Origin: Nitrosopumilaceae archaeon
GTDB taxonomy: Archaea; Thermoproteota; Nitrososphaeria; Nitrososphaerales; Nitrosopumilaceae
Direction of reading: 5' to 3'
Length of the DNA: 64,000 nucleotides
NCBI GenBank assembly: GCA_965214835.1
Contig: CBDCCK010000002.1
Location: 1,312,001 to 1,376,000, forward strand
In this document: positions 1 through 64,000 of the stretch, piece after piece
Position numbering within the stretch: the first letter of the stretch is position 1
Layout: the number at the start of each line of letters is the position of its first letter
The notes under the pieces: generated by a model
The model's input: only the letters and a program-made list of their open reading frames with translations
Database searches by the model: none
Told to the model about the DNA's origin: nothing
Position numbers and translations under genes: made by a program

Positions 1-162
1 CAGAGCCAGCGCGGCTGGATTCTGTAAAATGTATGACGGGCCAAAGGACAAGGAGTCTAGATGGATTTGATGCGCCAGAGACAGCGAGCCTGCTCCGGCC
101 AATACCAGCCCGCAAAAACCAAGTATCAGCCGGGGATAAAAAAAAGAACGTGTCAGCATGTG

Positions 163-939
163 TTACCACACACCGTATTCGAAATCCATCTCGACACTAT
201 ACCAGATTGTGCCCCCGTGAGGATTGTCAAACGCATGGTTGCCTCTTCTGTCTCCATGGCCGTTCAAAAACACGGTTTCGGTCACGTGTCTAACCTCGCC
301 CTGTTGGAACTCATGAGGGATAAAGCACCAATGCATGTAAAACGGGCTTGCTTCCCACGTCACATCAACTGTGTCTGGTCTGATAGGTGCCTGAAATAAA
401 GCATGGTTAAGCGTCGCACATCCGGAATATATATCGTGTAGTGTCAGGGTGGGCGGCGTGCCATGCTCTCTGTCATACAGATCAATTCTTGCACTGCTAG
501 GTGTAGAGGATCCAGAACCTGCACCTGCCGCTTCACTGGGAATGTCGGTGAAAACCTGGCGTATGCCAAGACCGTTGTTTACCAGTTTGTAGGTCGAGTT
601 ATCAATTGCAGTTATCCTGAATTTTTCAGATGATATTTTTTCGCCGTCGATCCGGGTTGTGGGCTTTACTGCATATTTATCATCGGTAATTTCACGCACT
701 ATTGTTGTGACAGAGTATGTTTGGTTTGCAATAGGACGTTCGGCTACCGTTTTTCCCGGATCAGCGGTTAGCTCCTTCATGTATTGAATCATGACTGGAT
801 CATAGATGGGTTCTGTTTGACTTGGTTCATGAACGGAATCGTCTTGTCTTGGTGCATGTGCGAATGCGCTATTCATCCCCACAGGAGCCAACAAGGTTAG
901 TGCCAAGAGAGATGTTGTGTATTTTGTTTTGCTGTTCAT
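163..939 (-). CDS. Secreted hypothetical protein (paralogue of 1332..2305)
   Basis: ORF from ATG 939, MNSKTKYTTSLLALTLLAPVGMNSAFA is a signal peptide with AxA site; TATA-like element upstream inside an inverted repeat. Confidence 0.75.
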   Translation of the reverse strand: MNSKTKYTTSLLALTLLAPVGMNSAFAHAPRQDDSVHEPSQTEPIYDPVMIQYMKELTADPGKTVAERPIANQTYSVTTIVREITDDKYAVKPTTRIDGEKISSEKFRITAIDNSTYKLVNNGLGIRQVFTDIPSEAAGAGSGSSTPSSARIDLYDREHGTPPTLTLHDIYSGCATLNHALFQAPIRPDTVDVTWEASPFYMHWCFIPHEFQQGEVRHVTETVFLNGHGDRRGNHAFDNPHGGTIWYSVEMDFEYGVW

Positions 940-1395
940 GCTCTCACCAGTCACTATACGCCTTTGTTATATAGCAATTGATATCAGCTTACGGTATGCC
1001 TTTTGCGCACGAAACGAGCAAGGATCCGGGATCTGCCCACGCAGGACAAAGCAAAGAAGCCTTACTTCCCAGAACGTGTTACGAAACGGGATGGAGCTGG
1101 TACGCAAGATTGCAGCCGTGGTCTTTCTCCAGGTCACCCTGTGGAAGATGATCAGGAGACATGCAAAATAGCGCAAAACAGATCCGCCGGCGGAGACCGC
1201 TGTTTCACGGGCGATCCTTCCGACACCCCTTGACGAGTACGGGATCCTACTGCTCGTTTCGTGCGCAAAAGGCATACCGCAAACCGATATCAATTGCTAT
1301 ATAACAAAGGCGCATGGTGACCTGTAAGAACATGGGAGAGAAAACAAAACGCATAATATCGCTTCTTGCACTGGCACTTCTGATTCCGATCGGAT
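880..1395. repeat. Inverted duplication of promoter, leader and signal-peptide DNA (core arms 936-1020 and 1251-1334)
   Basis: catgctctcaccagtcactatacgcctttgttatatagcaattgatatcagcttacggtatgccttttgcgcacgaaacgagca matches the reverse complement of 1251-1334 with few mismatches. Confidence 0.9.
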
Positions 1396-2305
1396 TGGCA
1401 AGCGCGCAGGAGGTATCGGGCGGAGAACAGGAGCCGGCAGGCCCTGTCGGAACCGTGGATGAGAACAGTCCTGAACAGGACAATGTAATATTGAGGCAGA
1501 TAGAACCGCAAGAGTTTGTGGGCCAGCACACGACCGACGTAAGACCCATCTGCAGCTACCTGTATGTCAAGTACACGTATTCCAGCGACGGGTTGGAGCA
1601 CATGGGGATAGACCACGTCTTTCGTGAGGAAGTCCTTCCGATCCCGGACACGGTATCCAACGAGGATGTTTCGCGATTCGGCGACGATCCAGTTACAAGC
1701 CAAAACTATACGCTGAACCTGATCCATGGAGACGATATTTCCGCGTTTGACAGGATCCTAGTTGACGGCGCGGAAGTATCCACGCATATGTTCCAGCAGT
1801 GGGAGATCGTAAAGACCGAAAGGGATGACACACAGCCAACCAACATGAGCTATCGGCAGGTATCGCACACCGAGGACTGGGCATCAACATAGATGGAACT
1901 TGGACAGTGCAGGACGAACACTATATCGACTACCTAGGAGGAATTTGCAACCAGTACCACATCAGGGCATGGGAGATCAGCAACAGTTCTATGATAGGGT
2001 CTGCGCACAAGGAAGTCACGAATATCAAGTTTCCATGGGACAGCATCGACATTCAGCACATCTACAGCTCCGGGCCCAACTATACGGAATATGACATCGA
2101 TACTATTTTAGGCTTGTATCATTCCCTGAGTGGATTTGATAGTGCAGAAGATGAGGCCGCAGGTGAGTTCTCCGGCAGCTGCTGGAGCACGGCACAGGAC
2201 TCGCATCATCTTGGAAACCAGTACCCTAGGAATACGATAAAGAACGACACTGTGGAGAACACCGCCCATAACGACGGATACGCAACAGTCATAAGCTGTT
2301 CATGA
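1332..2305 (+). pseudogene. Secreted protein split by a frameshift (ORFs 1332..1892 and 1907..2305)
   Basis: Signal peptide MGEKTKRIISLLALALLIPIGLASA; the second frame is open from about 1813 through GINIDGTWTVQDEH to 2305. Confidence 0.65.
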
Positions 2306-2320
2306 CCCATTTTTTTTGAA

Positions 2321-2590
2321 TTGCTGAGCAAGCGGGGCTTTCTGACATGCAGTCTGGTGGCTACACTACCATTCATCACGACCTTTCTCATAATCGCTCC
2401 GCTTAAACCGTGGGTAGCGCTTTTTCTCTTGCCGTATACGCTGATAGTCTCGTTCTTTGGCATTTCTGTTGCGGCGGTATCGCTTCTGAACAAATCGGAT
2501 CGTTTCACGCTGACATGCTCTTTTGGGATATCGGTTGCATGCTCAGGTTCAGTATATGCCTACGAGGTAACCTCGATTCATTATTTTTAG
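2321..2590 (+). CDS. Small membrane protein
   Basis: 89 aa with three hydrophobic segments, directly after the secreted gene. Confidence 0.45.
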   Translation: MLSKRGFLTCSLVATLPFITTFLIIAPLKPWVALFLLPYTLIVSFFGISVAAVSLLNKSDRFTLTCSFGISVACSGSVYAYEVTSIHYF

Positions 2591-2649
2591 TCAGCTTTTG
2601 TCTTTTTTCATACTCAGGTTCAGTATATGCCTACTCGGTACTTTCGTCC

Positions 2650-2916
2650 GATGCACTCTATTAGGTTTGCTAGTGCACGATTCATGCCGCCTGCAGACTC
2701 GAATGCCTCGCAGGTTCTGGGCCACATACTGCCCGTGGACTCGCAGACGGCCTGGCAGTTCTTTCCGCCGTAATTGAGCTCTGCCTTCCTGGCAAACAGG
2801 CATGCCTCCTTGGAGGTGTTATCATATGCCGTCTCTTCCAGGATCCTCTTTTTGCCGTCCATAATGCACGCTACGCATCTTCTCTTTCCGATGCCTGTTC
2901 CTATGCTGTACTGCAT
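2650..2916 (-). pseudogene. IS110-family transposase N-terminal remnant
   Basis: MQYSIGTGIGKRRCVACIMD...AVCESTGSMW resembles the IS110 DEDD domain (GxD.K and xExTG motifs); catalytic Asp lost and gene truncated. Confidence 0.7.
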
Positions 2917-3089
2917 CTTTTCTCGCTTTCCTCTTTTTGGTGGATCAGATGCTGCACATGTCCATCGGCACGCCGTGGTGCATGAACACTGCAGCTCGGA
3001 ATTACCGCATTCAGAAGTCAGCGCGCAGGGCGCATGGGAAGACAGCGGTTGATCCACACCACCACCGCTACGGGCCCGGGCGTTTTAAC

Positions 3090-3208
3090 CCGTGTTCAGA
3101 AGTATCACGTCAAATTATCCCAGGCTTGAAACAATTCAAACGGGGCTGGCTGCAGATCCGCATGTCGTCTCCTGCACCATCACGAGTCTGTTGCTTCTGG
3201 GAAGGCTG
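3090..3208. mobile_element. MITE-like element, family C (degenerate)
   Basis: Similar to 32782-32881 and to the reverse complement of 33182-33272; ends ctgggaaggctg. Confidence 0.55.
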
Positions 3209-3274
3209 ATCCGGCCACTTTGATTTATATGTGATTCGGAAACCGCTTTTTTACTAGAGAGGCTATGATGTGAC

Positions 3275-3559
3275 ATGAGCAATCCGGGCCAATTATTAAT
3301 CACGTATTCAGATACCAGAAAACAGTCAATGCGTGATTATGACAAAGACAATTGTGCAGCCTTGAACCACCTGATCAAACTAATCATGATAAAAAACAAC
3401 ATTGCTTTGGAAAAAATATCCAAGCCAGAAGACAACATTGCCGATCTTGTGATTAGTTTCTCTTCCAAGGATCAAAAAAGCTTGGATGCCTTGCATCAGG
3501 CAACCAAAGAATTGGTAAAAAAGAAGGTTGGCGCAAAGACAATTGAGATTGCATCCTAA
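3275..3559 (+). CDS. Hypothetical protein
   Basis: 94-aa AT-rich ORF with ATG start and protein-like composition. Confidence 0.55.
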   Translation: MSNPGQLLITYSDTRKQSMRDYDKDNCAALNHLIKLIMIKNNIALEKISKPEDNIADLVISFSSKDQKSLDALHQATKELVKKKVGAKTIEIAS

Positions 3560-3595
3560 GCCCCCCGTCTGACTAATGCTAATTGGGGAATCAGA

Positions 3596-3823
3596 TTGGA
3601 AAGGTGGCTGTATAGAATCAAAAATTACGAGAAAAAAGACAATGAAATAATAATTGACAATCTAAAAGACAGCAAATACATAATTGAAAAAGTACGTTAT
3701 CGCGACATAGAAGAGGATCCTGGAAAAATTAACTCTGTAGAGTTTAACATCGAATTTGAAGATGACGAGCATAAAAACACTGCTTGTGAACTGATGTCTT
3801 TTTTTTTCGCCAAAAGAGATTGA
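3596..3823 (+). CDS. Hypothetical acidic protein
   Basis: 75 aa, TTG start, co-oriented with neighbours. Confidence 0.45.
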   Translation: MERWLYRIKNYEKKDNEIIIDNLKDSKYIIEKVRYRDIEEDPGKINSVEFNIEFEDDEHKNTACELMSFFFAKRD

Positions 3824-3827
3824 ACAT

Positions 3828-4088
3828 GTGCACAAAAAACCCCTGAGACTTAGATCCAAGCTACGACGCTATGCCAAGCGACGAATCATCGAGGTTCTTG
3901 CAATATATCTTGGCACTGTCGGAGCATTGCAATCACAGGCTGTAACTCTGGTTCAGATTGAGAATAAACTGGAATTTTCACTACAGGACGGATTTTGGCT
4001 GAATTTTGTATGGGCCGGACTACCGGCTGTGGCGTATTTTGTTGTGGGCTTGCGAAATCTTGAGAAACGTTATCTTGTAGATGATTGA
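3828..4088 (+). CDS. Small two-TM membrane protein
   Basis: Basic N-terminus then two hydrophobic helices; 4 bp after the previous ORF. Confidence 0.5.
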   Translation: MHKKPLRLRSKLRRYAKRRIIEVLAIYLGTVGALQSQAVTLVQIENKLEFSLQDGFWLNFVWAGLPAVAYFVVGLRNLEKRYLVDD

Positions 4089-4117
4089 TTCGTTGGAGTG
4101 TATAGCATCATTCAGAA

Positions 4118-4199
4118 TAGACTTTATGCGTAATCGGTGTAGATCTTGGATTATTACGAACAAATCCGTCTCATTCAGGTCGATTACGCATAAAGTCTA
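4118..4199. mobile_element. MITE-like element, family B
   Basis: TIRs tagactttatgcgtaatcg / cgattacgcataaagtcta; close inverted copy at 32264-32344. Confidence 0.85.
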
Positions 4200-4575
4200 T
4201 TTCAGTCCGGCGAAGATCCAGGTTTCATGTCCCGAAGATTGCACAGAACCCATCTGCAGCATGTTCATATATGCGCGGGTTGTTGTCAAGATCGCGGCAC
4301 TGTCTGGATTTTTGTTTTCCCAACGAAAACCACGGGGCCGCACCGTAATTGATCTGTTTGCATTTGCCAGTGTTGTCAGGACGGTCTGAATTCCTTGATT
4401 TTCTGCCTGACTGGGGTACTTTTCACTTAGCTGGAGTCCGGCAAAGGTAATCACGTGACAACTCCCCTATTACAACGAGTTCGTCGAGTTCTGCAGCGAG
4501 CACAGAATGCATTACTCGCTGGCTATTGAGACGCCGAGGCGCCCATGATTGCGTTGAACTAGGAGGCTCCAAAAA

Positions 4576-4645
4576 CGATCAGGAAAAATGGCCCAAAATG
4601 GGTGAAGAGGGACATCAATGACTGGCGAACATGATTTTCACATAA
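4576..4645 (+). repeat. 70-bp dispersed repeat (family D), second copy at 42394-42463
   Basis: cgatcaggaaaaatggcccaaaatgg...tgattttcacataa, about 10 mismatches between copies. Confidence 0.8.
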
Positions 4646-4724
4646 CACATTGTCTGGCCAGCAATGGAGCATGACCTCACACATCACGCGACAGTCTTTT
4701 TAGTAACATGTCCATAGTCCTACC

Positions 4725-5669
4725 ATGATCAGATGCCTTGCTACAGCAGGGTTTTTCCTCGTTCTGGCTGCGGCCTTTACTGCCGTAGCACATGCGGAGG
4801 TACCGCCCCCGCTAAAGCAGCTTGCAGCCGGCGTCTCTGCTGAGGACATCCAGTGCAACCATGACAGGATCCTTGTGATGCGCGACGGTGGCTCCCCTGC
4901 GTGCGTGTATGCTGAAACCGCGCAAAAAAAGGGCTGGCACATGGTAAATGTAGCAAGCACGGCACCGTCGGTTACCGACTACGGTGAAGTCCACGAGGCC
5001 GTCATAAATTCGATTCTGATGGGAGATGTAGGAGAGCCGCTAACACTCAACGTGACCATGATCAACCACACCCCGGAAGGCTCGTGGTCTCCCTCCCTTG
5101 GACAATTTGTCGACAAGAACTTTTCGCTGAGGATAAGAGCGCCGGACTCTTTTGAGGTGGACGAGCACCAGGAATACTTTAGAGGCATAACGGGAGCAAA
5201 TTCATGGCCACCTGACTATTCGGTATATTTCGGGATCGATGAGAGTGCCGACAGGCTTGACATGGAAAGCCTGACATTCACCCCCACCGAGGCCGGCATA
5301 TACTCAATGAACATACAAAACAAGACTGCGACGGAGAGAGTCGGGCATTACTACATCTGGTTTGTAATCGGCGAGTCGGACTCGTATTGGTCCTACGACG
5401 AGCCCCCAAGGCCGGCGGCCCCGCATGAACCCCAGACACGCAGAGCCAATCCCGACGTGACCATGACTGCCGTGCAGCTTACCGACCCCGAGGTAAGGGA
5501 GTTTTTGCAGAAGCTGTCTGCAAGGCACGGTACTGAGGTCACACTTGACAACGTACCGCAGTACATCTCCGAGGACGACGATGTCTACCTCATGAAGAGC
5601 GCCGAGAATGTAGACGACAGGTGGGAGGAGATACTACTGCTTTTCAGGGACGTACCATACCATGGATAG
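4725..5669 (+). CDS. Exported thaumarchaeal protein with PLKQ...C...ACV...GW module
   Basis: Signal peptide followed by PPLKQLAAGVSAEDIQCNHDRILVMRDGGSPACVYAETAQKKGW, a motif typical of Nitrosopumilaceae exported proteins. Confidence 0.8.
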   Translation: MIRCLATAGFFLVLAAAFTAVAHAEVPPPLKQLAAGVSAEDIQCNHDRILVMRDGGSPACVYAETAQKKGWHMVNVASTAPSVTDYGEVHEAVINSILMGDVGEPLTLNVTMINHTPEGSWSPSLGQFVDKNFSLRIRAPDSFEVDEHQEYFRGITGANSWPPDYSVYFGIDESADRLDMESLTFTPTEAGIYSMNIQNKTATERVGHYYIWFVIGESDSYWSYDEPPRPAAPHEPQTRRANPDVTMTAVQLTDPEVREFLQKLSARHGTEVTLDNVPQYISEDDDVYLMKSAENVDDRWEEILLLFRDVPYHG

Positions 5670-5949
5670 ATGGTTGGGTTTTTTTGCTATCCTGCTGGCA
5701 GTGCCTCTTAGCGACCACGCCCTTGCAACCGACATGTTTGGCACAATGGGACTTGTGAACATAGAAGATGTCAGAGGGGACGGCTATTTACAGTAGTTGA
5801 AAATGTAACCCCCTTTTTAAGTGTCTGATTGTTTTGAACAAATTGATATGATTTTTTGTAATAGGTTAGCCCCTGCCTAGAGTTAAAGTCACACCCACCG
5901 TCTTTTCAGGCATGAAAATCACAACTGCAGGCAGATTAGTGCAGGATTG

Positions 5950-7581
5950 CTAGGGGCAGACGACCACGTACCCGGGGTTTCTGACCAGCGCGTCCCTGAT
6001 CATGTCCGTAACGTTGCACCCCCGGAGGCGCCATGTCTCGATGCACGTCAATATGTTACCGAACATCTTCTGTCCGTCTTTTGTCCGCAGTCCGAACCGT
6101 ATCTTGCGCGCGATCACGCCGGGCCTCAGCGTGCGCTCTGCCAGGTTGTTGGTGGGATCCATCCCAGGACGCGTCGTAAACGTGTAGAGAAACTCCGAGG
6201 CGTTGTCAATCTTTGTGGCACAGCTGTCACATCCTTCCTTCCTGTATGTGGCGGCAATCTCGCGTGTTTCTGCCACCCGACTGTCGTGCTGCCTGGCAGC
6301 CTCCTCCGGCGGCCCCGGCCCCTTGGCGCAATGCATCTGCCACTTGAGGCGCTCGCCTGCGGCGCGAACCTCCGGGGAGTCCGTTTTCTCGCTTTGGGCA
6401 TCTGCCTCCCGGATTATGTGGGCCCAGCACCGCTGCCTGTTCCTGCCAAAGAACTTGTCGTATCCGGGGTATCCGTCAGTCACCCCGACTCTGGGCACGT
6501 ATGAAAAGTGCTCATCCAGTACGGATGCCCTCCTGCTGTCAGTTGCCACCATGTGCGCGCCGACGGCATTGCCGTCCTTGACGCCCACTGCCACCCACAT
6601 GTAGCCGCTCTTGCCGTCGTATGGCATCCCCGTCTCGTCCATGTGGACGTGGTCGCATCCTGCAATGTCTTTTTTGATGTCCTCCACGCACGGATCAAGC
6701 TTCTTTGTAACGGTCTTGAGGCAGTTCTGTATCATCGCCTTGCTTACATCAATTTTAAAGATCTCCTTTACGATGCGCCTGATCGTGCCGACGGATGCCG
6801 GCATGGTGTACAGGGTGCCGATATAGGAGGCAATGTTGGGTCCAAACTCGGTGCCCGGAACGACCAGCCCGCCCCCGTTTGTCGTGGTGGTGGCGCCGCA
6901 CTTGCGGCACTTGCGGCGGGTAAAGTAGTGCTGGGTCGTGACCGGCTCTGGGATCTCTGGAATGTCAGTAGCCATCCTAGTTCCGGCGGGAACCGGATCT
7001 GTCAGGTCGCGCCCGTTGCACGCGCCGCACATGTCAGGCACGTGGTTCATTTCCCGGGTCGGTGTTCTCCTGTGTGATATGCCCTCGTGTCCGGGCCTGC
7101 GGCCCGGCCTTGCCGGTGCCCTTCCAGATGCCCCTGCCGCGGCTGCTGCCTTTTTCTGCCTGGTCGGAATCGAGTTCTGCGAGGAGGGGCTGTGCGGGTT
7201 CTCATAATATGTGATGCGTTGTTTGAACTGCTTGATTTGTGCTGTCTGCGTCGCGATTTGCGCGGCAGAGACGGCATTGTCAGATTTGCGTCCCGCCTTC
7301 TCAGCGGCAAGCTCCTCCCGTGTCCTCTGATGTTCCTTCTGCTCCTTCTGAAGCTTGCCTTGCGTCCTCTGATGTTCCTTCTGCTCCTTCTGAAGCTTGC
7401 CTTGCGTCCTCTGATGTTCCTTCTGCTCCTTCTGAAGCTTGCCTTGCGTCCTCTGATGTTCCTTCTGCTCCTTCTGAAGCTTGCCTTGCGTCCTCTGATG
7501 TTCCTTCTGCTCCTTCTGAAGTTCCGCTTTTTCGCGGGCAAGCTCATTGCATAGTTCCTTGAATTCCGAGGCTGTAGGCAT
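5950..7581 (-). CDS. IS66-family DDE transposase (TnpC-like)
   Basis: Coiled coil, CxxC...CxxC zinc finger, HMDETG, TDGYPGY, QRCWAH and PTNNLAERTLR motifs. Confidence 0.95.
   Translation of the reverse strand: MPTASEFKELCNELAREKAELQKEQKEHQRTQGKLQKEQKEHQRTQGKLQKEQKEHQRTQGKLQKEQKEHQRTQGKLQKEQKEHQRTREELAAEKAGRKSDNAVSAAQIATQTAQIKQFKQRITYYENPHSPSSQNSIPTRQKKAAAAAGASGRAPARPGRRPGHEGISHRRTPTREMNHVPDMCGACNGRDLTDPVPAGTRMATDIPEIPEPVTTQHYFTRRKCRKCGATTTTNGGGLVVPGTEFGPNIASYIGTLYTMPASVGTIRRIVKEIFKIDVSKAMIQNCLKTVTKKLDPCVEDIKKDIAGCDHVHMDETGMPYDGKSGYMWVAVGVKDGNAVGAHMVATDSRRASVLDEHFSYVPRVGVTDGYPGYDKFFGRNRQRCWAHIIREADAQSEKTDSPEVRAAGERLKWQMHCAKGPGPPEEAARQHDSRVAETREIAATYRKEGCDSCATKIDNASEFLYTFTTRPGMDPTNNLAERTLRPGVIARKIRFGLRTKDGQKMFGNILTCIETWRLRGCNVTDMIRDALVRNPGYVVVCP
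7322..7521. repeat. Perfect 42-bp tandem repeat x ~4.8 in the transposase (KLQKEQKEHQRTQG)
   Basis: Unit gtcctctgatgttccttctgctccttctgaagcttgccttgc. Confidence 0.95.
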
Positions 7582-7829
7582 GTATTTCCCGGGTAATGAT
7601 AGTTTATAGATCAGGTGGTCAGAAAAAATCAACTAGGCAGGGGCTAACCTATTACGATTTTTTGTCCAGTCGATCTATAAACAACGCCGTTCCAGTCTAC
7701 CCTGATGGGCAAGCAGGGCAGACCGAAACACCGGACAAGCTACGGCCAGAGCAAATTCAAGCTGCTGGTTGCCGCAATGGGTCTGCTGCAGATCAAGTTC
7801 TCCTCAAGGCACAACGCCATGTGGGGCTT

Positions 7830-8485
7830 GGCCGACGCCGCCCAAGACCTTCTTCAGCATGGGAGCAACCATGCATTCTGTTATTGAAAACCTTGCAAAA
7901 ATGCAAAAAGACGGAATCAAACCCACAGAAAAACTGGCTCTGGAAATATTGGAAAAACGATGGGATTCCTCCCCTTATAGAAGTCAAAGAACCAAGGAAG
8001 ATCAAGACAAGGAAACCTCCAAGGATATGATCAAGACGTATCTTGAATGGGAGGAAAATAATCCAAACACGCCAGTGGATGTCGAGCCTAAATTCAAAAT
8101 CAATCTAAATGACGTTACAATTTCGGGTAAAATCGACAGAGTAGAGAAAACGCCGGAGGGCGAATACGAGGTAATTGATTTTAAAACTGGAAGCGCCCGC
8201 AAAAGCAAGAACACAATCAAGGATGACATTCAAATGAATGTCTATGCCTTGGGAACTGAGAAACTATGTGGAAAGCTTCCAAAGAAAACATCCCTGTTTT
8301 ACATAAAGCACAACAAGGTTGTCCCCCACATCATTGAAAGGGAAAAACTGGATGGATTCAAGAAAAAACTTGGAATTACAATCGATGACATATTTGACGA
8401 GAAATTTCCTGCAAGTCCAAACACTTTCAAATGTTCAAGATGTGATTATGCACCAATTTGCGATGAAAAAGATGCCGGAAATTAA
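7830..8485 (+). pseudogene. PD-(D/E)XK (RecB-like) nuclease, C-terminal part only, probably from a helicase-nuclease
   Basis: G..MH, GKIDRVE, VIDFKTG, QMNVYA and CxxC...C motifs; no plausible native 5' end; lies next to the IS66. Confidence 0.75.
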
Positions 8486-9318
8486 GAATTCTCGGCAACA
8501 ATTCTATTGGCCGTTCCCTCTACCATGTCATCTAACATTATTCTTAGCGTGCTGCCCTTTTTGTAATTTGGCTCGTATGGGCCTACTGTTGATCTTCTTT
8601 CTTTTGCAAGCTTGAAGCCCTTTGCAACATTATTTTTTGTCAATATTCCAATTCCAACACCATTGAAATGTGTCACTGCAGAAAAACAGGGGACATCACC
8701 CGTACTGTCACCCAAGTAAATCACATTCTCAAATGGAATTCTTCTAGAGTCCTTCTTCACCCTGTCATTAACTAAGAATGGGTTTGAACGTAGCTGTTTG
8801 TCTGTAATCCCTTTGTTTATGGCATAAAGAAATTTGGTTTTCTCTGTGAACGAGACAATTGATTTTACGCCATTAATTTTCTTTGTTGATTTGTCAGTGG
8901 AAAATTTGCTTCCAAAAACACCTTTGAATTCTTGTGCAAACTTTGTACCTCGAATTAAATCCTCGATCCCTGATGAGATGATATATGCCTCTAATTTGAT
9001 ATTAAAATTTGCATATTGTTTCTTTTTTAATTTTGACTGTAACTGAGAAATGAAGCATGGCACTCCGTCATATGGTTTAATCTTCTTGCCCAATTTTACC
9101 AATTCCTGACAGGTATCGTGTTTGATTGCTCCCTCATTCATTAATTCCACAATTCTTGTCATCCAGGCCAATGGGGGATCCCATCCATCTTTGATGAGCT
9201 TGTCAATTTCTTTCCAGAAAATCTTGGTTTTGATACCATTTGCCTCTAAAAGAAAATTTGTTGTATCCGGCGCCAAAGTCTCATCACAATCACAAATTAT
9301 TGCAATGGTGTTCTGCAT
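8482..9318 (-). CDS. HAD-superfamily hydrolase
   Basis: Motif I CDCDETL, motif II ISSG, motif IV YLGDSTGD. Confidence 0.85.
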   Translation of the reverse strand: MQNTIAIICDCDETLAPDTTNFLLEANGIKTKIFWKEIDKLIKDGWDPPLAWMTRIVELMNEGAIKHDTCQELVKLGKKIKPYDGVPCFISQLQSKLKKKQYANFNIKLEAYIISSGIEDLIRGTKFAQEFKGVFGSKFSTDKSTKKINGVKSIVSFTEKTKFLYAINKGITDKQLRSNPFLVNDRVKKDSRRIPFENVIYLGDSTGDVPCFSAVTHFNGVGIGILTKNNVAKGFKLAKERRSTVGPYEPNYKKGSTLRIMLDDMVEGTANRIVAENS

Positions 9319-9389
9319 ATATTCACACTTGGTAGTTTGGATAAAAACAATGTGTTTCCAAATTAGAAAAAAAGACTAATTTTGACTAA

Positions 9390-9469
9390 TAGACCTTTAT
9401 GCGCATTTGCCAAAGATGACGTAAAAGCTGCCTGATTTTTTGATCTGTACCGATTACGCATGAAGTCTA
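9390..9469. mobile_element. MITE-like element, family B subtype 2
   Basis: tagacctttatgcg...cgattacgcatgaagtcta; inverted homologue at 24835-24912. Confidence 0.75.
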
Positions 9470-9517
9470 CTGATTAATGAATAGTTAATTTACTGCTAGT
9501 CGTAAACCGATACAGGC

Positions 9518-10693
9518 ATGGTGTTTAAAAAAGACATTTCCGATCTGACATTTTCAGACATCGAGTCGCTGCAGACCGACAAAATAGCAGAAAGCCACAT
9601 GCTTGACTACAAGCAGGAACTCATTGATGACAAAGATCTGCTAAGGCACGTTGCGGCTTTTGCAAACACGGGGGGAGGGTACATTGTATTTGGAGTAAAA
9701 GAGTCCGGCATGGGAGGCCATCCCGAGTCAATCCCGGGCATTGATGCGTCTGCGATCAACAAGGAAAGAATGGAGCAGATCATACTTGGAAATATCCTGC
9801 CGCGGATACACGTAAGAATGAACACGATAGAGCATAGAGAGGGCGGAAAGCAGGTATTGGTTATGCAAATACCTGACAGCCAATACAAGCCACACTACAG
9901 CAGCAAAACTAACAAGTTTTACAAGAGGTTTGAGTTTGAGGCGGCCTGCATGACGGAGCAGGAGGTATCTGACGCATACAAGAGCCGGTTTCACGCAACG
10001 GAGGAAGTCGAGGGATATCTGGACAGCATAGAAGACATCCTTGGTGACGAGACGAACATACTTGGCGAGATTATCGTAATCCCGTCTTCAATTGACAGGA
10101 GGATGATCGATACGGATGATTACGAGAGATTCGAATGGCTCCGCCCCCGGACCGTCAATCCGGAACCCTCTGGTTGGAACTATGCGGCATCGCATAGTTT
10201 TGTGCCCGGATTACCCGAACCGTTATCTGATGGCATAGAATGTCGTCGCGAAACAGATGGGACTGGGCTTAAACTACACAGGAATGGCTGCATACATTAT
10301 TCCGTGGATTGTGGACAAGAATACGCCGATGAGATTTGGCTGCATGATCGCTTGCTTGCTGTCAGAATACTGCACACACTGAAATTTGCAGTATTGACGT
10401 TATTAAGATACAACTACTTTGGCGATGTAAGGATAAGGGTCAGGCTGAGATCCCGCCATAAACATGTCGAGATTTGGCGTAACTCTGAACCTTCCCCTGG
10501 CGCGTTGGGAAAATTCAAGCAAGATAGAGGCATCCAGGTCGACCGGGAGCTTTCCACGGGGTATCTGGAGTCAAACCCCTGCAGGATCACCGCGTCAATC
10601 ATGAATGAGGTTTTCAACAGCTTTGGCATATGGCGATGTCCGCTATTTGATGAGAACGGAGACATCAAGATGGATGAGTTTTTGATCATATGA
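9518..10693 (+). CDS. AlbA_2 (Schlafen-like) domain protein
   Basis: ESHMLDYKQE, VAAFANTGGGYIVFGVKE and KPHY...FYKR motifs; unknown C-terminal domain. Confidence 0.9.
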   Translation: MVFKKDISDLTFSDIESLQTDKIAESHMLDYKQELIDDKDLLRHVAAFANTGGGYIVFGVKESGMGGHPESIPGIDASAINKERMEQIILGNILPRIHVRMNTIEHREGGKQVLVMQIPDSQYKPHYSSKTNKFYKRFEFEAACMTEQEVSDAYKSRFHATEEVEGYLDSIEDILGDETNILGEIIVIPSSIDRRMIDTDDYERFEWLRPRTVNPEPSGWNYAASHSFVPGLPEPLSDGIECRRETDGTGLKLHRNGCIHYSVDCGQEYADEIWLHDRLLAVRILHTLKFAVLTLLRYNYFGDVRIRVRLRSRHKHVEIWRNSEPSPGALGKFKQDRGIQVDRELSTGYLESNPCRITASIMNEVFNSFGIWRCPLFDENGDIKMDEFLII

Positions 10694-10695
10694 TG

Positions 10696-10787
10696 GTACG
10701 AGGTCACCTACCCCCATCAGTCAGGCACGAATTAGATGCATGGTTGTGATTTTCGTGCCTAGCTAACAAGGGGACGTGACCACATAC
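10696..10787. mobile_element. MITE family A (92 bp), 8-bp TSD ATATGATG
   Basis: TIRs gtacgaggtcacctacccc / ggggacgtgaccacatac; TSD at 10688-10695 and 10788-10795. Confidence 0.9.
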
Positions 10788-10847
10788 ATATGATGTATAC
10801 CACAGTGGATATCATTGCCGGGGGGCCTGACTCCTAGTGGAAACGGA

Positions 10848-11600
10848 ATGGCATCCAAGCTTGTAGATGACAGTGCCCAGTATGCCGATCTGATAATGAG
10901 CGTCGGCGTGCAGGGAAACCCAGTCAAGGGAGACCGGCCCCTGACCCCGATCGAGGTCGCACGGCAGATTGAAAGAATGATCAAGGAGAACAACGAGCCC
11001 CTGCACGAGACGGCGCGGCGGCTCGGCTTGGGCAGGGGCAAGACCGGCGATGCCTACCGGAGGGAGGATACTACACAACTCAGGTGCTTTCTGAACCTCC
11101 TGAGGCTTTCCCCGCGCAGCAGCATGGCACTGGGATTTGGCAGGTCGGATCCGGGACGAATCGCCTTTTCCACTGCAGCAGAGATAGCAAAGCTGGAAAG
11201 CCACCACGAGCAGGACATGGTAATCCAGTCCTCCATGGATCACGGCATAACAAAGGAGGAGGCACAGAAGATAGTCCGGCTGAGAAGGGAGCACAGGGAC
11301 ATCCCCATAGGGGAGTGCATAGAGCGGATCCTCAAGATCAGGCCGGTAAAAACGGTGGTCAACGTGGCATGCTGCACGCTGGATCAGGGGCTCTACGATC
11401 CCGTGGCCTCCGATACGGACGGGATTGCAAAGGGGCTGTCAGGCCTGCTCGGCGGAAAGATCCACGGGATAAGGGTCAGGGGCCGGATAATCATGATACG
11501 CATGGACGACGATTCGTTTGCAGCACTGAACCGCGAGACGAAGAGGCATCAGGTGACGCTCTCCCAATACGTGAACTCTCTCATAGCGAAGCTGGCATAA
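10848..11600 (+). CDS. Hypothetical DNA-binding protein (ParB-like HTH region)
   Basis: LTPIEVARQIERM...ETARRLGL...FLNLLRL resembles the Spo0J/ParB HTH segment. Confidence 0.65.
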   Translation: MASKLVDDSAQYADLIMSVGVQGNPVKGDRPLTPIEVARQIERMIKENNEPLHETARRLGLGRGKTGDAYRREDTTQLRCFLNLLRLSPRSSMALGFGRSDPGRIAFSTAAEIAKLESHHEQDMVIQSSMDHGITKEEAQKIVRLRREHRDIPIGECIERILKIRPVKTVVNVACCTLDQGLYDPVASDTDGIAKGLSGLLGGKIHGIRVRGRIIMIRMDDDSFAALNRETKRHQVTLSQYVNSLIAKLA

Positions 11601-11690
11601 GACGAGTGGCCGGTGCAGGTATGTCAGCATGCCAAACAGGCGCAACCGTGACTGTCTTATCCTGCTTGACTGCAGTCCATCACGCAAAGG

Positions 11691-12141
11691 ATGTGCGAGA
11701 CGATCATCGAAAAGACAGGTGATTCCAAATCCGTAGTTGTAAGGTCAAGTCGCGGCACCCTGCAGGAGATAATCTGGGAGATGGAGTCGCGGCACAGAAG
11801 GGTACACGACGATGTAGTGTTTGTGGCAGACAAAGGGGGAGATCGACGTCCTTGCCGCCATATACGATACAGGCGCAGAAGGCGGCATCCGCAGGATATT
11901 CAGGCGCAACTCTGTCGAGGCGTATGAGGTGATGTCCGGGGACGCGACATGCGTCATGTTTGCGTCCAGCCTGCAATATGACGCCAATGCAGACGGCTGG
12001 TTTGCCGTATATGTTGGTAGGTGCAGGTTCAGCCATGAGACGCCGGGGATAATCGACACGGGCAACGGCATACGGTGCAGCCTGTCGGCGCATGCAAGCT
12101 ATCCAGACATAATCCGGTTCATACGCGACGTGGATCCGTAG
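11691..12141 (+). pseudogene. Hypothetical protein, frameshifted near 11820
   Basis: ORFs 11691..11927 and 11821..12141 overlap in different frames, each protein-like on its own side of the junction. Confidence 0.45.
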
Positions 12142-12287
12142 CTTGTCCTTGTGGACTCGTCAGGGAGCAGGTGTGCCGCAACCCTGGCCGAGCGGATACG
12201 GGAGGAACTAGGGATAAACGGAGGCGTCCTGAGGCTGTACTATATACGAGACGGCATACCCAAATACCAGTGCTGGAGAAAGAGAAG

Positions 12288-12491
12288 ATGACCACGCGTA
12301 ATTCCTCCAACCAAAAGACGTTCAAGAACACGTTTGCGCCCCACATAAGAAATGAGACGCTGGATGTTCAGGCCATAGTGGCAGGGCTGCGGACAACACT
12401 CATCCACTCCGAGGATCTGCCCGAAGAGGTACAGGATGCAGTAGAGGCCGAGCTAGAAAGGCTTGCAAAGACCAAGCAGAGCAGGGTATGA
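12288..12491 (+). CDS. Small hypothetical protein
   Basis: MTTRNSSNQKTF...LPEEVQDAVEAELERL, helical; preceded by GGAG. Confidence 0.45.
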   Translation: MTTRNSSNQKTFKNTFAPHIRNETLDVQAIVAGLRTTLIHSEDLPEEVQDAVEAELERLAKTKQSRV

Positions 12492-12641
12492 TCCACAGTC
12501 TACAGATGTAGATGTTCATGGCAACCGCCGGTAACGGCCTTGGTTCTGCCGGTGTGCCGTCTCACAATGCAGCCGCGTTTCAAATTTTTCGATGAGAATA
12601 CCATGCGGTACAGCATAAAGCCGGTTTCGTTCCCACATTGT

Positions 12642-13119
12642 GTGGTGGCTACGATGATTATAATGGCAGGCATCCCGGGCTCGGGCAAGACCACGCTTGC
12701 AAAGGCGCAATACCCCGGATTCGAGAGGGTCTCCCTTGATGACATATGGCTACTGCCCGCAGGGGAGAGGCGCAGGCTACTGGAGGCATCGCGCTCCCAT
12801 GCCGACATTGTGCCCGACACGAGCAGAGGGCGGCGCATGGAGCATGTCCTGATAGGGCATGTACTGGAGAAAGGCAGGGACATCGTGGTCAACGACACCA
12901 ACACGACGGCGGAGATACGCTCAGCCCACATAGCACACGCCTAAGTACGGCTACGACATACACGACGTCTCCTTTTACAACTTTGATGCTGCCGTAGACA
13001 GGAACCGACAGCGGAGTGGAAGGGAGCGCGTTCCCGATGCGGCAGTCGCGGCCAAGCGCAGCGAGTTTGAGCCGCCCAAAATCGAGGAGGGTTTTGAGTC
13101 TGTCCGCGTCATATTCTAG
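12642..13119 (+). pseudogene. AAA_33 / polynucleotide-kinase-like P-loop kinase, frameshifted at about 12942
   Basis: GIPGSGKTT Walker A and VVNDTN; the shifted frame continues KYGYDI...RNRQRSGRERVPD...FEPPKIEEGF to a stop at 13119. Confidence 0.8.
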
Positions 13120-13263
13120 ATGAAAAAACGCCGCATCTCCCAGAATCCGTCCCAGGCGGCACAAGCCCGCCGGCAGACCCGCACAATCTCAATCCCCGCA
13201 AAACTCGATATACGGGCTCAAAATTAAGATTTAACGCTTGAAGAGCGCCTGCATTTTAATCGC

Positions 13264-13660
13264 ATGCCTCCTGGCTTGAGGGGGAGGGAGCACCGCAGGC
13301 TCTTCCGTACATACGAGAAAAAATTTGACAGGTACGACCTTTACCTCAGGGTGCCGGTATACAACGTGGGCAAGGTCTACGTTATAATGGACGCCTCCCC
13401 GGTACACACGGCTGGGGTGATCCGTGATTACATCAGAGAAGAGGATCGCCTGAGGGTCACGCATGTACCGACTGCAACGCTGGGGGTCAGCGCCATGGAA
13501 AATTACTGGAACAAGTTAAAGAGGGATGTGTTGGTCTCCGAGTATTATTCTGCGTTTGAGGATGTGAGGCGTGCGCTGCCAGAATATCTGAGGACGTCTC
13601 GTACTCAGCTTGACGTCAGAAGATTCATCGGTGGGGGTTTGATACTGTTCAAGAGCTTGC
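13264..13660 (+). pseudogene. IS630-family transposase C-terminal remnant
   Basis: YVIMDASPVH...HVPTAT...AMENYWNKLK is a degenerate DDE_3 motif. Confidence 0.8.
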
Positions 13661-13813
13661 ATGATCTGCAGTATGTCTGCCGGGGGAGTGGGAGTGCTAC
13701 CACGTACGAGCTGGCAGTCAAAGCAATCAAGCAAACACATCAAATGAAGGCGAGCAGTCTGAAAGTCCAAACATGGGAGGCATTCATCCCCTGAGGGTGG
13801 CAGAAACCTCCGG

Positions 13814-14356
13814 TCAACCATTCTTTTGTTCTGCCATGGCTGCCAGCTTTCTCAGTTCATCGTCATCCCACCTTGACAAACTCTCCAGCTCCTGCTTTGT
13901 AATGCCGTAGCCTATATCCATCGCAGCCTTTAGCGCTGATTTTCTTACCTCCGCATCGTCGTCTGCAAAGCAGTCACGGATTTCTTTCTCGGCCCCTGCC
14001 GCCTTTAGATGTCCCAGCGCGCCCAGCGCGCAGGATCTTACCGCAGCACTCTGATCCTTGGTCAGTCTCCTTAGCGGCTCAGCTGCACCTGCAGACTTTC
14101 TGTTTCCCAAGATTAACGACGTAAAGGCCCGTACGTTCTTCTCATCATCATTTAGCGAGTCAATCAGCACCCTGGAAATGTCGTTTTTGTTCAGTACAAG
14201 CGCGCTGAATGCCTCCCCCCTGACCTCGATATCCGGATCATTTAGCAGGGAGATTGTTTTTTTGATCACCGGTATTTCCGCTGTCTGGGACACTGACTCT
14301 AAAATGTCGATTTTTTCCTGTTTTGGGACCTCGTGGATTTCTTCAATACTGCGCAT
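13814..14356 (-). CDS. HEAT-repeat protein
   Basis: Repeated L.D.D..VR..A...L motifs. Confidence 0.9.
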   Translation of the reverse strand: MRSIEEIHEVPKQEKIDILESVSQTAEIPVIKKTISLLNDPDIEVRGEAFSALVLNKNDISRVLIDSLNDDEKNVRAFTSLILGNRKSAGAAEPLRRLTKDQSAAVRSCALGALGHLKAAGAEKEIRDCFADDDAEVRKSALKAAMDIGYGITKQELESLSRWDDDELRKLAAMAEQKNG

Positions 14357-14399
14357 TCCTTATGGCCTTATGGGGCCCGCTATTTTTCATAAAACTTTC

Positions 14400-14492
14400 G
14401 TATGAGGTCACGTCCCCTTGCTAGCTAGGCACGAAAATCATAATTGTACCTGCCAATTCATGCCTGATTGATAGGGGTAGGTGACCTCGTAC
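14400..14492. mobile_element. MITE family A, 8-bp TSD AAACTTTC
   Basis: Reverse orientation; TSD at 14392-14399 and 14493-14500; lies between the divergent HEAT and alba genes. Confidence 0.9.
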
Positions 14493-14556
14493 AAACTTTC
14501 CTTTTGCGCAAAAAACCCATTTTAACTTTAAATTATCCTCAAACGCTAGTATGCCT

Positions 14557-14844
14557 ATGTCAAACGAAGCAAGAGACACCATATTCATAGGCAAAAAGCC
14601 GTTGATGGCATATGTCACATCGACATTGATTCAACTGGCAAACCTGCCTGCCGTGAACATCAAGGCTAGGGGTCTCAGCATTGGCCGTGCTGTAGACGTA
14701 GCTCAGATCATCTCACGAAAGACGGAAAATGCCGGATACTCTATTGGCAACATCAGCATCGGTTCTGAAACCCTAGAGTCCAAGGACGGCAAGTCAAGAA
14801 ACGTTTCCACAATCGAAATTGAAGTGAAGAGAAACGCAGTGTAA
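14557..14844 (+). CDS. albA: DNA/RNA-binding protein Alba
   Basis: IFIGKKPLMAYV, IKARGLSIGRAVDVA, RNVSTIEI. Confidence 0.95.
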   Translation: MSNEARDTIFIGKKPLMAYVTSTLIQLANLPAVNIKARGLSIGRAVDVAQIISRKTENAGYSIGNISIGSETLESKDGKSRNVSTIEIEVKRNAV

Positions 14845-14865
14845 TTGCGTACACTTGAATTTTTT

Positions 14866-15729
14866 TTATCTTTTTGACCCTCCGTACCTGTCCTCTAATT
14901 CCCTGAACTTGCCCAATCCGACGATGTCATTGAACTGATCAAAGCTCACAACCCGCCTGCCTGCCTTTGCCGTCGTGCCGGTTTTTTTCAGCTCGGCTAG
15001 AATCTCCACCGTCGCGTATGTGTTTGCGTACAGTACCGACAGCGGATACAGCACAACATTGAATCCCATCCTGTAAAGCTTTTCTGCGGGACTAATCGGG
15101 GTTGCCCCTCCCTCTATCATGTTGGCAACAAGCGGCGCGCTAATCGACCTTCCGATTTTTTTCATTTCGTCCACGCTTCTGGGGGCCTCGACAAAGATCG
15201 CATCTGCCCCGGTTTTTTTATTCTGCAGCCCCCTCTCAATGGCAGCATCAAGCCCCTCAGTCGCCCTGGCATCGGTTCTTGCGACAATGACAAAGTCCTT
15301 TCCCTCCCTTGCATCTAGCGCGGCCCCGAGCTTTTCGGTGTACTCCTCCTGTGACGTGACCTCCTTTCCCTGCATGTGGCCACAGCGCTTTGGCCACCTC
15401 TGATCCTCTAAGAACATTCCAGATGCACCTGCAGCCTCCAGCTCCTTTACCAGCCTCCACACGCTTAGCGCATTGCCGTAACCTGTATCTGCGTCTACGA
15501 TTACCGGGACAGAGGAGGCCCTGCATATCCGTCTTGCATTCTCGATTGTTTCTGCCGCTCCTATGAACCCATAGTCGGGCATGCCAAGCAGCGCAGCTGA
15601 CGTCCCGTATCCCGTCTGAAACATGGCAGAAAACCCGATCCTGTCTGCAATCTTTGCACTCATTGCGTCAAAGACCCCCGGAATCACAAGCGGCTTTTTC
15701 TGCCTGAGCATCAAGCGAAGCGACTTCAC
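14866..15729 (-). CDS. Isocitrate lyase/PEP mutase family enzyme (methylisocitrate lyase-like)
   Basis: DADTGYG, EDQRWPKRCGH, VARTDA. Confidence 0.92.
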   Translation of the reverse strand: MKSLRLMLRQKKPLVIPGVFDAMSAKIADRIGFSAMFQTGYGTSAALLGMPDYGFIGAAETIENARRICRASSVPVIVDADTGYGNALSVWRLVKELEAAGASGMFLEDQRWPKRCGHMQGKEVTSQEEYTEKLGAALDAREGKDFVIVARTDARATEGLDAAIERGLQNKKTGADAIFVEAPRSVDEMKKIGRSISAPLVANMIEGGATPISPAEKLYRMGFNVVLYPLSVLYANTYATVEILAELKKTGTTAKAGRRVVSFDQFNDIVGLGKFRELEDRYGGSKR

Positions 15730-15974
15730 ACTGTCTGGTACGGATTGAGTTATTTATCGCTTTAAAACCAGCCTTGCCCCCTGCCCTGCAAGCACCACCT
15801 AAAATCCGACATAGGCCGTAGTCGTCTTTGCGTGCCAAATCCCTGGACGCCCCGCCGGAAGACCCATAGCTCATTGACAGGAACAGCCTCCATGTTGTGT
15901 GATGTGTGTTGGGCGAGCCGAGCACCTTGCACTGCTTGATGACAAACTTCCAGCCGTGCATTCCTGCCCGGAAA

Positions 15975-16484
15975 TCAGTCTATTTTGATCTCCCTGCCCT
16001 TCCTCTTTGTAGCCTTTTCCTCTAGCTTGCCAAGCTCGGTCTTTAGGAATTTCCTGTACTTTCTGGTTTCCTCCTCGGTCATGTTTGCAACATTGGAGCT
16101 TAGCATTGATCCCATGGTGGAGATCTTCTCTAGCAGATCCATTGCAACAAACCTTCCTACGTTGCCTATTCTGAACAGAACGTCGGTATGCTTTTTGACA
16201 ATGTCGTTGATTTTATCCACATCCTCTGCAGTGGCCCTCCCCTTCCTGGTCAGCTGGCACTTTCCCTCCTTTGTCTCCTCGATCAGTCCCTCGTCTAGCA
16301 GGCGGCCTAGCAGCGGATAAATCAGGCCGGGAGATGGCTTCCAGATTCCACTGCTTTGCTCTACCGCATGGTCTATGATCTCTTTTCCTGTATGCGGCTT
16401 TTCTTTTAACAGCTCTAGGATAAAATACCTAGAGAATCCCCTTGGCACCGAAGAGCCTACCCTTTGAAACCAGTCTCCAACCAT
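15975..16484 (-). CDS. PadR-family transcriptional regulator
   Basis: ILELL...G.EII...WKPSPGLIYPLLGRL winged helix. Confidence 0.9.
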   Translation of the reverse strand: MVGDWFQRVGSSVPRGFSRYFILELLKEKPHTGKEIIDHAVEQSSGIWKPSPGLIYPLLGRLLDEGLIEETKEGKCQLTRKGRATAEDVDKINDIVKKHTDVLFRIGNVGRFVAMDLLEKISTMGSMLSSNVANMTEEETRKYRKFLKTELGKLEEKATKRKGREIKID

Positions 16485-16681
16485 CACTAGTGATATCACT
16501 AGCGATAATATTAACCATTCGCCGGGTTTTCAGGATCTTGCCGCCCGGACGGCACTTGCCGGCTAGGGCCCTGACCATCATATGACCACCGCGCCATATA
16601 ACGGGGCAGGGGCAAGCTCTTGCGGCATTTAGGCACGAAATATTACATATTTAACTCTGCGATGTCAAGACTGACTCAATC

Positions 16682-18394
16682 ATGGTCGACTTTATCGAAT
16701 ATGACTTGATTATCTGCGGCTCCGGCCTTGCCGGGCTGCGTGCTGCAATCTCTGCTGCAAAAAAGGCACCGCACCTGAAAATCGCAGTCGTATCAAAGGT
16801 GCAGGTAATGCGCTCCCACTCCGTCTCTGCAGAGGGCGGCACTGCGGCAGTATTGTTCGAAGACGAGGGGGATACCATCGAGTCGCACATTTATGATACC
16901 GTAAAGGGAAGCGACTTTTTGGCCGATCAGGACGTGGCCGAACGGCTCTGCAAGGAGATGCCAAGGGAGGTATACCAGCTGGACCGGTGGGGAATGCCCT
17001 GGTCGCGGCGAAAAAACGGCAGGATTGACCAGCGCGCCTTTGGCGGGTACAGCTTTCCCAGGGCGACCTATGCGTCTGACAAGGTCGGGTTCTTTGAGAT
17101 GCAGACCCTGTACGACACGTGCCAGAGGTTTGAGAACATAGAATACCTCAACGAGTGGTTTGTGACCTCCATCGTACACAACGGCAAAAAGTTCCAGGGG
17201 GTAACTGCCATCGAGATGTCGTCTGGAACGTTTTATGCAATCAAGGGCAGGGCGCTAATCATTGCAACCGGCGGCGCCGGCAGGCTTTACAGCTTTTCAA
17301 CCTATGCGCTGTCCTCGACCCCCGACGGCCTGGACATGGCGTTCCGGGCCGGTCTTGCGCTCAAGGACATGGAGTTTGTCCAGTTCCACCCTACCGGAAT
17401 CCTGCCCTCCGGAATTTTGATTACCGAGGGCGCCAGGGGGGAGGGCGGCCACCTGATAAACAGCGAGGGCGAGCGATTCATGAAAAAATACGCGGCCGGA
17501 AAGATGGAGCTGGCCCCGAGGGATATCGTCTCCCGATCCGTCATCACCGAAATCAACGAGGGCCGCGGATTCAAGCACGAGACCGGGGTCGACTGCATGA
17601 AGCTGGATCTCAGGCACGTCGGAGACGAGGTGATCAGGGAAAAACTCGGGGGCATCAGGGAGATCTCAATCAAGTTTTCGGGAATTGACCCTGCCGAGGA
17701 GATGCTGGATATCCGGCCCGTATGCCACTATATGATGGGCGGAATCCACTCGGATATTGACGGGGCAACCGAGCTCCGGGGCGTGTGGACCGCAGGAGAG
17801 GCTGCCTGCAACAGCACCCACGGCTCCAACAGGCTGGGCGCAAACTCCACTTCCGAGTGCATAGTGTGGGGAAGGATCACAGGCGAGCTTGCAGCCGAGT
17901 ACGCATCCGGCCAGAGCTCCGGCGACGAATGGCCGCACCACCTCGTTGCAGCAGAGGAGAAGAGAATCTATGACGGGATCTTCCGCGGCCACGGTGATGC
18001 CAACCCGTACGAGGTAAGGCAGGAGCTGACCGACATCCTAAACGAAAAGGCGTACGTCTACAGGGACGAGGCCGGCCTCCTGGATGGCCTGAGGCGGCTC
18101 CGCCATCTGCGTGATATGACGTGGAAGCACGTCGATGACGGGGCAAAAGAGTACAACACTAACTTTACTAATGTCATGGAGCTAGACTCTATGTTTAGGG
18201 TGGCTGAGGTTGTCTTGGTAGGCGCAATCAACAGAAAAGAGTCCCGCGGAGGTCATGCCAGAACCGACTATCCAAAGCGGGACGATGCAAACTTTTTGCA
18301 CCACACCCTTGCATACCATGACACCGCAGAGCCCATAATGAAGACGTTTCCGGTGACCATTACAAACTACCAGCCTGTGGAGAGAAGGTACTGA
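16682..18394 (+). CDS. sdhA: Succinate dehydrogenase flavoprotein subunit
   Basis: GSGLAG, RSHSVSAEGG, QFHPTG, HGSNRLGANS. Confidence 0.97.
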   Translation: MVDFIEYDLIICGSGLAGLRAAISAAKKAPHLKIAVVSKVQVMRSHSVSAEGGTAAVLFEDEGDTIESHIYDTVKGSDFLADQDVAERLCKEMPREVYQLDRWGMPWSRRKNGRIDQRAFGGYSFPRATYASDKVGFFEMQTLYDTCQRFENIEYLNEWFVTSIVHNGKKFQGVTAIEMSSGTFYAIKGRALIIATGGAGRLYSFSTYALSSTPDGLDMAFRAGLALKDMEFVQFHPTGILPSGILITEGARGEGGHLINSEGERFMKKYAAGKMELAPRDIVSRSVITEINEGRGFKHETGVDCMKLDLRHVGDEVIREKLGGIREISIKFSGIDPAEEMLDIRPVCHYMMGGIHSDIDGATELRGVWTAGEAACNSTHGSNRLGANSTSECIVWGRITGELAAEYASGQSSGDEWPHHLVAAEEKRIYDGIFRGHGDANPYEVRQELTDILNEKAYVYRDEAGLLDGLRRLRHLRDMTWKHVDDGAKEYNTNFTNVMELDSMFRVAEVVLVGAINRKESRGGHARTDYPKRDDANFLHHTLAYHDTAEPIMKTFPVTITNYQPVERRY

Positions 18395-18837
18395 TGGCAG
18401 ACAACGACAGGAGAAAGGAGGGAATCCGGGGGATGGCCAACCCCGGCCGCTTTGGGATAGAGCGCGTTGCCTACTGGCTGATGCGCCTGACCGGCCTGGG
18501 CCTGCTGGGATACTTTATAGCGCACATTTATGAGACAAGCAACATTCTGCAGGGAAAGATGGGATGGCAGGAGTTTCTGGACATGACACAGACGACGGAG
18601 GGACACGTCTTTATGACACTGGTAATCGGAATGTGCGTCTTTCACACGGTCAACGGGATACGCATAATGCTGGGCCACGGCGGCGTAGGCGTTGGAAGGC
18701 CGGCAAGGCCCGACTATCCGTACGAGCCCGCATCCCAAAACTACAGGCACAAGATAGGCATCTATTCTGCCATAGTCCTTGCCGCAGTTGCCATGATGTA
18801 CGGCATGGCAGTAATGTTTGGTGAGCCGCATGCGTGA
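18394..18837 (+). CDS. sdhC: Succinate dehydrogenase membrane subunit C
   Basis: Three TM helices, FHTVNGIR; operon position. Confidence 0.9.
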   Translation: MADNDRRKEGIRGMANPGRFGIERVAYWLMRLTGLGLLGYFIAHIYETSNILQGKMGWQEFLDMTQTTEGHVFMTLVIGMCVFHTVNGIRIMLGHGGVGVGRPARPDYPYEPASQNYRHKIGIYSAIVLAAVAMMYGMAVMFGEPHA

Positions 18838-19177
18838 GAGCATAATAATGAAAGTCCACTACGGCACCGCCCTGGCAGCCGTGGCATTCGTCGCAGTCCA
18901 CATCCTGATGAGGCTCACGCAGGGCGGATACGCCGAATCCCTCGAGTACGAGAGCGTGATTGCAAACTATCAGTTCATCCCGTATGCCGGCATGCTTGAG
19001 ATAATCTTGGTGCTGCTCTCAATACACGGCTTTAACGGCCTGCGCGTGATCCTGCTGGAGCTAAGACAGGGCAGGGTTTATGAAAAGGCAGTCTCGTATG
19101 GGTGTGTGGCCGGCATGGTGGCATTAATAGCATACGGTTCTAGGACAATCATTATGACCAGCATGGGGATGGTATGA
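18830..19177 (+). CDS. sdhD: Succinate dehydrogenase membrane anchor D
   Basis: Three TM helices, HGFNGLR; operon position. Confidence 0.9.
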   Translation: MRESIIMKVHYGTALAAVAFVAVHILMRLTQGGYAESLEYESVIANYQFIPYAGMLEIILVLLSIHGFNGLRVILLELRQGRVYEKAVSYGCVAGMVALIAYGSRTIIMTSMGMV

Positions 19178-19950
19178 GCATGGCACAGGCATCTGGCATC
19201 GCAGAGGAGCAGGCAGACTCTCATGTCTCCCCGTCGCAGAACGTCACGCTTCGGATAGCGCGGTACAACCCCGAGGTCGATGACGAGTCCCGGTTCATGG
19301 AGTTTAGCGTTCCGTACGAGAGGTGGACCACCGTGCTTGAGGCAATCCTAGAGGTCAAAAAGCACCTTGATCACTCCGTTGCGGTCCGCTATTCGTGCAG
19401 GCAGGCAACATGCGGCTCCTGCGGAATGATAATCAACGGCAAGCCGAGACTTGCGTGCTTTACCAAGATAAGCGAGCTGGAATCCGACGTCGTGACCGTA
19501 GAGCCGATGAATAACTTTCCCATAGTCCGTGATCTGGCCGTAAGGTTTGAGAGGATGTTTGACTCCCACCACAGGATCAAGCCGTACCTGATCCGCGACG
19601 GCGATGACGAGGCAGACTACGGCACCCGGGAGCTTTTGCAGACCCCGGAGGAGCACGAGCGGTACATCCAGTTTGCAAACTGCATAAAGTGCGGCCTGTG
19701 CAACTCGGCATGCCCGACGATGGCCACCGACTCGTCGTTTGTCGGCCCGCAGGCCCTTGCCCAGGCGTACCGGTATGCCGCAGACAGCAGGGACAAGGGA
19801 AAAGACGAGCGACTCAGGGTAATCGACGAGTCCCATGGAATCTGGAGATGCCACTTTGCGGGCTCTTGCAGCCAGGTCTGCCCCAAGGGGGTCGATCCCG
19901 CAATGGGAATCCAGCTGCTCAGGGGATACATGCTGGGATTCGGGGGATAG
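19174..19950 (+). CDS. sdhB: Succinate dehydrogenase Fe-S subunit
   Basis: SCRQATCGSC, CIKCGLCNSACP, CHFAGSCSQVCP. Confidence 0.97.
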   Translation: MSMAQASGIAEEQADSHVSPSQNVTLRIARYNPEVDDESRFMEFSVPYERWTTVLEAILEVKKHLDHSVAVRYSCRQATCGSCGMIINGKPRLACFTKISELESDVVTVEPMNNFPIVRDLAVRFERMFDSHHRIKPYLIRDGDDEADYGTRELLQTPEEHERYIQFANCIKCGLCNSACPTMATDSSFVGPQALAQAYRYAADSRDKGKDERLRVIDESHGIWRCHFAGSCSQVCPKGVDPAMGIQLLRGYMLGFGG

Positions 19951-19952
19951 TC

Positions 19953-20273
19953 TTAGGCCTTTTTTGGGTTGGGGCTGTTGTTTACCTGGTTGTTGATCTG
20001 CTCTGCCATAAAGTGGTTTGAGACGTTTACCTTTACGTCATCGACGCCGTCTATCCTTAGAAGGTTGTCGTGAATGTCCTGACAGATCTTGAATCCGAAC
20101 ACCGCAGGACAAAACGGGCTTGTCAGGTGCAGATCCACCCTGACATTGGACTGATCAATGTCTACCTCGTCAATTAGTTCCAGCTCTGTGATTGTGGTGT
20201 TGATTTCCGGATCAACTATCTGGGAGAGCTCGTCGAAAATCTTTACCCTCAGCTGCTTGATGTCTTGGGACAT
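19953..20273 (-). CDS. SufT/DUF59 metal-sulfur cluster assembly factor
   Basis: DPEI...ELELI...LTSPFCP motif. Confidence 0.9.
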   Translation of the reverse strand: MSQDIKQLRVKIFDELSQIVDPEINTTITELELIDEVDIDQSNVRVDLHLTSPFCPAVFGFKICQDIHDNLLRIDGVDDVKVNVSNHFMAEQINNQVNNSPNPKKA

Positions 20274-20322
20274 AACGGCCAAATCGTCTATGCTATATAT
20301 AACCATTCTAGAACGTATGGTG

Positions 20323-21783
20323 ATGTATCGTTCCCGTCTTGGCGGCGACCTGGGTGATATAACCCTGGATTACGTCTCCTCTGTATCAGACGATGCCGAG
20401 ATTGCAGGCTATGACATCATCGGAAGCCAGGCCCATGTCATCATGCTGCATGACTGCGGCATCATATCGGGGCCAGAGGCAAAGAAAATCCTCGCGGCAC
20501 TAGAGGAGCTAAAGGGGGAGAAATTCGATAGGGGGCACGGCTCTGAGGATATCCACGAGCTGATCGAGGCACTGGTCATCAAAAAGGCGGGGCCTGCAAG
20601 CGGCGGCAAGATGCATACCGCACGATCCCGGAACGACCAGGTGGCACTTGACATCCGCATGAAGATCCGCGACGACATCAATGTCCTGTGTGGCTGCCTG
20701 CTTGATGCTGCAGAGGCGCTGGTATCGGTGGCGCAAAAGCACCAGAAAACCGTCATGCCGCTGTACACCCACCTGCAGCAGGCCCAGGCAGGCACGTTTT
20801 CCCACTATCTGCTTGCACACGCCGACGCGCTGCTCCGCGACCTTGGAAGGTTCTCTGACAGCTATGCCCGCCTCAACCAGAGTCCACTTGGGGCGGGGCC
20901 CGTGGGAGGCACCAGCATTCCCATTGACAGGGACAGCACGTCCCGGATGCTGGGCTTTGACGGCATAGTCGAGAACTCCATTGATGCCACTAGCACCAGG
21001 GACTTTGTCGCCGAGTACGTGGCAAACGCGGCAATCATGATGACCAACCTCAGCAGGCTGGCAGAGGACTTTGTCATCTGGTCTTCTGCGGAGTTCTCCT
21101 TTGTCGAGCTGTCCGACGAGTTTGCCTCCCCCTCCAGCGTCATGCCGCACAAGAAAAACCCAGACATTTTGGAGCTGACGCGTGGAAAGGCTGCGGGCGT
21201 CATTGGCAGCCTAGTGGGCGTTCTGTCTGCCGTCAAGGGGCTGGCCACCGGCTACGGGCGTGACCTGCAGCAGATAAAGCCGTCAATCTGGTCCACGTCA
21301 AAGACCTCGGTTGCGGCCCTGCTTGTAGTCAGGTCGATGCTCCTTACGCTGTCCGTCAACGAAAGGAGGATGAAAAAGGCAGCAGATGGCAGCTATCTGA
21401 TCTCCCTAGATGTTGCAGAAAGGCTGGTCCAGAACCGGGTTCCCTTCAGAACCGCGCACAGGATAGCAGGACAGCTCGTTCAAAAGGCGCATCTTGGAGG
21501 CAAGCAGCTGTCAAGGCTCGCGCCGGGGGAGATCAGAGCCTGTGTCAGGGATACTGGCGTAAAATCAAAGCTGGTATCTGAAATAGTCCGGTCTACCACC
21601 ACATCCTCGTCACTGCGCGGGCGCGTATCCCGCGGTTCGTCTGGATACGCAGAGCAAAGGCGCATGATTGCACAGCGCGTAAAAAAAATCGACCAATGCC
21701 GGGCACAGACTGCCAAGCGAGACGACGACGTCGGTGCTGCCATCAAGCGGCTGCAGCAGAGAGTCTCAGAGCTTGTCAAATAG
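20323..21783 (+). CDS. argH: Argininosuccinate lyase
   Basis: HTARSRNDQV, YTHLQQAQ, SSVMPHKKNPD. Confidence 0.95.
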   Translation: MYRSRLGGDLGDITLDYVSSVSDDAEIAGYDIIGSQAHVIMLHDCGIISGPEAKKILAALEELKGEKFDRGHGSEDIHELIEALVIKKAGPASGGKMHTARSRNDQVALDIRMKIRDDINVLCGCLLDAAEALVSVAQKHQKTVMPLYTHLQQAQAGTFSHYLLAHADALLRDLGRFSDSYARLNQSPLGAGPVGGTSIPIDRDSTSRMLGFDGIVENSIDATSTRDFVAEYVANAAIMMTNLSRLAEDFVIWSSAEFSFVELSDEFASPSSVMPHKKNPDILELTRGKAAGVIGSLVGVLSAVKGLATGYGRDLQQIKPSIWSTSKTSVAALLVVRSMLLTLSVNERRMKKAADGSYLISLDVAERLVQNRVPFRTAHRIAGQLVQKAHLGGKQLSRLAPGEIRACVRDTGVKSKLVSEIVRSTTTSSSLRGRVSRGSSGYAEQRRMIAQRVKKIDQCRAQTAKRDDDVGAAIKRLQQRVSELVK

Positions 21784-22417
21784 GATCGCCAAAAAGACCG
21801 ATGATAACAAGCGGCCGGCATGACCCGTGCGAGCCGGCGCCGAGCCCGCCCGTTTCTGAACCATGTCTTCCTGCCTGGGACGGGGGGGGGGGGATCATGG
21901 CCCGTCACCACGGGCTATGGCAGGGGGATCTTGAGGAAATATCCGGGATTTCTCCGATAGTTGGGGCCATCAGTAAGCATGACAAAAGTCCGATCAGGAT
22001 ATTTTGTTCGGAGATTTCGCTTACGATCAGCGAAATGCTTGACAAGTTCATTAAATGCCAATACCGGACATTGCCTGTGAGCATAACATGGCAACAGCTG
22101 GCGATACTGGACTGTTGTGTTTGTTTATACACGGAGGCGGGGATCATCAGGTTAGGGGAGGAGCCAACCTGCAAAAGATGGCGTATTTTTGCCGGTGCCT
22201 GAACCGGGACATCAGCTACTGCCGACTCTTGTCACGGGCCGCTCTCCGTTGTGCTCACAGGAAGACGGCAGAATCTGCCGGGCTGGCTGAGCAAGACGGC
22301 TGCACCTGGCATACCTTTGGTCTCGCCGGACAGGGAACCGTGTTTTAGGGAAACTTGAAAAAACGCATGCGACAGGGCAGGCATCATCGCGTCAGGCCGC
22401 CGGCCGGATCCGCAATC

Positions 22418-23740
22418 CTAGAACCTTACCAGCTTCTCCAAGTTCTCCTTTGATCCTATGTCTCGCCTGTACTCCAAGTCGCCTGTTGTGTAGTTGTCTA
22501 TTGCAAAATTGACTGCCTCAGAGGCAGACTCGATTGTATCTGAAACGGCCCCAAAGGCTGCAACGCGTGAGTTTTTCACCGTCATGAAGCGATTGTGCCC
22601 CGTCTTGACGCACGAGGCGTAAAGCACGCGAACGCCACTCTTTGATACCTCACTCTCATCAATGCTAAAAGGGCGGGGCGTGGTATCGGGGCCGGGATAA
22701 GACGGCGTGACCAGGTATTTGACCACACTTGCCTTTTCAATGAACCTTGTGCCGGATTCTGACAGCGTCTTGTCCCAGATGTGTATGAGCAGCTCAGAAA
22801 ACGAGCCCTGGAGAACACTTAGAACGTTGATCCCCTCCGGATCGCCGAATCTCCCATTGAACTCCATGAATCTTATCCCGTGCTTGGTCTTGAAAAATCC
22901 GCCATTGAGGACTCCGTTGAACTTGAGTCCCATGCTCCGGATCTCGTCGATTATCCTCTGCATTATGTGCCGGCAGTCATCCAGGTCGTCGTCGGTCATG
23001 AATGGGAGCTTTTTTTCCGAGTTCGTAAAACAGCCCATGCCGCCGGTTCCGGCCCCCCGGTCACCCTCAAGCCTGAACGGATAGTCATAGCTTGCAGGAG
23101 CGAGCACGAGTTTTTCCCCGTCGGTTATGCCCATTATTGTAAACTCTATCCCATGGAGCTTTTCCACCAACAGAACCTGCTGGCCGTCGTGCAGTAGTGA
23201 TCCGGCATAATCAATGCAGTCCTGATAGGACTGCAGGTGCTCGGGCATGACCTTCACGCCTTTTCCTCCCGTCAGTCCCTGTGGCTTGACTGCCATCTCC
23301 AGGTTCTGCGACGCAAACGAGTCAACTGCGTCCCTTAGTTCGACTGCATCTGAAACCACAATAAAAAACGGCGTAAACTTGGGGCATGTTTTCTTCACCA
23401 TCTCGATTGAATACACCTTGTCCCATTCTATTCTAGACGCCTCCCTTGTTCCGCCGATGACCTTGATGTTGTTTTCCAACAGCATGTCAACGACGCCGTT
23501 TGCCAGAGGCTCATCGGCACTGACAAAAACATAATCAACCTCATGCGCCCTGGCAAAGTCCAGAACCGTCTCGGGATTGCTTGCATCCCCAATGGCGTAG
23601 CTGCCACCTGACGTTTTGACATAATGCACGATGGACGGGTTTTCATGGGACATCACCGCATAGACGCCCACATCCTTGGCCAGCTGTTCGGCAAAGGCGC
23701 TCTCACGTCCGCCACTGCCTACAATGAGAAATTTTTTCAT
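22418..23740 (-). CDS. purD: Phosphoribosylamine-glycine ligase-like ATP-grasp protein
   Basis: GSGGRE, KPQGLTGGKGV, GAGTGGMG, EFNGRFGDPE, YRRDIG; some motifs divergent. Confidence 0.85.
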   Translation of the reverse strand: MKKFLIVGSGGRESAFAEQLAKDVGVYAVMSHENPSIVHYVKTSGGSYAIGDASNPETVLDFARAHEVDYVFVSADEPLANGVVDMLLENNIKVIGGTREASRIEWDKVYSIEMVKKTCPKFTPFFIVVSDAVELRDAVDSFASQNLEMAVKPQGLTGGKGVKVMPEHLQSYQDCIDYAGSLLHDGQQVLLVEKLHGIEFTIMGITDGEKLVLAPASYDYPFRLEGDRGAGTGGMGCFTNSEKKLPFMTDDDLDDCRHIMQRIIDEIRSMGLKFNGVLNGGFFKTKHGIRFMEFNGRFGDPEGINVLSVLQGSFSELLIHIWDKTLSESGTRFIEKASVVKYLVTPSYPGPDTTPRPFSIDESEVSKSGVRVLYASCVKTGHNRFMTVKNSRVAAFGAVSDTIESASEAVNFAIDNYTTGDLEYRRDIGSKENLEKLVRF

Positions 23741-23919
23741 CCTCTGTACCGTTTTGGGATCCGGGGGTATTTTTTTGTGTCGCATTTGACGATGTGAGAA
23801 AACGGGCGTGAAAACCCCCATTGCCGGACTATGATTTGCTTGCTGATTTTTTGTGAGGGAACCAGGACAACTTTACGGGAGGCCACGTCCCCATAGTACG
23901 TACGGTTGAAACAAACATT

Positions 23920-24011
23920 GTACGAGGTCACCTACCCCTACAAATCAGGCACGAATTGGCATGTACGGCCGTGGCTTTCGTGCATGCCGGCGGGGGGACG
24001 TGACCTCGTAC
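23920..24011. mobile_element. MITE family A (no TSD) abutting a truncated IS5 transposase
   Basis: Both TIRs present; flanks caaacatt and agaagaag differ. Confidence 0.85.
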
Positions 24012-24701
24012 AGAAGAAGGACTTTGCGCGCAACACCCCAGGTGATTGCCGACAAGAAGGGACTGGCGATGTATGCAAGCAAGTCGGCGCCCGGAAGCAC
24101 GCACGACCTCACCATGATAAAGAACAACCCACCGGATCTGGGAATCCTGACTGCCAGGATGCGCAGCAACAGAAAGCACCCCGAGGACGAGAAGGCAAAG
24201 CTGTTCTCTGACCTAGGATACGTGGGAATCAAGAATCTGTGCCCAGGGGCCACATCCGTGCAGCCCGACAAGAAGCCAAGGAAAGGCAAGCTTACAAAGA
24301 AACAGAAAGCGCAGAACAGGAGGATAAGCAGCAAGAGGGTGACAGTAGAGCACGCCATAGGACGGATAAAGCAGTACAAGCGGATGCGTGATCCGTACGA
24401 CGGGACCGCCGAGGAGTTCGACAGGGAGTTCCAGGTGACGGCCGGGCTTGCCAACTTTAGGCTGCTGTGGGACAAGCGGAACAAGAAGCTCATGCATGGG
24501 TTCTGATACCACGATACGGAGCGCATTGCGGCGCCACACGATGCCGCACTATACTGTAGTTTTTACCAGCTGTAATGGCTCGTAGCTGCACTATATACGG
24601 ACTCTGCCGCCCTCATACACGTCATGTGATGCCGTCAGCCTTGCATGTATGGCCGGCCACCGTCGGAATATTTCGATCCGGTCGATTACGCATAAGGTCT
24701 A
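24012..24701 (+). mobile_element. IS5-family (ISL2-group, DDE_Tnp_4) 3' remnant: transposase fragment to 24506 plus a terminal IR at 24683-24701
   Basis: GSTHD, SDLGYVG, KKPRKGKLT...NRRISSKRVTVEHAIGRIK; downstream cgattacgcataaggtcta matches the family-B TIR. Confidence 0.8.
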
Positions 24702-24834
24702 GTTCTTTCCAGATGGAATTGTGGAAAAGCTTGAAGGCGAGGTGGAAGATGGATTAACAAGATTGCAAGATGAGGAGCTGCCTGCAATGGATCAAATGAT
24801 AGCAGATCTGAGAAAGTCATTACAAAAAGTACTA

Positions 24835-24912
24835 TAGACTTTGCGTCATCGGTGCAGATCAAAAAAATCAGGCGGTTTTTACGCCATTTTTGGAAAATAC
24901 GCACAAGGTTCA
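24835..24912. mobile_element. MITE family B subtype 2 (degenerate)
   Basis: Reverse-complement homologue of 9390-9469. Confidence 0.7.
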
Positions 24913-25022
24913 ACGAGCCTGATTACAATCACTGTTTTTCTAGATTTCACGGAGGGTTTTTTTTGCAAGCTCGAAAACTATGCAGAATTGTGAATTCATA
25001 GCTGCTTGTTTTTTCTGCCTGA

Positions 25023-25178
25023 GAGATGATCCGAAATTAGAAGCCGTAAATGCCCGGATTTTTCCGTACGTTTTCCAAGTGGTTTTACATGCAGATAACC
25101 TGCACTTGTAAGCATTTTAGCCGATTTAATGTAGTTTGTTTATGCATGATTCAAATTTTGCTAATTTCGGATCACTTC
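25023..25178. mobile_element. MITE-like element, family E
   Basis: TIRs gagatgatccgaaattag / ctaatttcggatcacttc; inverted homologue at 26160-26294. Confidence 0.75.
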
Positions 25179-25598
25179 TATGAGAACAATGCTTACACGC
25201 TGGTAGATATCATCGCGTGGACAAGCAACAGGGGAATAGAACCAAAAAACGTAATCCAGATCGATGTCGCCAATACGATTGAAAATATCCTAAGAAACGA
25301 CTTTTCTAGGCAATGAGAGGAGCGCCCATGTCCACATCAACCCTGATCCCTAGCAACCCTGCTAGTATCAGGGATTCAGGCATGGACAGATCCTACAATT
25401 TACTACAAAATAGTAGAATAAAAAACAATAGGATGCGCCTTGAACAAATGATGTGCCAAGCACTCAAACAGTCAAATTGCACAACAACACGATTGTGAAT
25501 ATTGCAAAGGCGATTCCTCGGACCGTCATATCCAACACTCGATGTCATCTACTCTTTTCCCGCCTATTTCATTCTTGGTAAAAACCCATAGTGGAAGG

Positions 25599-25673
25599 CG
25601 GGTCTAGTGGGATTCGAACCCACGACAGCTGGCTTAAAAGGCCAGTGCGCTAGCCTGGCTGCGCTATAGACCC
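25599..25673 (-). tRNA. tRNA-Lys(TTT)
   Basis: Cloverleaf GGGTCTA/TAGACCC, anticodon arm ctggc-CTTTTAA-gccag, GGTTCGAATCC. Confidence 0.95.
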
Positions 25674-25903
25674 CGTAAACAACCACCCCCTTATGCGTAT
25701 AATTAGTCTTTTACAGAAATACGATCGGCGCCGCCTGTGCCACCTCGCCAGACGTGCACCTATACTATGATCACTCCGCCGGCGACCGGCCACTGCAGGG
25801 CCCCTCGCGCATACAGCCCCTGTCTTTGCGTTCAGGCGTGGCCATGTAATATATCAACCCCTTAGGAAACTTTTAAACACTCGACCCTAGTTTTAGGTTT
25901 CGT

Positions 25904-25981
25904 GCCCTTGTAGTATAGCCCGGTCTAGAATTCGGCCCTGTCACGGCTGAGACGCGTGTTCAAATCCCGCCGAGGGCGCCA
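25904..25981 (+). tRNA. tRNA-Asp(GTC) with encoded CCA
   Basis: GCCCTTG/CGAGGGC acceptor stem, loop CTGTCAC, GTTCAAATC. Confidence 0.93.
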
Positions 25982-26159
25982 TTCCTCTTTATTCAAATCC
26001 CTGCAAGGGATCTCCTCATGTCCGTCCCCGCTGGTCATTGTCTCCTAGGGCAGCCTCAAGATCCCCGGTTATCACGTACGAGCCTTCCATAGATCTTGCT
26101 CTGAGGACTCGTCTGGATCCTGAGATTGATTTGACGACTTTGACGACTTTGACGCCTGA

Positions 26160-26294
26160 GAGTTGATTCGAAATTAGCAGATCCTGATTATTTGTGAACG
26201 AATCTGCATAAAACGGTTCAAAATACCAACAAAATGCAAACTATCTGTGAAATTACTTGAAAAATTCATACGGCTTCTAATTTCGGATCATCTC
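26160..26294. mobile_element. MITE-like element, family E
   Basis: gagttgattcgaaattag ... ctaatttcggatcatctc. Confidence 0.75.
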
Positions 26295-26299
26295 CCAGG

Positions 26300-27169
26300 A
26301 GGGAAAAAACCAAGAAAAGGATCCGCACCTTTGCCGATTACATAAAGCCAGAAAACTTGGAAATTCTGGGAATCGTCTCATACAAGCCATCATACACGCT
26401 AAATAACGAGGCACCATTCGAAGACCAAATGGCCAGATACCTGATGAAAAAGTGGAAAGTCATACAGGAAGGCGGCTATGAGGGAGCGGTTTTCCTGTTA
26501 GACGAGTTTCATACGATCAAGAATGTAAAACAGAACAACTGGCACATGCTTACCGATTTTACCGGGGCGATAAACGACGTACAAACCAGGGGTTGCCGAT
26601 ATTCGCTTGTTTTATGCGGACTTCCAATTCTGCCAGAAAACGTCAAGATAGCACGCTCTTATTCGGAGAGGATGTTTGCATCTGTGCCAATAACCAGTCT
26701 AGATACTGCAAGTGCCAGGAAGGTCATCTCAGGGCCACTCATCGATACCGACTGGAAATTCTCTGATGAACTAGTGGACTCGATCGTACGAGACACGGAC
26801 GGATACCCGTATTTTATCCAGTTCTTCTGTAGCGAGATTATAAATCGCATAAACAGGGAAGAGATTGATGTTGGCTACGAGCAGGTTTAAAATTCAATAA
26901 AAGACAGTCTGTGGCTTGATTTTTTTGATTATCGTATGAAAGCGTTAAGCAGTGGACAGAGGCAAATTTTATACTCAATGGCTTCCATACCGAAGGGAAA
27001 AATTACCTTCTCATCTATCTACAACCTGGTGAATATGAGCAAGGGAACATTCTCAAAACATCTAAAACGCCTTGAGGAAAAGGGCCTCATCTATCGGCCC
27101 GAACGTGGAATATACCAACTCCTGCTGCCGATGCTACGAGAGTGCCTTCTGAGACGAGACCCAAATTAA
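26300..27169 (+). pseudogene. AAA/STAND-type ATPase with C-terminal winged HTH; 5'-truncated with an in-frame TAA at 26888
   Basis: Walker B VFLLDEFH and TDGYPYFIQ present, Walker A absent; ORFs 26357..26890 and 26936..27169 share a frame. Confidence 0.85.
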
Positions 27170-27393
27170 ATATCCGAATTCATAAAAGTAACCTAGAAGC
27201 AACTCAAATCGGCAAAGTCGGCAAAGCGTGGTTTCAGATACTTAAACATGATCTCAAAGATTCTTAGACCGGGATTGTCGCCTAATTCATCAGAATTTCT
27301 GAAAACCATCGAGTTGCCATATGGATCAGGCGTGCAAAAGGGCGGAAATTCAGAAAAACGTGCAGATTGAGCCAAACAAGTGGAATTGGGCGG

Positions 27394-27485
27394 GTACGAG
27401 GTCACCTACCCCCACCAGTCAGGCACGAATTAGCATGAATGATTGTGATCTTCACGCCTAGCTAGCAAGGGACGTGACCACATAC
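27394..27485. mobile_element. MITE family A, 8-bp TSD TTGGGCGG
   Basis: TSD at 27386-27393 and 27486-27493. Confidence 0.9.
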
Positions 27486-27601
27486 TTGGGCGGCATCCCA
27501 CCCCTTTGATACCGTGCGCTTGCCATATATCAGAACGTCCATAATCATGGATGTTATAATATATATTAAAATAGGATAAAAAGTGAATATTATAATACAA
27601 A

Positions 27602-28258
27602 TTGAAATCCACCACGCTGTTTCAAAAACTGCAAATAGACAAAAAGGAGCTCGTCACGTCCGCGGAGCTAAAACAATACTGCAAAAAGGGGGGCTTTGAC
27701 TATGATCTGGCGATTAAAAGCCTGGTGAGGGGCAGGCGCCTAGTGAGGGTTTTTCGCGGAATATACTATGTAAGGGCGCCAGACGAGATTGTTTTGGGAA
27801 AAAGCAGGTACAGTCATCTTGAGCTGGTGGCAAGGGGACTGGATCTGAAGAATGTGGAAAACTGGTATTATGGCCTTTATACTGCGCTCAAGCTCAACAA
27901 TATGACACACGAGACATTTGTAGTCAGCGACGTCATAAACGACTCGATATTCCGGCAGAACCCCATGAAAATAGGCGATCACAGGTTCAAATTCACAAAA
28001 ATTTCAAAAAAACTAACAGGTTTTGGAATAAGAAGGGGAGGGGGAGGAAAAATCAGGTATTCGGATCCGGAGAAAACAATCCTTGACTTTATCTATCTGT
28101 GGCGGCAGAACGGAAGATCAAGCAAAAGAATAGTGTCCGACGTGATTGACTGGAGTCAAAAAATCTCAGAAAAAAGAATGAAAAAATACTTGAAAAATTA
28201 CCCGAAAACAACGAAGGAAACAGCATGTGAGGTACTGCATGAGAGAGAATCTGATTGA
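27602..28258 (+). CDS. AbiEi-like type IV TA antitoxin / transcriptional regulator
   Basis: RLVRVFRGIYY, YYGLYTAL, YSDPEKTILDFIY; overlaps the downstream AbiEii gene. Confidence 0.85.
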   Translation: MKSTTLFQKLQIDKKELVTSAELKQYCKKGGFDYDLAIKSLVRGRRLVRVFRGIYYVRAPDEIVLGKSRYSHLELVARGLDLKNVENWYYGLYTALKLNNMTHETFVVSDVINDSIFRQNPMKIGDHRFKFTKISKKLTGFGIRRGGGGKIRYSDPEKTILDFIYLWRQNGRSSKRIVSDVIDWSQKISEKRMKKYLKNYPKTTKETACEVLHERESD

Positions 28259-29171
28259 CGCGGTAGCCGACAGGCTTGGCGTTCCTCAAAAGGAGCTGCT
28301 AGAAAAGGACATGATCCTGCATGAAATTTTGTACAGACTTTGTGATGACGAGTATTTTCTGGAAAACTATGTCTTCAAGGGCGGAACGTGCCTTGTAAAG
28401 TCATACATTGGATACCACAGGTTTTCTGAGGATCTAGACTTTACGTGGAGGGATCAGCCCGCATTTGAGGGAAAATCCCGCAAAGAAATTTACAATAGGG
28501 CGTCTTCTGAGGCCGGCAAACTGGGTGGGATGCTTGAAAAAATCGCGGATGAGTTCGACTTGGAATTCAAAAACGACCAAAAGGACACCGGTTACTTTCA
28601 GTTCGGAGGGGGAGGAAAAATGCTCACGGTTTTTGTGTGGTATCGGTCAGAAATTGAGAGCAGGCGCTCCATGATTAAAATCCAGGTAAATTTTCTAGAA
28701 AAAATCCATTATGGCACTGAGAGGCGAAAATTATCCGGCATGATAAGCGGAGACGAGAGCCTGAAACTTGTCTTTGGCAACCACCCGTATCTTGAGGAGA
28801 TACAGTGCTTGGCATACAGACCGGAGGAGATACTGTGTGAGAAAATCCGGGCTATAATGACCAGACGTGGAATAAAGGCGAGGGATTTTCTTGACATCTT
28901 CCTAATCTGTGAGAAGATTGGAATAAGATTACCCGATGTTGCAGAAAATGCGGTTTCCAAGATAAACTACTCTGCAAAGATGAACAAGAAGCATCGCAAC
29001 AACTTGGAAGGTAAAGCAGAGTCACTGAAATCCGGCGAATTGTTTGCGTGGGAGGATGAAGAAAACCGCCTACTGCTTGCAGATATTGACAAGGAAGGAT
29101 TCATGGCGTTCAAGGGTGAGTTGGAGGCGTTTTTACAGGAATCAATCGTGCCTAATTTGAAAAGAGACTGA
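28239..29171 (+). CDS. AbiEii nucleotidyltransferase (type IV TA toxin)
   Basis: LEKD, FKGGTCL, RFSEDLDF, EKIRA, ARDFLD. Confidence 0.92.
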   Translation: MRENLIDAVADRLGVPQKELLEKDMILHEILYRLCDDEYFLENYVFKGGTCLVKSYIGYHRFSEDLDFTWRDQPAFEGKSRKEIYNRASSEAGKLGGMLEKIADEFDLEFKNDQKDTGYFQFGGGGKMLTVFVWYRSEIESRRSMIKIQVNFLEKIHYGTERRKLSGMISGDESLKLVFGNHPYLEEIQCLAYRPEEILCEKIRAIMTRRGIKARDFLDIFLICEKIGIRLPDVAENAVSKINYSAKMNKKHRNNLEGKAESLKSGELFAWEDEENRLLLADIDKEGFMAFKGELEAFLQESIVPNLKRD

Positions 29172-29229
29172 ATGTCGATTGCGCAGGACATGCGGTTGGC
29201 AGACGCCGAGTACAGCGTGGTTATGAACT

Positions 29230-29305
29230 CCTATCAATCAGGCATGAATTGGCATGTATGGTTATGATTTTCACGCCTGGCCAACAGGGGGACGTGACCA
29301 CATAC
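29230..29305. mobile_element. MITE family A, partial copy
   Basis: Internal sequence and right TIR gggggacgtgaccacatac. Confidence 0.75.
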
Positions 29306-29730
29306 ACGTTTTGCACCCTGCGGCGCGACAGGCCGTGCCGGCACATCAGTCTTCGGACATGTTCTGTGCCGTATTCTATCCCGGTGGCATCCCTTATGTC
29401 GTCGCGCACCGTCGTGACATCGATCCGCTGCGTGTAGTGGACAGGTTCATTATGGCGGCAATCCTTTTTCCGTCCGCCTCGCCTGCATCCGGAACGGAGG
29501 ATCCCGGAGGCCGTTCATGCCGTCCTCTAAAAACCTCGCCGGCCGGTTGCGCACGGAATTCTCACTGCACCGGACCACCTTCTTGCAGCCTCGGGCACGC
29601 CTGCATCGTCCTCTGGTACAAACATCAACGCCATGATCTTTTTGTAGACTTGGCATCCTTTTCTTTGCGCATGGCCTCTGACAGGCCGTCTGTTTCTCTT
29701 GCCATGCCCACTATCCCGGTTACGTGATCA
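29306..29730 (-). pseudogene. IS630-family transposase N-terminal (HTH) remnant
   Basis: RDDIRDATGIEYGTEHVRRLMCRHGLS is a winged HTH typical of IS630; frameshifted. Confidence 0.7.
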
Positions 29731-29933
29731 TCATACCTTTCGAATGAACCCTGTTTTGACTCGAAGACTTCTGCTCGTTGCTATATGTCATATGTTCAAC
29801 AGACTAAACGCAACAGAATGCTTAACTTTAATAAATGTGATTTTTTTCATAACTCATGCCTGCTTGTGCCAGAACTGTTTTCGCAATGAATTTTCTTTGT
29901 GATAATCTAACAGAGCCATTCAGAAAAGACCAA

Positions 29934-31412
29934 ATGCATTTTACCTTGTTGATTGTCCCATTAGCTGTTCTTAGTATTATTGGAATTCATGAATCTTTTG
30001 CACTAGAAAAAGATGTGTTATTTGAAGACACATTTGATGATACTGCAGATTGGTCATTTTGGTATCGAAATAGCGGTGATATTTCTGGCTCTAATAACAA
30101 CTATTCATTTGTAATTCAGCAAGATGCTTCTAATTCATACGCTATGATTAGTGGAGATGGATATGCAACAGACTCGGGAATACAAAAAACCATCAATCTA
30201 ACGCCAGATCCCACTAAATCGCTAGTACTAACATTTGATTTTCTAGCCAGCTCTGCCATTCAATACGCAACTACCAACTCAGCAATATCAATTTATGATG
30301 CTGTTACAAACGAACTACTGTATAACGAATTTACAGGACCGCCAATACTAAACACAAACTGGCAACACTATTCAAAGGATATCACCAAAATTGTACGTGA
30401 AGCAAAAGAAATTACCATCATTTTACATCTTAGTGACAATTGGTCTGCAAATCACCGTCAAGTAAATCTATATGATAATGTAAAACTCGAATACAAATTA
30501 GAGCTCCCTGACAAAACTAATGGATATCAAGACATTTTTCCAACAAAACCAAGGCCGGGTTTAGTTGAATTTACAAGCAATAAAAAAATAAACGATGGCG
30601 ATTTTCATCATATAGCCCTTGTAATTGATAGAGAATCAAATCAAACAAAATTGTTCATAGATGGCAGTTTAGATTCAACACACGGCATATCTAATGTAGG
30701 CCATATTGGTCAGCCAGCAATTGGACTTGACATAGGAAACACTGGTTGGCCTAACCAACCTGCCTCAATGTTTGATGGAATAATGGATCAAATCAGAATA
30801 TTTGATCATGCGTTGTCGCAAACACAAGTAAATTATCTCCTCACAGAAGTAACCATCCAACGCGAGAATTTGCTTTTGGAATTGTTATTTGAAGGCGACA
30901 ATATAGCAGACACCAGCAAAAAAGGAATATCTGTCAGTCCCAGCAATCTAAAATTTGTTAATGGCAAGTTTGGTAAGGCTGTGCTGTTTAATGGAAATAA
31001 CGACATAATACGAGTGGCAAATGACGGATTCCTGCATTTTGATTTGAGCAGCTTTAGCATTTCTGCCTGGGTAAAGATTGAACCCGAACAAAAGGGAGGA
31101 CTTTTGTTGTATGACAAACGAAATAACGATGGTACGTATAGGGGATGGCATATCAAAGCAGATGAGCATGTGTCTGTAAGCATCAATGATGGACGGCCAG
31201 TCCAAATTACTATACCTCCAGATCTATCTGAACCTCCTCTATCTATTCCACCTGATAGGGACATTCTCAAAGAGAACAAACAACTACGACTAGAAAATGA
31301 AAAACTCAGAAATGAAACACGTTTGCTGTATGAGAGAATTACCGAACTTCAAGATACAATTTTGGAGCAAATTAAAGCAATGCTTGAAATACTTAGGATG
31401 AAGTATGAATAG
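29934..31412 (+). CDS. Secreted LamG/ConA-like domain protein with C-terminal coiled coil
   Basis: Signal peptide; FHHIALV...LFIDG...FDGIMDQIRIFDHAL; GKFGKAVLFNG...FSISAWVK; AT-rich. Confidence 0.85.
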   Translation: MHFTLLIVPLAVLSIIGIHESFALEKDVLFEDTFDDTADWSFWYRNSGDISGSNNNYSFVIQQDASNSYAMISGDGYATDSGIQKTINLTPDPTKSLVLTFDFLASSAIQYATTNSAISIYDAVTNELLYNEFTGPPILNTNWQHYSKDITKIVREAKEITIILHLSDNWSANHRQVNLYDNVKLEYKLELPDKTNGYQDIFPTKPRPGLVEFTSNKKINDGDFHHIALVIDRESNQTKLFIDGSLDSTHGISNVGHIGQPAIGLDIGNTGWPNQPASMFDGIMDQIRIFDHALSQTQVNYLLTEVTIQRENLLLELLFEGDNIADTSKKGISVSPSNLKFVNGKFGKAVLFNGNNDIIRVANDGFLHFDLSSFSISAWVKIEPEQKGGLLLYDKRNNDGTYRGWHIKADEHVSVSINDGRPVQITIPPDLSEPPLSIPPDRDILKENKQLRLENEKLRNETRLLYERITELQDTILEQIKAMLEILRMKYE

Positions 31413-31833
31413 TAAAATCTCTACAATCGTAACAGCTCGGGCTTCGGAAGTGATTTATAATTTTAGGCACAAATTCTGTTTGATCGGCTTCTTTGATGGC
31501 AAAATTCGCGCCTGAACTTCCAGAGCCCTACCTGTTACCTGTTTTGTCTATTTTGCAGACTTTGCAGACTTTGACGACTTTTGGCGCCTGAAGGCCATGT
31601 TTTGTCTGAAGATTTGACAAGCCATCTATCCATTCACATGATTTTTAATTATGGACACTCCTCTGGCCGGCAGGCACGTAACCTCACACGTCAGTCTGAA
31701 GTACACGATTCATGGTGGTGGAGACAGCTACATGCGGATCTGTAATGTGCACACCAAAAAACGGATCATGGTTTTGACATATCGTGCCTATTCCAACAGA
31801 AAAATATTCGATTTTCAACTGTACGTACTATGA

Positions 31834-31898
31834 AGGCAGCTTGGCTTGAGATACTTCATGGTTTGGAGCCGTTTTTTGGGTTACTTTTGGGAAGGCTG
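31834..31898. repeat. Family C MITE end
   Basis: aggcagcttgg...gggttacttttgggaaggctg is similar to 33207-33272. Confidence 0.6.
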
Positions 31899-31972
31899 CC
31901 CGTTCTGGATCCCGCTCCAACTATTAATAGCCAGAACAGGACATATGCAATAGGAGAAGCGGAGAAATCATT

Positions 31973-32173
31973 ATGAAATCCGAATATGAATACATCATGT
32001 CGGCACGTGATCAATTGGGAGAACACTTGCGATGCTGGATCGCAGTGGTAGGGGAAGTGATAGTTTCAACAGGCGATAATGCCAAGGAAGTCTATCAAAA
32101 AGCAAAAGAACAACACCCGGGCAAAACCCCATTTATCATGAAAATTCCTAAAGAGACCGTAATGCTACTTTAG
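31973..32173 (+). CDS. DUF5678-like small protein
   Basis: WIAVVGEVIVSTGDNAKEVY...HPGKTPFIMKIP. Confidence 0.75.
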   Translation: MKSEYEYIMSARDQLGEHLRCWIAVVGEVIVSTGDNAKEVYQKAKEQHPGKTPFIMKIPKETVMLL

Positions 32174-32263
32174 TCCCAACCCTGTCCTCCCGATTCAGAA
32201 ACAGATCCAACATCACATTGCACTACGTCAATTATGATGATCCGATAACAAATTCAACATACA

Positions 32264-32344
32264 AGACTTTATGCGTAATCGACCTGAATGAGATGAATTT
32301 GTTCGTAATAATCCCAGATCTAAACCGATTACGCATAAAGTCTA
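32264..32344. mobile_element. MITE family B
   Basis: Reverse complement of 4118-4199 with few mismatches. Confidence 0.85.
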
Positions 32345-32436
32345 ACAGGCCAAGATTATGATAATCCAGAAGATTCTTGGCACTACTCAATTCAGTATTC
32401 GGCAACGAATATTACATAATCTTTTTTTATTTTGAT

Positions 32437-32706
32437 ATGAAGCGTAAAAAATTGTTTTTTGTAGGGGCAGGATCTATGATAGCTGGAATTATATTTTCTC
32501 TTCAACCGTACAATCCGGGCAGATTTCAAACAGTTCATGAGTTTGCCATTCAATGTCATTTACGCTCAGATCATTTTCTTGAGGTATTTGGAGGGTCATT
32601 AGCAGAATTAGACTGGTGTCTTCACAATACGGGGTTATCCTTAGCACTATATACGATAATCGGAATAGGTGCATTCTTAATTTACAAATCAGGGATCAGA
32701 CAATAA
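32437..32706 (+). CDS. Small two-TM membrane protein
   Basis: MKRKKLFFVGAG..., two TM segments and two Cys in the loop. Confidence 0.6.
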   Translation: MKRKKLFFVGAGSMIAGIIFSLQPYNPGRFQTVHEFAIQCHLRSDHFLEVFGGSLAELDWCLHNTGLSLALYTIIGIGAFLIYKSGIRQ

Positions 32707-32781
32707 GACTTCGGATGAATCTGTGAGATCAGCCGACAACCAACACGGAGAAATCAGCCGGAGACGGACACAGGATCTAAA

Positions 32782-32881
32782 CAGTCTTTCCGAAAGTTCC
32801 CCCTAAAACGGCTCCAAGTTTGACGCGATTCAGATCATGCCGCCTGCACCGCCGTGAGTCGGGTTGCATCTGGGAAGACTG
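32782..32881. mobile_element. MITE-like element, family C
   Basis: Imperfect TIRs cagtctttccga / tctgggaagactg. Confidence 0.6.
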
Positions 32882-32926
32882 AGCGGATCAGCCATCCTTA
32901 AAAGCAGGAAGACCACAACGTAAGGC

Positions 32927-33064
32927 ATGGCCAGGACAGGGCAGGTCGACGACCTGACCCCGGAGGAGATCAGCGCCATTGACGACTTTTATGCAAGCGA
33001 CGAGGGCAAGGTGACATTCGAGCCTCACGAGGATGTCATAAAGCGGCTACATGATCAAGAGTAA
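32927..33064 (+). CDS. 45-aa acidic putative antitoxin (not in ORF track)
   Basis: MARTGQVDDLTPEEISAIDDFYASDEGKVTFEPHEDVIKRLHDQE; TAATG coupling to the next gene. Confidence 0.6.
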   Translation: MARTGQVDDLTPEEISAIDDFYASDEGKVTFEPHEDVIKRLHDQE

Positions 33065-33222
33065 TGACTCGGTGGAAAACCGTCCTTGGGAAAAGATTCC
33101 CAAAACAGTACAAAAACCCCGATGTGCAGATCAAGCAGAGGGCAGATCACGCGATTGAAGAGCTAAAAAACCCCGATAGCCCGGAGGTGGCGACGTGTGG
33201 ATCTGCAGGCAGCTTGGTTTGA
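33064..33222 (+). pseudogene. Truncated RelE/ParE-like toxin
   Basis: MTRWKTVLGKRFPKQYKNPDVQIKQRADHAIEEL resembles a RelE N-terminus; runs into an inverted family-C repeat at about 33182. Confidence 0.6.
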
Positions 33223-33332
33223 GTTGTTTCGAGTTTTAGAATCGCTTTATGGGTTACTTTTGAGAAAGACTGTTAAATTAACACAATTTGTATTTCCTGC
33301 ATTTTTTCATACGACAGTCCAATGACTGCACC

Positions 33333-33515
33333 GTACGAGGTCACGTCCCCCCACTGTCTATAGTGACGATTAAAAGTTTTTGAGCGCATGTGGGCATAAG
33401 CTACGCAGGAAGGCGCCTTTTGATGATCAAAGACTTTCAATCGCCACTATAGGCATGGAAATCATAATTGTACGTGCCAATTTGTGCCTGATTGGCGGGG
33501 CAGGTGACCTCGTAC
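33333..33515. mobile_element. MITE family A (TSD ACTGCACC) carrying a nested 89-bp MITE at 33361-33449
   Basis: Outer TIRs and 8-bp TSD; inner TIRs tagtgacgattaaaagt / actttcaatcgccacta flanked by duplicated TA. Confidence 0.9.
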
Positions 33516-33584
33516 ACTGCACCTATCAAAACCAAGGAAAACCTCCACATGCAACCACAATCTCGCTGTGGGTGCCATCTTCAA

Positions 33585-34409
33585 TCAGCCGAGTCCAGCT
33601 GAGGGCGCTTTACCTTTTACCTCTCCTAGGACTTTATCCAAGATTCCCTCGTTGGCAGCTGCGACAAATGACAGCCTGGTCTCGTAGCTCAGATCCGAGT
33701 CAAGCGGCTCAAGGTTCCCGTCCAGAACCAGGCCTCCGGCCTCCTTTGCCAGGATGTATCCTGCCGCCAGATCCTGGACTCTTATCTTCCCGCGAAGGTC
33801 GATGTAGACGTCGATCAGCCCCCTTGCAAACATGGCCATCTCCAGCGCATTGGCGCCAAAGTGTCTCGTGTGGTTGTGGCTCTCAAAGACCGGATCCAGC
33901 ATCCTCATCAGCTCGCCGTTTGCGCCCGACGTGTTTACCCCGACGATCCTGTACACCGGCTCCCCGTCGTGGACCCTGATCTGCTCCCCGTTGAAAAAGC
34001 ATCCCCTGCCCCTTGAGGCCCAGTACGTGTCCCCGTTTGAGAGGTCTGCGACGACCCCGTCCGTAATCGAGCTGAGCCTGTCTTCTGTGGCAAAGGCAAG
34101 CGAGCAGCAAAAAAACGGCACGCCTCTGACTGCGTTTGCAGAGCCGTCGATTGCGTCCATTATTATATATCCACTCGGGTTCTCGGAGAGCTCCACCCTC
34201 CCGCACTCCTCGCCTAGGACCACGCATTCAAGGCCGACCTCTCTTAGATAGTCCAGTACGGTCTTCTCGGCTAGGATGTCGATGTTTCTTGAGACGTCTC
34301 CCCCCGCGCCTATCCCGTTGTGGCCCGCGGCCTCCTCGGTGCCCGCCAGATCCTTTACGCCGTCATAGACCATCCTTGAGGCATTTCTCAGTATCTCGAC
34401 TATCTCCAT
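33585..34409 (-). CDS. Inositol monophosphatase / FBPase family protein
   Basis: GEE, DAIDGSAN, RHFGANALE, DLAAG. Confidence 0.92.
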   Translation of the reverse strand: MEIVEILRNASRMVYDGVKDLAGTEEAAGHNGIGAGGDVSRNIDILAEKTVLDYLREVGLECVVLGEECGRVELSENPSGYIIMDAIDGSANAVRGVPFFCCSLAFATEDRLSSITDGVVADLSNGDTYWASRGRGCFFNGEQIRVHDGEPVYRIVGVNTSGANGELMRMLDPVFESHNHTRHFGANALEMAMFARGLIDVYIDLRGKIRVQDLAAGYILAKEAGGLVLDGNLEPLDSDLSYETRLSFVAAANEGILDKVLGEVKGKAPSAGLG

Positions 34410-34483
34410 GCCACACCGATTTTTTTTCGTAATTTAAAGTGGAGTTTTTGAAGGCATAAATAACAAGAAGTGGGCCTAGCGTT

Positions 34484-35596
34484 GTGAGCGGCAAGGATCA
34501 GTCGGTTGTAAGCAGGGATGCCCTGATGAGCACAAAGCCCGGAAAGCAGATCATCAGGCAGGGACTGTTCAAGTCAAAGGGCTACAAGATGTTCAGCAAA
34601 TACAAAGAGGAGACCGAGGGCGCATTTCCAGACTTTGCCCGGCGGTTCGCGCGTGACCTGCACAGCGAGATAAGGTCAGACTCCAGCCCCAACTCCACCC
34701 AGCAGGCGTTTGCCGAGGAGGTGGGCTCGACCGAGATCACCCTTCAGGCATCCGAAATCGCCCCAATAAAGTCAAGGCTTGAGGACGCCGAGGTCCTAAT
34801 GGACAGGGTTCAGAGAATACTTGACTCCAACTTTGTAAAAATGACGTTTCCCGTCTTCAATGCGCTCTTTGATGCGGCATCCCGGTATACGGGCAGCCGC
34901 GCAGAGCTAAAGCAGGATGTCGTAGAGGGCCACATCCTTGCAATTGACCTCAGCGAGCCCATGGACAGGATCGTAGACAGGGACGAGGACCTGGACTATC
35001 TGGACGACTACAAGCTGATGAATCCGTACATCCTCAAGCTTGCACGCGATAAAATCTCCCGGGGCGGGGACGCCGTCCTCGGAGAGTTCGAGGAGGGATT
35101 CAGGGACGCGCGTGCCGGCCAGTACCTGGATGAGAAGCTAAAGTCCAAGCCGACTGGCATCACCGAGGAGGAGATGGCCACCTCCTACAAAAAATACCGC
35201 GCCGTAATGGGCACCGCCGGAAGGAACATGGCCCTTGCCGAGCGCCCCCTGGGGGAGATCTTCTACCTGGGCATGGCACGCGCGGCAGAAGGGGTGGGCT
35301 GCGGAAACGAGATCGAGGACTCGATCAAGGGCGGATCTGTAAAGATTCCCTCTTGGCCCCTGTACTATTCCCTCCTGGCAGGCGACGTCCAAAAGGGATT
35401 CGAGCTGACGCTGGAAAAAGGCGGCCTGTACCTGCAGGATGCAAGGCTGGCTGCCAAGCTGCTACCTGATGATTTCTCACATACGGAATTCCTGGAATTC
35501 CTGTTTCTGACCGTGGAGCATTACAACCAGTTCTGGTACAACAAGCTCCAAAAGGCCGGCATGTGGCAGGAGCTTGCCTCGGGGCTTCCCCGGTGA
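34484..35596 (+). CDS. Conserved thaumarchaeal hypothetical protein
   Basis: 370-aa helical ORF with core-type codon usage, in an operon with RFC-L. Confidence 0.85.
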   Translation: MSGKDQSVVSRDALMSTKPGKQIIRQGLFKSKGYKMFSKYKEETEGAFPDFARRFARDLHSEIRSDSSPNSTQQAFAEEVGSTEITLQASEIAPIKSRLEDAEVLMDRVQRILDSNFVKMTFPVFNALFDAASRYTGSRAELKQDVVEGHILAIDLSEPMDRIVDRDEDLDYLDDYKLMNPYILKLARDKISRGGDAVLGEFEEGFRDARAGQYLDEKLKSKPTGITEEEMATSYKKYRAVMGTAGRNMALAERPLGEIFYLGMARAAEGVGCGNEIEDSIKGGSVKIPSWPLYYSLLAGDVQKGFELTLEKGGLYLQDARLAAKLLPDDFSHTEFLEFLFLTVEHYNQFWYNKLQKAGMWQELASGLPR

Positions 35597-35602
35597 TCTG
35601 CC

Positions 35603-36760
35603 GTGATGTGGTCTGAAAAGCACCGGCCCCAAACCATAAGCGACATGGTGGGAAACGAGGAGGCACGCTCGGCCGTCGTGGAATGGTTTGCCAAATGGAA
35701 AAAGGGGATCCGGCCGATCCTCCTAGTCGGCCCCCCGGGAATAGGCAAGACGACCATTGCAAACATCGCCGCAAGGCAGTTCGGATATGACATGGTCGGC
35801 CTCAACGCCAGCGACGCCAGAAGCAAGTCTAGGATCAACGAAATCCTGTCCCCCGTCCTTGGAAACGTCAGCGTGGTCGGGGTGCCGATGATCTTCGTAG
35901 ACGAGGTCGACGGCATACACGGGCGCTCTGATTATGGCGGAGCCGACGCCCTGATCCGGATTCTAAAGGAGGCGACCGTCCCCATAGTGCTGGCTGCAAA
36001 CCGTGACGACTCTGCAAAGATGAAGGGCATCAAAAAGGCGGCAAAGACGGTCCAGTTCAGGCCGCTTCCGCCCCGGCTCCTGCGCGTATACCTGCAGAGC
36101 GTCCTCAAAAAGGAGGGCGCCACCCTGGGACCCGGGACGCTGATCAGGATTGTCAGCGAGTCGCGCGGGGACATCCGCTCGATCCTCAACTCCGCGCAGG
36201 CGCTAGTCTCCGGGTTTGATCCCCCGACAGAAAAGTCATTTGAGGCCCTCAACGTGGAGGAGGGCGTCAACGCGTTCTTCAAGTCCAGATCAGTCGAGGA
36301 GGCCAGAACCGTCCTGTACTCGCTGAGGATCGATCCCCGGGAAAAAATCAACGCGTTTTACTCCAGTATTATAACAAGCTCCGCTTCAGGCGGCGACATG
36401 CAGAGGATGCTGGGGGTGATATCTGAGGCAGACATGCTGTACGGCAGGATCATCAGAACCCAGAACTGGAGGCTGCTTCGATACCTTGACTCCATCCTGC
36501 TGAACCTGTACAAGGCAGGCACCGCCATACGGTACACGCAGTACAACCTGTCCTGGCCGCTGCTCAACAGGATAAGGTGGGACGGCGCCAAGCTAAGGTC
36601 GCTCTCGCAGGTCCTGGGGAGGATGCTTCATGCATCCCAAAGCTCGATTGCGACGTTTTACCTGCCGTACATCCTGTTCTGCATGAAAAACAAAAGACTA
36701 GAGCTGGACCTGGAGGCATTCGGGGAGCTGCTGGAAAAGGAGATGGAGCTGATAAAGTGA
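35603..36760 (+). CDS. rfcL: Replication factor C large subunit
   Basis: WSEKHRP, GPPGIGKTT, LNASDAR, DEVDG, GDIRS. Confidence 0.9.
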   Translation: MMWSEKHRPQTISDMVGNEEARSAVVEWFAKWKKGIRPILLVGPPGIGKTTIANIAARQFGYDMVGLNASDARSKSRINEILSPVLGNVSVVGVPMIFVDEVDGIHGRSDYGGADALIRILKEATVPIVLAANRDDSAKMKGIKKAAKTVQFRPLPPRLLRVYLQSVLKKEGATLGPGTLIRIVSESRGDIRSILNSAQALVSGFDPPTEKSFEALNVEEGVNAFFKSRSVEEARTVLYSLRIDPREKINAFYSSIITSSASGGDMQRMLGVISEADMLYGRIIRTQNWRLLRYLDSILLNLYKAGTAIRYTQYNLSWPLLNRIRWDGAKLRSLSQVLGRMLHASQSSIATFYLPYILFCMKNKRLELDLEAFGELLEKEMELIK

Positions 36761-37068
36761 GCTGGCGCAAGATCACCATGAAGTTTCCCGGAACCTGCAC
36801 CGTATGCGGCGAAAAAATCGAGGCCAGTGAAACCGGCCTGTGGGCCAAGGGCCTGGGCGTAAAGCACGAGAGGTGCGCCGAGCCCCGGGAGCTTGCCTGC
36901 ATCGTCTGCGGCGGCCCTGCCGGCTGCGCCGGCTGCGAGCTCAACGAGGACTGTGACCTGGAAAGGGTCTCACAGCTGTGCATGTGCAAGGGATGCAGCG
37001 ATGCCGGGGATCCGTTTTCTGCCTACCTGTCTTCTGTCAAAAAAAAGTTTCACGCTCTTAACACCTAA
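36757..37068 (+). CDS. Cys-rich putative zinc-binding protein
   Basis: GTG start overlapping the rfcL stop; several CxxC motifs. Confidence 0.8.
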   Translation: MSWRKITMKFPGTCTVCGEKIEASETGLWAKGLGVKHERCAEPRELACIVCGGPAGCAGCELNEDCDLERVSQLCMCKGCSDAGDPFSAYLSSVKKKFHALNT

Positions 37069-37212
37069 AGCCTGCCCTGCGGGAAATCCCCGCACTGGAT
37101 CCCGGCCGTAAAAAAGCAGTTGAAAAAAAAGTTTTCAGGCCAGCTGGAAAACAGGCCGGCTATCCCCCGACTAAAATTAATATAGGATATAGAATGCCTC
37201 AGATCGCGGGGC

Positions 37213-38760
37213 ATGCATTCAGAAAAGATCGACGTCTATTCCAACAAAAAGAAAACCGCCTTGCAGGGGGGCGGACAGGATCGCATCGCCGCACAGCACG
37301 GCAAGGGCAAGCTGACCGCCCGAGAGAGGATCTCCATCCTGCTAGACGAGGGGACCTTTACCGAGGTTGATCCCCTGACAACCCACCACTATCACGAGTA
37401 TGACATGCAGAAGAAAAAGTTCTTCGGGGACGGCGTCGTGGGCGGATACGGCAGGATAAACGGCCGACAGGCCTTCGTTTTTGCATATGATTTTACGGTC
37501 CTAGGAGGCACCCTCAGCCAGATGGGGGCCAGGAAAATCACAAAGCTGATGGATCACGCAGTGAGGACCGGCTGCCCGATTGTCGGCATCATGGACTCGG
37601 GGGGCGCGAGAATCCAGGAGGGAATCATGAGCCTCGACGGGTTTGCAGACATCTTTTACCACAACCAGCTTGCATCCGGCGTAATCCCGCAGATCACCGC
37701 AAGTATAGGGCCCTCGGCAGGCGGCTCGGTATACTCTCCTGCAATGACTGACTTTATCGTGATGGTGGACAAGGCCGCAACGATGTTTGTCACCGGACCC
37801 GACGTCGTAAAGACCGTGCTAGGCGAGGAGATTACCGCAGACGAGCTGGGCGGCGCGGTATCCCACGGCTCCAGGAGCGGCGTTGCCCACTTTGTGGCCC
37901 AAAACGAGTACGAGTGCATGGATTACATCAAAAAACTGCTCTCGTTTATCCCACAGAACAACACCCAGCAGGCCCCTGCCGTAAGGACAGACGACGATCC
38001 CAACCGCCTGGACAACCGGCTCATCGACATCATCCCCGAGAATCCGCTGCATCCGTACGACATGCACGAGATAGTCAGCTCGATCGTCGACAACCACGAG
38101 TTCTTTGAGATACACGAACTGTTTGCACAGAACATCATAGTGGGATATGCAAGGATGGACGGCCAGACAGTCGGCATCGTCGCAAACCAGCCCTCGGCGC
38201 TAGCAGGCGCCCTGGACATAGACTCCTCGAACAAGGCTGCACGCTTTATCAGGTTCTGCGACTCGTTTAACATTCCGATTGTAACGCTTGTAGACACCCC
38301 CGGCTACATGCCCGGCTCCCACCAGGAGCACAACGGCATAATCAGGCACGGAAGCAAGCTCCTCTACGCATACTGCGAGGCGACGGTCCCAAAGATTACG
38401 ATCGTAGTCGGCAAGGCCTATGGGGGCGCATACATTGCAATGGGCAGCAAGAACCTGAGGACCGATGTCAACTATGCGTGGCCTACTGCGCGCTGTGCCG
38501 TGCTCGGCGCCGAGGCCGCAGTCAAAATCATGAGCAGGAAGGATCTTGCACGCGCAGACGACCCCGAGGCGCTAAAAAAGCGGCTGACTGACGAGTTTGC
38601 CGAAAAGTTCGACAACCCGTATGTCGCCGCATCCCACGGGACCGTGGACAACGTAATTGATCCGGCAGAGACCCGGCCCATGATAATCAAGGCCCTGCAC
38701 ATGCTCAAAAACAAGCGTGACAGGCAGCTTCCCCGAAAGCACGGAAACATAAACCTGTGA
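37213..38760 (+). CDS. pccB: Acetyl-/propionyl-CoA carboxylase, carboxyltransferase subunit
   Basis: GKLTARERI, DSGGARIQEG, DTPGYMPG, RKHGNINL. Confidence 0.95.
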   Translation: MHSEKIDVYSNKKKTALQGGGQDRIAAQHGKGKLTARERISILLDEGTFTEVDPLTTHHYHEYDMQKKKFFGDGVVGGYGRINGRQAFVFAYDFTVLGGTLSQMGARKITKLMDHAVRTGCPIVGIMDSGGARIQEGIMSLDGFADIFYHNQLASGVIPQITASIGPSAGGSVYSPAMTDFIVMVDKAATMFVTGPDVVKTVLGEEITADELGGAVSHGSRSGVAHFVAQNEYECMDYIKKLLSFIPQNNTQQAPAVRTDDDPNRLDNRLIDIIPENPLHPYDMHEIVSSIVDNHEFFEIHELFAQNIIVGYARMDGQTVGIVANQPSALAGALDIDSSNKAARFIRFCDSFNIPIVTLVDTPGYMPGSHQEHNGIIRHGSKLLYAYCEATVPKITIVVGKAYGGAYIAMGSKNLRTDVNYAWPTARCAVLGAEAAVKIMSRKDLARADDPEALKKRLTDEFAEKFDNPYVAASHGTVDNVIDPAETRPMIIKALHMLKNKRDRQLPRKHGNINL

Positions 38761-38766
38761 TGAGGC

Positions 38767-40251
38767 ATGATAGGCAAGGTACTCATCGCAAACAGGGGGG
38801 AGATAGCACTCAGGGTGATCAGGACGTGCCAGGCGCTTGGAATCAAGACCGTCGCAGTCTACTCGGACGAGGACTATGGTTCACTGCACGTCAAAAAGGC
38901 GACCGAGGCATACCATATAGGCGGGGCGGCCCCCGCAGAGTCCTACCTGAACCAGGAGAAGATCCTCGAGGTAATGCTGTCATCCGGCGCCGATGCCGTG
39001 CATCCCGGCTATGGGTTCCTCTCAGAGAACGACGACTTTGCGCGGCTGTGCGAGAAAAACGGCATCAACTTCATAGGGCCCACCGCGGACTCGATGAACC
39101 TTTGCGGCGACAAGATGCGCTGCAAGGCCGCAATGCTCAAGGCCGACGTCCCTACGGTACCTGGCAGTCCGGGGATAGTGGATACTGCCGAGGGGGCCGA
39201 AAGGGTCGCAAACGAGATAGGCTATCCCGTGCTCCTAAAGTCCGTCTATGGCGGGGGGGGCCGCGGAATCAGGCTGGTCACAAATGATCAGGAGCTGCGG
39301 GAGGGCTTTGCGACGGTGACATCAGAGTCGATATCTGCGGTCGGCAAGTCCGCAATCATAGTGGAAAAGTTCCTTGAAAAGACAAGGCACATAGAGTACC
39401 AGATGTGCAGGGATCACCACGGCAACGCGGTGCACCTCTTTGAGCGAGAGTGCTCCATCCAGAGGAGAAACCAGAAGCTCATAGAGCAGACGCCGTCCCC
39501 CGTCGTGGATGCGGCAAAGAGGGCCGAGATAGGCGAGCTGGTAGTCAGGGCAGCCGAGGCAGTCGACTATACCAACCTGGGCACCGCCGAGTTTCTGAGG
39601 GCCGACTCTGGGGAGTTTTACTTTATCGAGATCAACGCACGGCTGCAGGTGGAGCACCCGATATCTGAGATGGTATCTGGGCTGGACTTTGTAAGGCTCC
39701 AGCTGGACATTGCAAACGGCGAGCCGCTGCCCTTCAAGCAGGGCGATCTGAGGATGAACGGGTACGCCATAGAGTGCAGGATAAACGCAGAGGACACCTT
39801 CCTCGACTTTGCGCCCTCGACGGGGCCCGTACCCGCAGTTACGATTCCGTCAGGGCCAAACGTCCGGTGTGACACATACCTGTATCCGGGATGCACGGTC
39901 TCGCCGTTTTATGACTCCCTGATGGCAAAGCTGTGCACCTGGGGGCCGACCTTTGAGGAGGCCCGCACCCGCATGCTGGCAGCCCTGGGGGACTTTTACA
40001 TCGAGGGCGTCGAGACGTCGATTCCGCTCTACAAGACCATACTGGAGACCGACGAGTACAAAAACGGCCTGCTGTCAACTGACTTTTTGAAGCGATACGG
40101 CATAATCGACAGGCTGGCAGAGGACATAAAGTCCGATCAAAGGGAAAGGCAGGCGGCAGCCCTGGCGGCTGCGATAATGTACAGCGAGTACCTCAAGAGC
40201 AGGGTGACCTCCGGCCCCGACGACGACCACCGGTGGAGGAGCGGACTGTAG
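38767..40251 (+). CDS. accC: Biotin carboxylase subunit
   Basis: ANRGEIA, HPGYGFLSEN, ERECSIQRRNQK, RLQVEH. Confidence 0.96.
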   Translation: MIGKVLIANRGEIALRVIRTCQALGIKTVAVYSDEDYGSLHVKKATEAYHIGGAAPAESYLNQEKILEVMLSSGADAVHPGYGFLSENDDFARLCEKNGINFIGPTADSMNLCGDKMRCKAAMLKADVPTVPGSPGIVDTAEGAERVANEIGYPVLLKSVYGGGGRGIRLVTNDQELREGFATVTSESISAVGKSAIIVEKFLEKTRHIEYQMCRDHHGNAVHLFERECSIQRRNQKLIEQTPSPVVDAAKRAEIGELVVRAAEAVDYTNLGTAEFLRADSGEFYFIEINARLQVEHPISEMVSGLDFVRLQLDIANGEPLPFKQGDLRMNGYAIECRINAEDTFLDFAPSTGPVPAVTIPSGPNVRCDTYLYPGCTVSPFYDSLMAKLCTWGPTFEEARTRMLAALGDFYIEGVETSIPLYKTILETDEYKNGLLSTDFLKRYGIIDRLAEDIKSDQRERQAAALAAAIMYSEYLKSRVTSGPDDDHRWRSGL

Positions 40252-40261
40252 GCGGGCAATC

Positions 40262-40777
40262 ATGGAGTACGGGATTCAGGACATAGAGGGGGTCTTTGAC
40301 GGGCGGATAGTCAAGAGCTTGGGCAGCTCGGAATATGTCATCAGAATAGACGACCGCGAGCAGGGCCTGAGGATACTATCTGCGGACTCGCGCGGCATCG
40401 AGTTTATCCTAAACGACGAGTTCCACAAGGTAAGGTATCTTCAGGGCGGTACCGCCCAAATCAGCATGGTAGTAGACGGCGTGCCGATGACAGTCAGCAT
40501 GCACCCCGGCATGGACAAAGTCGTCTACAAGAACTCTGGAGGCGCGGGCGGCGCGGGCGGCGCACAGCTTGCCCTGAAGAGCCAGATTCCAGGCAAGGTC
40601 GTATCAGTCGACGTCGAGGAGGGCTCCTCCGTCAAAAAGGGCGACGTTGTATGCACCCTGGAATCGATGAAGATGCAGGTCGGAGTCAAGGCGCACAGGG
40701 ACGGCAGCGTAAAGTCGATCAGGATAAAGCAGGGCGGCAGCGTCGCAAAAAACGATGTCATCCTAGAGATAGAATAG
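40262..40777 (+). CDS. accB: Biotin carboxyl carrier protein
   Basis: ESMKM biotinylation motif. Confidence 0.95.
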   Translation: MEYGIQDIEGVFDGRIVKSLGSSEYVIRIDDREQGLRILSADSRGIEFILNDEFHKVRYLQGGTAQISMVVDGVPMTVSMHPGMDKVVYKNSGGAGGAGGAQLALKSQIPGKVVSVDVEEGSSVKKGDVVCTLESMKMQVGVKAHRDGSVKSIRIKQGGSVAKNDVILEIE

Positions 40778-40780
40778 GGC

Positions 40781-41251
40781 CTAGTTTTGCCTTATAAAGT
40801 CCTTGATCTCCTCATAGTCAGGCTCCCTTAGCGGATCCTCGGAGACCCACCTGTATCCGATGGTTCCGTCCCCCATGACTACAAACACGGAGCGCTTTGC
40901 GGCGTTGTACCCCTTGATGTGGAGCAGATCCGGCATCAGGACTCCATAGTCCCTGATCGTCTTGCTTGCATAGTCTGCAAGGACCGGGAAGTTATAGTCG
41001 TGCTTTTGGGCAAACGCCTTGTTTGCAAACGGCCCGTCGTTGCTGATTGCAACGACCTGCGCGCCGGCCTCGGAGATCTCCTGTAGCGAGTCCCTGAACG
41101 TGCACAGCTCCGTCTCGCAGACCGGCGAGCTTGCGGCCACAAAGAACGAGATCACTAGTTTTTTGCCCCCAAACTCCCCAAGCCTTCTCATCTTCAGCTC
41201 GGTATCTGGAAGCTCAAAGTCCGGGGCCCTGTCTCCTATTCCTGGTGCCAT
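40781..41251 (-). CDS. Peroxiredoxin (AhpC/TSA, BCP-like)
   Basis: APDFELPD, SSPVCETE, AKRSVFV. Confidence 0.9.
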   Translation of the reverse strand: MAPGIGDRAPDFELPDTELKMRRLGEFGGKKLVISFFVAASSPVCETELCTFRDSLQEISEAGAQVVAISNDGPFANKAFAQKHDYNFPVLADYASKTIRDYGVLMPDLLHIKGYNAAKRSVFVVMGDGTIGYRWVSEDPLREPDYEEIKDFIRQN

Positions 41252-41346
41252 GCAGATCAGGAATCTCTTGTCATATTAAGGACTTTGGAATCCTGCGATC
41301 GAATCTGCATAGTTTTATATACCAATTCAGGGGTGCAAAAGCTGCT

Positions 41347-41721
41347 TTGGTCGGGGAGGTAGCAGGCAACTACAGTCAGGTACTGCTCATGTTCGGCTTT
41401 GCCGTCGTTGCAACCGCTCCCGCACTGCTGATCTCCCGCATGATCGCCCCCAGAAAACTCAACAACCCAGTCAAGTTCCTGCCCATGGAGTGTGGCCAGG
41501 TTCCAAAGGGCGAGGGGCGCACCCACTTTATGATGCAGTATTATGCGTATATTCTCATGTTCGTGGTATTTGACGTGATGGCGATCTTCCTTTACGCCTG
41601 GGGCAGCACTATTCTCAACCTGCCCAAGGCAGCAACGCTTCCGATCATCGGGTTTCTGGCAGTAATGTTTGCGGCCATGGCATTTGCACTGTACCAGTCA
41701 AGGAGGCGGAACATTTGGTAG
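41347..41721 (+). CDS. nuoA: Complex I subunit A
   Basis: MECG loop, YILMFVVFDV; TTG start approximate. Confidence 0.93.
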   Translation: MVGEVAGNYSQVLLMFGFAVVATAPALLISRMIAPRKLNNPVKFLPMECGQVPKGEGRTHFMMQYYAYILMFVVFDVMAIFLYAWGSTILNLPKAATLPIIGFLAVMFAAMAFALYQSRRRNIW

Positions 41722-41740
41722 GCGGCGGGGAGGCATCCTC

Positions 41741-42271
41741 ATGACTATAAAGGATCTGATTACACCGCAAAACGCCAACGTGTTTGTAGGCAAGCTGGGG
41801 GACATTTTGGAGCGGGCAATCGACAAGCCGCTGGGCTATGCCATCAACTGGGGCAGGATCTGGTCTCTGTGGCCGGTTCATATAGAGACTGCATGCTGCA
41901 GCGTGGAGTTTGGCGCAGCATCAAGTCCTAGGTACGACGTTGAGAGGTTTGGAATCATCGAGGCGTTCGGCTCCCTGAGGCAGTGCGACCTGATAGTCGT
42001 CCAGGGGACCATTACGAGAAAGATGGCCCCGCGGCTCAGACTCGTCTATGATCAGATGCCCGAGCCCAAGTACGTTATTGCCATGGGCGCCTGCGCGATA
42101 ACCGGCGGCCTGTACTTTGACTCGTACAACGTGCTGCCCGGAATCGACGGGGTCATCCCGGTGGACGTATACGTGCCGGGATGCCCGCCCAGGCCCGAGA
42201 CCCTCATCCAGGGCTGCATGCTGCTGCAAGAAAAGATCAAGAGGATGAAGGCCAGAAAGCTTTCGGTCTGA
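41741..42271 (+). CDS. nuoB: Complex I subunit B
   Basis: TACCSVE, MGACAITGG, PGCPPRPE. Confidence 0.96.
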   Translation: MTIKDLITPQNANVFVGKLGDILERAIDKPLGYAINWGRIWSLWPVHIETACCSVEFGAASSPRYDVERFGIIEAFGSLRQCDLIVVQGTITRKMAPRLRLVYDQMPEPKYVIAMGACAITGGLYFDSYNVLPGIDGVIPVDVYVPGCPPRPETLIQGCMLLQEKIKRMKARKLSV

Positions 42272-42393
42272 CCAGTCAAACCGTCACCGCCTGTGGAAGG
42301 ACGGGGGTTGTCGCATAACTCCCAGTACTTTGCCGGATATCAGCAGATGTGAGGCGCCGATGCAGGCCTTCTCTGCCAGAGAAGCAACAGACG

Positions 42394-42463
42394 CGATCAG
42401 GAAAAACGACCCAAAATGGATGGAGAGGGACACAGATGACTAGCGAACCTGATTTTCATATAA
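42394..42463 (+). repeat. Family D dispersed repeat
   Basis: Copy of 4576-4645. Confidence 0.8.
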
Positions 42464-42520
42464 GACAACAAACCAGCTCAAGACAAAATAATAAATACCC
42501 ATAAAAAATTGTGACATTAA

Positions 42521-43768
42521 TTGAACAGTAAAATTTTAATCGCGATTGCGGCAATCCTCGTAGCAGCCGGCGGCATATCGTATGCCATGACGCTGGGCGG
42601 CCCGGCCGACCAGCCCACTGAGGCAATGCCTAAAGTCGTAGATATTTTGGATATTGGCGTGCTGCTTCCGGCAACGGGAGACCTGTCAAGCCACGGCCAG
42701 GACAACCATGTTGCCACAAAGCTGGCACTGGAGGACTTTAACGAATACCTGGAATCAAAGGACGCCGACTGGCGCATGAACCTGGTGATTGAGGACACCC
42801 AGACCGATCCGATTATCGCGCTAGAGAAGATCCAGTCGCTAAACGCCAAGGGGGTAAACCTCATACTTGGCACGCAGACAAGTGCCGAGCTGCGCAACGT
42901 AAAGTCCTATGCCGACTCTAACTCGCTAATACTTGTATCGCCCTCATCCACGTCCCCCAAGCTTGCATTTGACGACTCTATATTCCGCCTAGTGCCTGAC
43001 GACACCAAGCAAAGCAAGGCCCTTGCCAGGCTCTTGGATCATCACCAAATCAAGGTCGTGATTCCCGTGTATAGGGCAGACGTGTGGGGAGACGGACTGT
43101 ACGAGGCCACCAAAGACTCTTTTGAGTCAATTGGCGGCATGGTCGATTCGGGACTGAGGTACTCGCCTGAGGTAACGGTATTTTCAACCGAGGCAAGCCT
43201 GCTCTCTGATACGGTGGACTCGTATCTGAGCCAGGGATATGCCAAGGACGATGTTGCCGTCTTGATGATTGGATTTGCAGAGGTCGTCCACTTTATGAAT
43301 TCTGCCAGCTCTTATGATAATCTGTCAGAGGTCAGATGGTTTGGCTCTGATGCCTCCTCCAACGATGACTCGATAACCGATGATCCAATATCCTCGGCAT
43401 TTGCCCAAGAGACGGGGTTTTTGGCAACCCAGTTTTCGGCATCTGATAATGAAACATTTGAACGCGTAAAGGCACATGTAAAACAGCAGATAGGCTCCGA
43501 TCCGTCAAACTATGCCTATTCCTCGTATGACAGCCTGTGGATTCTGGGACTGACCGTAGAGCAGGCGGGATCCGGCGATACGGAGGACGTTTTGAATAAC
43601 ATAGTGTCCGTCGCATCCGATTACGAGGGCGCAATTGGTGATGTGGAACTAAACGAGTATGGGGATTTGGCCATATCCGATTATGAGTTGTGGGCCGTAG
43701 GCGGCGACGGCATGTGGCAGACGGTTGGGCGCTACATGTCAGACTCTGATAGCATAGTTATACGTTGA
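42521..43768 (+). CDS. livK: Branched-chain amino-acid-type ABC transporter substrate-binding protein
   Basis: N-terminal anchor; IGVLLPATG, EDTQTDP, SPSSTSP, FRLVPDD, YSSYDS (LIVBP-like). Confidence 0.88.
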   Translation: MNSKILIAIAAILVAAGGISYAMTLGGPADQPTEAMPKVVDILDIGVLLPATGDLSSHGQDNHVATKLALEDFNEYLESKDADWRMNLVIEDTQTDPIIALEKIQSLNAKGVNLILGTQTSAELRNVKSYADSNSLILVSPSSTSPKLAFDDSIFRLVPDDTKQSKALARLLDHHQIKVVIPVYRADVWGDGLYEATKDSFESIGGMVDSGLRYSPEVTVFSTEASLLSDTVDSYLSQGYAKDDVAVLMIGFAEVVHFMNSASSYDNLSEVRWFGSDASSNDDSITDDPISSAFAQETGFLATQFSASDNETFERVKAHVKQQIGSDPSNYAYSSYDSLWILGLTVEQAGSGDTEDVLNNIVSVASDYEGAIGDVELNEYGDLAISDYELWAVGGDGMWQTVGRYMSDSDSIVIR

Positions 43769-44511
43769 GTCTCTTATCTGTAAACTCTGTCACAAAGTCA
43801 TTTGGCGGAAACAGGGCAGTAGACGACGTTACGCTGGATATCATACCAAACAGGATAAACCTGCTGATCGGCTCCAACGGCTGCGGCAAGACGACGCTGG
43901 TCAACGCGATATCGGGCAACACCAAGGTCGATTCGGGGAGCATAATATACCGCGGAGACGACATTACGCAAAAAAGCATCCACTACAGATTCAGCGTGGG
44001 CATAACCAGGACGTACCAGACCCCGAGGCTCTTCTCCAACCTGTCGGTCCTGGAGAACCTCATGATGGCGCACCGTAACGAGGGCGAGTCGTTCGGATCC
44101 GCACTGCTCTTGAGGCACAAAGGCCAGGAGGACGCAATAAGGAAAAAGGCACTTGACGTCCTGGACTCGCTTGACCTGTCAGGCCTGCAAAACAGACTGG
44201 CATATGATCTCAGCGGGGGCCAGATCAAGCTGTTGGAGATTGCAAAGACCATGATGGGCTCCCCCGGAACAGTGTTGCTTGACGAGCCGATAGCCGGCAT
44301 AGCGCCCAAGCTTGCACACAGAATATTTGGGATAATATCCAAAGTATGCAGGGATCAGGGCACCACCTTTCTGATCATAGAGCACAGGCTGGATATCGCA
44401 CTGCGGTATGCAGACTGGGTATTTGTCATGAACCAGGGCAAGATAATCGCACAGGACTATCCTGACAAGATACTGCACAACAAGACGGTAATAGACTCGT
44501 ACCTGAGGTAA
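43765..44511 (+). CDS. livG: ABC ATP-binding protein (LivG-like)
   Basis: KSFGG, GSNGCGKTT, GITRTYQ, LSGGQ, LLDEPIAG, IEH. Confidence 0.92.
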   Translation: MSLLSVNSVTKSFGGNRAVDDVTLDIIPNRINLLIGSNGCGKTTLVNAISGNTKVDSGSIIYRGDDITQKSIHYRFSVGITRTYQTPRLFSNLSVLENLMMAHRNEGESFGSALLLRHKGQEDAIRKKALDVLDSLDLSGLQNRLAYDLSGGQIKLLEIAKTMMGSPGTVLLDEPIAGIAPKLAHRIFGIISKVCRDQGTTFLIIEHRLDIALRYADWVFVMNQGKIIAQDYPDKILHNKTVIDSYLR

Positions 44512-44518
44512 GTCGCTC

Positions 44519-45205
44519 CTGGCAGTTTCAATAAAGTCCCTGCACTGCGGATATGGAAAGAACCATGTCATACACGACGTTGATTTTTCTGCAGAAAACC
44601 AAATCACCGCGATTGTAGGCGCAAACGGCTCGGGCAAAAGCACGCTGCTCAAGTCAATATGCGGCCTGTGTGACGTGTATGGCGGGACAATCCGCATTGG
44701 CAAAAGAGACATTACAAAAGTCCCGACGCACAAGATAATCCACCTCGGCGTCTCATACATGGCTCAGACAAACAACGTGTTCCCAAACCTCAGCATACGC
44801 GAAAACCTGGTCGCGTCAGGCTCCGACCCCGATGCCGCCTTTAAGCTGTTCCCCGCGCTGCGCGCACACAAGAAAAAAAAGGCAAGCCAGCTCAGCGGGG
44901 GCCTGCGGCAGCTGCTGGCAATGGCAATGATAGTCTCAAAAAGGCCCCGGGTGATACTCTTTGACGAGCCGACTGCCAGCCTGTCACCCAAGAACGCACA
45001 CGCAATACTGGAGAACATACGCAGCATACAAAAAAAACTGGACAACTGCATCATACTGGTGGAGCAAAACGTGCACGGCGCACTGGAGTACAGCGACAAG
45101 GTATACCTCATGGCATCGGGGGCCGTCGTGTACTCGGGCGATCCGAAAAAGCTGTCCTCTGACTCGGATCTCGGCAAGAAATACCTGGGGCTGGATGTGA
45201 AATGA
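44519..45205 (+). CDS. livF: ABC ATP-binding protein (LivF-like), inferred CTG start
   Basis: Frame open from a TGA at 44504; Walker A GANGSGKS lies upstream of the first GTG (44675); LSGG, DEPT, VEQN. Confidence 0.88.
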   Translation: MAVSIKSLHCGYGKNHVIHDVDFSAENQITAIVGANGSGKSTLLKSICGLCDVYGGTIRIGKRDITKVPTHKIIHLGVSYMAQTNNVFPNLSIRENLVASGSDPDAAFKLFPALRAHKKKKASQLSGGLRQLLAMAMIVSKRPRVILFDEPTASLSPKNAHAILENIRSIQKKLDNCIILVEQNVHGALEYSDKVYLMASGAVVYSGDPKKLSSDSDLGKKYLGLDVK

Positions 45206-46104
45206 CGGTATTGCTGGTCGATGCAGTAATCTACGCATGCGTCCTGTCGGTTCTGTGCGTGGGCCTCACGCTGACGTACAAGATCACAAACGTGCCGAAC
45301 TTTGCACACACCACGTTTGCGGTGCTTGGAATGTACATGGCGCTGGTTACGACCAAGATGTTTGGCTCCACGCCGTACCTGGCAATCCCGCTTGCCTTTG
45401 TCCTGTCGGGTGCCACGGCGCTGTTCCTGTATTACTTTATAATCCGCACGCTGCAGAACAAAAAGGCCTCGTACCTGTCGCTGATCATATCCACGCTGTC
45501 CTTTGATATCTTCATGATCGGAGTCCTCAACATCGTAGCAGACTATATGACAAACGAGCTCCAGATTACCTCTCGTGAGTTTACGCTGAGAAGCTTTGAC
45601 TGGATTGTCATGGACGTGCCGATGGTGCTGCTTGTCTCCTGCGCGGTGCTGGCCTGCGTGGTCCTCGGGCTGTACTACCTGCTGTACTTTACAAAGTTCG
45701 GCATATCCATGAGGGCCACAATAGACAACCCCACGCTTGCATCGGCGTTTGGAATCAACACGAACAGGATCTTTTGCACGTCCTGGTTCCTGTCTGGCGC
45801 CATGGGCGGCATAGCCGGGGTCCTGATGTCCGTGTGGTTTCAGGGGGATCCAAGCCTGTCGGCCATAATGATTCCAAGCGTGTTTGCAGGCAGCATAGTC
45901 GGGGGCTTTTCTAGCATATATGGCGCGATACTTGGCGGAATAGTAATCGGAATATCTGAAATACTGGGCACCAGCTACCTTGCGTCCGTGCTCGGGTACT
46001 GGGTAGTGCCGTACAGGCCGATCATCCCGTTTTTGTTCATCATCGCAACGCTGCTGGTATCACCAAAGGGCATATCCAGCATAATACACAGGATCAGGGA
46101 GTAG
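45202..46104 (+). CDS. livH: ABC permease (LivH-like)
   Basis: GLTLTY...NFAH, TKFGISMRA, GGFSSIYGA. Confidence 0.92.
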   Translation: MTVLLVDAVIYACVLSVLCVGLTLTYKITNVPNFAHTTFAVLGMYMALVTTKMFGSTPYLAIPLAFVLSGATALFLYYFIIRTLQNKKASYLSLIISTLSFDIFMIGVLNIVADYMTNELQITSREFTLRSFDWIVMDVPMVLLVSCAVLACVVLGLYYLLYFTKFGISMRATIDNPTLASAFGINTNRIFCTSWFLSGAMGGIAGVLMSVWFQGDPSLSAIMIPSVFAGSIVGGFSSIYGAILGGIVIGISEILGTSYLASVLGYWVVPYRPIIPFLFIIATLLVSPKGISSIIHRIRE

Positions 46105-46111
46105 GAGTGGC

Positions 46112-47113
46112 ATGCTGGGCTCGGAGATAATATTCTTTGCAGACCTGATTGCGATATTTTCAATATACCTGGTAATCAACTCCAGCCTGAACCTGGAGTT
46201 CGGCTTTGCGGGGATTCCGAACTTTGGCAAGGTACTGGCGGTGGCAGCCGGCGCCTTTGTCATGGCCATAGTTCCAGCGTACATCTATGGCATGCTGCTT
46301 GACATCGATGCAGATCCGATAGAGGACAACTTTGAGGTAATACACCAGATAAACTCCCACGTGGCCGCGCATCCGGAGACCGCGGCACTCGTGTTTGGGG
46401 CGACAGTTGCCATTGCAATGGCTGTGGGAACGGTGCTAGGTGCCGTATCTGCATATCCTGCAATCAGGCTGCGGGGGGACTATCTGGCAATCACGCTTTT
46501 GGCATTCGGCGAGATAATCAGGATCGTGGGCATGAACCACGAGGGGCTGGTCGGGGGCACCCTCGGCGTGGCAGTGCCGGACTTTGCATCCTTTGTCGCA
46601 GACGAGTACAGGTTCCTGGCGTACAGCCTGTTTTTGCTGGGCGTTGCCATAACCGTGTACTGTGTTGTGCACAGGTTTACGGGCTCCCCGGTGGGGCGCC
46701 TGCTCCGGGCGGTACGGGACGACGAGACTGCACTGCAGTCGCTGGGCAGGGACACCGTACAGATAAAGATAAAGACGCTGATGCTTGCAGGCCTCATCGG
46801 CGCCCTGGGGGGCCTGCTTTACGCGTCATATGTGGAGGGGGTTGTGGCCTTTGGGTACAACAGGCTGAACTGGACGTTTCTGCCCTTTGTCATGGTAATC
46901 GTCGGCGGCATGGCAAACAACAAGGGGATGCTTGTGGGCACGCTGGTCTTCGTCGTGATCAGAAAGCTGATCATATTTTATAACGACTCGTTTTCGGGGT
47001 TTCTGCCCTTTGATATAATATGGCTTGACTATCTGCTGCTGGGGGGCATAATGATCATAGTGCTGATGTTCAGGCCGCGGGGAATAATACCTGAAAGGCC
47101 GGGGCGGGGCTGA
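46112..47113 (+). CDS. livM: ABC permease (LivM-like)
   Basis: SLNLEFGFAGIPNFG, RLRGDYLAITLLAFGE, GRLLRAVRDDE, RPRGI. Confidence 0.92.
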   Translation: MLGSEIIFFADLIAIFSIYLVINSSLNLEFGFAGIPNFGKVLAVAAGAFVMAIVPAYIYGMLLDIDADPIEDNFEVIHQINSHVAAHPETAALVFGATVAIAMAVGTVLGAVSAYPAIRLRGDYLAITLLAFGEIIRIVGMNHEGLVGGTLGVAVPDFASFVADEYRFLAYSLFLLGVAITVYCVVHRFTGSPVGRLLRAVRDDETALQSLGRDTVQIKIKTLMLAGLIGALGGLLYASYVEGVVAFGYNRLNWTFLPFVMVIVGGMANNKGMLVGTLVFVVIRKLIIFYNDSFSGFLPFDIIWLDYLLLGGIMIIVLMFRPRGIIPERPGRG

Positions 47114-47260
47114 GTCTGGGGCGCCGACCGGCAGGCACGCGGCACGGCAGGCGGCCCTGCCCCAGTTGATGGTGCAAGCCACCGGAATCCCCCCGATCAG
47201 CTTCACGCCTAAAAACCTAAAATAACGGCTAAAATGACTGGTGGCTAGGAAGACTGCGTA

Positions 47261-48112
47261 ATGAGTTCATCTGATCATGCTAAAGAAACCGAAACTAAAC
47301 CCGAATCCAAGCCTGCACCCGAATCCAAGCCTGAAGCTAAACCCGAGACTAAACCCGAATCCAAGCCTGCACCCGAATCCAAGCCTGAAGCTAAACCCGA
47401 GACTAAACCCGAGACTAAACCCGAGACTAAACCCGAGACTAAACCCGAGACTAAACCCGAGACTAAACCCGAGACTAAACCCGAGACTAAACCCGAGACT
47501 AAACCCGAGACTAAACCCGAGACTAAACCCGAGACTAAACCCGAGACTAAACCCGCAGCAAAACCGGAAACTCCTGCCAAGCCTCCACCCAAGCCTGCAA
47601 AGGAGGAAGAAAAGCCGCTTCCGGAATTTGAAAAAGGACTGTCAGAGAAGGTCGTTTCCCGATTCGGGGAAAGGGTAGAGGTACGCTTTGTAAAGCCTAA
47701 CCGGGTTGGCCTAAAGGCGGCACGCCAGGACGTCAAGGAGGTCGCCCAATATCTTCGTGACGAGCTAAATTTTGATCATGCAGAATCCGTCACCGGCGTT
47801 GACTATCCACAAGGCAAAGAGATTGAGGTCGTGTACCATCTGGGCTCTTATACCGACGATTCCCTGTCCGGGCAGGTTCTGGAATTGGCTACTAGGGCCC
47901 CCAGAGAGGAGGTTCCAAGTCCCGGAAAAGACTCGACGACCCTACCAAGCCTCAGGGAGGTCTTTTACAGCGTAGAGTTCCACGAGAGGGAATGTTTTGA
48001 AATGTTGGGCGTGTTTTTTGAGGGCCATCCAGACAACAGGAGGCTGCTCCTGCCCGAGGACTGGGCAGACCTGCCGCCTCTGAGAAAGGACTTTGCAATC
48101 AAGGGAAGATAA
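47261..48112 (+). CDS. nuoC: Complex I subunit C with long KPET-repeat N-terminus
   Basis: VTGVDY, ERECFEMLGVFFEGHP, PLRKDF. Confidence 0.95.
   Translation: MSSSDHAKETETKPESKPAPESKPEAKPETKPESKPAPESKPEAKPETKPETKPETKPETKPETKPETKPETKPETKPETKPETKPETKPETKPETKPAAKPETPAKPPPKPAKEEEKPLPEFEKGLSEKVVSRFGERVEVRFVKPNRVGLKAARQDVKEVAQYLRDELNFDHAESVTGVDYPQGKEIEVVYHLGSYTDDSLSGQVLELATRAPREEVPSPGKDSTTLPSLREVFYSVEFHERECFEMLGVFFEGHPDNRRLLLPEDWADLPPLRKDFAIKGR
47294..47555. repeat. 54-bp duplication plus 13 perfect 12-bp units (ctaaacccgaga) in nuoC
   Basis: Direct inspection; 12-bp run at 47391-47546. Confidence 0.95.
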
Positions 48113-48113
48113 G

Positions 48114-49247
48114 ATGACAGCCCAGCTACCACCAGGACTTGCACTTGAAAAAGTAGACGAGAGAATCATGACACTCAACGTCGGGCCGCAGCATCCTGGT
48201 TCTGGCCACATGAGGATCATTGTACAGATTGACGGCGACTATATCGTAGCATGCGATCCCGACCCGGGATACGTCCATCGCGGGGAGGAAAAAATGGCCG
48301 AGTACAGAAACTATATCACAAACATCCCGCACCTGGAGAGGCCGGTAATCCACGACTCCTGCAACGTGCTGTACCCCTACTGCCTGGGCGCCGAGGATCT
48401 CCTGGGAATCGAGGTTCCCGAGCGAGCAAAGTATGTCCGGGTTATCGCATCAGAGCTGAACCGCTGCGTCTACATCCTGTACTGGCTTGCAATATACGGG
48501 ATCTTCCTGGGACACTCTACGATGTTCATGTGGCCTGCCGGGGACAGGGAGTTTCTGATTGATCTCCTGGAGAAAATATCCGGCGCAAGGGTCACCCATG
48601 CATACTTTGTTCCAGGCGGCGTCAGAAACGATCTTCCGGCAAACTTTGAGGACGTATGCCTGAGACAAATCAGCTACTTTGAGAAGCGCATCAGGGAATA
48701 TGCAGACATCTTCTATGACAACCCGATATTGATCTCCAGAACCGAGAATACCGGCGTCCTCTCCAGGCAGGACGCCATCCGGCTCGGGACTACAGGCTCT
48801 GTACTGCGCGCAAGCGGCGTTGACTTTGATCTCCGAAAAAAGGAGCCCTATGACGCATACGAAGAGATGGACTTTGTCACCCCCGTGCTCAAGCAGGGCG
48901 ACTCTTACGCAAGATCCAAGATCCCGTGGCTTGACATGCTGGAGAGCTGCAGGATCATCAGGCAGGCACTGCAAAAGATGCCAAAATCCGGCTCTGTACG
49001 CGTAAAGCTAAAGCCAAACCCAAAGGGGGAGCTCGGCTCCGTCTACCGGCGCGTAGAGTCAGGACGCGGCTCGCTGGGCGCCTATATCGTCTCTGACAAA
49101 AAGGCAGAGCCATACCGGGTAAAGCTCAGCGTCGGCTCCTTTAGGAACCTCATTGCAATGCCGTATCTCCTCAAGGGCGAAAAGCTTGGCAACATGCCCT
49201 CGGTTTACTGGAGCCTGAACTACTGGCCGGTGGAGGCAGACAGATAG
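48114..49247 (+). CDS. nuoD: Complex I subunit D
   Basis: NVGPQHP, GYVHRGEEK, ESGRG, EADR. Confidence 0.96.
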   Translation: MTAQLPPGLALEKVDERIMTLNVGPQHPGSGHMRIIVQIDGDYIVACDPDPGYVHRGEEKMAEYRNYITNIPHLERPVIHDSCNVLYPYCLGAEDLLGIEVPERAKYVRVIASELNRCVYILYWLAIYGIFLGHSTMFMWPAGDREFLIDLLEKISGARVTHAYFVPGGVRNDLPANFEDVCLRQISYFEKRIREYADIFYDNPILISRTENTGVLSRQDAIRLGTTGSVLRASGVDFDLRKKEPYDAYEEMDFVTPVLKQGDSYARSKIPWLDMLESCRIIRQALQKMPKSGSVRVKLKPNPKGELGSVYRRVESGRGSLGAYIVSDKKAEPYRVKLSVGSFRNLIAMPYLLKGEKLGNMPSVYWSLNYWPVEADR

Positions 49248-50549
49248 ATGTCAATCATCGCGCCAAGGTTCAGCCTGGGATACTTTCTAAAGTCCATACT
49301 TGACAACCTGTTTTGGGTCATACTTGTCGTATCACTGATCGGAATCCCGGCAATCCAGGTGGCACTGATCTACATGGAGCTGCCAGTCGTCGGCGGCGAG
49401 CTGGTCTCCCCGTTCCTTGCATTTACGCTGATATCGGATCCGTCCAGGGCGGTTCCGCTGCTCAAGGCAATCATAGAGTCTGACTTTTTCAGGATCGCCG
49501 CGTTCCCCGGATTCGGCTTTGCGGCACTGCTGGCAGCAGGTACCATCTTTGTGGAAAGAAAGATGCTGGCAAAACTGCAGCTCAGGGTGGGGCCCTTTTA
49601 CTGCGGAAAGATCGAGGGCATCTTGCAGCTGATGGGAGACGGCCTAAAGCTGGTCTCCAAGGAGATCATCATCCCCGCCAAGGCAGACAAGCCGATCTTC
49701 TGGACGGCCCCGCTGATGTTTGTAGGTACTGCCGCGGCATTTACCGCACTAATACCTGTCGCCCCCGGCGGCTGGGTGGTCGCAGACCTTGATGTCGGAC
49801 TCCTTGCGGTCTTTGCCATCATTGGGTTCTTCCCGATTATAACAGTCCTGTCTGCGTGGTCTGCAAACAGCAAGTTCCCCTTCATCGGGGGGATCAGGGC
49901 GCTCCACCAGATGGTCTCCTTTGAAATCCCGCTGATACTGTCGCTCTTGGGCGTAGTCATAGTCACGGGAACGCTGAACCTCACCGAGATTGTGCAAAGC
50001 CAGTCCTTTATCCCGTGGATTGTATTTCTGCCGATAGGCGCAATAGTGTTCTTTATAACGATGCTTGCCGAGCTTGAGAGGATCCCCTTTGACCTGCCGG
50101 AGGCAGAAAGCGAGATCGTGGCAGGATGGCTGACAGAGTTCTCCGGCATGATGTACGGCCTAGTCCAGCTTGGAACCTATCTAAAGCTGTACGCGTTTGC
50201 GGCGCTGTTTGTCGTCCTGTTCCTGGGCGGCTGGCAGGGGCCGATGCTGTGGCCGCCGTTCCCCGAGGAGATAATCACCGACGGCATCGAGGCGGGCCCT
50301 GTAACCGTAATAATCCCGGGCCTGCCCGTAGTCAGTCAGGAGATGATCAACGGCACAATCTGGTTTGTGCTCAAGACGGTGGGGGTAATCTTCTTCATAC
50401 TGCTGCCAAGAGGCGTATTCCCGAGAATCAGGATCGACATGCTGCTGCAGCTGGGCTGGTTCAAGCTGATCGGCCTGGCGTTTGTTAACATGTTTATAGC
50501 ACTCGGATTGCTGTACGCTGGAGTCATAGGACCGGGAGGGATGATCTGA
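49248..50549 (+). CDS. nuoH: Complex I subunit H
   Basis: ERKMLAKLQLRVGP, PFDLPEAESE, PRIRID. Confidence 0.96.
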   Translation: MSIIAPRFSLGYFLKSILDNLFWVILVVSLIGIPAIQVALIYMELPVVGGELVSPFLAFTLISDPSRAVPLLKAIIESDFFRIAAFPGFGFAALLAAGTIFVERKMLAKLQLRVGPFYCGKIEGILQLMGDGLKLVSKEIIIPAKADKPIFWTAPLMFVGTAAAFTALIPVAPGGWVVADLDVGLLAVFAIIGFFPIITVLSAWSANSKFPFIGGIRALHQMVSFEIPLILSLLGVVIVTGTLNLTEIVQSQSFIPWIVFLPIGAIVFFITMLAELERIPFDLPEAESEIVAGWLTEFSGMMYGLVQLGTYLKLYAFAALFVVLFLGGWQGPMLWPPFPEEIITDGIEAGPVTVIIPGLPVVSQEMINGTIWFVLKTVGVIFFILLPRGVFPRIRIDMLLQLGWFKLIGLAFVNMFIALGLLYAGVIGPGGMI

Positions 50550-51046
50550 TGGGAACGGCAACGGGAATTATCAAGGCGCTCAACTCCGGGATCAAGCACC
50601 TGGCAGTCAAGCGGTTCACGCTGAGATACCCCGAGGAGAAGCTAAAGTTTGTAGGGGACGGATACCAGTTTGATCCGACCACCGGCGTGGGCATTGCAGG
50701 CCTCAAGGGAAGGCACATGCTGTTCCACGACCACTGCACAGGATGCTCGCTCTGCTCTATTGCGTGCGAGGGCGTGGCCGAGGCAATCGGGATGGTCAAG
50801 GTGCCAGAAAAGTGGGGCCAAAACAAGAAATCAATCATGCCACAGATTGATTATGGAAAGTGCGTCTTCTGCGGGCTGTGTGTTGACGCATGCCCGTTTT
50901 ACGCGCTATACATGAGCAACGACTATGAACTGTCCTCATTCACAAAGGAGGGGCTGATCTACACGCCTGCCCAGCTGCAGGTAAAGCCGAACCTTTCACA
51001 GGACGTGGAAATCAAGATAGATGACAGGGGTGCATCCCATGGCTGA
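50549..51046 (+). CDS. nuoI: Complex I subunit I
   Basis: Two 4Fe-4S motifs CTGCSLC and CVFCGLCVDACP. Confidence 0.96.
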   Translation: MGTATGIIKALNSGIKHLAVKRFTLRYPEEKLKFVGDGYQFDPTTGVGIAGLKGRHMLFHDHCTGCSLCSIACEGVAEAIGMVKVPEKWGQNKKSIMPQIDYGKCVFCGLCVDACPFYALYMSNDYELSSFTKEGLIYTPAQLQVKPNLSQDVEIKIDDRGASHG

Positions 51047-51554
51047 TGCGGCGTTTCTGGCGCTGTCCGTCCTTACAATCGGCTCTGCCATAGCCGCACT
51101 CGAGCTGCGCTCGCTCATTTACGGCTCAATCGCACTGATGGGAACCCTGGGAGGCATTGCGGGATTCTTCCTGCTGCTTGACTCCCCCTTTGTAGCAATG
51201 TTTCAGATTGCCGTATACGTCGGCTCCATTGCCGTACTGATTCTGTTTACCGTCATGCTGGTAAAGCGCGAGCTGATCTTCAAGAAGATCGAGGACAGGC
51301 GGAGAAAGTTTGCCGGACTCGGCCTGATGCTGGTCTTCATGGTGTCCCTGGGCGCCGTCATACTGGACTCGGGAATCAAGACCGTCACGACCGACGAGCC
51401 GCCCGTTGACTTTAGGGAGATCGGCGTCGACTTTTTGACCTACTACTGGCCCGCACTGATTCTGATGTCCCTGATACTGGCCGCATCCGTAATCGGCGCA
51501 CTGGTACTTGCTAGAAGAGAGGAGGAGATAGAGACTGGTCAACGAGCTGACTGA
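51039..51554 (+). CDS. nuoJ: Complex I subunit J
   Basis: QIAVYVGSIAVLILF. Confidence 0.94.
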   Translation: MADAAFLALSVLTIGSAIAALELRSLIYGSIALMGTLGGIAGFFLLLDSPFVAMFQIAVYVGSIAVLILFTVMLVKRELIFKKIEDRRRKFAGLGLMLVFMVSLGAVILDSGIKTVTTDEPPVDFREIGVDFLTYYWPALILMSLILAASVIGALVLARREEEIETGQRAD

Positions 51555-51840
51555 CTTTGTCATCGTCTCAATAGCCCTTCTGGGAATCGGAATCTACGGG
51601 CTGTCCGTCAAGCGCAATGCAATCAGGATGCTGTTTGCAGTCGAGATCATAATCAACGCGGCAAACCTCAACCTGGTCGCCTTTGGACGGTTTCTGCCAC
51701 ACAGCGGGGGGCAGACCATGGCGCTGTTCTCAATCGCAATCGCCGCAGCAGAGGTCGCCGTGGGACTCTCGCTGATTATTGTCGCCTACAGGATGTACAA
51801 GAATGTCGACATTGCCGAGTTCAGGAGCCTGAAGGGATAA
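51535..51840 (+). CDS. nuoK: Complex I subunit K, inferred CTG start
   Basis: In-frame TAG at 51529 then CTG GTC AAC GAG; first TM helix (SIALLGIGIYG) precedes the first ATG; AAAEVAVGL. Confidence 0.92.
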   Translation: MVNELTDFVIVSIALLGIGIYGLSVKRNAIRMLFAVEIIINAANLNLVAFGRFLPHSGGQTMALFSIAIAAAEVAVGLSLIIVAYRMYKNVDIAEFRSLKG

Positions 51841-53396
51841 TGGAATACGCATTGCTCCAGGCAGTCTTCTTGCCTCTACTGCTGTCTCCTGTGGCCTACC
51901 TGATCGGACGCAGGGCGGGCCCCGGCCCTGCAATGTGGTTCTCGTTTGCAGTCCTGCTTTACTGCACCGTAATCATCATAGTTCCGGCACTTGACGGAAC
52001 CTACGAGGAGCACTATCCGTGGACGTCGATGTTTGGCGAGTTTGGCCTCCTGCTTGACGGCCTTGCGTCCCCGTTTGCAATCATGATTTACGTCCTGTCT
52101 ACGATACTGGCGCTCTATTCCAGGCCGTACATGATCCACAAGTTCAGGGATCAGTACGAGCAGATGCAGCACGAGCTGGCCGCGTCTGCCGGCCAAGCTA
52201 CTGCCGCAATTGATCAGGCCGACATGGACAGGTACGTCAGCGCAAAGTCCGGCACGTACTTTGCACTGTACCTTGTCTTTGCAATGGGAATGCTGGGAAC
52301 CGTCCTTGCAACCAACCTGATCCAGTTCTACATCTTCTTTGAGGTGATGCTGATTCCCGGCTTTTTCCTGATCGCATTCTGGGGCGACGGTCCTAGGAGA
52401 AGGATAGCACTGATGTTCCTGTTCTGGACCCACGTCGGCGCAGTCGTCCTGCTGCTCGGCTTTCTGATGATAGGCCTCAGCATAGGAAGCTTTGACTTTG
52501 CCGACATCTCCGAGTCGGCGATTCCACAGGACGTCCTGCTGGTGTCCGCAGTTGCCATAGCCATAGGACTCGGCGTAAAGCTTGCGGCGTTTATGTTCCA
52601 CATCTGGCTGCCATACGTCCACGGTGCGGCGCCGACGCCGATAAGCGCGCTCTTGTCCCCTGCCATGATCGGAATCGGGGCATATGGCATCTTTAGGCTG
52701 ATAGTCGAGTTCCTGCCGACCGCGTATGCGGACCTCTCAATCTGGTTCCACGTCTGGGGCCTGGTGACCATGCTGTACGGCGGCGCCATGGCGCTCATGC
52801 AAGACGACATCAAGCGCCTGCTTGCATACTCGAGCATCAGCCAGATGGGATACCTCCTGTTTGGAATCGGCACCTACTCGTCAATGGGACTGGCCGGCGC
52901 CGAGATGATGTACGTCACGCACGCACTTGGAAAGGGTATCCTCTTTATGACTGCCGGAATCCTGATAGTCAGGGTCGGCACGCGCTCGATCTCCAGACTA
53001 GGCGGGCTTGCAGGAAGGATGCCGATAACTGCAGTCTGTGCGGTAATTGGCGCACTGACCATAATGGGCGTCCCGCCGACCAGCGGATTCATGGGGGAGT
53101 GGATCCTGTTTTACGGCGCGCTGGAGACTGCAATCGAGGAGGGCTCGACCCTCAGGATGGTTACATTCGGACTCGGACTGGTCGCGACGGCCCTTACAAT
53201 GTCCTACATGCTGTGGATGTTAAAGCGCGTGTTCTTTGGAAAGACTCCCAGCAATCTGACCGGCGTCAGGGAGGCGCCCTGGTACATGACTGCCCCGATG
53301 ATGGTCCTTGCGGGATTTACAATAGTGCTGGGAATCCATCCGGATATCTTCCTGGAGCAGATAATGCCATACATGAACGGGGTGCTGGGGGCCTAG
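51840..53396 (+). CDS. nuoM: Complex I subunit M
   Basis: FYIFFE, HIWLPYVHGAAP, DIKRLLAYSS. Confidence 0.94.
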   Translation: MEYALLQAVFLPLLLSPVAYLIGRRAGPGPAMWFSFAVLLYCTVIIIVPALDGTYEEHYPWTSMFGEFGLLLDGLASPFAIMIYVLSTILALYSRPYMIHKFRDQYEQMQHELAASAGQATAAIDQADMDRYVSAKSGTYFALYLVFAMGMLGTVLATNLIQFYIFFEVMLIPGFFLIAFWGDGPRRRIALMFLFWTHVGAVVLLLGFLMIGLSIGSFDFADISESAIPQDVLLVSAVAIAIGLGVKLAAFMFHIWLPYVHGAAPTPISALLSPAMIGIGAYGIFRLIVEFLPTAYADLSIWFHVWGLVTMLYGGAMALMQDDIKRLLAYSSISQMGYLLFGIGTYSSMGLAGAEMMYVTHALGKGILFMTAGILIVRVGTRSISRLGGLAGRMPITAVCAVIGALTIMGVPPTSGFMGEWILFYGALETAIEEGSTLRMVTFGLGLVATALTMSYMLWMLKRVFFGKTPSNLTGVREAPWYMTAPMMVLAGFTIVLGIHPDIFLEQIMPYMNGVLGA

Positions 53397-53399
53397 ATC

Positions 53400-55478
53400 A
53401 TGGCAGCAGAGACTGTGGCACTGCCCTTTGAGGTGACGGCAAGCGCGGCCTGGGCCGTATGGATCCTTCCGTTTGTCGCGGCGCTAATCATGCCGGCAGT
53501 CGGACGGTTTGCCCGGGCCGGAACCGGATACGTCGCAGTGGCATTTGCACTGATGAGCGCCCTGTCTGCGGCCTCGATGCTTCCGGCCGCACTGTCTGGC
53601 GGCGAGCTGCACGATCAGATTCCGTGGATCAACGCGATTGGCCTTGAGGCAGGCGTCCTGGCAGACCCGCTGGCCGTAATCATGGCAAACGTCGTGGGCT
53701 GGATCTCGTTCCTGATCATGATTTACGGCACCGGCTACATGAAGGGCGACCGGGACATCATGCGGTTCTGGTTCTGGATGATGTTCTTCATTGGCTCCAT
53801 GCAGCTTATCGTGCTTTCGGACAACCTGCTCCAGGTCTTCTTCGGATGGGAGGGCGTGGGGCTTGCGTCGTACATGCTGATCAGCTTTTGGTATCGCGAC
53901 AAAAAGAAGGACTATGTCGGTACCGAGGGCCATACCGCGCTGGGCCTGGCAGCATACTACTCACCGACGCATGCCGGCATGAAGGCGTTCATCATGACCA
54001 AGGTCGGCGACGTGATGATGCTGGCAGGAATGTTCCTGATATTTGCGTATGCCGGGACGTTTGGGTTCAGGGAGCTTGCCGCCGATACTGCCTGGGCAGT
54101 CTCGATGCAGGCAGAAGGGTTCCTTGTACCTGCCGCCGTCCTGCTCTTTGGCGGCGCGATAGGCAAGTCCGCGCAGTTCCCGCTAAACGAGTGGCTGCTA
54201 GAGGCGATGACGGGCCCGACGGCAGTCTCTGCACTCATTCACGCAGCAACGATGGTCAAGGCAGGCGTCTTCCTGGTTGCAAGGATCGGCCCGCTCTTCT
54301 TTGCGCTGGCCGCCGCCGGAATCATGATGGACCAGTTCTTTGAGATCGTCGCCTGGGTTGGAGCCATTACCGCGCTGCTGCTTGCCACCCAGGGCATGGT
54401 CAATCCCGAGATCAAAAAGGTCCTGGCATACTCTACCGGCTCGCAAATCGGCTACATGATGATGGCGCTAGGCGTCGCAGGGCTGTCCCACCAGTACGTC
54501 GACGGCTATACCGCGGGATTCTTCCACCTGATCTCACACGCGATGTTCAAGGCGTCGCTGTTCATGGCAGCAGGCTCGCTGCTGCACGTGGTCGGCTCCC
54601 GGTTCATGACCGACATGGGGGGGCTGCGCAAGCACATGAAAAAGACCTATGCGTTCATGTGGGCTGCAGGCCTTGCCCTGATGGGCGCCCCGTTTATAAC
54701 AACGGGCTTTTGGAGCAAGGATGCAATCTTTGCCGCAGTATATACGTCCGGAAGCGAGTGGGCCCTGCCCCTTTATGCAATCGCCGTACTGACTGCAGTC
54801 ATTACGGCATTTTACACCACTAGGATGATTGGAATGGTCTTCTTTGGCAAGCCCAGCAGGCACATTGAGAGGATGGAGTCAGAGGGGCGCCACATCCATG
54901 AGGCGCCGCTGTCGATGTGGGTGCCGTATGGAATCCTGGCGGCGCTTACAATAGGCATCGGACTGATCGGGCTAGGGTTTGAGCAGGAACTGCACCACCT
55001 GTTTGACGTATACCTTGATGATACGTTCCATATCCACTCCGAGCACCATCCACCCGGGGACTCGATTCTGCCGGGATTCCTGTCGGGCCTCAATCCCGTG
55101 GCCCTAGGCTCCTCGCTTGCCGCGTTTGCCGCCGGGATCGGGCTTGGGTACGTCTTTTATATCGGCAGGCTCGCAGATCCGGCCAGGTTTGTAAACTCTA
55201 ACATATTCTTCTATGCACTGCACAAGCTGATGCTAAACAGATGGTATCTTAACGCCATGGTATACTGGGGATTCGTCGTAGCGCCGCTGTGGCTTGCAAG
55301 GGGCCTGTACAGGTACTTTGAGAGGACCGCCATTGATGCCGGCATGAACCTTGGACTCCAGAGGGCTACCGGCTGGGGCGCAAAGGTCGTGCAGGGAACC
55401 CAGACCGGAGTCGCACAATCTTATCTATTCGTATTTGGAGCAGGACTGCTGTTCGTCGTCCTGATATTGATGATTTAG
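53400..55478 (+). CDS. nuoL: Complex I subunit L
   Basis: WEGVG, KSAQFPL, EAMTGPTAVSALIHAATMV. Confidence 0.96.
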   Translation: MAAETVALPFEVTASAAWAVWILPFVAALIMPAVGRFARAGTGYVAVAFALMSALSAASMLPAALSGGELHDQIPWINAIGLEAGVLADPLAVIMANVVGWISFLIMIYGTGYMKGDRDIMRFWFWMMFFIGSMQLIVLSDNLLQVFFGWEGVGLASYMLISFWYRDKKKDYVGTEGHTALGLAAYYSPTHAGMKAFIMTKVGDVMMLAGMFLIFAYAGTFGFRELAADTAWAVSMQAEGFLVPAAVLLFGGAIGKSAQFPLNEWLLEAMTGPTAVSALIHAATMVKAGVFLVARIGPLFFALAAAGIMMDQFFEIVAWVGAITALLLATQGMVNPEIKKVLAYSTGSQIGYMMMALGVAGLSHQYVDGYTAGFFHLISHAMFKASLFMAAGSLLHVVGSRFMTDMGGLRKHMKKTYAFMWAAGLALMGAPFITTGFWSKDAIFAAVYTSGSEWALPLYAIAVLTAVITAFYTTRMIGMVFFGKPSRHIERMESEGRHIHEAPLSMWVPYGILAALTIGIGLIGLGFEQELHHLFDVYLDDTFHIHSEHHPPGDSILPGFLSGLNPVALGSSLAAFAAGIGLGYVFYIGRLADPARFVNSNIFFYALHKLMLNRWYLNAMVYWGFVVAPLWLARGLYRYFERTAIDAGMNLGLQRATGWGAKVVQGTQTGVAQSYLFVFGAGLLFVVLILMI

Positions 55479-55490
55479 GGGTGCCATGGG

Positions 55491-56972
55491 ATGATAGGGA
55501 TTGACTCAACTCCGATGATTATAGTGGCGATTCTCGGCGCCGTAGGCGTAATCCTGCCCCTGATCAGCATCGCAAGGGGGGAGCGGGGCTCCAACTCGCT
55601 TTATGCCGCAATCGCGTTTGGCGCCCTCATTGCGTCTGTTGCGTTTGTCGGGTACCAGATCATCAGCAACAACGTGGCGCCTGCGGCGCTGTTCTCCGAG
55701 GATGTCATCTCTGATGACATGTTCGGCGGCTTTTTTGCAATCGCAATGCTGATAGTTGCCATCATGACGACCGTCGGCTCCTTTAACTACATGCGCAGGC
55801 ACAGGCATCATGCCGTCTACTATTCGCTGATCCTGCTTTCGGCCATCGGCATGGTCCTGGTCGCCTACTCGACGGATCTGGTTATGCTCTTTGTGGCCTG
55901 GGAGCTGATGAGCATTCCGACATATGTCCTGGCCGGGTTTGCCAAAAAGGATCCGCGCTCCAACGAGGGGGCACTAAAGTACTTTTTGTTTGGGGCCCTG
56001 TCGTCTGCAATCATAGTGTACGGGATATCGCTGGCATACGGAATTACGGGCTCTACCAACATAGCCGATGTCGTCGCAGGCTATGCGGCCGTCGATGCCA
56101 GCATGCTGCCGCTTGCACTGCTTTCGGTCGGGCTGTTCATTGCCGGATTCGGCTTTAAGATGGGCCTGGTCCCGTTCCACATGTGGCTTCCAGACACGTA
56201 CGAGGGGGCGCCGCCGCCCATCACGGCACTGCTTGCGGCAGGCACGAAAAAGGCAGGGTTTGCAGCAGCAATACGGGTTGTGATCCTTGGAACGGCGGCG
56301 CTGCAGGTTGACTGGGCCCTTGCACTGGGAATCATCGCCGTTATGACGATGACGATTGGCAACGTGGCCGCAATCATGCAAAAGAACCTCACGCGAATGC
56401 TGGCCTATTCCAGCATAGGCCATGCGGGCTATCTCCTAATCGGCCTTGCAGTGGCCCCCTTCTCGCCGACCGGCCTTCACGGCTCCCTCCTGCACGTGAT
56501 GAATCACGCCGTCATGAAGGGCGCGGCCTTTATCGCAGTCGGGGGAATCGTGGCGGCCCTGGCAGTCACCCACCTTGACAAGCTCAGGGGACTCGGCAGA
56601 AGGATGCCGATCACCTCGCTCGGCCTGCTGATCTCGCTGTTTGCACTTGCAGGCGTGCCCCCCCTCAACGGGTTCTGGAGCAAGCTCATACTGTTCGGCG
56701 CGGCGCTAGATGCCAGTACCGCGGCGCCATGGACGGCGTGGCTTGCAGTCGCAGGCGTGCTCAACAGCGCGCTGTCCCTGGCATACTATGGCTGGATTAT
56801 GAGAAAGATGTACTTTGAGGGCGAGCGCGAAAAGCGCGTATCTGAGCCCCGGTCCGTCATTGCCGTAATGATCTTCTCGATAATCTTCATGGTGGGATTC
56901 GGCGTATATCCGGAACCGCTGATCCAGTTTGCAGAGATGGCCACCCCCTCGCTGCAGGGCCTCATGCCTTAA
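55491..56972 (+). CDS. nuoN: Complex I subunit N
   Basis: EGALKYF, PFHMWLPDTYEGAP, RMLAYSSIGHAG. Confidence 0.96.
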   Translation: MIGIDSTPMIIVAILGAVGVILPLISIARGERGSNSLYAAIAFGALIASVAFVGYQIISNNVAPAALFSEDVISDDMFGGFFAIAMLIVAIMTTVGSFNYMRRHRHHAVYYSLILLSAIGMVLVAYSTDLVMLFVAWELMSIPTYVLAGFAKKDPRSNEGALKYFLFGALSSAIIVYGISLAYGITGSTNIADVVAGYAAVDASMLPLALLSVGLFIAGFGFKMGLVPFHMWLPDTYEGAPPPITALLAAGTKKAGFAAAIRVVILGTAALQVDWALALGIIAVMTMTIGNVAAIMQKNLTRMLAYSSIGHAGYLLIGLAVAPFSPTGLHGSLLHVMNHAVMKGAAFIAVGGIVAALAVTHLDKLRGLGRRMPITSLGLLISLFALAGVPPLNGFWSKLILFGAALDASTAAPWTAWLAVAGVLNSALSLAYYGWIMRKMYFEGEREKRVSEPRSVIAVMIFSIIFMVGFGVYPEPLIQFAEMATPSLQGLMP

Positions 56973-57813
56973 ACGAGGTAAACTTTATCAGGTTTTCCAG
57001 GTTTATCTTTGCGCCGCTGTCCGGGATTCTTCTCAGTCCGGAGCGCGCCTTTTCGGAGTATTCCTTGAGCAGATCCTCCATCTTGTTGAAGACATCCCTA
57101 GGATCCGCGCTCTTTTTGATTAGCAGGTTGAACAGCTTGTCCTCGTTCTTCCAGTCCAGCAGGTCGTCCCTTATCTGATATGCGATTCCGACGTTTCTTC
57201 CATATCCGGTCAGCGCCTCGATCTGCTCCTCTGCCGCGTCTGCAATGATCGCGCCGGTCCTGGCTGCAACCTCAAATGCCGTCGCAGTCTTGTACTCTAT
57301 GACCCTTAGATAGTCATCAAAGGTAACGTCCTCGCTTGCCTCCAGTCTTGCCTCGATCATCTCGCCCTCGCTCATCAGCATTGCAGTCGTGGCCAGATCC
57401 TTTGTAATCCTTGCATTGTCAAGCCTTGCAGAGATGCCCAGAATCAGCCCCAGGACAAAATCCCCGGTCAGAATGCTCGTGTTGTAGCCGTACTTTATGT
57501 GGAATGGATCCTTTTGCCTTCTAAGGGTCTCCTCGTCAATGATGTCGTCATGAATTATGGACTCCATGTGCAGAAACTCGACTGCACATGCAGCAGAGTA
57601 TACGTTGTCATCCGTCCTTCCCACGCTCTCTGCTGCCAGCACCGAGATTACCGGCCTGATCCGCTTTCCGCCCTCTAGCGAGTACTTTAGGGGCTCGATG
57701 AACTCAGACTCTGAATACAGATCCAGCTCCCTGCCTAGCGCAGTGTTGATTTTGTCAATATACCTTCCATAAGTTTCCAACAGTGGGTTAATCTCGATGT
57801 TTTTCCTGTCCAA
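56962..57813 (-). CDS. Polyprenyl diphosphate synthase
   Basis: GGKRIRP, HDDIID...RR, YKTA, QIRDD. Confidence 0.94.
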   Translation of the reverse strand: MDRKNIEINPLLETYGRYIDKINTALGRELDLYSESEFIEPLKYSLEGGKRIRPVISVLAAESVGRTDDNVYSAACAVEFLHMESIIHDDIIDEETLRRQKDPFHIKYGYNTSILTGDFVLGLILGISARLDNARITKDLATTAMLMSEGEMIEARLEASEDVTFDDYLRVIEYKTATAFEVAARTGAIIADAAEEQIEALTGYGRNVGIAYQIRDDLLDWKNEDKLFNLLIKKSADPRDVFNKMEDLLKEYSEKARSGLRRIPDSGAKINLENLIKFTSFKA

Positions 57814-57864
57814 GACTGCCTGATCAAAAAACTCTGTTATTGGTAATTAAATCTTGGCGATCCC

Positions 57865-57957
57865 GCCAGGAGCTTGCCCCCTAGACTGCACTGCAGACCG
57901 GGACACTGATCACCGTGTCCCCCCATGCCGTATCTTCTGTAGGGGTAATCTCTTACC
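57865..57957. mobile_element. MITE-like element, family F
   Basis: Homologous to 60325-60416; ends gagcttgcccc / ggggtaatctcttacc. Confidence 0.7.
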
Positions 57958-58245
57958 ACGCTAATGCTGGCAGATCCGTATGGTGACCCAAATGCGTTTG
58001 TTTCAGGCACAAGGCACGCGCGTGAGTTGATGCAGGATGGCCTGTCTCGTATTATGGGCGGCCTCTTGGCAGCTATGGAAGCCAAAGTCGTCTGGGATAT
58101 CAAGCTGGGAATAAAACCTTCAAAGAGGTTTTGGTCTTTTTTCTTGGAGTGCCTGACCTGCTCGTTAGATCCGAGGCGGGTTGCCATGCCTTGCATTCCA
58201 AAGGTTCCAAAAGATTTTATGGTTAAAACGAATCGTTCAAGCAGC

Positions 58246-58320
58246 GCTCCTGTAGTGTAGTCCGGTCAAGCATTTAGGCCTTTCACGCCTGAGACTCGGG
58301 TTCGAATCCCGACGGGAGCA
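58246..58320 (+). tRNA. tRNA-Glu(TTC)
   Basis: GCTCCTG/CGGGAGC, loop CTTTCAC, GGTTCGAATCC. Confidence 0.95.
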
Positions 58321-58591
58321 CACACCAGCTTTTTCAAAAAAACCACCCTTTGATCGATATCTGCGGATTGGGAATGCCGTTGAGTTCATAGAGCGTTTTG
58401 CAGTCTGGCATCGGTTGGAAAGCCCGCAGTGGCCTTACCTTCGGTGGCAAGAGCTTGCCCCAGCCGCCCATTGGGCAAGTTCCTCATGATGCCTCTGATC
58501 CATGAGCCACCGATACCCTAGAAAATGCATGTCATCCGCACAGCCCCGCCGGGCCACAAAGATTTTTTTACCGGCCTCATGGCATAGCCGT

Positions 58592-59227
58592 ATGGACGAA
58601 CTAATACAAAGGATAGATGAAATAATCGAGGAAAAAAGCCTGTTAAAGCATCCGTTTTACGAAATGTGGTCGGCAGGTCAGCTCACACGTGACTCCCTGT
58701 CTGGCTATTCAAAGGAATACTTTCAGCTTGTAAAGGCAGTTCCCGGATTCATGGAGCCGATAATCAGGCAAGCCCCCGAATCCGTTGCCGGGGAGCTAGT
58801 TGAGAACCAGGCAGAGGAGGCCGCCCACATCTTGCCGTGGAAGGACTTTGCTGCATCCTTGGGGGTATCAGAGTCTGAGCTGGACAGCCATGCCGGCCTT
58901 GAGAAAACCAACCGGGCAGTGGACTCTCTGGGCTCCCTCATGACTACCTACGAGGGAGGCGCATGTGCAATGTATGCATTTGAAAAGGAAATCCCGAAAA
59001 TCAGCCAGACCAAGCTTGATGGCCTAGCAGAATTTTACGGGCTGAGCTCAGAGCAGGCTACTGAATACTTTAAACTTCACGCGGAGGCCGACATAAGACA
59101 CGCTGCCTCCTGGCGAAACATTCTGGAATCATCCGTAACTTCTGAGGATCAGCTAATAGAGATTGCAGACAGGTCAATTTCCGCACAGAATCTGCTGCTT
59201 GACGGCTGCCACGAGGCATACTGCTGA
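58592..59227 (+). CDS. PqqC/TenA-fold iron enzyme (CADD-like)
   Basis: LKHPFY..W..G, EN..EE..H..W, YAFE, YFKLH...D..H. Confidence 0.85.
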   Translation: MDELIQRIDEIIEEKSLLKHPFYEMWSAGQLTRDSLSGYSKEYFQLVKAVPGFMEPIIRQAPESVAGELVENQAEEAAHILPWKDFAASLGVSESELDSHAGLEKTNRAVDSLGSLMTTYEGGACAMYAFEKEIPKISQTKLDGLAEFYGLSSEQATEYFKLHAEADIRHAASWRNILESSVTSEDQLIEIADRSISAQNLLLDGCHEAYC

Positions 59228-59414
59228 CCAGTACTTGAGCATGTACGCTCTGTCACCTGCGTGGTGGCACTTTCACCCATCCATGTCTCTGCACGCATGG
59301 AATTCTGCATTCCGGGGCTGCATGAGACGGCGGCCATAGGGAATGGCAGCACATTTTCAATTTACTGCTGGCCCTCATAACATTTTATACCCAAGGCGGC
59401 AAATCATTTTTCTG

Positions 59415-59488
59415 GGGCCCGTAACTCAGCTTGGTAGAGTGACCGACTCATAATCGGTGAGCCAAGGGATCGAAGCCCTTCGGGCCCA
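59415..59488 (+). tRNA. tRNA with CAT anticodon, probably tRNA-Ile2
   Basis: GGGCCCG/CGGGCCC acceptor stem like tRNA-Ile, loop CTCATAA; lacks initiator features. Confidence 0.88.
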
Positions 59489-59766
59489 TCTGACTCATTC
59501 TCAAATCCGAGAATGAGAAGGCAAAAAAAGATGGAAAAGCGGACAAAAAAGGAAATTTCTTCAAAAAAGGTAGCAATGCAAAAGCAAAGGGGACGAGTCC
59601 CGAAAAAACGATGACGAGTACCGACAAGACTGCAAACAAAAAGGTACAAAGTCAGAGCCGCAAAAGGAACGCCGGCCAGCTCAAAAAAAAAAGACGATAA
59701 AGAATGCACCTAGTGGAACAAGAATAGCTACACAATCCTCAAGATGCCTGTTGGAAGATGACGACG
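59489..59766 (+). pseudogene. 5' stub of an integrase element homologous to 61127-61454
   Basis: Near-identical with indels from tctgactc.ttctcaaat to gttggaagatgacgacg. Confidence 0.9.
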
Positions 59767-60140
59767 GGCCGGTCTCTTCTGGGAATGTGGCGTATATGCG
59801 CCTCCACGGGATCGCGACATCGTTCATCTCCAGCAGCTTCTTGACCGGCTTGAAGTACCCGCCAAACGAGACTGGGTTGAGGTATTTGGGATGCTCAGGG
59901 GCAAGCCTGGTACGCTCAAGCAGCTTCGAGAGGCTCAGCATCAGGTCGCGCACCCATGCCGGATCCTCCCGGCCGTACTGTACAAGCTGCTCTGCGCGGC
60001 CCTCAAGGTCTCCCTGCAGTATGTCCTCAAATATACAACAGAGCACCTGATGCAGCGTGCGTGTGTACTTTTCGCGCGTCTCCTCTGTCTTGATCCCCTA
60101 GTTGAACAGGGCCCAGCGGGACCGCCTGTTCCACCAAGTC
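59767..60140 (-). pseudogene. N-terminal stub of a second, different putative integrase downstream of tRNA-Ala
   Basis: EQLVQYGREDPAWVRDLM...YFKPVKKLLEMNDVAIPWRRIYATFPE resembles thaumarchaeal integrase N-domains and parallels the GKEDPKRIEDML region of 61151..62755. Confidence 0.6.
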
Positions 60141-60204
60141 TTCTAGTGCAAGCTTCATCCCGGTTTACATGTTCCTAGAATGCATAAAAGGTGCAATATT
60201 GTAA

Positions 60205-60278
60205 TGGACTGGACGGGATTTGAACCCATGACCCCCCGCGTGCAAGGCGGGTATACTACCAGGCTATACTACCAGCCC
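60205..60278 (-). tRNA. tRNA-Ala(TGC)
   Basis: GGGCTGG/CCAGTCC with G3:U70, loop CTTGCAC. Confidence 0.95.
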
Positions 60279-60324
60279 ACAAGGGTAGTGGACGACGTGT
60301 GGATTTTAATTGTTGTCTTTGAGA

Positions 60325-60416
60325 GTAAGAGTTTGCCCGCTAGGCTACACTGCGGGCTAGGGGCTTGATCACCTGCCATACCATGCCGTATCCTCTAGAG
60401 GGGGTAAACTCTTGCC
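60325..60416. mobile_element. MITE-like element, family F, flanked by direct repeat CTTTGAGA
   Basis: TIRs gtaagagtttgccc / gggtaaactcttgc; repeats at 60317-60324 and 60417-60424. Confidence 0.8.
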
Positions 60417-60463
60417 CTTTGAGAGGCGGTAACGATTTTATTTGAAGTGCCCAAGGGGACTTT

Positions 60464-61018
60464 ATGGTGTTACTAGAATCACAAGTCAAGTTAAAGCCGG
60501 GAGATGCGGCTCCGAGCTTTGAGCTAATGGGAACCGATGACGCAAGACATTCCCTAGACAGCTACGGGGACTATGACGGGCTGTTGATAGTCTTCATGTG
60601 CAATCACTGTCCGTATGTAAAGGCCAAAATAGAGGCCATAAAGGAGATTGACGAGAAGTTCAAGGACAGGGTTGCAGTCGTAGGCATCAACAGCAACGAC
60701 TCTACGGGCTATCCAGAGGACAGCTTTGAGGCAATGAAGGAGATTGTAAGGGAGAAGGGGCTCGGATTTGACTATCTTGTAGACGAGTCACAGGAGATTG
60801 CTAGGAAATACGGCGCCACGTGTACTCCGGATCCGTTCCTGTTTGACAAGGATCGCAGGCTGGTATTTCATGGAAGAATTGATGATGCCATGCGGCCAGA
60901 GGATACGGCCTCTGAGAAGACCATGATTCAGAACATCGAAAGACTCCTGGCCGGCGATGCCATAGAAAAAGAGTTTGATCCCTCCATCGGCTGCTCCATA
61001 AAGTGGAAGGAAAACTAG
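60464..61018 (+). CDS. Thioredoxin-fold AhpC/TSA family protein
   Basis: FMCNHCPYV, GINSND, ATCTPD, SIGCSIKW. Confidence 0.93.
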   Translation: MVLLESQVKLKPGDAAPSFELMGTDDARHSLDSYGDYDGLLIVFMCNHCPYVKAKIEAIKEIDEKFKDRVAVVGINSNDSTGYPEDSFEAMKEIVREKGLGFDYLVDESQEIARKYGATCTPDPFLFDKDRRLVFHGRIDDAMRPEDTASEKTMIQNIERLLAGDAIEKEFDPSIGCSIKWKEN

Positions 61019-61051
61019 ACTTAAATGACTGCGGACTAGTATCAGTCCTGT

Positions 61052-61126
61052 GGGCTCGTAGCTCAGCTTGGCTGGAGCGTTCGACTGATAATCGAAAGGT
61101 CATGAGTTCGAATCTCATCGGGCCCA
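61052..61126 (+). tRNA. tRNA-Ile(GAT)
   Basis: GGGCTCG/CGGGCCC, loop CTGATAA, GTTCGAAT. Confidence 0.95.
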
Positions 61127-61150
61127 TCTGACTCGTTCTCAAATCTGAGA

Positions 61151-62755
61151 ATGAGAAGGCAAAAAAAGAAAGAAAAACAGACAAAAAAAGAAATTTCTTC
61201 AAAAAAACACACCAATGCAAAAGCAAAGGGGACGAATCCGAAAAACAGGATGACGAGTCCCAAAAAAACAATGACGAGTACCGACAAGACTGCAAACAAA
61301 AAGGGTACAAAAAGTCAGAGCAGCACAAGGAGCACCAGCCAGCTCAAAGAAAATGAAAATAAAAAAATAAATAAGAAAAAGACGATAAAGAATGCACCTG
61401 GTGGAAGAAGAATAGCTACACAATCCTCAAGATGTCTGTTGGAAGATGACGACGTACGTCGGTGGTACGAAAACATGAAGAGATCCAGCCAGCTTAATGC
61501 CGCCGTACGCCTGAGGAGGCTTAATCTGTTCTGTTACAGGTTGAAGACAACGCCTGCAACCCTTGCCCGGACGGGAAAGGAGGATCCCAAAAGGATAGAG
61601 GACATGCTGATGGATCACGTATCCTGGATGGAATCACAGAATTTCTCTTCCGGATACATAGACGGCATGATAAAGTCAATCAAGGGATGGCTGGTCCACA
61701 ACCGAATAGAAATCAAAAGCAAGATAAAGATATCCAACATGGGAATTTGTCCCACGCTTGAAAAGGAAAAGGTGCCAGAGCAGGAGCAGCTGCACCAGAT
61801 GCTGGAAAACGGCAACGTGCGCCAGAGGGCAATATTGAGCCTCATGGCCTTTTCGGGAGTAAGGCCACAGGTACTGGGACTTGCCGACAGGAGTGACGGG
61901 CTATGTCTCAAGGATCTGCCCGAGCTTGTCATAGAGAATAAGGGAAAAAGAGTCAGATTCACAAACATGCCCACAATGGTGGTGGTCCGACAGTCCCTGA
62001 GCAAGACCAGGAACAAGTACGTGACGTTTTTGATAGAGGAGGGGTGCCAGCACCTGCTGAAATATCTCGAACACAGGATATCTGCCGGGGAAAAACTCTG
62101 TCCGGACTCTCCTGTCATAACGCTTGAGAGGCAAAACTCACGCAAAAGACGCAGGGAGGATCCGGATGTCAAGACATTCGTGGTCACAGCATCCATATCC
62201 CGTACGGCAAAAAAAGCGATGAAGCCGATAGTAGATTCAAGGCCATACACGCTGCGATCCTACTTTGACACCCAGTTACTGCTTGCCGAAAGCCATGGCT
62301 GCATGGCAGATGCCTATCGGGTGTTCTTTATGGGGCACAAGGGGGACATCGAGGCAAGATACACGGTAAACAAGGGCCGTCTTACAGAGCATATGAGAGA
62401 GGACATGCGCAGGGCATATGAGCAGAGCGGACTGTTTCTCTCCACTGACCCTGACAAGACGGATGAAAAGCACAAAAAAGACATGCTTTGTAAGCTATGG
62501 CGCAAGCAGGCAAAGATGTATGGAATCAATCCTGACAACATAATCAATTCAAAGCCGGATGCCCCACAGCCCAATGCTGCAGACAAGCCAAAAGAGTCGG
62601 CTACGGTACCAGGCAATGACGAACCGTCCGAATGCCGGATCATAGGGAGCGATGAGGAACTGGTGTACTATAGCTCAAACGGTTGGGAGATTGTAAAGGA
62701 GCTAAGCGACGGGCGATTCCTCATGCGCAGGTCTGGCAAGGGTTCAGGCAGCTAA
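61151..62755 (+). CDS. Tyrosine recombinase/integrase of a tRNA-integrated element (true start uncertain; Lys-rich N-terminus)
   Basis: FSGVRP (Arg), LSKT (Lys), PYTLRSYF (YxxR in place of HxxR), FMGHKG, ARYT (Tyr); 25 bp downstream of tRNA-Ile. Confidence 0.9.
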   Translation: MRRQKKKEKQTKKEISSKKHTNAKAKGTNPKNRMTSPKKTMTSTDKTANKKGTKSQSSTRSTSQLKENENKKINKKKTIKNAPGGRRIATQSSRCLLEDDDVRRWYENMKRSSQLNAAVRLRRLNLFCYRLKTTPATLARTGKEDPKRIEDMLMDHVSWMESQNFSSGYIDGMIKSIKGWLVHNRIEIKSKIKISNMGICPTLEKEKVPEQEQLHQMLENGNVRQRAILSLMAFSGVRPQVLGLADRSDGLCLKDLPELVIENKGKRVRFTNMPTMVVVRQSLSKTRNKYVTFLIEEGCQHLLKYLEHRISAGEKLCPDSPVITLERQNSRKRRREDPDVKTFVVTASISRTAKKAMKPIVDSRPYTLRSYFDTQLLLAESHGCMADAYRVFFMGHKGDIEARYTVNKGRLTEHMREDMRRAYEQSGLFLSTDPDKTDEKHKKDMLCKLWRKQAKMYGINPDNIINSKPDAPQPNAADKPKESATVPGNDEPSECRIIGSDEELVYYSSNGWEIVKELSDGRFLMRRSGKGSGS

Positions 62756-62922
62756 CGATGAGCAAACCCCTCTGACTCCTGCCAAGTTCAGACCATCCCA
62801 CGTGTTTTCATGGTTTTGGATCATGTGCGTGGCAGCTTCCACGGTTTGTGAGCCCGCACGGACTTTCATGGCTTTTCAAATCCCCGTAATTCACAGGGTT
62901 TTCATCCCTGTGATCCCATGGG

Positions 62923-63022
62923 ACTTTCACTACTTTTCAAATCCATACTTTCCATACTTTCACTACTTTTCAAATCCATACTTTCCATACTTTCACTACT
63001 TTTCAAATCCATACTTTCACTA
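62923..63022. repeat. 33-bp tandem repeat x ~3
   Basis: Unit actttcactacttttcaaatccatactttccat. Confidence 0.9.
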
Positions 63023-63033
63023 TTTCTGATTCA

Positions 63034-63257
63034 ACATAGTGTAACTTTTCACTCCTCCAAAATGTACATAGTGTAACTTTTCACTCCTCCAAAATGTACA
63101 TAGTGTAACTTTTCACTCCTCCAAAATGTACATAGTGTAACTTTTCACTCCTCCAAAATGTACATAGTGTAACTTTTCACTCCTCCAAAATGTACATAGT
63201 GTAACTTTTCACTCCTCCAAAATGTACATAGTGTAACTTTTCACTCCTCCAAAATGT
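63034..63257. repeat. Perfect 32-bp tandem repeat x 7
   Basis: Unit acatagtgtaacttttcactcctccaaaatgt. Confidence 0.97.
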
Positions 63258-63673
63258 AGCTTTTAGCTGTTTTTGGTTCTACAAAATGTAGCTTTTAGCT
63301 GTTTTTGGTTCTACAAAATGTAGCTTTTAGCTGTTTTTGGTTCTACAAAATGTAGCTTTTAGCTGTTTTTGGTTCTACAAAATGTAGCTTTTAGCTGTTT
63401 TTGGTTCTACAAAATGTAGCTTTTAGCTGTTTTTGGTTCTACAAAATGTAGCTTTTAGCTGTTTTTGGTTCTACAAAATGTAGCTTTTAGCTGTTTTTGG
63501 TTCTACAAAATGTAGCTTTTAGCTGTTTTTGGTTCTACAAAATGTAGCTTTTAGCTGTTTTTGGTTCTACAAAATGTAGCTTTTAGCTGTTTTTGGTTCT
63601 ACAAAATGTAGCTTTTAGCTGTTTTTGGTTCTACAAAATGTAGCTTTTAGCTGTTTTTGGTTCTACAAAATGT
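63258..63673. repeat. Perfect 32-bp tandem repeat x 13
   Basis: Unit agcttttagctgtttttggttctacaaaatgt; followed by the palindrome atgtagctttt-cacccactc-aaaagctacat (63670-63700). Confidence 0.97.
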
Positions 63674-64000
63674 AGCTTTTCACCCACTCAAAAGCTACAT
63701 TCTCACTATTTTTCCCGCATGCAGTTTCCGGCACTCGGCCTCGAACCTCTCGCATTACTTCACTAGACACAAAAACGAGACCAGCCAAGTCTCCTCCGGA
63801 TACCCTTCCGGGTCTCCCATCCACCGTACACGTCAGGCCCCCTCCGGGGCCTGAAACCAAACTCCCCCACAAAGGTCTTGAACGTCACATGTCGGACAGG
63901 CCGGATCAGAAATGTCAAAGTCATGTGTGGTTACCAAAAAAACCAAACCATAAACTCCCGGGCCCCCAGCGGGGTTCCTGATCCCCGGCAATCTTCTGGG

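Follow-up and report, generated by a model that had tools for sequence, protein, structure and literature searches.

A candidate origin of transfer with stacked specificity repeats on a defence island of an ammonia-oxidising archaeon

The tandem arrays that follow a tyrosine integrase gene in a Nitrosopumilaceae genome probably form the specificity part of a multi-specificity origin of transfer (oriT), with which the surrounding island would hitch-hike on conjugative elements. They lie at the end of the window, the 64,000-nucleotide stretch of DNA analysed here (G000:C2:1312001-1376000; coordinates without a contig are window positions). In themselves the arrays are one case, variable in length, of a cassette spread through the family, and their interest is in what they lead to. 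The cassette includes the gene for a VirD4-like coupling protein, whose C-terminal fusion is proposed, from its fold and motif, as a candidate for the relaxase that starts archaeal conjugation. The available text of a 2025 review (PMC12857230) and of two further papers (PMC6563490, PMC9905601) recognises no relaxase in archaeal conjugative elements, an absence which has led to the idea of another archaeal route of DNA transfer. For an archaeal relaxase, the finding puts forward a candidate domain with its catalytic residues, together with a partner protein and a site on the DNA.

The first array, 2.9 copies of a 33-bp unit (62923..63018), begins 168 bp past the stop of the 534-aa integrase ORF, in agreement with the distance of about 170 bp given in an earlier note on this DNA. 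It is followed by array A, with 7.0 copies of a 32-bp unit (63034..63258), and array B, with 13.5 copies of a 32-bp unit (63250..63680). Tandem Repeats Finder reports copies that are 100% identical in all three, and neither the arrays nor the palindrome that closes them have an assigned strand. The layout described earlier holds for the positions of the tRNA, the integrase ORF and the three arrays, but had missed a gap of 15 bp between the 33-mer array and A. The perfect closing palindrome that it reported, with 12-bp arms and a 9-nt spacer, is found at 63669..63701. Each unit of array B carries one TGTAGCTTTT half-site, and the 21 TGTARCTTTT half-sites span 63040-63671. These are phased at 32 bp within A and within B, with a break in phase at the junction because B begins 23 bp past the final A site. 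The A unit is also a tight palindrome, AAAATGTACA-N3-TGTAACTTTT.

The arrays are real and variable in length. Full units of the 33-mer, A and B number 3/7/13 in the window, 4/2/3 in a sibling element of the same genome, where a 96% identical integrase at C2:658544 precedes the same set of units, and 5/4/2 in a second genome, G326, where they stand behind a 95% aa identical integrase at the same tRNA and B is interrupted by an IS. Since two related elements have the same three units in differing copy numbers, the arrays are not an assembly loop, the artefact of which the earlier note had warned. In contigs from four other public runs the depth over the arrays exceeds that over the integrase, without yielding exact copy numbers, and the B-B junction is visible in two of the four. 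Coding repeats were rejected as an explanation because 32 is not a multiple of 3, and the 33-mer as a minus-strand 11-residue coding repeat because no conserved gene contains such a repeat. A CRISPR array was discarded since the units are identical and have no spacers, and a known structured RNA since there is no Rfam match at E<=1 across 2.9 kb. A palindrome scan of metagenome contigs returned 114 stretches; each of the 80 listed is a single site, which looks like chance.

The island has integrated at tRNA-Ile(GAT) (61051..61128, + strand). Its 25-bp attL core (61104..61128, + strand), taken from the 3' end of the tRNA, is repeated exactly at C2:1410728-1410752, so that the attR sought beyond 64 kb lies 37,624 bp downstream and the two copies bound a 37,624-bp island. 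The adjoining 534-aa ORF (61151..62755, + strand) itself has no match in Pfam, PHROGs or NCBIfam. It scores 0.98 to Phage_integrase clusters in the ESM Atlas, and R238, K285, R369, H396 and Y404 are kept in at least 97% of 40 homologues. Together with the att repeat, these results bear out its identification as a tRNA-integrated tyrosine integrase. The true start of the protein may be later, and the N-terminus is lysine-rich and poorly conserved.

The cargo of the island, as judged from the 22 island proteins scanned, is defence and DNA modification. It comprises DndB/C/D/E with a cysteine desulfurase, AIPR, HNH and a ResIII helicase, along with a Cap4-nuclease/MC4/SMC trio, Ubl/JAB/ThiF and PemK. 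The ORF list and the Pfam matches of these 22 proteins reveal no relaxase, coupling protein or mating pore belonging to the island, and no replication initiator or cognate Rep gene was seen among its ORFs. A VirD4 profile matches nothing in the island but a 45-aa 3' stub (C2:1376232-1376366). The island is shared with G326: the host nuo DNA of the two genomes is 77% identical, and their Dnd genes are 98.8% identical at the nucleotide level over 2,470 bp. An integrase-plus-cassettes stretch of 15.3 kb common to both genomes is 99.9% identical and ends at IS-like sequence; it may have moved by transposition, or may reflect mixed assembly of the two.

About 50 bp past the last palindrome lies a conserved motif, CTCGCATTA with an A-tract (63749..63782, + strand), the putative oriT cleavage region. 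It is followed by a hairpin-rich block of ~170 bp, the start of which occupies 63950..64000 (+ strand) and which extends past the window. The block has 13 matches in the window's genome, and motif and block occur together there in 12 cassettes with different repeat words before them. Most cassettes contain a small gene of the AbrB/MazE fold (9 copies; Pfam PF04014) oriented away from the words, and beyond it, in most, come the last ~45 codons of a larger, VirD4-like gene. As many as four cassettes follow one another behind an integrase, and the integrases concerned belong to two unrelated families. The words differ by AbrB type. Type 1 is accompanied by A-like units and type 2 by GGYGCCAAA words, and in two G326 cassettes (L102, L103) a third type stands next to arrays made up purely of the 33-mer. 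Arrays adjoining type-1 genes have in common the 23-bp core of array A, though not its 9-bp spacer. In the window's first cassette the AbrB gene has been lost, and the 33-mer, A and B arrays precede a single motif. Just outside the window come the VirD4 stub and then a type-2 cassette, with a frameshifted AbrB gene, a motif at C2:1376896 and the block. Covariation in the hairpin block is not above that of shuffles (77 of 500 reach its score), and the block has no Rfam match; a search of 300 other family genomes did not find it, and it was seen only in G000 and G326.

The parent of the stub is a VirD4-like protein of 1,045-1,081 aa (TraG-D_C). The elements that carry it encode TFIIB, ParB and a prepilin peptidase and are the thaumarchaeal integrative conjugative elements (ICEs) of PMC6563490. 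In the full cassette the order is VirD4-like gene, convergent AbrB-like gene, element-specific repeats and YTCGCA motif. The window island shares words, motif and block with a cassette that adjoins a full VirD4 gene in G326 (L105), where a full-length C-terminal match is followed by a type-1 AbrB gene, an A-like array, the motif and the window's block. G000 itself has one full VirD4 gene to its 12 motif-and-block cassettes, and this gene is split by an IS and has lost its motif side. Several AbrB copies in the cassettes are also frameshifted, and many cassettes may on both counts be dead.

The association extends across the family. The C-terminal 200 residues of VirD4 were found at 28 loci, and the domain in 40 of the 401 genomes of the class, all of them in the window's family (Nitrosopumilaceae); a four-row profile finds it in 39 of 223 family genomes and, with that query, in none of the 177 other genomes of the class. 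In total 58 VirD4-nuclease loci were collected, 45 of them distinct. At 30 of the 45 an AbrB-profile match (Pfam MazE_antitoxin) converges on the VirD4 3' end. The YTCGCA motif lies within 450 bp upstream of the AbrB hit at 26 of these 30 loci on one strand and at 0 on the other, with a mean of 4.8 and a maximum of 10 in 200 shuffles, although the counts overstate the association, the motif having been chosen by eye from these very loci, which are kin. In the stretch from the AbrB TATA box to the motif, most loci have direct repeats of their own, some in the form of long tandem arrays. The 15 loci that lack an adjoining AbrB match are mostly without a cassette; only three carry the motif within 1.5 kb, and two have a divergent AbrB-like gene by eye. 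A class-wide scan with a longer, AT-rich motif, informative only for multi-copy genomes, found matches in 64 of 401 genomes, most of them single and near control level. Sites within ~1.1 kb of a VirD4 C-terminal match make up 7 of 8 in G413, 3 of 4 in G198 and 2 of 3 in G033.

Co-variation was assessed over 24 loci, one duplicate and five stubs having been dropped. On the promoter side the words vary with the AbrB-like protein (partial r 0.51) but not with VirD4's winged helix (-0.10), whereas the motif-side DNA tracks the winged helix (0.49) more closely than AbrB (0.26), all of these figures being inflated by the kinship of the loci and the by-eye choice of motif. The motif-side DNA tracks the winged helix despite lying farther from it than from AbrB.

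The VirD4 C-terminal domain, of ~200 aa and encoded in G000 at C2:2743788-2744390, was modelled with a pLDDT of 93. The structural matches of residues 1-84 are winged helices (Z up to 11.4), and those of the remainder PD-(D/E)XK nucleases, including AF1548 (Z 9.2, rmsd 3.1, 101 aligned), PaqCI (8.8) and NucS (8.6). The D..E-x-E residues are kept in ~96% of representatives (D 114/119, E 126/130, E 125/131). Sequence searches of solved structures with the domain gave winged-helix or chance matches only. A winged helix with a PD-(D/E)XK fold carrying D..E-x-E is also the layout of MOBC relaxases such as TraX of pAD1 and MobC of CloDF13 (PMC12857230, in the text available). As described there, the direct repeats to which TraX binds lie 70-120 bp from nic, and the MOBC systems resemble the present one further in having direct repeats tens of bases from a conserved site and a VirD4-type coupling protein as partner. 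They differ in that here the coupling ATPase carries the domain at its end, and in that what the repeats track here is not the winged helix but a distinct protein, the AbrB-like one. The Pfam family of MOBC, Replic_Relax (PF13814), gives no match in five genomes at E<=1, and the 25 families listed for 22 domain members do not include it; in the Atlas it appears as a lead at rank 14 (0.87). Given the lack of a Pfam Replic_Relax match, the claim is that the domain would work like MOBC, not that it belongs to it.

A complex model of G000's own AbrB/VirD4 pair scored 0.84, against 0.02 for the best of three controls, with one of the three complex runs scoring 0.00. The mark is reached by 116 of 157 solved pairs and 2 of 215 mismatched pairs, and is a rough guide here, where own alignments were used. 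The runs share at least 5% of their contacts, with a partner pLDDT of at least 84, and the modelled contact places the AbrB C-terminal helix (61-75) on the nuclease domain. The model supports AbrB-nuclease binding, and would fit recruitment and inhibition alike.

In the favoured explanation, a non-conjugative defence island would have taken its oriT from ICEs. By fold and motif, the parent protein carries the winged helix and the PD-(D/E)XK nuclease on its VirD4-type coupling ATPase, and this fusion would be the relaxase. The AbrB-like protein would bind the element-specific words before its own promoter, as co-variation suggests, and its C-terminal helix, docking on the nuclease domain as modelled, would bring the nuclease to the YTCGCA motif some 50-60 bp past the repeats. 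There the DNA would be cut, and then passed to the pump. The island, in which no transfer or replication gene was found, would excise by its own integrase and be mobilised in trans by helper elements. Several such helpers could serve it, as it has words of at least two AbrB types before a single motif and, 1.1 kb on, a second cassette of yet another type. Slippage or unequal recombination would account for the drift in copy number. The earlier inference that the arrays are a cis-acting array of the integrated element was judged right, with protein binding as their role; the conserved motif at 63749, the AbrB-like partner and the tie to conjugation were beyond what that note could see.

Two other explanations are unlikely, and to a similar degree. 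In the first, the arrays are an iteron-type replication origin, where the excised circle would begin to replicate from repeats and motif, its initiator coming from the element or from a helper. Repeats phased at 32-33 bp are iteron-like, and the syntenic repeat region of Sulfolobus plasmids is described as a putative replication origin on the basis of Z-curve, GC skew and repeats (PMC4390865, in the portion available). However, the cassette is tied to a coupling protein, the island ORFs include no initiator, and the primase-helicase of the G033 conjugative element, which has no match in the island, has a repeat cluster of its own ~13 kb from the AbrB cassette. The fused nuclease could in principle do both jobs, by nick-started replication.

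The second holds that the words are operators only, with the AbrB-like protein repressing its own promoter and restraining the fused nuclease in the manner of an antitoxin, while the arrays on the island are passive remnants expanded by slippage. The words do start directly beside the AbrB TATA box, the protein is MazE-like, and the modelled contact sets its C-terminal helix on the nuclease; the loss of the AbrB gene from the window's first cassette and the freely variable copy numbers are likewise in keeping with it. It leaves unexplained, however, why a strand-specific motif is kept beyond unrelated words, why that motif co-varies with the VirD4 domain, and why cassette types are stacked on islands with two unrelated integrases.

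Much weaker is the proposition that the arrays serve an actin-type partition system as its centromere, the AbrB-like protein being the adaptor. In G000, G003, G254 and G377 the VirD4 gene has an actin-like gene (MreB_Mbl, ALP_N) upstream of it, but none was found with this query in G198 or G413, both of which have several AbrB-plus-motif loci, nor in the island, and a conserved distal motif would not be expected. The earlier idea of recombinase sites multiplied by the neighbouring integrase, like an assembly loop, is very unlikely: the copies are 100% identical, and the palindromes flank a 9-nt spacer in arrays just behind the integrase, but half-sites are absent within 300 bp of attL or attR and within 1.5 kb of 9 of the 11 integrase genes tested in the genome, the same words adjoin VirD4 genes of conjugative elements, and two further elements, as well as other runs, show the same units.

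Read as an oriT borrowed by an island, the arrays have parallels in bacteria, where oriT-only hitch-hikers and swappable specificity factors are already known. As far as the accessible text of the sources goes, the oriT mimics of the pWBG749 family with SmpO in Staphylococcus (PMC8136818) and the iOriT islands (bioRxiv 10.64898/2026.01.13.699239) are cases of oriT copies borne by elements that have no transfer genes; a small accessory protein sets subtype specificity in them, and carriers that integrate have many defence genes close to oriT. Those systems are bacterial only, and archaea go unmentioned in the iOriT preprint as available. They differ, furthermore, in that here a single motif is preceded by long tandem arrays of several types, and entire cassettes have been captured together with their AbrB gene. 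Among archaea, the thaumarchaeal ICEs and cryptic integrated elements of PMC6563490 resemble the present elements, as described in the available text, in their integration at tRNA genes by a tyrosine integrase, and the ICEs in having VirD4, TFIIB, ParB and a prepilin peptidase, as do the parent elements here. That paper found no relaxase candidate, and the words 'oriT' and 'AbrB' do not occur in its main text in the form available. The literature search, over listings and passages of papers, brought up no archaeal relaxase or AbrB-type relaxosome factor.

A counterpart in arrangement is 'Section B' of the Sulfolobus conjugative plasmids (PMC4390865, in the portion available), where a VirD4-like gene that shares the nuclease domain is met by a small convergent gene, with repeat-rich non-coding DNA beyond. 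Its small gene is not AbrB-like and its motif differs, and it was published as a putative replication origin. The four Sulfolobales plasmids examined here have their small convergent gene and their repeats in the matching place; the small gene differs (not AbrB-like), and YTCGCA is absent from that place. Among 72,556 plasmids the domain matched only pHVE14 and pSOG1, weakly (E 0.04 and 0.1). A 22-row Nitrosopumilaceae profile gave 59 bits to the VirD4 of pNOB8, 59 to pHVE14, 50 to pAH1, 50 to pSOG1 and 38 to pT33-3, with reversed controls below 0, in a test of six proteins out of 68 records matched. Nine invariant residues are kept in all five plasmids, for which the accounts available report no relaxase. 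By the same profile, the VirD4 of the haloarchaeal plasmid pNVE500 is without the domain. A broader profile includes relatives of the plasmid proteins and was left out as evidence.

These similarities prompt a wider proposal, put forward tentatively and with the balance tilted slightly against it. A single fused coupling-ATPase/relaxase with a restriction-enzyme-like active site may start conjugation in Nitrosopumilaceae, Sulfolobales and Thermococcales. Its oriT would be the repeats that lie behind the convergent small gene, a region which in Sulfolobus has long been taken for a replication origin; in ammonia-oxidising archaea an AbrB-fold protein would act as a swappable specificity adaptor, and defence islands would build composite arrays for several helpers. 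The relaxase question can be tested by point mutation, since pNOB8 and pT33-3, plasmids for which genetics are established, both have the domain. If true, the proposal would explain how phosphorothioation and defence islands with only an integrase move between ammonia-oxidising archaea, and could offer a mobilisation tool for a group without genetics.

Eight extra motif sites were also inspected. Two lie inside ORFs and were put down to chance, one is linked to VirD4, one consists of an integrase and the motif only, and one of the motif alone. The remaining three (G198, G033, G133) are free of VirD4 and have an AbrB-like and an integrase-like gene within 5 kb, the latter called from a PF00589 match for two and from an ORF seen by eye in G033. 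One of these VirD4-free sites has two motifs in tandem and carries a methylase as cargo.

The tRNA-Ile island of the source genome (G000) carries a defence cargo (G000:C2:1378800-1410450), comprising a complete Dnd set, a Lamassu-like Cap4/MC4/SMC trio, a Ubl/JAB/ThiF operon, a PemK pair and a second cysteine desulfurase. A second copy of the window integrase, of which only a 5' fragment is present, lies behind tRNA-Met (window 59415-60178), head-on to a partial integrase gene from the other family, 80% identical to C2:2048521. This arrangement is the scar of two elements. Upstream of VirD4, at G000:C2:2748229-2749192, an ARAGORN tRNA-Asp call overlaps the 5' part of the actin-like gene. A search for an att duplicate found none, and the call may be spurious or may mark a scar.

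The arrays attract insertions: in the related genome G326 the 33-bp array of cassette L102 (roughly 25 copies; G326:C1:1217749-1219718) is split by an insertion sequence and a second insertion sequence lies within array B of the island. Further palindromic word arrays, with periods of 39-156 bp, were observed at G000:C2:34819-36130 and may represent replication iterons, because a weak primase-helicase match lies nearby at C2:39970. Tandem repeats of 43 bp upstream of type-3 cassettes (G000:C2:2044900-2045200 and 3202900) probably belong, as words, to an additional AbrB type that has been lost. In Sulfolobales plasmids (L260, L261, L264 and L265), the conserved repeats in the intergenic region after the small gene are followed by a low-complexity stretch with a strong pyrimidine bias, several hundred bases long.
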